Of a stretch of DNA of 35,338 nucleotides, positions 1-35,338 are shown piece after piece. Both the position numbers and the translations under genes were made by a program. A model generated the notes under the pieces. It was not told the DNA's origin, did not search any database, and saw only the letters and a list, made by a program, of their open reading frames with translations. Numbering within the stretch: position 1 is the stretch's first letter; each line of letters begins with the position of its first letter. The DNA is from Candidatus Buchananbacteria bacterium. GTDB lineage: Bacteria > Patescibacteriota > Patescibacteriia > 2-01-FULL-39-33. The stretch spans positions 1-35,338 of the forward strand of contig CAIVNC010000022.1 in assembly GCA_903907165.1 (NCBI GenBank), written 5' to 3'.

Positions 1-190
1 AGATTTTGATGTTAATAATAATTATGTAACTCTAGGTGAGGGAATAATTGATTATAAAAAAATAATTCCAGATATTGAAAAAGTTTTTCAGAACAAGGAA
101 ATTTTTTTATCCATAGAAACACATATCAACCGGGATGCTAAAAAAGCAATGAGGCAATCCATAGAATCATTAAGACTCCTTATGTCTTAG
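1..190 (+). CDS. 3' end of a sugar phosphate isomerase/epimerase (xylose isomerase-like TIM barrel), partial
   Basis: Frame from nt 2 reads DFDVNNNYVTLGEGIIDYKKII...LSIETH...LMS* (TAG 188-190); LGxGxID and SIETH are typical C-terminal motifs of this family. Confidence 0.6.
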   Translation, partial: DFDVNNNYVTLGEGIIDYKKIIPDIEKVFQNKEIFLSIETHINRDAKKAMRQSIESLRLLMS

Positions 191-236
191 AAATAATTAT
201 GGGACGAATCCATATTTTAACTCAGTTAATTTCAGC

Positions 237-265
237 TTGACAAAATATTATAATTGGGATATAAC
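237..265 (+). promoter_or_regulatory. sigma70-type promoter of the cofE-like operon
   Basis: TTGACA (237-242), 17-nt spacer, TATAAC (260-265); SD AAGGAG at 305-310. Confidence 0.7.
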
Positions 266-316
266 AATGAGTTGGTGTGTTCATTGATAAAATAATTCAA
301 ATCAAAGGAGAAAACC

Positions 317-1048
317 ATGGAATCTATCAGTCTACATCCGGTAAATGACCTGCCCCTGATAAACCCAGGGGATGATCTTGGCCGATTAATTCTTGACGGC
401 CTTTTTAAAACGGTTGGCGTAAATGAGGGTGATGTCATAGTCATCGCTCAAAAAATTGTATCCAAGTCCGAGGGTGCAATCGTTGATGTGTCAAAAATCA
501 CTCCATCGAAACAAGCTCAGGAGATCGCCAATCAGACCGGACGTGATCCGCGTCTTTGCCAAATCTACTTAGACGAGGCAAAAGAAGTGATTGCTATTAA
601 GGGTCGAATGGTTATAACTCGACATCGTCTTGGCTTCGTTGGGTCAAGTTCTGGCGTTGATCGCTCGAACATTGCTCCACACGAAGCAGGTATGGTCGTC
701 TTATTGCCCAAAGACTCCGATCGGAGTGCTCGAAGCATCCGCGACTATATCCTTGAAAAAACCAACAAGAAAGTTGCAGTAATCATCAATGACTCTTGTG
801 GTCGGGATTATCGCGGAGGATCTGTTGGTATGGCAATCGGCATTGCTGGCATTGGGGCAATTGAAAAAAAAGTCAAAAAAGATCTTTTTGGAAATGAGTC
901 TTGCAACCAAATTGCTCTCATTGACGAACTCGCCGCCGCCGCCTCAATTTTAATGGGGCAAGCGGACGAAGGAATCCCGGTGGTTCTTATCCGGGGAGTT
1001 TCTTTTACCGTAACAGAAGAATCAAGTATCAAGGATTTCTTACTCTAA
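317..1048 (+). CDS. cofE: Coenzyme F420-0:L-glutamate ligase (CofE)-like protein
   Basis: LPLINPGDDL, GDVIVIAQKIVSKSEG, SGVDRSN, LLPKDSDRSA, AVIINDS, DELAAAASILMGQADEGIPVVLIRG match CofE motifs. Confidence 0.85.
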   Translation: MESISLHPVNDLPLINPGDDLGRLILDGLFKTVGVNEGDVIVIAQKIVSKSEGAIVDVSKITPSKQAQEIANQTGRDPRLCQIYLDEAKEVIAIKGRMVITRHRLGFVGSSSGVDRSNIAPHEAGMVVLLPKDSDRSARSIRDYILEKTNKKVAVIINDSCGRDYRGGSVGMAIGIAGIGAIEKKVKKDLFGNESCNQIALIDELAAAASILMGQADEGIPVVLIRGVSFTVTEESSIKDFLL

Positions 1049-1060
1049 AAGGAGGTTATC

Positions 1061-2254
1061 ATGGATTTCTTGAGTGTGACCAAAGATTACCAAGATCCGA
1101 TGCTTTCTCCCATTGAGGTGGTTGAAAGAAAAGGTGTTGGCCATCCAGACTCCCTTGCGGATGCTCTGGCCAACGAAGTATCAGTAAAATTCTCTCGTTA
1201 TTGCCTGGATCGTTTCGGATTTGTTCTGCACCACAACGTGGATAAACTTTTCATTGGTGCTGGACACTTTCAAAATGATTACGGCTCTTGCGAGCGAATC
1301 AGTCCGATCCAAGTACGGGTTAACGGCCGCATGTCGAATGTGCTCGGCAACGAACACATCGACATTGAGTCGATTCAAAGGGAGGCGGTTTCACAATATC
1401 TTTTTCAAGTGCTTCCTCGTTTGACGGTCGACGATGTCGTGATTACGCCCAATGCAACTCAGTGCACTAAGGTTCCTCATTGGTTCACTCCAAGGAATAG
1501 GGACGATGTGCCCGATGCTACAGCGCCAAAGGCCAATGATACGTCTTTCTGCGTATCTCATTGGCCGCCAACGCCAGCGGAGTCAATTGCTTATCGTCTT
1601 GAACGTTATTTCTGGGAAGAAAAAGACGGTTTTGCGATACCTCGTTTTCCTGAGATTGGCCAAGACATTAAGGTGCTTGTCCTTCGTCAGGAAAATCGTC
1701 TTGAGGTGACTCTATGCGTGCCGACCATCAGCGTTCATACGGCGTCGTATGAACAATACCGAGATATGATCATGGAGCACGAAAAGAAACTTCAAGAACT
1801 GGCTGAGAGTATTATCTCTTGCCATCGGCTCGATGTTTCGGTTCGGATCAATCCTTACCAACGTCTCTACATGCTCGGTGTTGGCAGTTGCATTGAATGC
1901 GGAGAGGAGGGGATGGTCGGAAGGGGCAATACCATATCCGGCATCATATCTTCTCATCGCGTTCACACTCAAGAATCGTGGGCGGGAAAAAACCCAGTTT
2001 ATCACACTGGACGCGTTCTTGGTTATCTTACTTCGAAACTCGCCCATGCGGTTAGCGCAAGACTCAACGTGAAATGTTCTGTTTCCGCGATGACCCGTTG
2101 TGGTGATTCACTGATTCCCCCAAGATTCCTTGGCGTTTCTGTGGATCAAGATGTAAATCCCAAAGACCTCGAGCCAATTATCGAATCGGAGCTTCTCTCT
2201 GTAAATTATCTTCAGGAGATTCTCTCGTTTCGTCCATGGATCGAAAGGCTTTGA
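1061..2254 (+). CDS. mat: Archaeal-type S-adenosylmethionine synthetase (methionine adenosyltransferase)
   Basis: EVVERKGVGHPDSLAD, LHHNVDK, ANDTS, GQDIKV, GMVGRGN, AGKNPVYHTG are archaeal-type MAT signatures; SD AAGGAGG at 1049-1055. Confidence 0.85.
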   Translation: MDFLSVTKDYQDPMLSPIEVVERKGVGHPDSLADALANEVSVKFSRYCLDRFGFVLHHNVDKLFIGAGHFQNDYGSCERISPIQVRVNGRMSNVLGNEHIDIESIQREAVSQYLFQVLPRLTVDDVVITPNATQCTKVPHWFTPRNRDDVPDATAPKANDTSFCVSHWPPTPAESIAYRLERYFWEEKDGFAIPRFPEIGQDIKVLVLRQENRLEVTLCVPTISVHTASYEQYRDMIMEHEKKLQELAESIISCHRLDVSVRINPYQRLYMLGVGSCIECGEEGMVGRGNTISGIISSHRVHTQESWAGKNPVYHTGRVLGYLTSKLAHAVSARLNVKCSVSAMTRCGDSLIPPRFLGVSVDQDVNPKDLEPIIESELLSVNYLQEILSFRPWIERL

Positions 2255-2273
2255 GAAGGATCGAGGTGATAAC

Positions 2274-3215
2274 ATGTACGCTTGTACTATCGAAGTAGAT
2301 GGTTGGAAAATCGCCTTCGAATCATCCAGGGATCTTATTCCGGCGTTTCTGCGACTTGCAGAAGCGCCGGAATTTCTAGGTTTCCGCATATTTCCGCAAG
2401 TGTCTTCCAGCGAGTATGTGATTCGTTATGAAGAAAGTGAAGAAGAAATAACGGTCAAATATTCTGACAAAACTGTAGTTATTCGTGCTCCTTGGCGTTC
2501 AGTTCAGGAAGGGGAGACTTTGCTTTATGCAGCATTCCCTTTCATCGAACTTCAACGTCAACAACACGGATTTGTTACTGTTCATGCCGCTGCGGTGATG
2601 CTTGGGTCTAATGCAGTTCTTATTCTGGGTAAAGAAGGCTCGGGAAAAACAACAACCGCACTCGGCTTATGTAGATCACATGGGGGACGGCTGATTGGAA
2701 ATGATCTGGTTGTTATCGGTTCTGAGGATAAGAATGGTAAAATAGTAATCCATGGCGGAACGAAGTTTTTGTCTCTTCGCTATGAATCTATCCAAAGAAA
2801 CATGCCAGACTTGTTGCATCTTTTCCCCGAAAAGAAGGAGGATCCGTGGTTACGCAAGGTTCTCGTGCATCCACCAAGAGCCAATATAGAACTATGCACG
2901 GAAGAGATGTTCCTTGGGAGTGTATTTTTAGTGCATGTGGACGAAACAAAAAATGATCTCTTTGTTAAGTCTGCAGACACTCTAGTGAACCGTTTATATC
3001 TCAATGAGAATTTCTCAAGGTATATTCGAGGCACTTGCATGGCGCTTCTTGACGAAAAATTACACTACCTGGGCTATGTTCCCTCCTTTGATTCGGAAAT
3101 GCTATTCGTAAAACGCGCAAAAATCATGGAGAGTCTACTTGTAGAACACTCCATGTGGTTTGTTTCTGGCCCACTCGGAAAAGTTGTAGATTACATCGCT
3201 TCTGAAAGCCACTAG
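2274..3215 (+). CDS. HPr-kinase-like P-loop kinase
   Basis: VHAAAV...AVLILGKEGSGKTT...LIGNDLVVI matches the HPrK/PEPCK-like pattern (H, Walker A, DD-equivalent ND); SD GAGGTGA at 2263-2269. Confidence 0.65.
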   Translation: MYACTIEVDGWKIAFESSRDLIPAFLRLAEAPEFLGFRIFPQVSSSEYVIRYEESEEEITVKYSDKTVVIRAPWRSVQEGETLLYAAFPFIELQRQQHGFVTVHAAAVMLGSNAVLILGKEGSGKTTTALGLCRSHGGRLIGNDLVVIGSEDKNGKIVIHGGTKFLSLRYESIQRNMPDLLHLFPEKKEDPWLRKVLVHPPRANIELCTEEMFLGSVFLVHVDETKNDLFVKSADTLVNRLYLNENFSRYIRGTCMALLDEKLHYLGYVPSFDSEMLFVKRAKIMESLLVEHSMWFVSGPLGKVVDYIASESH

Positions 3216-3243
3216 GGTATGGTCTCGACCATACCCTTTTTTT
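3214..3243 (+). terminator. Rho-independent terminator
   Basis: AGGGTATGGTC / GACCATACCCT perfect inverted repeat followed by a T-run. Confidence 0.8.
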
Positions 3244-3272
3244 ATGCTATAATCATATTAAATTATAAAAAT

Positions 3273-3827
3273 ATGCATACATTTATCTCCCCTGAAGAAA
3301 GCTTTAAGGTTGAAAAAGCCATTTCTTATCTGGTGGAAAAATACAAAGAGTCAGGGAAAAATCCTAAGCCAGTAATACTCCATAGTCTTAGGTTGGGTGT
3401 TTATCTCCTTGAGCATGGCTATGAAACTGATATTATCATTGTCGGAATCCTTCATGATCTTGTTGAGGATTCAGATGTTTCTGTTGGTGATATTAAAAAT
3501 GATTTTTCTGAAAAGATAGGGAATTGGGTGGAGGCCGTGTCTTTTCAATCAGACATAATTGATCCGGTAGAAAGGTATAAAGAAATGTTTAAGCGCACTG
3601 TTTCTATGGGAAGGGAAACTATTGTGGTTAAGGCAGCCGATATACTCGTTAATAGTATTTATATTCATTTAGTGTCAGATTTAAAAAAGCAAAGGATGTT
3701 AATTGAAAAAATTCTATACTTTATTAATATGACAGAGCAGTTTTCTTCAGAACTAGTGATAGGGGAGCTCAAGGATCGTTATGATGAAGAAAATGAAAGG
3801 CTTATTAAACTTGAAAAAGGACAGTGA
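3273..3827 (+). CDS. HD-domain hydrolase, RelA/SpoT-hydrolase (Mesh1/SAH)-like
   Basis: PVILHS...ILHDLVEDS...VKAADILVN. Start moved to ATG 3273 because 3219 lies inside the terminator and an extended -10 (TGCTATAAT, 3245-3253) precedes 3273. Confidence 0.7.
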   Translation: MHTFISPEESFKVEKAISYLVEKYKESGKNPKPVILHSLRLGVYLLEHGYETDIIIVGILHDLVEDSDVSVGDIKNDFSEKIGNWVEAVSFQSDIIDPVERYKEMFKRTVSMGRETIVVKAADILVNSIYIHLVSDLKKQRMLIEKILYFINMTEQFSSELVIGELKDRYDEENERLIKLEKGQ

Positions 3828-4951
3828 AAATCTATATCTGCATACCTAGCCTTAATGAGGCTAGGACAATCAGCTTAGTAACGAGGCTTGTTGATAAGGG
3901 GTTGCAAGACCTTTCTTTGTTTATGAGAAAGACGATTGATGCTAAAATCATAAATATTGATAGTGCGAGCAATGACGACACTGTTAATATCTTTAATAGT
4001 ACTGACACAGTCTTTCCTAAGCAGTCGATAATCCTGGAGGGGTCAAGAGGTAAGGGTAAAAATTTGTTGCATTTTATAAAAATAGCATATCAAGAAAAAG
4101 CTGATTTTTGTTTAACTATTGATGCCGACATAAATTCTGCTGATTCATCATGGATAAGTGAACTTTTAAACCCGCTTATAAGCAATCAGGCTGATTTTGT
4201 AACTCCTTTATATGCCAGAAGTCGATTTGAAGGAAGCTCCACAAATCATTTTGCGTACCCGATAGTATTAGCCTTAACTGGTATAAAAGCTCGTCAGCCA
4301 ATTGCTGGTGACTTTGCTTTTAACTACTCGATTTTGGATATTATTCAGAACTTAGAAATACCAGAATCAGCTAATGGCTATGGAATTGATATTTTTTTAA
4401 CATTGGCGGCCATTACAAGTGGCTTGAGGCATAGGCAGGTTAGTTTGGGTGAAAAAAAACACAATCCCAGTTTTGATAAACTTGAATATATGTTTCCTCA
4501 AATAGCCGCATCAGCTTTGTCCTTGCTCAGGGAAGTAAAAATTAAAAAAATAAAGGAGATAGATGATGAAGCTATGGTTAATAATATTGCTTCGGCGTCA
4601 TTATTTCAGCATAGAGTAGCGGCCGAGGTTATGAGGGAGCACTCTATTTCTCAATTAGTTTCCGGCAATTTAACCGAATGGGGTTGGGTTCCAAATGGTA
4701 TTACAAAGAAAGATTTTAATGATTCTGACATCCAAATCAATGATTGGGTTAGTATTCTTTCTGCGTGGATCAAATATGGCTTAGAAAATAAAAATATTAA
4801 GGCGGAAATACTAGCAGAACAACTCTTGCCATTTTTTGTACTTCGTGCCACAAATTTCTGGTTTTCTTCGGAAAATATGACGGCTGAAGAAGTTGAAAGC
4901 CAAATAAGAGAGCAAGCCATGTTATTGTGTTCTAGTATGAGGAAATTATAG
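3824..4951 (+). CDS. GT-A glycosyltransferase, mannosyl-/glucosylglycerate synthase-like
   Basis: IPSLNEARTI, IDSASNDDT, GKGKN, DxD (IDAD), TNHFAYP, RQPIAGDFAF, YGIDIFLT; GTG start overlaps the HD gene stop (GTGA). Confidence 0.7.
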   Translation: MKIYICIPSLNEARTISLVTRLVDKGLQDLSLFMRKTIDAKIINIDSASNDDTVNIFNSTDTVFPKQSIILEGSRGKGKNLLHFIKIAYQEKADFCLTIDADINSADSSWISELLNPLISNQADFVTPLYARSRFEGSSTNHFAYPIVLALTGIKARQPIAGDFAFNYSILDIIQNLEIPESANGYGIDIFLTLAAITSGLRHRQVSLGEKKHNPSFDKLEYMFPQIAASALSLLREVKIKKIKEIDDEAMVNNIASASLFQHRVAAEVMREHSISQLVSGNLTEWGWVPNGITKKDFNDSDIQINDWVSILSAWIKYGLENKNIKAEILAEQLLPFFVLRATNFWFSSENMTAEEVESQIREQAMLLCSSMRKL

Positions 4952-5068
4952 ATTTTTGATCTTCTCTTGAAGATAGCTGATTTTTCCCATTGACTCCACG
5001 GCCGATTTAATGGCTTTATAAATCTTAACTAATTCGGAATAACGGAATTGCGTCCCACAATTCAAAAT

Positions 5069-5098
5069 AAAAAAGACGGCTATTCAGCCGTCTTTTTT
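5069..5098. terminator. Bidirectional terminator
   Basis: AAAAAAGACGGC-TATTCA-GCCGTCTTTTTT between convergent genes. Confidence 0.85.
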
Positions 5099-5109
5099 AA
5101 TTTCAGTTT

Positions 5110-7227
5110 TTAGTAGTTAGCTAGTTCTTCTTCGTTGACATTGTAGATTGGTTTTTTGCCATAGCTCTTGAGTTTGGCAATAGTTGGGATATATTGTTTT
5201 TGACCATTTACGATAACGTAAATTCTGCCAGTTTCAACGGAGCGAAGTAACGTGCCATCGGCGTAGACTTTTACTCCTAGTACCTGGCCTTTCAGTGCAA
5301 TACTGTAAGTCACTTTACCAGTGCTAATAACGGTTGTCTTGGCCAGTGATAAATTCATATCGTCAATTCGGCCACGAGTATCAGAATTAAGAATCGTTGA
5401 GTTATTGTTTAATTTTCTACTTTCGGTATTGCTAAGTATGCCGTCACAATTAGTATCGATGGTGGTAATGCAAAGACCATTGACTTTCTGCCATTCAATT
5501 ATGGCTTTGGTGGTTGCTAGATTAAGAACGCTTGTAGGTGTACTGGGCAAGGCTCTGGCATAAGTTCCAGTATTTTTATACTTCAGGAAGGTTTGTAGGC
5601 CGATGATATCGCTATCAGTTTGATTGTATTTAATATCATGGCCAAACCAGAGATCGGTAATCACTTGAGTAGTGGTAGCTACCGGCGCTGTGATTGTAGT
5701 GGTAAATGATTGGTCAATGCCGGTGGCCGTACCAGAAGCGTTAGTGGCAAAAGCTTGAAAATGATAAGTTGTGCCAGAAATTAAACTGCTAAGATTGGCA
5801 GTAAGGGCTATTGATGATGTTCCAGTGGTGCTAGCTGTAAATGTGTGACCGTAAGCAGTGCTGGTTCCGTAATAAAAACCAGTATTGGCGAAGTTGATCG
5901 GTAAGTTGCCAGTGTTAGTGATTAAACCGTTAAGCGTAGCCTTGGTTGTGGTTACGTTAGTTGCTACATTTGTGGTTACTGTTGGCTTGGAGGTGGTGGC
6001 TATTTGTTGGCCGCCAGAACCGCTACCGCCGCCACCACCGTTCGTAGTGGTTGATACAGCATTTTTATCCAAAGTGGCTGCCACTGCGCTAGACAAAGGA
6101 TATTTTTGAGCATCGGTCACACTGTTAGCGTTGTATTCCTGATCATTCATCCACATAATCCAGCCACCCAAACCATTAGATTTAATATAATTAATCTTGT
6201 CTGTTAATGATTGAGGATCATCGTAAGTTACAAATTTATCACCAGCCACAGTTGAAGAAGTGATACTTAAATAAGGTACGTCAGCAACAGAATCCCAATG
6301 CCAATTTGGATTGCTTGAATCTAGACTGCCATAAGTAGCTTTAATTTGAGCATAAGTTTGTTGATTTGAAGAACCGCTGCCAATAAGGAAACTTTGTCTT
6401 GGTCCAGTAACTCCGCTAGTGCAGGCAGATGTTTGGCAAACACCGGTCACGACATCGCCGTAGAAAGCCAAGCCTAAGTTTAATTTTGAAGCAGGAAGTC
6501 CACCGGCCAAATAATTCTGTCTGACTGATTCAAAGGATACGACGGCGCCAGTTCCTGTTAGTGTTCCGTTTAGAGCAGAGTTATGCCAAGTATAAGGATT
6601 CCAATTACCGAGTCCAGATTCATCGTAAGTCATAACATTAATCCTATCTAATTTGTTGTAGATAGCAATAGTTTTAGAGCTCCAGTAACGAGCATCGACT
6701 GGAGAAGTGGCTGCGTCAACAGTGAGAAGTTTTCCAGCGGCTAAGCTACCGCGTAGCTTAGTTATGAGATTAGTCATATCGGTTTGGACAGTGGCAGAAT
6801 TGTAATCGCATGATTCCCAGTCGATATCTACACCGTCATAACCGTAAGTGTTAACATTGCTAATAATACTATTCACAAACCCGGTTAAGTTGTTTTCGAT
6901 GGCTGTTTTAAAGTAGTTGGTAGAAGCGCCAGTTTGAACAGACAAAAGAACTTTAACGCCTTTGGCATGAGCCGCAGCAATTAAAGCTGGAGCTGAACCC
7001 GCCATATTATCTGTAGTAATGTCCAAATTACCAGCTGAAGTTGGTCGGGCAGCCACATGATTGATGTGAGTCATTGATGGCCAATAAATTTTACTTACTG
7101 GAATTGGATTGAATGGCGTGTAATTGCCAACACTCCATGTTTCGGCTAGCGAAGTTTTTGGCGCCAGTAAAAAGGCGCTGGCCATTAAAAAAGCGATCAT
7201 GGCCAAGATTGTAGATCTTTTAAGCAT
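5110..7227 (-). CDS. Secreted GH18 glycoside hydrolase with FN3-like and peptidoglycan-binding-like domains (paralogue 1)
   Basis: Signal peptide ending SLA-E; catalytic DGVDIDWE; VMTYD, YDDPQSL, GLGGWIMW; Gly linker; FN3-like (LISGTTYHFQAFATN); PGBD-like (DIIGLQTFL...TTKAIIEWQKVNGL). Confidence 0.85.
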   Translation of the reverse strand: MLKRSTILAMIAFLMASAFLLAPKTSLAETWSVGNYTPFNPIPVSKIYWPSMTHINHVAARPTSAGNLDITTDNMAGSAPALIAAAHAKGVKVLLSVQTGASTNYFKTAIENNLTGFVNSIISNVNTYGYDGVDIDWESCDYNSATVQTDMTNLITKLRGSLAAGKLLTVDAATSPVDARYWSSKTIAIYNKLDRINVMTYDESGLGNWNPYTWHNSALNGTLTGTGAVVSFESVRQNYLAGGLPASKLNLGLAFYGDVVTGVCQTSACTSGVTGPRQSFLIGSGSSNQQTYAQIKATYGSLDSSNPNWHWDSVADVPYLSITSSTVAGDKFVTYDDPQSLTDKINYIKSNGLGGWIMWMNDQEYNANSVTDAQKYPLSSAVAATLDKNAVSTTTNGGGGGSGSGGQQIATTSKPTVTTNVATNVTTTKATLNGLITNTGNLPINFANTGFYYGTSTAYGHTFTASTTGTSSIALTANLSSLISGTTYHFQAFATNASGTATGIDQSFTTTITAPVATTTQVITDLWFGHDIKYNQTDSDIIGLQTFLKYKNTGTYARALPSTPTSVLNLATTKAIIEWQKVNGLCITTIDTNCDGILSNTESRKLNNNSTILNSDTRGRIDDMNLSLAKTTVISTGKVTYSIALKGQVLGVKVYADGTLLRSVETGRIYVIVNGQKQYIPTIAKLKSYGKKPIYNVNEEELANY

Positions 7228-7411
7228 GGGAGAAAATTAATTAATTTTAAATTATCTTAATGAAATATTACTATCTGTAGGTTAATATAATCTCATTATA
7301 GCATGTCATTAATTATTTATTAAGTTTATTTCTATTGATTTTTAGCTCTAATTTACTAGATGGATTTTTTTGTCTAAATTGAAAAAGGAGGATGACCTAT
7401 TTTAGCCACTA

Positions 7412-7440
7412 TTGACAAAATTAATTAAATATGCTATCAT
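7412..7440 (+). promoter_or_regulatory. sigma70-type promoter
   Basis: TTGACA (7412-7417), 17 nt, TG-extended TATCAT (7435-7440). Confidence 0.65.
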
Positions 7441-7544
7441 AATATATTACTTAATAAAAAAGTAGTTGAAATCGAGCAAATTTATTAAATATTGGCTAAA
7501 ATAAGCCAAGATAACATATAAAACAAATTAAGTCAATTATTATT

Positions 7545-8450
7545 ATGAAAAAGATGAACAAAAACATCACAAAAGTCCTATTAGTAGCCATTGCTTTAAT
7601 CTCTTTGGTCTCCGCACCAACCGTTTCAGCTGCTACTTATAAAGATTTAAAGTGGGGAAATCAAATGTATAAGGTCGTTATCGCTGGTGGAGTTACTGCC
7701 GTAAATGGCAAAACTATTTCCGTCCTAGCAACTAACGGTTCTAATTACACTGTTGATATTACCAACGCTAAAATTACCGTTAAAAAGCAAAGCTTTATTT
7801 ATGGTAGTTTAATGGTTAATGATCAAGTTACGATCAATGGCCAATTGGGCAACAACAATAATATCACTGCTAAATATTTAGATATTACTGTTAAGGTTCC
7901 GACTTATTTAACTGTCGATGGCCAAATTGTTGGTTTGACTAACGATTCAATGACCGTCTTGGCTAACGATGGCACAAACTATAATGTGCTTAAGTCTAAC
8001 GCTTCTTTGACTATTAATGGTCAGGCTGCCGACCTTTCTAAACTGAATGGTGGCGATAAGCTTACAGTTAATGGCGTTTTGGTTGGCGTTAATAAGATTT
8101 CTGCTCAATCAATCAATATTAGTATTAGTTCAGCTTCAACTCAGATTTATGGTAGAGTAATCTCCACTGATCTTGATGGTAAAAACATCTCATTGAGATG
8201 GGACAACGGAGCTGTTTATACAGTTTATGTTGGCAACGCTCAAATTCTTCTTAGTGGCAAATTAGCTGGTTTATCAGATTTGAAATCTGGCAACCAAATT
8301 AATATTACCGGTCAGTGGCTTAATGGTAGTACCTTTTTAGCTAAGACTGTTACTGGTACTCTAAACACTTCATGTTCAAATAGCTATAACCAAGGATATA
8401 GAAACCATAGAACAAATAGCACTTCCACTAATTGTGGTTGTACTCGCTAA
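7545..8450 (+). CDS. Secreted protein with three DUF5666-like beta-rich repeats
   Basis: Signal peptide; three ~75-aa repeats GxV/I...V...GxxYxV...A.I...L..(G/N)(D/N)..TIxG...xAK; Cys-containing C-terminal tail. Confidence 0.6.
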   Translation: MKKMNKNITKVLLVAIALISLVSAPTVSAATYKDLKWGNQMYKVVIAGGVTAVNGKTISVLATNGSNYTVDITNAKITVKKQSFIYGSLMVNDQVTINGQLGNNNNITAKYLDITVKVPTYLTVDGQIVGLTNDSMTVLANDGTNYNVLKSNASLTINGQAADLSKLNGGDKLTVNGVLVGVNKISAQSINISISSASTQIYGRVISTDLDGKNISLRWDNGAVYTVYVGNAQILLSGKLAGLSDLKSGNQINITGQWLNGSTFLAKTVTGTLNTSCSNSYNQGYRNHRTNSTSTNCGCTR

Positions 8451-8476
8451 GTCGGATTAAACTGATTTAGTTTTTC

Positions 8477-8504
8477 AAAAGACAGGTCGTAAGGCCTGTT
8501 TTTT
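8477..8504 (+). terminator. Rho-independent terminator
   Basis: GACAGGTC-GTAA-GGCCTGTT stem followed by a T-run. Confidence 0.7.
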
Positions 8505-8561
8505 GTTTTGTCTTTTTCGTGCTAGAATTAAGGCTGAAATATTAGAAAATTAAAGTTTAAA

Positions 8562-10208
8562 ATGACACAAAAGGAAGCTTTGGAAATTTTGAAAATGGGC
8601 CACAATGTTTTTATAACTGGCGCGGCCGGAAGTGGTAAGACTTATTTGCTAAATGAATACGTTAAATATTTAAGATCTAACGGCGTCGGTCTGGGTATTA
8701 CGGCTTCAACGGGCATTGCTGCGACCCACATGGGAGGCGTAACTATTCACTCTTGGACCGGCATGGGAATTAAGGATAAAATCAGTGGTCACGATCTGAT
8801 GGAGCTGGCGGAAAAATCTTATCTGCGCAAAAGATTTGATGAGGCTAAGGTGTTGGTGATTGACGAAGTTTCGATGCTTCATCATTATCGTTTAGATTTA
8901 GTCGATCAAATCGCCAAGGCTATGAAGAGAAATCAAAAACCGTTTGGCGGGATGCAAGTCGTGCTTTGTGGTGATTTTTTTCAGTTACCACCAGTTAGCC
9001 GGTTCGGAGAGGATGCGGCTCTTTTTGCCTATCATTCGGAAATTTGGAAATCAATGGATTTGAAAATTTGTTATCTAGAAGAACAGCATCGTCAGAATGA
9101 TTCTGAATTTTCCAATGTTTTAAATGCTATTCGTGATAATAAAGTTGGTGATAAGGTTTTGAAAACTTTAAAGTCTAGATTTAATTCCAAGCCGACAAAA
9201 ATAGAGCCAACGAAATTATATTCTCATAATAATGATGTTGATTTTGAAAATGAAAAGGAATTGTTAAAGTTGAAAGGCGAGTTATTTGTTTATGATATGA
9301 CCGGAGCGGGCAAAAGAGGTCTGGTAGAAACTTTGGAGAAAAGTTGCTTGGCGCCAAAAATTTTGAGAATAAAAAAAGGCGCGCGAGTGATGTTTGTCAA
9401 AAATAATTTTGAAGAAGGTTATGTTAATGGCACGCTTGGCGTGGTTGAGCATTGCGATGAGAGAAACATCAAAGTAAAGATTGCCTCTGGCCGGATTATT
9501 GAGGTTAAGCCGGCGGTTTGGGTGATTGAAGAAAATGATTCTATTAAGGCGCAGATAACTCAATATCCGTTACGTCTAGCTTGGGCAATTACGGTTCACA
9601 AAAGTCAGGGCATGTCACTTGATGCGGCGGAAATAGATTTATCGCGTTCCTTTGAACGAGGCATGGGTTATGTTGCTTTGTCGCGCGTTAGAAGTTTGTC
9701 CGGTCTTTCGCTTTTGGGTTTTAATGAAATGGCCTTGCGAGTTAGTGATGAGGTTAGGGATTTTGATCAGTTGTTTAGGGAAGAATCTCATCATCACTGC
9801 GCGAATTTGAGAAAGCAAAATCACAAAGAAGTTGAACAGCTTAAGAATGATTTTTTAATTTCAGTCGGTGCTGGCAAAAAAGAGCCAAAAAAGAAAAAAG
9901 GTGATACCTATTTGGAAACAAAAAAATTACTCGATGAAGGTTTTTCCATTTTTGATATTGTGGAAACTCGTGATCTGACCATGGGAACAATTATTAGTCA
10001 CTTGGAAAAACTAAGAGAGAGAAAGCAAGAAGTTGATTGGTCATTTATTTTTAGAATTGTTGCCTCTGATCGTCTAGAAAAAATTAAAAAAGCCTTGCTT
10101 TCTGGTGGCAAAGAAGAAGGAAAATATCGCTTGGTTCCCGCGATGTCAATTTTGGGCAGCGAGTTTTCTTTTGAGGAAGTGAGGCTGGTGAGATTATTAT
10201 TGGATTAA
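8562..10208 (+). CDS. PIF1-family (SF1B) DNA helicase with C-terminal helix-turn-helix
   Basis: GAAGSGKT, DEVSM, GDFFQLPPV, QYPLRLAWAITVHKSQGMSLD, YVALSR; C-terminal TYLETKKLL...TIISHL HTH-like segment. Confidence 0.9.
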   Translation: MTQKEALEILKMGHNVFITGAAGSGKTYLLNEYVKYLRSNGVGLGITASTGIAATHMGGVTIHSWTGMGIKDKISGHDLMELAEKSYLRKRFDEAKVLVIDEVSMLHHYRLDLVDQIAKAMKRNQKPFGGMQVVLCGDFFQLPPVSRFGEDAALFAYHSEIWKSMDLKICYLEEQHRQNDSEFSNVLNAIRDNKVGDKVLKTLKSRFNSKPTKIEPTKLYSHNNDVDFENEKELLKLKGELFVYDMTGAGKRGLVETLEKSCLAPKILRIKKGARVMFVKNNFEEGYVNGTLGVVEHCDERNIKVKIASGRIIEVKPAVWVIEENDSIKAQITQYPLRLAWAITVHKSQGMSLDAAEIDLSRSFERGMGYVALSRVRSLSGLSLLGFNEMALRVSDEVRDFDQLFREESHHHCANLRKQNHKEVEQLKNDFLISVGAGKKEPKKKKGDTYLETKKLLDEGFSIFDIVETRDLTMGTIISHLEKLRERKQEVDWSFIFRIVASDRLEKIKKALLSGGKEEGKYRLVPAMSILGSEFSFEEVRLVRLLLD

Positions 10209-10221
10209 AATATTTTCAAAC

Positions 10222-10251
10222 AAAAAACAGACTCAAGTGAGTCTGTTTTTT
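10222..10251. terminator. Bidirectional terminator
   Basis: AAAAAACAGACTC-AAGT-GAGTCTGTTTTTT between convergent genes. Confidence 0.85.
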
Positions 10252-10254
10252 ATT

Positions 10255-12501
10255 TTATTGAGTGGTTAAGGTATAAGTTGTTTTGCCGTTACTTGTTGTC
10301 GGAATTAAAATTTTCTTTAAACCATTGATTTTTGTCCTAGTTGGAGTGTCGAGGTAGTAGGTGACCGTTAAACCATTTAGTTTTTGGTATTCAGTTATAG
10401 CTTTTCTAGTGGCGGCACCGAAATATGTTGTTGGCGTGTACTTGCTTAGGGCGGTTGCTGCTGAATTACCCTTGTCTTGATTAACTAAGAAAATCTGTAA
10501 AGTTTTGACATCGCTGCTTCTTTGCCCGTATTTTAGATTGCTACTAAATTGTACTGAGATATTATCGTCGTTATCGGTTGGTGGCTGATTCTGCTCGGTG
10601 GCCGTGGTAAAACTTTTATCACTTCCAATAGCTGTGCCTAAAGTATTACTAGCATAAGTTTGGTAGTGGTAAGTTGTTCCTGGAATTAAATTATGTACCA
10701 CGTAATTAAAAGCAATGGTCGTGGTAACGGCTGGTCTTTTTTGATCTATGATTCCATAGGCAGTGCTGGTGCCGAGGTAGAAACCGCTATCGGTAATGTC
10801 TAGATTGCCAGTATCAATAATTATACCATTGAGGGAAGCGCTGCTTGTACTAATATTGTCAGCATTAAATGTTTCCACTGTTGGTTCGGAAGTGTTGATA
10901 TCCAAGGGAGAAGTGGTAAAGGTCTGGTCGGTGCCATAGGCTGTTCCGGAATTATTGGAAGCATAAGCCTGATAATGGTAGGTGGTGTTAGGAAGTAAAC
11001 CAGATAGACTAGAACTAAATGTTCCAATGCCAGTAATGGTTGGGCTCTGGGGTAAATTATTGCCGTAAGAGATGGTAGTGCCATAATTAAAACCACTACG
11101 AGTAATTGTAAGATTACCATCGCTGGTTATTGCACCGTTCAAAACAACATTATTTTGGCTTATGTTGTTAGCTAGGTTAGTAATTACGGTTGGAGCAGAA
11201 GTTGGCATAGTACAAGACTGTGAAATTATTGGGTTTCCACCGGTACAGCCAGTAGGAAGCGACGTAACAACCGTTCTAGTTTGTAAACTATTTACACAGG
11301 TTGACCAGCTAGTAGAATAGGTAAACGATGTACAAGTAGTAGTTTTGCCTAGGGCTAAAGCTACGGCATTGCCGAGAGGATATTTTTGAGCATCGGTTAC
11401 GCCACTGGCATTATATTCCTGGTCGTTCATCCACATAATCCAGCCACCCAGATTATTAGACTTAATATAATTCATCTTGTCAGTCAAAGATTGAGCATCA
11501 TCATAAGTAATAAATTGGTCATTACTTGCTCCAGAATTATCAATGCTTAAATAAGGCACATCAGCCGTTGCATCCCAATGCCAATTGGGATTACTAGAAT
11601 CTAGATTGCCATAGGTAGCTTTAATCTGAGCGTAAGTTTTTTGAACTGCAGGGCCACTTCCAGCGTAGAAACTTTGTTTTGGCGCTGTTACACCGTTGGT
11701 ACAAGCTGATGTTTGACAGACGCCAGTCATAGCATCGCCGTAAAAAGCTAAACCAAAATTTAATTTACCGCTATTGCCAGTAAGGCCACCGGCTAAATAA
11801 TTAGCTTTAACTGAGTCAAATGAGACAACTCCATTATATCCATGTAGAGCAGAATTATGCCAAACATAAGGATTCCAACTTCCAAGTCCTGCCTCGTCGT
11901 AAGTCATGACACTAATCCTATCTAATTTGTTGTAGATACCAATTGTGCTAGAAGTCCAATAACGAGCATCGACAGGGGAGGTGGCCACATCAACCGTCAG
12001 CAACTTGCCAGAGCCAAGGCTATTGCGCAGACTAGTCAAAAGATTAGTCATGTCATTTTGAATAGTTGTAGAACTAAAGTCTTGAGCTTCCCAGTCAATA
12101 TCGACACCATCGTAGCCGTAAGTATTGACGTTGCTAATAATACTGCTAACGAATCCATTAAGGTTCTTCTCAATAGCTGTTTTAAAGTAATTGGTCGATG
12201 CCCCAGTCTCTACAGAGAGAAGTACTTTAACATTATTAGCATGAGCCGCAGTGATTAAAGCCGGAGCCGTACCAGCTAGATTATTGGTAGTAATGTTAAG
12301 AGTGCCATCTGAATTCGGTCTGGCAGCCACATGATTCATGTGGGTGACAGAATTCCAGTCTATATTAGAAACAGCAACTGGATTATATGGCGTATAATTG
12401 CCAACACTCCAGGTATCGGCTAGCGATATTTTTGGCGCTAGTAGAAACACACCGGCCATTAAAAAAACGATCATGGCCAAGATCGTGGATCTTTTGGGCA
12501 T
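10255..12501 (-). CDS. Secreted GH18 glycoside hydrolase with TSP1-like, two FN3-like and peptidoglycan-binding-like domains (paralogue 2)
   Basis: Signal peptide; DGVDIDWE; GH18 domain highly similar to 5110-7227; LKYGQRSSDVKTLQIFL...YFGAATRKAITEYQKLNGL resembles PG_binding_1. Confidence 0.85.
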   Translation of the reverse strand: MPKRSTILAMIVFLMAGVFLLAPKISLADTWSVGNYTPYNPVAVSNIDWNSVTHMNHVAARPNSDGTLNITTNNLAGTAPALITAAHANNVKVLLSVETGASTNYFKTAIEKNLNGFVSSIISNVNTYGYDGVDIDWEAQDFSSTTIQNDMTNLLTSLRNSLGSGKLLTVDVATSPVDARYWTSSTIGIYNKLDRISVMTYDEAGLGSWNPYVWHNSALHGYNGVVSFDSVKANYLAGGLTGNSGKLNFGLAFYGDAMTGVCQTSACTNGVTAPKQSFYAGSGPAVQKTYAQIKATYGNLDSSNPNWHWDATADVPYLSIDNSGASNDQFITYDDAQSLTDKMNYIKSNNLGGWIMWMNDQEYNASGVTDAQKYPLGNAVALALGKTTTCTSFTYSTSWSTCVNSLQTRTVVTSLPTGCTGGNPIISQSCTMPTSAPTVITNLANNISQNNVVLNGAITSDGNLTITRSGFNYGTTISYGNNLPQSPTITGIGTFSSSLSGLLPNTTYHYQAYASNNSGTAYGTDQTFTTSPLDINTSEPTVETFNADNISTSSASLNGIIIDTGNLDITDSGFYLGTSTAYGIIDQKRPAVTTTIAFNYVVHNLIPGTTYHYQTYASNTLGTAIGSDKSFTTATEQNQPPTDNDDNISVQFSSNLKYGQRSSDVKTLQIFLVNQDKGNSAATALSKYTPTTYFGAATRKAITEYQKLNGLTVTYYLDTPTRTKINGLKKILIPTTSNGKTTYTLTTQ

Positions 12502-12621
12502 AAATTTTAATTTTAAAACATGTTTAGTGAAGCAAAGGCGTTCACTTTAAATATATTATACCATAATTTTGAAAAAAGTATTATATTTGCTATTTTATTT
12601 TTTTAATAAAAAAATAACTTT

Positions 12622-12650
12622 TTGACCTTTTTCCTTATTTGCTCTATAAT
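12622..12650 (+). promoter_or_regulatory. Promoter of the atp operon
   Basis: TTGACC (12622-12627), 17 nt, TATAAT (12645-12650). Confidence 0.7.
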
Positions 12651-12702
12651 GGAGGTGTCACAAACCAGCTGTTTGTCTAAAAATAGCTGATTTTAAAAAT
12701 CA

Positions 12703-12957
12703 ATGGCAGAAATAGACCAACAAAAGATTGAAAAGTCCAAGGACTCGGCCTGGTGGCAACCGGCCGTGTTTATGTTTTTGCGGTTATCGGTCTGGATTGC
12801 TGGGCCCCTTATCGTCGCGCTGTTTCTAGGAAGTTGGCTAGAGAGCCGTTATGGCTTAAAACCCTGGCTATCTCTCGCTGCCATTGGTCTAGCCTTTGTT
12901 GTTTCGATGATTGGTATCGTTCGGGTGACAATCAAGGAAATCAAGAAAATACCTTAA
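12703..12957 (+). CDS. AtpZ/AtpI-family two-TM ATP synthase accessory protein
   Basis: Two TM segments with LFLGSWLESRYGLKPW; first gene of the atp operon. Confidence 0.75.
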   Translation: MAEIDQQKIEKSKDSAWWQPAVFMFLRLSVWIAGPLIVALFLGSWLESRYGLKPWLSLAAIGLAFVVSMIGIVRVTIKEIKKIP

Positions 12958-12966
12958 TTTAATTAT

Positions 12967-14038
<1,072 letters not shown>

Positions 14039-14065
14039 TAGAATTTAGTCGTTAAATTATTTTTT

Positions 14066-14569
14066 ATGGAATCTATTGTTTCCGTTTTTCATCTTGATGT
14101 TAGGCTTTTTTTGGCTCAGGTAATTAATTTTGCCTTGGTTTTTGCCGTCTTGTATTTTTTTGCGCTCAAACCGCTGATGAAAGTCATGGCTGAGCGAACC
14201 GCCAAAATCGAAAAAGGTTTGACTGATGCTCAGGATTTTGAAAACAAGTTGGCTCAAGCAGGAGTTGATTATGATCAGAAAATCGTGGAGGCAGTTAAAG
14301 AAGCTAAAGAGATTATTAATAATGCTCAAGCTCAAGGAGAATTAAAACGTCAAGCGGAAGTTGAAAAAACCAAAGTGGAAATAAAAAATATTATCCAAGA
14401 GGAAAAAGAAAGACTAGCTCAGGAAAAAAGCGAAATGATGTTGGAAGTCAAAAAGTATGCTTCAGAATTGGTGGTTTTTTCTTTGGAAAAAGTTTTGGCG
14501 GATAACGCCACTTCATCGATTAAGGCAGAAATGATTGATGAGGCTATTAAAAAATATCAACAAAAATAA
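14066..14569 (+). CDS. atpF: ATP synthase F0 subunit b
   Basis: AQVINF TM segment, KPL...ERTAKI, long charged helix; operon position. Confidence 0.93.
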   Translation: MESIVSVFHLDVRLFLAQVINFALVFAVLYFFALKPLMKVMAERTAKIEKGLTDAQDFENKLAQAGVDYDQKIVEAVKEAKEIINNAQAQGELKRQAEVEKTKVEIKNIIQEEKERLAQEKSEMMLEVKKYASELVVFSLEKVLADNATSSIKAEMIDEAIKKYQQK

Positions 14570-14976
14570 TGAGTCTATCTGTCATACAATACGCCCAAAG
14601 TTTTTATGAAGCGACCAGAGAAGTAAAAAACGAAGACTTGGAAGAAGTGGTGGCTGAATTTGTTAAGCTTCTTGTTGCTGACAAGGCCACAACTCTAGTG
14701 CCGGAAATCATGGTTGATTTTTCTGAAATTTGGAATAAAGAAAACGGCATTGCTGAGCTTTTGATTACTTCGGCTAAGGAAATCAGTGAAACGCAAATGG
14801 CAGAACTGAAAAAGAAAGCTCTAGAATCGACTGGCGCTAAATCCGTGGTGGTTAAGAAAAATATCGATCCAGAAATATTAGGCGGACTAATCGTTAGAGT
14901 TGGCGACAGGATATTTGACGCTAGCCTGAAAGAACGCTTGGCTCAGCTTCAAAAAGCTTTGGTAAAAAAGAAATAG
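14569..14976 (+). CDS. atpH: ATP synthase F1 subunit delta (short form)
   Basis: [34 protein letters not shown]. Confidence 0.92.
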
Positions 14977-15032
14977 AATTGCGACCGGTGCTACCGGTGG
15001 GGAAGAATTTAGAATTTTTTAAATCAATTAGT

Positions 15033-16556
15033 ATGGCCGAAAAAAATCAAATCATCGAGCAGTTGAAAAAACAAATTGCCGACTTTAAATCCGTAACTAA
15101 AGAGCAGACAGTAGGAAAAGTGACTGAAGTCGGAGACGGCATTGTCAGAATTTCCGGTTTGGCGTCTGTCATGATGTCGGAAATGTTGGAATTCAAGGCT
15201 AAAGGTCAATCAGTTTTTGGCGTGGCTTTGAATCTTGAAGAAGACTCGGTTGGTGCCATTGTGCTTGGTGATCCAAATAGTATTAGAGAAGGCGATGAGG
15301 TGGTTTGCCTTGGTCGTATTCTCGAGGTTCCAGTAGGCGAGGCGATGGTTGGCCGCGTGGTCAACTCTCTGGGCCAGCCGGTCGATGGCAAAGATGAAGT
15401 CAAAACAGATAAATTTTATCCGATTGAAAAAGTGGCTGCTGGCGTTATTGCTCGTCAGGGTGTTGATCAGCCGGTGCAAACTGGTATCAAGGCTATCGAT
15501 GCTATGGTGCCAATCGGTCGCGGTCAACGCGAGCTAATTATCGGTGATCGTCAAATCGGTAAAACTGCTATCGCTATCGATACGATTATCAATCAGAAAG
15601 GCCAAAATTTGAAATGTGTTTATGTGGCTATCGGTCAAAAGGAATCCAAAATTGCCAGCATGATTCAAAAACTCAAAGCAGCTGGAGCGATGGAATACAC
15701 GACGATTGTTCTTGCTGGTGCTAGCGCGCCCGCTTCCATGATTTATATTGCGCCTTATGCTGGTTGTGCTATCGCGGAATATTTCATGGATAAGGGCGAA
15801 GATGTTTTGATTATCTATGATGATTTGTCCAAACATGCTGTCGCTTATCGTGAAATTTCTTTGCTTCTTCGCCGTCCACCGGGACGTGAGGCTTATCCTG
15901 GCGATGTTTTTTATCTCCATTCTCGTTTGCTGGAACGCGCTTGCCGAGTTAGCAAAGAATTTGGTGGTGGTTCGATTACTGCCTTACCAATTATTGAAAC
16001 TCAGGCCGGCGATGTCTCGGCTTACATTCCGACTAACGTCATTTCCATTACCGATGGCCAGATTTATCTCGAACCAGATTTATTTTATCAAGGTAATCGT
16101 CCAGCTGTTAACGCTGGTTTGTCCGTCTCTCGTGTCGGCAGTAGAGCCCAAATAAAAGCTATGAAAAAAGTAGCTGGCAAAATGCGTTTGGAAGCCGCTC
16201 AATATCGTGAGCTCGCTGCCTTTGCGCAATTTGGATCTGATCTTGATATTGAAACTAAATCCAAGCTTGAACGCGGTCGAAGATTGACTGAAATTTTAAA
16301 ACAAGATCAATATATGCCGCTGCCAGTGGCCAATCAAGTTTTAGTTTTCTTTGGTCTGATTGGTGGATTGTTTGACGATGTGCCGGTTGAAAAAATCAGA
16401 GAGTTTGAAGCTGGACTTCATGAATACGCCAATATGTCTGGCACTGAAACTCTAAAGAAAATTGCTGACACTGGCAATCTCGAAGCCGAAGTCGAGGAAG
16501 AACTCAAGAAAATTATCATTGATTATAAAAAGGGCGTTGATTATTTAATTAAGTAA
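15033..16556 (+). CDS. atpA: ATP synthase F1 subunit alpha
   Basis: [44 protein letters not shown]; start placed at ATG 15033 (MAEKNQ). Confidence 0.98.
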
Positions 16557-16562
16557 TTTGTC

Positions 16563-17531
16563 ATGGCCAAGACTCAAGACATCAAAAGACGGATCCGCTC
16601 CATTGGCAATACCAAAAAAGTAACCAAGGCCATGGAGATGGTTTCGGCTGCCAAAATGCGCCGAGCCGTGGAAGCCGTTCTAAAAACCAGAGCCTATGCT
16701 GATTTAAGTTGGGGCACGGTTTTGAATTTGGCAGAGTCGTTCAAGGCCAAAGGAAATTTTCATCATCCGATGTTAGCCCCCAAAGACAAACCAGTTAATC
16801 GCATTGCTGTATTTTTGATCACTTCCAATCGCGGACTGTGTGGCAGCTTTAATTCGGCCGTGACCGCTCTCGCTCATCGTTTTGCTGACAAATGGAAAAG
16901 CCAAAATCAAGATGCTACTGTTGATTTTATTCTCTTGGGCAAAAAAGGCTCGGCCATCTATCGTCATTTTCATCACGTTGTCACTTCGGATTTTGTTAAA
17001 GCTGACTTAGCTGATGGCATCAAAGAAATTGTAGCGCCAGCTCAAGAAATAACTCAAGATTTTCTGATTGGTAAATATGATAAAGTATATGTCGCTTACA
17101 CGGATTTTGTCAGCATCGCGAGGCAAGTGCCAAAAATAAAACAATTGTTGCCAATGGATTTGGAACCGGCAGATGATCATCTAGGTATCATTAATAATGA
17201 TCCAAGACTGGGAGAAAGCAAATCGGATCTGGATAAAAAACAACAGGAAAGCTTGCCTCACGGCGATGTCACTCAAGAATATATTTTTGAACCAAGTCCC
17301 GAGGCGGTGCTCGATGAAATGTTGCCCAAATTAATTCAAGTTCAATTATATCAGGCACTCCTAGAATCCAATGCTTCGGAACACAGTGCTAGAATGTCAG
17401 CCATGAATCAAGCGACCGAGGCAGCGGGGGACATGGCAGCTGAGTTGACCTTGTTTTACAACAAAGCTCGGCAGGCGAGTATCACTGCAGAAATTGCAGA
17501 GATTAGCGCGGGAGTTAGCGCGATGAAATAA
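16563..17531 (+). CDS. atpG: ATP synthase F1 subunit gamma
   Basis: IKRRIRSI, KAMEMVSAAK, SNRGLCG, ASEHSARM, NKARQASIT. Confidence 0.98.
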   Translation: MAKTQDIKRRIRSIGNTKKVTKAMEMVSAAKMRRAVEAVLKTRAYADLSWGTVLNLAESFKAKGNFHHPMLAPKDKPVNRIAVFLITSNRGLCGSFNSAVTALAHRFADKWKSQNQDATVDFILLGKKGSAIYRHFHHVVTSDFVKADLADGIKEIVAPAQEITQDFLIGKYDKVYVAYTDFVSIARQVPKIKQLLPMDLEPADDHLGIINNDPRLGESKSDLDKKQQESLPHGDVTQEYIFEPSPEAVLDEMLPKLIQVQLYQALLESNASEHSARMSAMNQATEAAGDMAAELTLFYNKARQASITAEIAEISAGVSAMK

Positions 17532-17586
17532 GGATTAAGATTTTTACCACCGGCAGCGCCGGAGGCAGTACACTGCTCGCGATTGT

Positions 17587-17699
17587 TGTCATCCCGACCG
17601 GAGCACCAGCGGAGTGGAGGGATCCCTTGCATTTAATTGAATTAGAATTAAGGGATTCCTCCATTGCGTTCTGAGTACAGAACTTCAGTCGGAATGACA
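17587..17699. repeat. Nested palindromic (REP/RPE-like) element
   Basis: Outer IR TGTCATCCCGAC / GTCGGAATGACA; inner IR TGGAGGGATCCCTT / AAGGGATTCCTCCA. Confidence 0.7.
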
Positions 17700-17776
17700 G
17701 GTAGTTGTTCATTGAAATAAAATAAAAAACGCCCGCATCGATTTGACTCGATGTGAGCGTAGTATAGTGAACATGA

Positions 17777-18463
17777 TCATCTCCTTTTTGGCTTGGCGAC
17801 CAGTCTGGCGATTTTCTTCTGAAGCGGGAACAAATCGTCCTCAGTCTTGATCTTGGACAGTTCCATGAGAGCGAAAGCGTCACTGTAATCACCGTCAGCG
17901 ATAAGGGAATTAAAGAATTTTCTGACCCTGCCTTCGAAGTCGTCCGCTTTCAGATTCTTGAGAGATTTTTCCAGCCAAGCATGGATACTGTGTTCTGGAA
18001 ATTTTACCTCAGAGAAAAATATTAAGGCTCTGGCTTGATCATATTCCTTGTACATGATCATATCCTCAACGGAAGCAATGACATTTGTCTGAAAGTTAAT
18101 TTTATCGTCCGCTTCCTCTATTGCCGTCGCCAAAATGTTTCCCGCATCTTTGGCCGCCTCTTCTCTGATTAAAATCCAGTCCCTTATTGTTGGAACATAG
18201 CCTGGCTGAACAGTTTCGCCGCTAGGGACAACGATGCCTTTTTCCTCAATGGTCTCAGACAAGATTTTGAGATAATCAGGGTAACCGACTATCTCTTGGT
18301 CTTGGTTCTTGTCAAATTGAAAAAAATTCTTGCGTTTCCCTTCGGTTAAGAGACGCATAACTCTTTGCCAAAGGGTTCCGTCTCTGGCCATGGCGAAAGC
18401 CACGAAGAATAAAAGATTGTCAGCCCTCACCGTCTTTATAAAGGTAAGCTTTTTCTCTCTCAT
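17777..18463 (-). CDS. Hypothetical protein, antisense insertion in the atp operon
   Basis: 228-aa ORF with SD AGGAG (18471-18475, minus strand), no competing long ORF on +; no recognised motif. Confidence 0.65.
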   Translation of the reverse strand: MREKKLTFIKTVRADNLLFFVAFAMARDGTLWQRVMRLLTEGKRKNFFQFDKNQDQEIVGYPDYLKILSETIEEKGIVVPSGETVQPGYVPTIRDWILIREEAAKDAGNILATAIEEADDKINFQTNVIASVEDMIMYKEYDQARALIFFSEVKFPEHSIHAWLEKSLKNLKADDFEGRVRKFFNSLIADGDYSDAFALMELSKIKTEDDLFPLQKKIARLVAKPKRR

Positions 18464-18539
18464 TTTCTTTCTCCTATAGAAATCGTTGGTTTGTGAATCG
18501 GTTTGGGATTTAAGTCTGCTCTTGAACTTGATCGGTTGA

Positions 18540-20060
<1,521 letters not shown>

Positions 20061-20063
20061 TTT

Positions 20064-20525
20064 ATGTCAGAGAAAACTATCAAATTAGAAATAGCCACGC
20101 CGGAGCGAGTCGTACTCACCGAGGCGATAGCCCAAATAACTGTCCCGACTCGCGATGGCGAGATTACTATTTTACCGGGACATATTCCCTTGGTGGCTAG
20201 TCTTCGCGCCGGAGTGATTCACATCAAAAAAGAAAATGATGAGCCGGAAATTATCTCGACTTCCGGCGGGTTTATTGAAGTATTAATGGACAAGATTGTG
20301 ATTCTCGCCGATACTGCCGAGATGGCGGCCGAAATCGATTTGGCTCGAGCTGAAGAGGCTCATCGCCGAGCCGAGGAAATGAAAACTAATTTGCGTCATC
20401 AAGACGATGTGGACTTTGCCGAGGTCAATGCGGCCATCGAAAGAGAGCTTGCCAGAACTCATGCCGTCAAGCGTTGGCGTAACATAAAATCTATTTCTGG
20501 TAATCGAGAAGATAAAAGTGAATAA
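20064..20525 (+). CDS. atpC: ATP synthase F1 subunit epsilon
   Basis: IATPER, GEITILPGHIP, SGGFIEV, ILADTA. Confidence 0.96.
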   Translation: MSEKTIKLEIATPERVVLTEAIAQITVPTRDGEITILPGHIPLVASLRAGVIHIKKENDEPEIISTSGGFIEVLMDKIVILADTAEMAAEIDLARAEEAHRRAEEMKTNLRHQDDVDFAEVNAAIERELARTHAVKRWRNIKSISGNREDKSE

Positions 20526-20531
20526 CTTTTT

Positions 20532-20560
20532 TTGACAGGAATTTTTAATTGGAGTACAAT
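20532..20560 (+). promoter_or_regulatory. Near-consensus sigma70 promoter
   Basis: TTGACA (20532-20537), 17 nt, TACAAT (20555-20560). Confidence 0.7.
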
Positions 20561-20566
20561 TAAAAA

Positions 20567-20772
20567 TGCCCGAAAAAATAATTCTTATTCAGTTTTATGG
20601 CAAAAAGAAAACAGTCGTTCGGCAAAAAGTCGGGAGATGAAGCCACAAATAGTGGCGATAATCTGGACACGATTCCTGACTTGCATGGAGCTGAGATAGT
20701 AAGTGTCTAGTGGCATTTACTCTCAGCTAATCGACGAATATTTATCCACCCCGCGAGGTGGGTTTTATTTTT
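20567..20772 (+). ncRNA. Candidate structured small RNA, or 37-aa sORF (20597-20710)
   Basis: Own promoter, several helices and a terminator; family not recognised. Confidence 0.35.
20745..20772 (+). terminator. Rho-independent terminator
   Basis: CCACC...GGTGG stem followed by TTTTATTTTT. Confidence 0.65.
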
Positions 20773-20843
20773 GTAAAAAATAATTAGTCATTAAGTTTTT
20801 TATTTTCCAGAAAAATGTTATAATAAAAACGTAATCACAACTC

Positions 20844-21221
20844 ATGGAAGGTAATATTTTTTTAAATACGATTAAATTAATCACAGTAGATTTGCTGGGA
20901 GATGTTTTGTATTTTCCTATCTGGTGGTTTACGTTGGGGTTAAAAAAATCAGCCCTGTTTTTTTGGTCACAATTTTTAGGTTTGGAGGCGGGTCTAGGTT
21001 TTCGTATTTGGTTTTTAAATCTTTTTCAGCCGATGTTCGGTCAACGCGATATTGCTGGTAAGCTGATAAGTTTTGTTATTCGCTTGGTTCAAATTTTTGT
21101 TCGCGGTCTACTTTTAATTCTTGGTTTCGTTGTTATTTTGGCAGCTTTTATTGTTTGGGTTTGGTCGCCGGTGATAATTTTGGCGATGCTCGCTTATAAT
21201 TTTAATCTTCTAAATGTCTGA
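20844..21221 (+). CDS. Small membrane protein coupled to the Clp ATPase
   Basis: YFPIWWF, NLFQPMFG, long hydrophobic C-terminus; 8-nt overlap with the next gene. Confidence 0.75.
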   Translation: MEGNIFLNTIKLITVDLLGDVLYFPIWWFTLGLKKSALFFWSQFLGLEAGLGFRIWFLNLFQPMFGQRDIAGKLISFVIRLVQIFVRGLLLILGFVVILAAFIVWVWSPVIILAMLAYNFNLLNV

Positions 21222-23967
21222 AGTTAATAAAAAAAATCCATTGAAATTTTTGGCCTGCCCAAGATGTGAGGGCAAGGGCTGGTCTTCTGATTATCTTTGT
21301 CCGGATTGCCATGGCGATGGTTCAGGAATATCTTTGGGTGACAATTTGCTGATTTGGCGCTACGAATTAAATAACTCGGCCATTGCCAGACGACAACTCG
21401 ATCGAACATTTGAAACTATTTTTAATAGTTGCCTGTTTTTGCTTGGTGTGGCTGGATTTTTGGGTTTTGCTTGGTATTTTTATCAGCAGTTTAATGGCAA
21501 TGCGTTTAGCTGGCAGTTGATAGCTGACATTTTTCTGGCAAAAAATTCTTGGCTGGCATTTTTTTGGTTAAGCTTGTTTATTGATCTATATTTATTTTAT
21601 CGTTTCAATGTTCTTTCTGATAAGCGAGAAAAAGTTAAAATTAAAAAGTCTAAGGACAATGAGATTGTCGGCTTAACATCCTGGCCGGAAGCAAAAATTC
21701 TAAAACACATTTCCATAAATGCTTCGAGGGCTTATTCTCAGCCAGCGCTCAACGCTGTTGATGAGGCGTATCTTTTAGCTAAGAGATTTAAGCATACTCA
21801 GATTGAACCAATTCATTTTATAGCAGCTATTTTGTCTTCCGATAAAATAAAATCTTTACTGGTGAGGCTTGAAGTTAATTGGTCGGATTTAGAAGAAAGG
21901 ATCGGACGGGCTTTGACTAGTCGGCCAGCTGGCAAAAAATTAAAACTGTCTCTGCTTAGCCTCGAATCATTGCTAGCGGCATATTATCATGCATACGATA
22001 ATAAAAAATTAACCGTCGAGGTTACGGATTTATTTTGGGCTATCGCTTCGCTTGATGAATTAAGCGCCTCGATCCTTTATGATCTTGATGTGGATTTGGA
22101 TAAATTAACTAATGTAGTTTTTTGGTCAGATTTTCGACAGATTTTGTCAGCTCAATATTATCGTTTTCGCGCTTTGGCTCAGTATAAGCCACGAGGTGAT
22201 ATGGATAGAGCGATGACTGCTTTGGCTACGCCTTTGCTTAATAATTACAGTCAAAATTTAACCGCCATGGCGGCTTCGGGTTATTTTTCACCGTGCTTTG
22301 GTCGTGACAAGGAAATCGAATCAATTTTTAGAGACTTAGAAGGCAGTTCTAGCGGCAATGTGATCTTGGTTGGTGGACCAGGTGTCGGTAAGACATCCGT
22401 TATTAATGGTATTGCTCAGTTGATGGTAACTGAAGACGTGGCTGAAGTTTTGCAGGATAAGAGATTAGTGTCTCTTAATGTGCCGATGCTTATTGGTGGT
22501 GCTTCACCGGAAGAAGCTCAAGCTAGGTTTATTGAAGTGCTTAAAGAAATAATTGCCGCGGGAAATATTTGTTTGGTGATTGAAAATATTCGCGAACTTA
22601 TTGGTATTACGGTTGGCGGGCGAGAGAGTTTGGATTTGTCTGGAATTTTGGCAAAGTTATTGGCCGATAAATCTTTTGTTTGTTTGGCGACGGCTACAGA
22701 AGAGGATTATATCAAATACATAGAACGAAATAGTAGTTTGGGTTCGGTTTTCTCCAAGGTTCCTATTGTAGAAATGTCGCCAGAGGAAGCGATTAAAGTT
22801 TTGGAAGTTCATTCTGGGGCGATTGAGTATCATCATCACGTATTCTTCTCTTATGGGGCGATTGCTCGATCAGTTGAATTGTCTCATCGTTTGATTCACG
22901 AACAATTTTTGCCACTCAAGGCCATAAGAGTGGCCGAAGAGACGGCGGTTTTTGTGTCAAAAAGAAAAGGTTCAAAGCTGGTTAGGTCTGAAGATGTAGC
23001 CGAAATCATTACTCGCTTAACAAATGTTCCGGTGACCGAAGTGACAGGCAAGGAAAGTGAGAAATTATTAAATTTGGAATCAAAAATTCACGAGCGAATT
23101 ATTGGTCAGGACGAGGCAGTCAAAATGGCTTCCTCAGCTTTGCGTCGAGCTAGAGCTGAAATGAGCAGTAAAAAACGGCCAATTGCCAATTTGTTATTTT
23201 TGGGTCCAACTGGTGTTGGTAAGACTGAATTAACAAAGACGATTACTGAGGTTTATTTTGGTGACGAACAAAAAATGATTAGAGTCGATATGTCTGAGTA
23301 TCAGGATCAGTCCAGTATTTATCGTTTAATCGGCGAACCAAATGGTGATCAAGGAGGATTTTTTACGGAGGCTGTGAGAAAGAGTCCATTCTCTTTGATT
23401 CTCTTGGATGAAATTGAAAAAGCTCATCCCGATATTTTAAATCTCTTTTTGCAGGTGCTTGATGATGGCCGTTTGACTGATGGCTTGGGTCGCGTGATCG
23501 ATTTTACTAATACGATTATTATCGCCACTTCTAATGCAGGCACGGAGTATATTCAAAATGGCATTAAGGAGGGGAAGACTCTAGATAATATTAAGGAGGG
23601 TCTAATTAGTACTCAACTTCGCAATTATTTCCGTCCAGAATTTCTAAATCGTTTTGATGGTGTGATTGTTTTCCGACCGCTTAATATGAACGAGGTCAAA
23701 CAGATAGCTCGCTTGATGCTTAATAAAACCGCTAGCGCCATGGAAGAAAAAGGAGTGGCTTTGCAGATTGAGGATGGTTGCTTGGAGACTTTAGCTCAAG
23801 CTGGTTTTGATCCAACTCTGGGTGCTAGGCCTTTGCGTCGTGTTATTCAAGATCGAGTGGATGATAAATTAGCTAATTTGTTTTTGGGCGGTCAATTGGC
23901 TCGTCGTGACACGGTAATCTTTAAGTCTGACGGCCAGGTTGAGGTGGTAAAAGCCAAGGATTTTTAG
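21214..23967 (+). CDS. Membrane-anchored ClpA/B/C-family AAA+ ATPase with N-terminal Zn finger
   Basis: CPRCEGKG...CPDCHGDG, two TM helices, Clp-N repeat region, D1 GGPGVGKT, D2 GPTGVGKT / LLDEIEKAH, FRPEFLNRFD, GARPLRR. Confidence 0.9.
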   Translation: MSEVNKKNPLKFLACPRCEGKGWSSDYLCPDCHGDGSGISLGDNLLIWRYELNNSAIARRQLDRTFETIFNSCLFLLGVAGFLGFAWYFYQQFNGNAFSWQLIADIFLAKNSWLAFFWLSLFIDLYLFYRFNVLSDKREKVKIKKSKDNEIVGLTSWPEAKILKHISINASRAYSQPALNAVDEAYLLAKRFKHTQIEPIHFIAAILSSDKIKSLLVRLEVNWSDLEERIGRALTSRPAGKKLKLSLLSLESLLAAYYHAYDNKKLTVEVTDLFWAIASLDELSASILYDLDVDLDKLTNVVFWSDFRQILSAQYYRFRALAQYKPRGDMDRAMTALATPLLNNYSQNLTAMAASGYFSPCFGRDKEIESIFRDLEGSSSGNVILVGGPGVGKTSVINGIAQLMVTEDVAEVLQDKRLVSLNVPMLIGGASPEEAQARFIEVLKEIIAAGNICLVIENIRELIGITVGGRESLDLSGILAKLLADKSFVCLATATEEDYIKYIERNSSLGSVFSKVPIVEMSPEEAIKVLEVHSGAIEYHHHVFFSYGAIARSVELSHRLIHEQFLPLKAIRVAEETAVFVSKRKGSKLVRSEDVAEIITRLTNVPVTEVTGKESEKLLNLESKIHERIIGQDEAVKMASSALRRARAEMSSKKRPIANLLFLGPTGVGKTELTKTITEVYFGDEQKMIRVDMSEYQDQSSIYRLIGEPNGDQGGFFTEAVRKSPFSLILLDEIEKAHPDILNLFLQVLDDGRLTDGLGRVIDFTNTIIIATSNAGTEYIQNGIKEGKTLDNIKEGLISTQLRNYFRPEFLNRFDGVIVFRPLNMNEVKQIARLMLNKTASAMEEKGVALQIEDGCLETLAQAGFDPTLGARPLRRVIQDRVDDKLANLFLGGQLARRDTVIFKSDGQVEVVKAKDF

Positions 23968-24091
23968 GCCAATTTTTGTTTAAATTTGGGGGTTGCCAGA
24001 TCTGTATTTTTGTGTTAATATAAATTCGCTTGAAAATCCTGAAAATGCTTGCTCTATGGACTGGCTTTAAGGGAGAGGCAAAAAGGGTCTT

Positions 24092-24163
24092 GCCACCCTA
24101 GCTCAGTGGTAGAGCTACTGTCTTGTAAACAGTGGGTCGTCGGTTCGAGTCCGACGGGTGGCT
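24092..24163 (+). tRNA. tRNA-Thr(TGT)
   Basis: GCCACCC acceptor pairs with GGGTGGC; anticodon arm ACTGT-CTTGTAA-ACAGT; T-loop GGTTCGAGTCC; CCA not encoded. Confidence 0.95.
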
Positions 24164-24193
24164 CAGGAAGAGATAATTCATAAAATAAGTTCT

Positions 24194-24349
24194 ATGTCGC
24201 AGGACAACATGATCAAATTTGAATGCACTGAATGCAAAAAGGTCAATTATTTTTCTAGAAAGAATAAGAAGATTTTAAAGACCAGATTGGAAATGAACAA
24301 ATATTGTAAGCATTGCCAGAAGCATACTTTGCATAAGGAAACAAAATAA
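24194..24349 (+). CDS. rpmG: 50S ribosomal protein L33 (Zn-binding form)
   Basis: [19 protein letters not shown]...[16 protein letters not shown]; two CxxC motifs. Confidence 0.95.
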
Positions 24350-24389
24350 AAATTATTTTGCCGCCGGCATTTCGTCGGCGGATTTTTGT

Positions 24390-24464
24390 GGGGGCGTGGT
24401 GTTAATGGTAGCATGCCGGTCTCCAAAACCGTTGGTTCGGGTTCAAATCCTGACGCCCCTGCCA
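24390..24464 (+). tRNA. tRNA-Trp(CCA)
   Basis: GGGGGCG / CGCCCCT acceptor, anticodon loop CTCCAAA, GGTTCAAATCC, ends GCCA. Confidence 0.93.
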
Positions 24465-24471
24465 TTAAAAC

Positions 24472-24501
24472 AAAAAGAGCCGATTAATATCGGTTCTTTT
24501 T
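24472..24501 (+). terminator. Rho-independent terminator
   Basis: AAAAAGAGCCGAT-TAAT-ATCGGTTCTTTTT. Confidence 0.75.
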
Positions 24502-24524
24502 GTTTTTTGTTATAATAATAGCAT

Positions 24525-25118
24525 ATGAAAAAGATTATATTATCATCTCATGGATTTCAGAAGAATTCCATGCTAAAAGAACAAATCTCCGAGTTATTAC
24601 CAAAAGAGCCAAAGAATCTTTCTGTTGCTATTATCACGACGGCCTCAGCTGAGTGGAAAGAAAAAAATAAGCACGCAGTTTTGGCAAAAGAAGTATTTGA
24701 AGAAATGGGATTTAAAGAAGTAGTTTTCTTGGATGTTGAATTTGAGGATCCAAATAAACTGAAGGACTTTGATTTAATTTATATTAATGGTGGAAATCCA
24801 TTTTATCTTTTGCATCAACTTAGAAGATCTGGCGCCGATAAAATCTTAAGGGAATGCGCCGAAAAATCTATCATAATTGGTATTAGTGCTGGGGCGGTTG
24901 TGCTAGGGCCAAATATTAGTATTGTCAATTATTTTGATAGTAAATTAAATTCTACTGAGTTAAAAGATTTTACTGCCTTGAATTTAACGGATCTTATTAT
25001 TTATCCGCACTATAATGAAGAGATGGAGAATAAGATAAAGGGGTTCGAATTAGAATTTAATTGTAAGGTTGAAAGGTTGCTCGATGACAAGTCTATTATG
25101 ATTAAAATTAAAAATTAA
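24525..25118 (+). CDS. Peptidase S51 (dipeptidase E-like, GAT1 fold)
   Basis: IITTAS, IYINGGNPFYL, GISAGA (nucleophile Ser), IYPHY. Confidence 0.85.
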   Translation: MKKIILSSHGFQKNSMLKEQISELLPKEPKNLSVAIITTASAEWKEKNKHAVLAKEVFEEMGFKEVVFLDVEFEDPNKLKDFDLIYINGGNPFYLLHQLRRSGADKILRECAEKSIIIGISAGAVVLGPNISIVNYFDSKLNSTELKDFTALNLTDLIIYPHYNEEMENKIKGFELEFNCKVERLLDDKSIMIKIKN

Positions 25119-25120
25119 AT

Positions 25121-25618
25121 ATGACCTATTACATAATCATTCGTGGCCCGCTAGGAAGTGGCAAGTCAACAATATCTCAAAAACTCTCAGAAATTCTTGA
25201 CGCTAGGTATATCGGAATGGACGAGGTGTTAGAAAATAACGGACTAGATAAGATACCGCCTGACGCTCCTTGTATTCCAGTAGAAAACTTTATCAAGGCT
25301 AATGAGATTGTTTTACCTGAAGCTAAGGAGCTACTTGAAGCTGGTAAGATTGTTATTTTTGATGCTTGTTTTTATCACAAAGAGGTGATTGAACATCTAA
25401 TTGAAAATCTGCCATTTCCTCATTACGAGTTTACCTTGAAAGCGTCACTGGAACTTTGTATAAAAAGAGACGCCGAGCGAAGTAAGACTCATGGCGAGGG
25501 TGCGGCTTGGGCGGTTCACTCTCTTGTTTCTAAATTTGATTATGGCGTAAATATAGATGTTTCAGGAAGTCTCGAAGATACTATAAAAAACATTCTTTCT
25601 TATCTGCCACAAAAATAA
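25121..25618 (+). CDS. Small P-loop kinase (AAA_33/NMP-kinase-like)
   Basis: IIIRGPLGSGKST, IVIFDA, LKASLELCIKRDAER lid motif. Confidence 0.8.
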   Translation: MTYYIIIRGPLGSGKSTISQKLSEILDARYIGMDEVLENNGLDKIPPDAPCIPVENFIKANEIVLPEAKELLEAGKIVIFDACFYHKEVIEHLIENLPFPHYEFTLKASLELCIKRDAERSKTHGEGAAWAVHSLVSKFDYGVNIDVSGSLEDTIKNILSYLPQK

Positions 25619-25625
25619 AAAAGCC

Positions 25626-25889
25626 CTAGATCTTTTTGTTTTGATTTAGGGCTTTGAGACGTTTAGCTTCGTCGCGAAAGATTTTAAGGGGCGATTGAGA
25701 ATTTCCCTTGACCGGATCATGAGCATGTTTCTGAGCTACTTTAATCATCAGAGCATAATCAGCTGGGGTTTTATAGTAGGCTCTTTTTTCTTCTTTTGTG
25801 AGTGGCCTAAAAAACTCCAGCTCGGTTTGGCCTCTTTCTTCTAATGTGCAGTCGCAGAGTAGTCGGCCGCAAACTGGGCATAGGCTCAT
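25626..25889 (-). CDS. Hypothetical protein with N-terminal Cys cluster
   Basis: CPVCGRLLCDC; SD AAGGAG (25896-25901, minus strand). Confidence 0.6.
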   Translation of the reverse strand: MSLCPVCGRLLCDCTLEERGQTELEFFRPLTKEEKRAYYKTPADYALMIKVAQKHAHDPVKGNSQSPLKIFRDEAKRLKALNQNKKI

Positions 25890-26237
25890 TTTGGACTCCT
25901 TTCTTGAACGTTTAATTTTAACTAAAGAACTTATTAGAATTAGTCATGTTTGCATATTTTAGATAAAAAGTCAAGAATCGTGTTTGTTTGAATCATTGTC
26001 ACAATAACAATCTCAACGCGTTTATTATAGTAGAGGGAATGATATTCCCATGCAATTTTAAAAGGGGTTTCAAATATGGGGGAAATAAATATATTCTCTC
26101 AGGCCAAACTTTCGGGTTTGGCCACTTCTTTTCGGAAAATTAAATCAATGTATATTTACAGCTTGCCGGCTGTTTTTTGTTTATGCAAAAAAATATGGTA
26201 TAATAAACTAAACTTAATTACAAATTATTTTAAATCT

Positions 26238-27182
26238 ATGATTTGCTTCAATTGTAAAAAGCAAATTCCTGATGGAGTGAGCGTCTGCCCTTCGTGCGGT
26301 GCCACTATTAATCCTCAACATCAGGTGGTGCGCGAAATAAAACAGCGCCGTTCTCAGCGTTGGATTTTTTATGTCATCATTGCCGCCGTGTTTATCGGTA
26401 TGACATCTTATACTGTTAAGGTAGTTTTGGATAACGCCAACAGTATCGCTCAGATTACCGCGATTCAACAGCAAATGAATGATGCCAAAACTAAGTTGAG
26501 TCAAAAGGACAATCAGCTTCAACAAAGCGCAACTCAGTTACAGCAAACGCAATCTCAAATTGCCGATTTGCAAAAGAGTTTGTCTGCTGGCCAGCAAGCC
26601 CTAGATCAAAAAACATCTGATTTTCAACAAGCTTTGGCTGACAAAACTGATCTGATGACTAAATATGGTCAATTTAGCGCCAATCTTGGAGCTGATAATG
26701 CCAATGTGTATTCTTTCTTGGTTGCTCAAGGTATTGGGACGCCGAACAAAGATTTAGCTAAAATTCCTATTGCTGATTTTAATTTGAATAGTGGTAAAGA
26801 CAGCGATAGTGATGGTTTATCTGATGTAGTAGAGGCAGCTCTTGGTACCAATCCAAATAAAGCCGATACTAATGGCAATGGCTTCAATGACAAACAAGAA
26901 TTATTTAATGGCTACGATCCAGTAGGCAAGGGTAAGCTGCCAATTGATCTAAAATTTGTAGATGCTAACAAGGGTAAGATTTTGTTAGAAATTGATCACT
27001 CAGGCGAGGCTTGGTATGTCAATCCTAAGGATGGCAAGAAGTATTTCTTGGGTCGTCCAGCTGATGCCTTGAAGACCTTGCAGCAAATCAATTCTTCCGC
27101 TACGCCAAATAATAATAATCCGGTTAATGTCACTGCTTCGACTAGCATTAACACTTCAACTCAATTAGATTTTGTTAGATAA
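26238..27182 (+). CDS. Zn-ribbon / TM / coiled-coil / TSP3-like Ca-binding surface protein
   Basis: CFNC...CPSCG, single TM, Gln-rich coil, DSDSDGLSD..E..LGTNP..ADTNGNGFND; start at 26238, downstream of TGGTATAAT (26196-26204). Confidence 0.7.
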   Translation: MICFNCKKQIPDGVSVCPSCGATINPQHQVVREIKQRRSQRWIFYVIIAAVFIGMTSYTVKVVLDNANSIAQITAIQQQMNDAKTKLSQKDNQLQQSATQLQQTQSQIADLQKSLSAGQQALDQKTSDFQQALADKTDLMTKYGQFSANLGADNANVYSFLVAQGIGTPNKDLAKIPIADFNLNSGKDSDSDGLSDVVEAALGTNPNKADTNGNGFNDKQELFNGYDPVGKGKLPIDLKFVDANKGKILLEIDHSGEAWYVNPKDGKKYFLGRPADALKTLQQINSSATPNNNNPVNVTASTSINTSTQLDFVR

Positions 27183-27193
27183 ACAATAAAATT

Positions 27194-27224
27194 AAATCCC
27201 AAACTTAAAGGTTTGGGATTTTTT
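27194..27224 (+). terminator. Rho-independent terminator
   Basis: AAATCCCAAAC...GTTTGGGATTT plus T-run. Confidence 0.8.
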
Positions 27225-27439
27225 GTATCTCAATAAAATAACTAAAATTAGCTGTTTTATTGATGTTTTGCTCTTATTTCAGTTGAGGTTATTGGAATGG
27301 TTATTTTTTTACTTGGAGGAAATATTAATAAATTCCCATAAAACTTGTGGATTTTTATTGCTATTTGCTATATAATGATTATAGAAAATTTGTTTGTGGA
27401 TAACTTCAAATTAAAATTAATTATTAATCATAGAGTTTT

Positions 27440-27721
27440 ATGGCCAAAATGACCAAATCTCAGATCATCAGCGCATTGGCTGAGACAACAGAATTAAGCA
27501 AGAAAGACGTCACCAACTTAATGGAAGTCTTTTCAACAATGGCTTACAAAGAAGTCAAAAAGAACGGTGAGTTTGTCGTGCCAGGTATCGGTAAATTAGT
27601 AAAAATTAACCGCAAGGCTCGCACAGGCCGCAACCCAGCTACTGGTGAATCAATCAACATTCCAGCTAAGGTTGTTGTAAAATTCCGTGTTGCTAAAGCT
27701 GCTAAAGAAGCTGTTCTGTAA
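27440..27721 (+). CDS. hup: HU-family DNA-binding protein
   Basis: MTKSQII, PGIGK, RKARTGRNPATGESINIPAK, KFR. Confidence 0.95.
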   Translation: MAKMTKSQIISALAETTELSKKDVTNLMEVFSTMAYKEVKKNGEFVVPGIGKLVKINRKARTGRNPATGESINIPAKVVVKFRVAKAAKEAVL

Positions 27722-27741
27722 TTTTTCTACAAAATATTCTC

Positions 27742-27772
27742 AAACTCCGCTTTCACAAAAGGCGGAGTTTTT
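27742..27772 (+). terminator. Rho-independent terminator
   Basis: AAACTCCGCTTT / AAGGCGGAGTTT followed by TT. Confidence 0.8.
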
Positions 27773-27805
27773 GTTATAATATATTTATAGAAAATAAAAT
27801 TTGTT

Positions 27806-29158
27806 ATGGATAATTTATTAAAGTCGAAGCCAGCAAAAAAAGCTTGGGTGGTTACGGTGGATATGGGGTATGGCCATCAGCGAGCCTCTTATCCGCTCAG
27901 TGTCTTCTCTGAGGGCGAAATCATCTCAGCTAATAGTTACAAAGGCATTCCTGATGCAGATAGAGTTATTTGGGAAAATAGTCGCAGCTTCTATGAGTTT
28001 ATCTCTCGTTTTAAAAACGTGCCGTTCTTGGGCGAGAGAGCTTTTGATTTGTATGACAAATTTCAAGCCATTCCGCAATTTTATCCCAAACGCGATCTAT
28101 CTAAGGGCAATATTCAACTAAAAGAGATTTATTCTTTGTTTGAAAAGAAAAATTGGGGTAAACATTTGATAGACAAATTAGCCAAAAAGAAAATTCCTTT
28201 AGTGACGACTTTTTTTGTGACAGCGATGATGGCTGAATATTTTAAATATCCAGGACCAATCTTTTGCGTCATTTGTGACACCGATATTAGCCGCACTTGG
28301 GTGCCCCTAAAGCCTCGAGAAAGCCGAATCCATTACTTTGCACCAAATAAAAGAGTTGTCGACCGCTTGAAGCTTTATGGTGTCAGTGAGGAGCGAATTT
28401 TCTTGACTGGCTTTCCTTTGCCGCTTGAAAATCTTGGCGATAATTTGAAATTGTTAAAGCAAGATGTGGGTAAGCGCTTGATTAATCTTGATCCGGAGAA
28501 GGTTTACATTTCCCAGTATCGTAAAACTATCAATACTCAGCTTGGGATTAAAAATCTCAAGATGACGCCAACTCGGCCGCTGACGATTACTTTTGCTGTT
28601 GGTGGAGCTGGAGCTCAGAGAGAGCTTGGAGCGACGATTTTGGGCAGTTTGCGTCAGGATATTGAAGATGGCAAGATCAGGTTTAATCTGGTGGCCGGCG
28701 TTAATGGTGATGTTAATCATTATTTTAAGGATGTTATTCACGATCTGAAATTAAGCGGTCGGAGTAAGAAGAATGTTAGTATTATTTTCCATCCAGACAA
28801 AGATGGTTACTTTAAGGAATTTAATAAGGTTTTAAGAACGACCGATATTTTGTGGACCAAGCCGAGCGAGTTGTCTTTTTATTGTGCTCTAGGCCTTCCG
28901 ATTGTTATTGCTCCGCCGATTGGCTCGCAGGAAATATTCAACCAGAAATGGCTCCAGGCGATCGGTTCTGGTATGAATCAGGATAATCCCAAGTACACGG
29001 CGGAATGGCTCAATGACTGGCTTAATTCAGGCTGGCTAGCTGAGGCGGCTATGCAGGGGTTCCTTGAGGCGCCAAAATATGGCACGTTCAATATTGAAAA
29101 ATTAGTGTTTAATCATAGCGACGAGGCCAAGAAGGTAAAAATGTTTTTACAGTACTAA
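27806..29158 (+). CDS. GT-B glycosyltransferase-like protein (UgtP/MGDG synthase, GT28-like)
   Basis: MGYGHQRA, VICDTD, TGFPL, GGAG, DILWTKPSE, PIGSQEIFN parallel GT28 motifs. Confidence 0.55.
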   Translation: MDNLLKSKPAKKAWVVTVDMGYGHQRASYPLSVFSEGEIISANSYKGIPDADRVIWENSRSFYEFISRFKNVPFLGERAFDLYDKFQAIPQFYPKRDLSKGNIQLKEIYSLFEKKNWGKHLIDKLAKKKIPLVTTFFVTAMMAEYFKYPGPIFCVICDTDISRTWVPLKPRESRIHYFAPNKRVVDRLKLYGVSEERIFLTGFPLPLENLGDNLKLLKQDVGKRLINLDPEKVYISQYRKTINTQLGIKNLKMTPTRPLTITFAVGGAGAQRELGATILGSLRQDIEDGKIRFNLVAGVNGDVNHYFKDVIHDLKLSGRSKKNVSIIFHPDKDGYFKEFNKVLRTTDILWTKPSELSFYCALGLPIVIAPPIGSQEIFNQKWLQAIGSGMNQDNPKYTAEWLNDWLNSGWLAEAAMQGFLEAPKYGTFNIEKLVFNHSDEAKKVKMFLQY

Positions 29159-29652
29159 TGTTAGGGCTCTTATCAAAAAAGAAGGCGCCAGAGTTTTATG
29201 TCATTTGCGACAATCTGCGCAGTTTGTATAACATCGGCTCGATTTTTCGCACAGCCGATGCCCTTGGTGTTAATAAAATTTATCTAACCGGCATTTGTGG
29301 TACACCCGAGCAAAAAGGACTCAAAAAAGTCGCTCTCGGAGCAGAGGAGTCGGTGCCGTGGGAGTATGCCAAAAACACTTGGCAGTTGGTGGACAAATTG
29401 AAGAAGCAAAAAGTTAAAATTATTGCTCTAGAATTAAATAAAAACAGTGTTGACATTGACCAGTTTGTGAGGCAAAATAAGGCCAAGATGTCTGGCAATT
29501 TTGCCTTAATTTTGGGCAATGAGGTGACAGGAGTATCAAGCACGATTCTCAAGAGATCTGATGTTGTCGTTCATATCCCCATGAAAGGTATGAAGGAGTC
29601 GCTTAATGTTTCAGTGGCCTTTGGAATTGCAGGATACATGCTAGCTAAATAA
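29158..29652 (+). CDS. TrmH/SpoU-family RNA methyltransferase
   Basis: NIGSIFRTAD, LILGNEVTGV, HIPMKGMKESLNVSVA. Confidence 0.92.
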   Translation: MLGLLSKKKAPEFYVICDNLRSLYNIGSIFRTADALGVNKIYLTGICGTPEQKGLKKVALGAEESVPWEYAKNTWQLVDKLKKQKVKIIALELNKNSVDIDQFVRQNKAKMSGNFALILGNEVTGVSSTILKRSDVVVHIPMKGMKESLNVSVAFGIAGYMLAK

Positions 29653-29656
29653 GTTA

Positions 29657-29727
29657 CGGGTTGTGGTATAACGGCATTATACGCGATTCGGGTTCGCGTG
29701 ACGGCGGTTCAATTCCGCCCAGCCCGA
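29657..29727 (+). tRNA. tRNA-Pro(CGG)
   Basis: CGGGTTG / CAGCCCG acceptor with discriminator A; anticodon arm CGCGA-TTCGGGT-TCGCG; GGTTCAATTCC. Confidence 0.9.
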
Positions 29728-29763
29728 TAAGATAAAATTATTAAATGAAGTATAAAATATAGT

Positions 29764-31137
29764 ATGCCTAGTAACCAGAGAGATTATCAATTTATTGAAA
29801 GTACTATAAGTCTTTGTTCTGTTTGTCTAAAGAGAATAGACGCAAAAATTGTTTCGAAGGATAATAAAGTTTTTATTTTGAAATATTGTCCAGAGCATGG
29901 TGATCAAGAGTGTATCTTGGAGGATGATTCTGCGTATTATGCAAAAAGAATGTTGTACACAAAGCCTGGTTCAGTTTCAAAAATACAAACAACTAGAAAG
30001 GATAATTGCCCATTTGATTGTGGTCTTTGTCCTGAGCACGAACAACATTCCTGCATAGGACTTATTGAAGTAACAAATGATTGTGATTTAAAATGTCCAG
30101 TTTGTTATGCAAATAGTGGGTCTGGAGGTCATTTGCCATTGCCAAAAATAAATGAGATGCTGGATTTTTTTGTTGATTCTGAATTTGGAAGTGCTGAAAT
30201 TTTACAGATTAGTGGAGGCGAGCCAACCACACACCCAGAAATAATTGAAATTATAAAACTCGCAAGAGAAAAGAAGATAAAATATGTAATGCTAAACACC
30301 AATGGATTACGTATTGCTGAGGATGAAGAGTTTGTTGAGAAGCTTGCCCAATTTAAAGGTAATTTTGAGATTTATCTTCAATTTGATGGATTTGATGAAA
30401 AAGTTTATCGACACTTAAGAGGAAGGGATTTATTGGAAATAAAATTAAAGGCAATAGAAAATCTAACTAAATATAAAATACCTATAACTCTGGTTTCTAC
30501 AGTAGAGAAAGGTATTAATGATCAAGAAATTGGAAAAATAGTTGAATTCGGAATAAATAAAAAATATATCAGAGGTATAAATTTTCAACCAGTTTCTTTT
30601 TTTGGAAGACTGGTAGATGTTAATAGAAAAGACAGAACGACTATAACAGGTATTATTGATAGTATAGAAAAGCAAACAAATGGAATGATCAAAAAGAATG
30701 ATTTTATTCCTTTGCCTTGTAATGTCGATAGGGTTGCCATAACATATTTATATCGAGTGAATGATGAGTTTATTCCGTTAACTAGAGATCTTGATGCTAA
30801 GAATTATTTATCTTCAATTAGAAATACCTTTAAATTTGATCCGGAGGATTTTTTAAGTGATTTAACAAAAAATATTTTTTCTTCAGTTAGTGGTTGTTGT
30901 AATTATTTGTCTTTTTTTGGAAAGCTAAAAAAAATAGTTCCAGCTAGCTATTTGTTAAAATCAGAGGAGGATAAGATAGAATACGTGAGTGAAAATACTT
31001 TTAGAATAAGCATAACTTCGTTTGTTGATGCTTATAATTTTGATATGAAATCAATGAAAAAAGAGTGTGTTCATATAATTACCCCAGATTTAAAGAAAAT
31101 TCCTTTTTCCGCTTATAATATAATACACAGGAAATAA
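29764..31137 (+). CDS. Radical SAM enzyme, Tes/MJ0619 (tetraether synthase)-like family
   Basis: N-terminal CSVC...CPEHG, CPFDCGLCPEH, core CDLKCPVC, SGGEPT, NTNG, YLQFDG, NFQP, C-terminal CVH...IPFSAYN. Confidence 0.8.
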   Translation: MPSNQRDYQFIESTISLCSVCLKRIDAKIVSKDNKVFILKYCPEHGDQECILEDDSAYYAKRMLYTKPGSVSKIQTTRKDNCPFDCGLCPEHEQHSCIGLIEVTNDCDLKCPVCYANSGSGGHLPLPKINEMLDFFVDSEFGSAEILQISGGEPTTHPEIIEIIKLAREKKIKYVMLNTNGLRIAEDEEFVEKLAQFKGNFEIYLQFDGFDEKVYRHLRGRDLLEIKLKAIENLTKYKIPITLVSTVEKGINDQEIGKIVEFGINKKYIRGINFQPVSFFGRLVDVNRKDRTTITGIIDSIEKQTNGMIKKNDFIPLPCNVDRVAITYLYRVNDEFIPLTRDLDAKNYLSSIRNTFKFDPEDFLSDLTKNIFSSVSGCCNYLSFFGKLKKIVPASYLLKSEEDKIEYVSENTFRISITSFVDAYNFDMKSMKKECVHIITPDLKKIPFSAYNIIHRK

Positions 31138-31140
31138 ATT

Positions 31141-31779
31141 ATGCTATTTAATTTTGATCTTAGTGCTCTATTTAGTGATCCAAATAAAATATTTTCCGTT
31201 GTTGTTAATTTTGTTGTTTTTTTGTCAGTATTCTCAGTTGTAGTTGCAGTGCTAATTGATTTTATTGAATTTCATCAGAGAAAACAAACAAAGAAAGAAA
31301 AAAATAGTATTGTAGAGACTGGAACAATGTTTTTTTTCTTTTTCTTTTTTTACTTTTTTATTAGGTTTAGTGTAGGCATTGTTAATGTGGATTTTTTACC
31401 AATGAGATTGTTTTTATTGTTTCTGGGTTTGTTTATGGTTGTTATCGGTTGTTTGGTTAATGTAGCAGGTAGATTTAATTTGGGTAAAAATTGGTCAAAT
31501 CAGATAAAAATTTATAACGATCATCATTTTATCTCATCTGGAATGTATGGACTAGTTAGACATCCTTTGTATGCTTCTATAATATGGATGTTTTTTGGAG
31601 CGAGTTTGGTTTACTCTAATTGGGTTGCTTTTTTGTCTAATATATTTATTTTTATTCCTTTTATGTATTACAGGGCTAGACAAGAAGAGGCATTACTTGA
31701 GACAGAATTCGCCGGGTATAAAGAGTATAAAAGAAAAGTGGGAATGTTTTTACCTAATTTATTTAATAAAAAACAATGA
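31141..31779 (+). CDS. Isoprenylcysteine carboxyl methyltransferase (ICMT/Ste14/PEMT)-family membrane methyltransferase
   Basis: Multi-TM; LGKNWS, GMYGLVRHPLY, EEALL..EF..YKEYKRKV...LP. Confidence 0.85.
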   Translation: MLFNFDLSALFSDPNKIFSVVVNFVVFLSVFSVVVAVLIDFIEFHQRKQTKKEKNSIVETGTMFFFFFFFYFFIRFSVGIVNVDFLPMRLFLLFLGLFMVVIGCLVNVAGRFNLGKNWSNQIKIYNDHHFISSGMYGLVRHPLYASIIWMFFGASLVYSNWVAFLSNIFIFIPFMYYRARQEEALLETEFAGYKEYKRKVGMFLPNLFNKKQ

Positions 31780-32219
31780 AAAAATATAAACCAGTAGTTA
31801 TTCCTAGTGCTGCCTTTGCTTTTTGCAGATATAGTATGGCTATTTTAATATGGCTGTCTTTATTTTTACATTCAAAGTATCTTCTTGTTTTCGTTTTGAT
31901 TATTTTCTTATTGTCGGCAATATTTAAGATAAAAAAGTCCCCAATGATTTTACTCTATAGCTATACTGTGAATAAGATTATTAAATCAAAAGATGAAATT
32001 TTAAATGAGCATGCTATGAGATTTGCTCATCTTGCTGGTAGTTTTTTTAGTTTGATATGCTTATTGCTTTTATTCTTTGTTAATGAAAAGGCGGGATGGA
32101 TTGCTGTTTTTATATTTGCTCTCCTTAAAACTGTTTCCGTTTTTGGTTTTTGCCCAGCTTCAAAATTGTACGAATGTGCTACAAATGATAGTTGCTGTGC
32201 TTTTATTAAAAAATCATGA
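31776..32219 (+). CDS. DUF4395-like membrane protein
   Basis: Four TM segments; MRFAH..G, GW, GFCPASKLY; Cys-rich C-terminus. Confidence 0.6.
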   Translation: MKKYKPVVIPSAAFAFCRYSMAILIWLSLFLHSKYLLVFVLIIFLLSAIFKIKKSPMILLYSYTVNKIIKSKDEILNEHAMRFAHLAGSFFSLICLLLLFFVNEKAGWIAVFIFALLKTVSVFGFCPASKLYECATNDSCCAFIKKS

Positions 32220-32998
32220 TAGACGATCATTTTTATCCAGAAAATTGGGGCGTAAGGCCTATTTTGTTTAAAATAGGGAATTTTGATATTCAATCATATC
32301 CATTTTTTGTGTTGTTGGGTTTAATCGTCGGATTGTCAGTTTACTTTTATGAATCGAGACGAAAGAAGAATATAAATGAAAATGGCTTCATGATAGTTAT
32401 CGGTTCTTTGATCGGTGGAACAATTGGTTCAAAATTTTTACAGTGGGCGATTGACTATAGATATATAATTTCTCATTTTTACAATTGGAGATTTTTTATC
32501 TCCGGTCGGACAATCGTTGGTGGAATGATTGGAGGAGTTATTGGTGTCCTGGTGACAAAAAAAATTCTTGGCACAAAAGAAAAAAGAGGAAATTTATTTG
32601 CCCCGGCAGTGGCGATCGGCGTTGCCATTGGTAGGTTGGGTTGTTTTTTTAGAGGTTGTTGTTACGGAAAGGCCACCGCCTTGCCATGGGGAGTAGATTT
32701 TGGTGATCATGTTCTAAGACATCCAACTCAACTTTATGAATCATTATTCATGCTAGGAATGTTCGTTTATTTGGAAAAAATAAAGAATAATTCAGATATT
32801 AAGGATGGCCAACTATTTAAGATATTAATGCTTTCTTACTTTATTTTTAGATTTTTTATAGAGTTTATTAGAGAAGAAGGAGTAGTTTTTATTGGCTTAA
32901 CCGTATTTCAAATAATTTCAATTGGTGCTATAATTTATCTAATTAAAGATAATATAATAAATTTAATCTTAAAAATTAAATCATATGCTAAAAGATGA
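32216..32998 (+). CDS. Prolipoprotein diacylglyceryl transferase (Lgt)-family paralogue
   Basis: PILFKIG, SYPFF, GRTIVGG, AIGRLGCFFRGCCYG, LPWG, RHPTQLYE, RFFIEFIR. Confidence 0.85.
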   Translation: MIDDHFYPENWGVRPILFKIGNFDIQSYPFFVLLGLIVGLSVYFYESRRKKNINENGFMIVIGSLIGGTIGSKFLQWAIDYRYIISHFYNWRFFISGRTIVGGMIGGVIGVLVTKKILGTKEKRGNLFAPAVAIGVAIGRLGCFFRGCCYGKATALPWGVDFGDHVLRHPTQLYESLFMLGMFVYLEKIKNNSDIKDGQLFKILMLSYFIFRFFIEFIREEGVVFIGLTVFQIISIGAIIYLIKDNIINLILKIKSYAKR

Positions 32999-33335
32999 AA
33001 AACAGGGAAAAATAATAAGTATGAACTATGAGTCCAGGACTGATTATTACACAACACCTGGAAAGAAAGTAGGAGATTTTCTTATGGGATTTTTTGGTTT
33101 TTTGGCGTTATCTTTTGTTGGTTCAATTTTGGGTTCTATTATTTCTTCTTTTGGCTCAAATGGGTTTATTAGTTCTATTTTTGGTATTTTTCTCTTGTTT
33201 GTCGCACTGGGTCTATGTATTTTCTTCTTTAAGATAAAAAGAAGATTTATTGCCATTGGAATTATTTCTATTACTCTGATTCCAGTTCTACTTTTTGGTA
33301 GTTGTCTTTTATTGCTTTCTCCTTGGAATCGTTAA
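32985..33335 (+). CDS. Small three-TM membrane protein with lipobox-like C-terminal segment
   Basis: Hydrophobic ORF overlapping the Lgt-like gene by 14 nt; ends KIKRRFIAIGIISITLIPVLLFGSCLLLLSPWNR. Confidence 0.7.
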   Translation: MLKDEKQGKIISMNYESRTDYYTTPGKKVGDFLMGFFGFLALSFVGSILGSIISSFGSNGFISSIFGIFLLFVALGLCIFFFKIKRRFIAIGIISITLIPVLLFGSCLLLLSPWNR

Positions 33336-33347
33336 TTTGCTAAAAAC

Positions 33348-33379
33348 AAAAAATCCTCGGTTAATTCCGAGGATTTTTT
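33348..33379. terminator. Bidirectional terminator
   Basis: AAAAAATCCTCGG-TTAATT-CCGAGGATTTTTT between convergent operons. Confidence 0.85.
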
Positions 33380-34104
33380 TATCCGACAATAACTTTATCA
33401 AAATATTTTTCTAAAATCTTTTTCGCTTCTTCAACTTGCTCAGTGGTTGGCGGTTCTAGGTGGGCTAACTTATAATCCATGCCCATATGTTCGTATTTGT
33501 GCTTGCCGAGCGTGTGGTAGGGCAGTAGTTCAAGTCGTTCAACATTTTTAAACTCTTTGAAATACTCGCCAATCGACTCCAGATGTGCTGCTGAGTCGGT
33601 CAGGCTCGGTACGAGAACATGTCTGATCCACATCGGCTTGTTTATTTCCTTGAGATAATTGGCTAACGCCAAAGTATTCTCATTGCCGGCGCCAGTCAAT
33701 TTTTTATGCTCCTCATTATTAATCTGTTTGATATCCAAAATTACCAAATCGGTATAATTGAGCAGTTCTTTGACCTGGTCATTAAAAATACAGCCGTTGG
33801 TGTCGAGAGCAGTATGGATGTCGTCATTTTTTAATAGTTTGAATAAATCGATCAAGGCCTCGGCTTGGACCAACGGTTCGCCGCCAGAAACGGTCACGCC
33901 GCCATTGTTTTTGAAATATGGCTTTTGATCGACAGCCATGCGAACTATTTTGAGCTTGCTGATTTCTTTGCCGTGATCCATGGCTTGGGTGTCAGGATTG
34001 TGGCAATACAAACAGCGCCAAGGACAGCCTTGCAAAAAGACCACCAGACGGATGCCGGGGCCTTCATGAGTGCCAAAAGTTTCAATCGAGTGGACATTAA
34101 GCAT
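33379..34104 (-). CDS. pflA: Pyruvate formate-lyase activating enzyme
   Basis: HSIETFGTHEGPGIR, GCPWRCLYCHNPDT, GGVTVSGGEP, LDTNG, LLPYH. Confidence 0.95.
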   Translation of the reverse strand: MLNVHSIETFGTHEGPGIRLVVFLQGCPWRCLYCHNPDTQAMDHGKEISKLKIVRMAVDQKPYFKNNGGVTVSGGEPLVQAEALIDLFKLLKNDDIHTALDTNGCIFNDQVKELLNYTDLVILDIKQINNEEHKKLTGAGNENTLALANYLKEINKPMWIRHVLVPSLTDSAAHLESIGEYFKEFKNVERLELLPYHTLGKHKYEHMGMDYKLAHLEPPTTEQVEEAKKILEKYFDKVIVG

Positions 34105-34924
34105 CTTGAGTCGCGCTTTGTTTGTGGGAGTAAATAAACCAGTAGGCGAGCCAGATCAGCACGCCGCCGATGATGTTGCCGATCGTAACTGGCAAAAGAT
34201 TGTGGACGAAGAAATTGCCCCAAGTGAGCACGCCAGCGTCAATCGCTTTTGAGGCGACAAAGCCCGGGTCGAAGGTTTTGATAAGCAATGCTTCGGTGAC
34301 GAGATACATGTTGGCGACAGAGTGCTCAAAGCCCATGGCCACGAAAGCGGAGACTGGGAAAACGATAGCTAAGATTTTGTCAGTGGTGGACTTGCCGTTG
34401 AATGACAGCCAGATAGCCAGGCAGACCATGAGGTTACACAAGATGCCGAGGACGATAGCTTCGATAAAACCATGATGCATTTTGGGCAAGGCGATAGAGA
34501 AAACGGCTTGGCCAAAAGCGCCACCGGAAACAGCGTATTCTTTGGCGAGGAAAAGTAAAAAGGCGATGAACATGGCGCCGACAAAGTTGCCGACATAAAC
34601 CATGGCCCAGTTTTTGATTAGACCCCAGATTTTGATTTTGCGGTTGAGCCAAGCGACAGAAACAAGCGTTGAGCCGGTAAAAAGCTCTGCTCCGCCGATG
34701 ACGCAGAGAATGAGGCCAAGACTGAAAACGATGCCCATGATGAGGCGCATAATGCCAAATGGCACTATTCCGGTAGCACCGGTAGCAATCACCGTAGCGA
34801 AGATGCCACCCATGGCCACGTAAGCTCCGCCCAGGATGGACAGAGTGAATAAATTCTTTGGCGAGTGGCTAGCCTTTTTGATGGCGTAGACCTCAGCCTG
34901 AGCGTTCATTTCTGATGGTGTCAT
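34097..34924 (-). CDS. focA: Formate/nitrite transporter
   Basis: GAELFTG, GNFVG, GILCNLMVCLA, FVAMGFEHSVANM, NLLPVTIGNIIGG; lies between pflB and pflA. Confidence 0.92.
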   Translation of the reverse strand: MTPSEMNAQAEVYAIKKASHSPKNLFTLSILGGAYVAMGGIFATVIATGATGIVPFGIMRLIMGIVFSLGLILCVIGGAELFTGSTLVSVAWLNRKIKIWGLIKNWAMVYVGNFVGAMFIAFLLFLAKEYAVSGGAFGQAVFSIALPKMHHGFIEAIVLGILCNLMVCLAIWLSFNGKSTTDKILAIVFPVSAFVAMGFEHSVANMYLVTEALLIKTFDPGFVASKAIDAGVLTWGNFFVHNLLPVTIGNIIGGVLIWLAYWFIYSHKQSATQDA

Positions 34925-34933
34925 AAATTTGGA

Positions 34934-35338
34934 TTATAAGCTTTGGTGGAAAGTTCTGGCCAAGACTTCTTGTTGCTGGTCTCTGGTCAGTTTGATGAAA
35001 TTAACGGCATAACCGGAAACACGAATAGTGAGTTGAGGGTAGTTTTCTGGATGTTCCATGGCGTCCATTAATGTTTCACGGTTCAGAACATTGACGTTGA
35101 GGTGATGAGCGCCTTTTTGGAAATAACCATCAAGAAGGGCAGTTAAATTCTGTCTTTTTTCTTCTTCGGTTTTGCCTAGAGTCTGTGGAACAATGGAAAA
35201 AGTATTGGAAATACCGTCGCGAGCAAATTCGTAATCTAGTTTAGCAACAGAATTCAAAGAGGCGATAGCGCCATGAGTATCGCGGCCGTGCATTGGGTTG
35301 GCGCCAGGAGCAAAAGGTTCGCCAGCTTTGCGGCCATC
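34934..35338 (-). CDS. pflB: Pyruvate formate-lyase, C-terminal part (partial)
   Basis: [20 protein letters not shown]...[15 protein letters not shown] glycyl-radical motif. Confidence 0.95.

Follow-up and report, generated by a model that had tools for sequence, protein, structure and literature searches.

A scattered membrane gene cassette that pairs a dedicated Lgt paralogue with a radical SAM enzyme of the Tes superfamily and with a small protein predicted to be its lipidated substrate

What might be the business of an operon, in a Candidatus Buchananbacteria genome, that joins a radical SAM (rSAM) enzyme of the kind that couples lipid tails in archaea to a second Lgt and three further membrane proteins? 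The window, that is, the whole stretch of 35,338 nucleotides analysed from contig CAIVNC010000022.1, carries on its plus strand, at 29764-33335, five tightly coupled genes running from a tRNA-Pro to a hairpin (Table 1), as the original prediction had read them. The junctions agree to the nucleotide: a TAA stop, 3 nt and an ATG start between the rSAM and ICMT genes (31135-31143); ATGA overlaps between ICMT and DUF4395 (31776-31779) and between DUF4395 and the Lgt paralogue (32216-32219); and a 14-nt overlap of the last two genes (32985-32998). The cassette is also, as had been noticed, more AT-rich than its flanks: in 1-kb windows GC is 0.27-0.32 over 30001-33500, but 0.39-0.43 immediately upstream and 0.47-0.50 on the downstream side.

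Table 1. Features of the cassette and its borders (positions in the window)
Feature	Position	Strand	Detail
rSAM gene (Tes/GDGT-MAS superfamily)	29764..31137	+	457 aa
ICMT/PEMT-family integral-membrane SAM methyltransferase gene	31141..31779	+	212 aa
DUF4395 four-helix membrane protein gene	31776..32219	+	147 aa
Lgt paralogue gene, second LGT-family gene of the genome	32216..32998	+	260 aa
Small three-helix membrane protein gene, proposed dedicated substrate	32985..33335	+	116 aa
Lipobox-like motif codons F104-G105-S106-C107	33294..33305	+	invariant Cys = C107
tRNA-Pro(cgg), upstream boundary of cassette	29657..29727	+	ARAGORN
Palindromic hairpin between A and T runs	33348..33379	.	pattern scan: 13-pair stem, 5 GC pairs

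The two borders are not equally secure. The tRNA stands, and in the closest relative (L004) a tRNA-Pro(cgg) likewise directly precedes the cassette; no tRNA recurs beside the cassette in the other loci. The hairpin, between the fifth gene and a convergent gene, is possibly a two-way terminator for both, on a consensus match only; as chance alone would give 1.7 such sites in the region, it is weak evidence when taken alone.

The gene set also recurs elsewhere, in line with the original prediction. Counting only loci whose contig reaches far enough, among 35 loci on genome contigs, the order rSAM-ICMT-DUF4395-Lgt is kept throughout (ICMT 33/33, DUF4395 32/32, Lgt paralogue 31/31); since four enzyme genes stand in the same order across the 35 loci, the arrangement is not due to chance. 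The hosts are CPR, DPANN (Nanoarchaeota, Woesearchaeota), Omnitrophica, Clostridia, Bacilli, Ignavibacteriales and Desulfobulbaceae, and a whole-genome search places all five genes in three further genomes (G507, G545, G571). The family assignments made beforehand for genes 1-4 hold as well: Radical_SAM with Zn_ribbon_HMPTM, ICMT, DUF4395 and LGT are all matched above the Pfam gathering cut-offs.

Diverged cassettes, with an rSAM 36-62% identical (G077, G840, G916, G832, G1040, G970, G956), retain three of the genes, those for the Lgt paralogue, the rSAM and the small Cys protein; gene order shifts, and ICMT or DUF4395 is variably present. Fused proteins also occur: LGT + Zn ribbon + Radical_SAM in 12 protein clusters (663-723 aa) and ICMT + DUF4395 in seven (342-357 aa), the domain order being confirmed on three of each type. 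Both bear out the core, with or without ICMT and DUF4395, that the original prediction proposed to look for. In a 301-genome sample of one phylum (that of G004) 7/7 rSAM matches are Lgt-linked; as a negative control, 13 loci with rSAM paralogues only 32-36% identical, in the Clostridia-class sample, were inspected, and a 1.5-kb surround held no ICMT, DUF4395 or LGT gene in any of them. Two variant cassettes (G832, G1040) have, after the rSAM, genes for ArsP_1 permease, Se_S_carrier and Sulf_transp (YeeE/YedE-type) proteins; these sulfur/selenium-carrier genes hint at chemistry other than C-C coupling.

The five genes thus represent a membrane module that is conserved but horizontally scattered, found here and there among anaerobic bacteria and tiny symbiotic archaea; at its core stand an Lgt paralogue of its own, a Tes-superfamily rSAM and a three-helix membrane protein of ~100 aa. 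A search of the searchable literature found no description of the five-gene set.

The small protein of the window matches no Pfam or NCBIfam family significantly; its AF2 model (pLDDT 83.5) has helices at 25-55, 60-83 and 87-115. A homologue directly follows the Lgt paralogue in 30/31 loci, and the gene is in tandem in two (three copies in L008, two in L011). Mean column identity over 34 sequences is 20%, and C107 is the only invariant column; the Gly at -2 (G105) is kept in 33/34, A, G or S occupies -1 in 30/34, and positions -3 to -6 are hydrophobic, giving hydrophobic-G-[A/G/S]-C near the C-terminus, with a tail of 4-15 residues. The last K/R comes 15-27 residues before the Cys (mode 20), and 20/34 proteins have no other Cys. 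Basic loop, ~20 hydrophobic residues, then the motif: the third helix resembles a lipoprotein signal peptide set inside the protein. The likeness is incomplete: the accessible part of one source gives the canonical lipobox as [L/V/I][A/S/T/V/I][G/A/S]C (PMC12462473), and the -2 Gly and frequent -3 Phe lie outside it; the motif, moreover, is placed in the third helix near the C-terminus and not behind an N-terminal signal. The motif is loose in two variant cassettes (GLTC in L085, LLLCATC in L086) and reads QGC in L082; the archaeal locus L017 (genome G003) has no adjacent small gene, and only an unlinked homologue (E 1.6e-6) lacking the G-x-C pattern. Judged by these features, the small protein is most likely a private substrate of the Lgt paralogue module, which supports the earlier idea of a lipidated peptide or protein and sharpens it to a single candidate.

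Is the transferase a specialist? It scores 132.3 bits with Pfam LGT and 97.3 with TIGR00544 (cut-off 118.9), and the same genome has a housekeeping lgt on another contig (G000:C32; Pfam LGT 226.3 bits), a check called for at the outset. One housekeeping Lgt and one cassette paralogue were found in each of five bacterial genomes examined; in the archaeal genome G003 the cassette paralogue is the sole LGT-family gene. The paralogue is separate from the housekeeping Lgt. Aligned to E. coli Lgt (5azb), it keeps the Tyr of HWY, the Arg and closing Gly of GRLG, and the Y, R and E of YxxFRxxxE, which we take to be the residues essential in E. coli Lgt; Y28, R140, G151, Y208 and R212 are invariant in 30 paralogues, E216 nearly so, and GR[LIV]GC[FL]xxGCC[YF]G is present in 32/32.

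Topology counts against a simple joint action: the Lgt active site faces outward, but the SAM-dependent reactions of rSAM and ICMT have to take place on the cytoplasmic side, so that no one atom is within reach of all three enzymes. We lean, by a modest margin over even chances, to a scheme in which the Lgt paralogue lipidates the Cys of the small protein and the rSAM and methyltransferase then modify the bound lipid. On the outer face of the membrane, the paralogue would load the invariant Cys with a glycerolipid, which by analogy would be diacylglyceryl taken from phosphatidylglycerol; the rSAM, joined in some organisms to the cytoplasmic C-terminus of the Lgt paralogue, would then alter the hydrocarbon part of the Cys-bound lipid, making a C-C bond as in Tes or a C-S variant; and the ICMT-family methyltransferase with DUF4395, fused to it in some organisms, would add a methyl at the cytoplasmic face. 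The Cys107-lipid link is predicted from sequence. What has been observed is the gene set with its conservation and order, its fusions, its motifs, its retained catalytic and cluster-binding residues and its separation from Tes, TrsS and housekeeping Lgt; each chemical step, the sequence of the steps and the source of the lipid we infer. Read in this way, the module may be pointing to an undescribed kind of protein-lipid modification.

The fusions of Lgt with rSAM fit equally well a role in presenting lipids: the Lgt-like platform would bind a glycerophospholipid and present it to the attached rSAM, the product being a free modified membrane lipid (tail-coupled, macrocyclic, methylated or similar) and the small protein a structural or regulatory subunit, its Cys functional without being lipidated. 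Free membrane lipids are what Tes/GDGT-MAS acts on, in the accessible text of PMC9433317, and CPR and DPANN are thought to scavenge and remodel host lipids, according to the available part of PMC11868695. However, this account leaves unexplained why a very divergent protein should hold a single residue constant, a Cys set among small residues and at a fixed spacing from a basic loop; why the small gene occurs in tandem; and why the paralogue retains the Lgt residues needed for thiol transfer. We hold it to be unlikely.

The middle genes bear on the later steps. The ICMT-family protein scores 50.6 bits with Pfam ICMT (cut-off 24) and 79.9 with NCBIfam isoprenylcysteine methyltransferase (below the cut-off of 160), and matches Ma-ICMT (PDB 4a2n, E 7e-13) over residues 46-206; its orthologues conserve RHPLYAS and YRA+QEE blocks. 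The DUF4395 protein (Pfam DUF4395, 59.2 bits) is modelled by AF2 as a helical bundle (pLDDT 85.9), with no informative match to that model in the PDB; C17, H85, C126, C134 and C140 are invariant among the Cys/His of 32 sequences and C141 is present in at least 90%. By the positive-inside rule its Cys residues would lie on the cytoplasmic face.

These parts might also be assembled into a split methylthiolation: the rSAM makes a C-S bond on lipid or protein, DUF4395, with its cytoplasmic Cys cluster, serves as a sulfur relay in the membrane, and the thiol so formed is S-methylated by the ICMT-family enzyme. Such a course would affect what happens afterwards, and the Lgt paralogue could still lipidate the small protein first. 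It would accommodate the match of DUF4395, with its 4-5 invariant Cys, to a YgaP-like TM domain (E 0.0077), that of the ICMT protein to MddA, a methanethiol S-methyltransferase (NCBIfam, 1.1e-5), the permease and carrier genes of the two variants, the (seleno)protein family TrsS as nearest named rSAM, and catalysis by GDGT-MAS via a bond between substrate carbon and cluster sulfur, as the accessible part of PMC9433317 has it. All these matches are weak or indirect, however; the window's own cassette has no sulfur-transport gene, and Se_S_carrier and Sulf_transp are Pfam annotation names, with such neighbours in two loci only. Sulfur-related chemistry for the cassette seems a shade less probable still than a purely lipid product.

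The lipidation scheme borrows its C-C coupling from Tes; how near is the rSAM to that enzyme? Its match to GDGT-MAS (PDB 7tol, E 1.3e-81) makes it a clear member of the superfamily, with Pfam Radical_SAM at 86.7 bits, Zn_ribbon_HMPTM at 61.2 bits, and the motifs C18x2C21x20C42x2H45, C82x3C86x2C89 plus His, and C107x3C111x2C114. Both NCBIfam models score below their cut-offs (TrsS 373.9 bits against 490, Tes 337.9 against 450), and the C-terminal 'IPFC' reads 'IPFS': so it does in 33/33 scorable cassette-family sequences, with 'IPFC' in 6/6 Tes and 11/11 TrsS. In the tree the cassette rSAM falls in the half without Tes and TrsS; a 50-row set (support 96) holds 12/12 fusions, 12 sampled family members and 5/7 variants, and no Tes or TrsS rows. 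Scores, tree and motif together mark an Lgt-linked subfamily that is distinct from Tes and TrsS. The candidate identity of Tes orthologue is rejected on score (338 bits < 450), a place outside the Tes clade and a different C-terminal cluster region. Here the original prediction, sound as to operon, families, recurrence and the lipidated peptide, gives way: it had named a place of the rSAM outside the Tes clade as a refutation, and because the enzyme does lie outside, a 'cross-linked lipid' remains an analogy, not a finding. That this is an ordinary bacterial Tes homologue making bulk membrane-spanning (brGDGT-like) lipids, with loosely related neighbours, is very improbable, despite its GDGT-MAS match (E 1e-81) and the proposal, in the available part of PMC8941075, that bacterial Tes homologues are brGDGT synthases: beyond score and tree, it is tightly linked, sometimes fused, to the Lgt paralogue, and its orthologues are rare and patchy (the window's own genome, G000, alone among 401 sampled in its phylum; 4/399 in the Clostridia-class sample), which is unexpected for a core membrane-lipid enzyme.

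With the Lgt-LspA-Lnt pathway the cassette shares an LGT-family enzyme with key residues and a Cys after small residues, a basic stretch and a hydrophobic helix. It differs in that the enzyme is a second, dedicated Lgt whose apparent substrate is one co-encoded protein; the motif belongs to a third helix, has a fixed Gly at -2 and leaves 4-15 residues to the C-terminus; and the rSAM and ICMT partners are foreign to the classical pathway. A search for LspA in G000 (86% complete) and G003 found none. Eukaryotic CaaX processing consists of Cys lipidation, tail cleavage and methylation by ICMT; it too combines a Cys near the C-terminus, a thiol lipid transferase and an ICMT-family methyltransferase, but the cassette has no prenyltransferase or CaaX protease gene, and its tail is 4-15 residues, not 3. 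The probable topology, with the Cys outside and the ICMT site inside, makes direct carboxyl methylation of the Cys unlikely.

For the rSAM, the best-scoring named model is TrsS (NCBIfam NF045646, radical SAM (seleno)protein), of the same superfamily and reportedly named in a paper by Haft and Tolstoy (2025); TrsS forms a clade apart from the cassette enzyme, and in G002 a true TrsS (620.6 bits) with unrelated neighbours coexists with a separate cassette rSAM. Tes/GDGT-MAS (MJ0619; PDB 7tol, 7tom), the archaeal tetraether lipid synthase, has the same N-terminal rubredoxin-type CX2CX20CX2H, auxiliary-cluster CX3CX2C plus His and radical SAM CX3CX2C (motifs as given in the accessible part of PMC9433317). 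The cassette enzyme lacks ~70 residues of that length, resembles it only weakly in the C-terminal domain (40 bits) and has Ser for the 'IPFC' Cys; its linkage or fusion to an Lgt paralogue was seen for none of the Tes-clade rows, which were compared as protein sequences. Mss (Thermotoga, Thermoanaerobacter), compared by description only, is likewise a radical SAM enzyme of anaerobes and joins lipid tails; available portions of the sources describe it as a bacterial membrane-spanning lipid synthase only remotely related to Tes (PMC13159169), with homologues reported in candidate phyla and DPANN (PMC13159169; PMC11868695). Finally, AliA/AliB, the archaeal lipoprotein lipidation enzymes, like the cassette as we read it, concern lipidation of a lipobox Cys in archaea; according to the accessible part of PMC12462473, Lgt has no identified homologue in archaea, whereas two DPANN MAG loci (L014, L017) here carry LGT-family genes as part of the cassette.

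The cassette in the window is a genuine, conserved module that has apparently not been described before, in which known enzyme families are newly combined and which plausibly has a dedicated substrate: a Tes-superfamily radical SAM enzyme (rSAM), an ICMT-family protein, a DUF4395 protein, an Lgt paralogue and a small protein of 116 aa with an invariant cysteine. The five forward-strand ORFs are present as originally predicted, with exactly the junctions described (ATGA overlaps at two of them, an overlap of 14 nt at a third and a gap of 3 nt at the other). Their AT-richness was borne out: GC is 0.27-0.32 over these genes, while the upstream flank stands at about 0.40 and the downstream flank at 0.47-0.50. 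Pfam recognizes Radical_SAM with an ‘HMPTM’ zinc ribbon, ICMT, DUF4395 and LGT; the fifth protein is without a significant match. The genome is small (755 kb in 57 contigs, 86% complete), and the nearest relatives at protein level are labelled Falkowbacteria and other CPR lineages, as would suit a CPR organism. Three convergent genes lie downstream, with GC well above that of the remaining window. From reading their translations, we take them to be similar to a pyruvate formate-lyase activase, a formate/nitrite transporter and the C-terminus of a glycyl-radical enzyme (RVSGYAV is present); as a set for PFL fermentation whose composition is foreign to this 755-kb genome, they may be another acquired block.

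Features of the window and of loci from other genomes (L numbers)
Feature	Source	Position	Strand	Remark
tRNA-Pro(cgg)	window			its end 36 nt upstream of the cassette
Five-gene cassette	window	29764-33335	+	
Hairpin with A and T runs on either side	window	33348-33379		between the last cassette gene and the convergent gene; pattern match only
Three convergent genes	window	33379-35338	-	
Three tandem small-protein genes	L008	11197-12274		
Two tandem small-protein genes	L011	11174-12028		
205-aa membrane protein gene, with its surroundings	L023 (Syntrophomonadaceae)	11343-12447		between the Lgt paralogue and small-protein genes
rSAM in three overlapping tblastn pieces	L036 (Patescibacteria)	8001-9348		pieces in different frames
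True TrsS	L048 (G002:C44:1-16000)	6431-7786	-	same genome as a cassette rSAM
Housekeeping Lgt	L057 (Omnitrophica)	G004:C71:28634-32338		
Variant cassette with sulfur-related genes	L092	G832:C7:38000-49000		
Variant cassette with sulfur-related genes	L093	G1040:C7:338000-349500		

The gene set recurs, as had been proposed. A scan of one genome per species gave 35 loci with an rSAM 54-78% identical to that of the window. They belong to CPR lineages, MAGs of Nanoarchaeota and Woesearchaeota, Omnitrophica, Clostridia, Bacilli, Ignavibacteriales and Desulfobulbaceae. When all five proteins of the cassette were run against them by tblastn, the order rSAM-ICMT-DUF4395-Lgt paralogue proved to be kept in all loci that are long enough. 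Where the contig suffices, every partner is present (ICMT 33/33, DUF4395 32/32, Lgt paralogue 31/31); in the four loci that fall short (L006, L010, L016, L027) the contig ends. In 30 of 31 loci the Lgt paralogue is followed by a gene for a protein of 93-140 aa. When 311 flanking ORFs were compared all against all by BLAST, the only recurring matches were this small protein and scattered ABC ATPases; as no other flanking gene recurs, the cassette is self-contained. Two loci are irregular in themselves. The insertion in L023 is the sole case of its kind among 31 loci, and the fragmented rSAM match points to assembly errors or frameshifts in L036, whose four remaining genes seem intact.

Recurrence goes together with rarity. 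An even sample of 401 genomes from the window's phylum has the rSAM orthologue in the window's own genome only, with a 41% identical variant in one more; in the Clostridia-class sample it occurs in 4 of 399 scored genomes, and the three new members there (G507, G545, G571) each have all five genes. The wide scatter, the rarity and the low GC together suggest that the cassette has spread by horizontal transfer. Adjacency to a tRNA was considered as a mark of integration and set aside: the window and L004 share it, a tRNA-Ala lies close to L031, and it does not recur.

Variant cassettes and fusions show which parts belong most closely together. Three genomes (G077, G840, G916) carry an rSAM 40% identical to the window's (60-62% among themselves) in the order Lgt paralogue-rSAM-small Cys protein, with ICMT and DUF4395 absent. 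DUF4395 is also absent from G970, where the small gene lies between ICMT and the Lgt paralogue; in G956 the small gene comes first. Two further genomes (G832, G1040) have the order acyltransferase-like protein, AMP-binding enzyme, Lgt paralogue, small protein (with MGAC or VGSC), ICMT-like protein and rSAM, and G832 has a second small protein (FGGC) ahead of the rSAM. In a search for longer relatives, fusions of LGT, zinc ribbon and Radical_SAM form 12 protein clusters (663-723 aa), and fusions of ICMT with DUF4395 form seven (342-357 aa); three clusters of either kind were checked, and their domain order was as stated. On the evidence of these variants and fusions, the core consists of the Lgt paralogue, the rSAM and the small Cys protein, and ICMT with DUF4395 is a sub-module. 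All seven rSAM matches in a 301-genome sample of the Omnitrophica phylum are Lgt-linked; rSAM paralogues of 32-36% identity in the Clostridia-class sample, which served as a control, have ICMT, DUF4395 or LGT within 1.5 kb in none of 13 loci.

In G832 and G1040, genes for an ArsP_1 permease and for Se_S_carrier, Carb_kinase-like and Sulf_transp proteins come after the rSAM, which links the rSAM subfamily to sulfur or selenium trafficking. The L092 cassette is preceded by the AMP-binding enzyme and a hexapeptide acyltransferase, and in the whole-genome search the rSAM match of G832 carried the flag ‘1 TGA inside’.

The rSAM had been predicted to belong with Tes, and this did not hold. Its closest relative of known structure by sequence is GDGT-MAS (7tol; E 1.3e-81). 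According to the accessible part of PMC9433317, this mj0619 product is the tetraether synthase, and the authors state that they were unable to corroborate an older assignment; the Pfam label ‘HMPTM’ therefore stands for that older assignment. With the three Tes cysteine motifs defined as in the same part of that paper, the window's enzyme has a rubredoxin-type CX2CX20CX2H (C18/C21/C42/H45), an N-terminal CX3CX2C cluster plus His (C82/C86/C89 with H92/H95) and the radical SAM CX3CX2C (C107/C111/C114). In the C-terminal domain C319, M428, M431, C435 and H437 are near-invariant. The score on the Tes model NF045702 is 337.9 bits against a cut-off of 450, with the best stretch covering only model positions 2-313 of 486; on the TrsS model NF045646 it is 373.9 bits against 490, and five other cassette rSAMs score 321.6-370.3 there. 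A change specific to the family lies at the C-terminus: all 33 scorable cassette enzymes (three of 36 are cut) have ‘IPFS’ there, against ‘IPFC’ in the scorable Tes (6/6) and TrsS (11/11) sequences.

A whole-library search supplied 108 representatives for the first of two trees, to which 12 family members and a true TrsS were added; the clades were labelled by scanning 20 representatives. One half holds both the Tes clade (11 rows, support 100; P0180 and P0230 in it were scanned and exceeded the Tes cut-off) and that of TrsS (36 rows, support 99), and the cassette enzymes fall within a clade of the opposite half (support 98), these supports being local FastTree values, as are those of the second tree. 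In that tree one 50-row set (support 96), with no Tes or TrsS in it, takes in the 12 family members, five of seven variants and every one of the 12 fusions. Just beyond that set, in the same half, are the two sulfur-linked variants. Judged from its sequence, then, the cassette enzyme is Tes-like, yet neither Tes nor TrsS. The last name is reportedly due to Haft and Tolstoy in 2025. One genome (G002) has a true TrsS (620.6 bits) beside its cassette rSAM, and the neighbours of that TrsS are unrelated; by translation they are presumably an XdhC-like protein, a nucleotidyltransferase/HD protein, a small C_GCAxxG_C_C-like protein and a split adenylate-forming enzyme. Mss is described as remotely related to Tes in PMC13159169.

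The Lgt paralogue looks, from its sequence, both competent and dedicated. Residues 15-241 match Pfam LGT (PF01790) at 132.3 bits against a gathering score of 24.9, and the score on TIGR00544 (97.3) is below the equivalog cut-off for housekeeping Lgt (118.9). Its status as a second copy is confirmed: a separate housekeeping lgt was found in the window's own genome (226.3 bits on Pfam LGT), and five bacterial genomes each have one housekeeping gene (226-279 bits) and one cassette copy (113-134 bits). Alignment to E. coli Lgt (5azb) places Y26, R143, G154, Y235, R239 and E243, which we take to be essential there, on Y28, R140, G151, Y208, R212 and E216, all invariant or nearly so in 30 orthologues; kept in this way are the Tyr of HWY, the Arg and closing Gly of GRLG...G, and Y, R and E of YxxFRxxxE. 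E. coli N146, E151 and H103 correspond to C143, C148 and V101 in the window, and all 32 cassette paralogues have GR[LIV]GC[FL]xxGCC[YF]G. This Cys-rich motif was considered as a sign of new chemistry and rejected, since GCFLNGCCYG also occurs in the high-scoring Lgt of the Omnitrophica genome G004, about 190 nt from lspA; the same GCxxxGCC form in that gene means that the N/E/H replacements are no argument against Lgt activity. This Lgt, the housekeeping enzyme of its genome (L057), carries the signature GRIGCFLNGCCYG and has Tyr for the His of the HGG motif; the cassette paralogues may descend from an Lgt of this type.

Two archaeal MAGs have LGT-family genes within the cassette, one of Nanoarchaeota (L014) and one of Woesearchaeota (L017, in genome G003). 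In the latter the cassette copy is the only LGT gene, and LspA was not found. As far as the text of PMC12462473 could be seen, no archaeal Lgt homologues have been identified; the two DPANN loci contradict this if the MAG binning is right, L017 lying on a 168-kb contig.

The small protein is outside every family of Pfam and NCBIfam, both of which were scanned. In 34 sequences mean column identity is 20% and a single column, Cys107, is invariant; Gly precedes it at -2 in 33 and Ala, Gly or Ser at -1 in 30, positions -3 to -6 are hydrophobic, and the last Lys or Arg lies 15-27 residues upstream (mode 20). The tail beyond the Cys has 4-15 mostly hydrophobic residues (nine in the window), and 20 of the 34 have no second Cys. 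An AF2 model (pLDDT 83.5) predicts three helices (25-55, 60-83 and 87-115), with the motif in the third. By the positive-inside rule, the N-terminus and the KIKRR loop would be cytoplasmic and helix 3 would run outward, with the Cys at its outer end. Some cassettes have several small genes: three in L008 and two in L011, with the G-x-C motif in each, and two or three copies in G077. Such copies recall precursor genes of modified peptides. In L017 the small gene is not adjacent, and that genome has only an unlinked homologue (E 1.6e-6) from which the motif is absent.

The sub-module consists of recognizable parts. The ICMT protein scores 50.6 bits on Pfam ICMT (PF04140; gathering 24), and residues 46-206 align to residues 29-192 of 4a2n, including the C-terminal cofactor-binding region (E 7e-13); on NF040696, protein-S-isoprenylcysteine O-methyltransferase, it reaches 79.9 bits, below the equivalog cut-off of 160. 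The DUF4395 protein scores 59.2 bits on PF14340 (gathering 24.5). In 32 sequences F16, C17, W26, P56, H85, G124, C126, K130, C134 and C140 are invariant, and C141 is kept in at least 90%. Its AF2 model (pLDDT 85.9) is a four-helix bundle; Foldseek against the PDB gave no match at E <= 0.001, and the matches from VIA-align wide were all generic helical bundles whose Z of at most 8.7 is within the stated background for helical models; neither search yielded a functional lead. The C-terminus of ICMT is cytoplasmic. Charge distribution, and fusion behind ICMT, would place the conserved cysteines of DUF4395 all on the cytoplasmic face, where they could bind metal or carry sulfur. A CaaX-like direct methylation of the small protein's C-terminus by ICMT was considered and would be unlikely on the topology proposed here.

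We lean slightly towards the most economical reading, a joint one in three steps. The Lgt paralogue would lipidate Cys107 at the outer face; the rSAM, positioned against that membrane protein on its cytoplasmic side, would act on the hydrocarbon part of that lipid; ICMT with DUF4395 would methylate at the cytoplasmic face. A much more specific version is distinctly unlikely. It supposes that the product is a protein-bound, radical-modified lipid, that is, a covalently protein-anchored membrane-spanning or methylthio lipid, which anaerobic bacteria and DPANN archaea would have come to share through horizontal transfer: a ribosomal three-helix protein would be thioether-lipidated at an internal, near-C-terminal lipobox by its private Lgt paralogue; a docked Tes-like rSAM would either link the lipid tails with a second chain, through the midplane of the bilayer, or thiolate them; and the ICMT-DUF4395 pair would methyl-cap the cytoplasmic end.

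A second perspective dispenses with the protein substrate: the pathway acts on lipid only, and the Lgt-like protein merely presents phospholipid. We consider this unlikely, given the catalytic residues kept in the paralogue and the one invariant Cys of the small protein; a complex prediction for the two proteins (score 0.06, mark 0.32) speaks neither for nor against binding. A third, a little less likely still, puts sulfur chemistry in the place of C-C coupling, and is compatible with lipidation of Cys107 by the Lgt paralogue. The sulfur- and selenium-carrier neighbours in two variant cassettes, weak YgaP-like and MddA matches, and the carbon-sulfur intermediate of GDGT-MAS (reported in the accessible part of PMC9433317) speak for it. 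That the rSAM is an ordinary bulk tetraether synthase is very improbable, as it does not group with Tes in the tree. Nor do we favour an LspA-dependent release of a short lipopeptide: Peptidase_A8, present in G001, G002 and G004, was not found in the window's genome (86% complete) or in the Woesearchaeota genome, which is weak evidence, as genomes are incomplete.

No paper combining these families turned up in the literature that could be searched; the supplementary tables of PMC8941075 and PMC11868695 were beyond the reach of the search and may list homologues. Zeng et al. (PMC8941075, seen in part) proposed 456 bacterial Tes homologues, at E < 1e-50 and identity > 20%, as candidates for brGDGT production. 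By E-value, the Lgt-linked subfamily would probably be caught by a search of this type, which took MA_1486 as its query; a role as bulk tetraether synthase is improbable for it, and the practical consequence falls on loose-threshold counts of ‘bacterial Tes homologues’ as brGDGT producers. Matches to Tes and Mss in many phyla, including Patescibacteria, Omnitrophota and Woesearchaeia, are reported in the part of PMC11868695 available, which has no mention of a linkage to Lgt.

If the joint reading is true, Lgt-type lipidation extends beyond the housekeeping lipoprotein pathway, Lgt having been recruited with a Tes-like rSAM into a dedicated system that has its own substrate. Such a system would be present in genome-reduced CPR bacteria and in DPANN archaea. 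Both groups are thought not to make their own lipids. LGT-family genes would also be placed in archaeal MAGs, against their absence in the literature (PMC12462473, in the part seen). With two fusion architectures and one invariant Cys to work from, the hypothesis lends itself to a direct test.

The putative substrate was compared with bacterial lipoprotein precursors. The small protein resembles them in its invariant Cys, in the small residue at -1 and in the hydrophobic stretch that follows basic residues; it differs in having Gly at -2 rather than the canonical [A/S/T/V/I], and in carrying the motif in its third helix rather than behind an N-terminal signal peptide. That third helix would run outward in the same way as a lipoprotein signal peptide.
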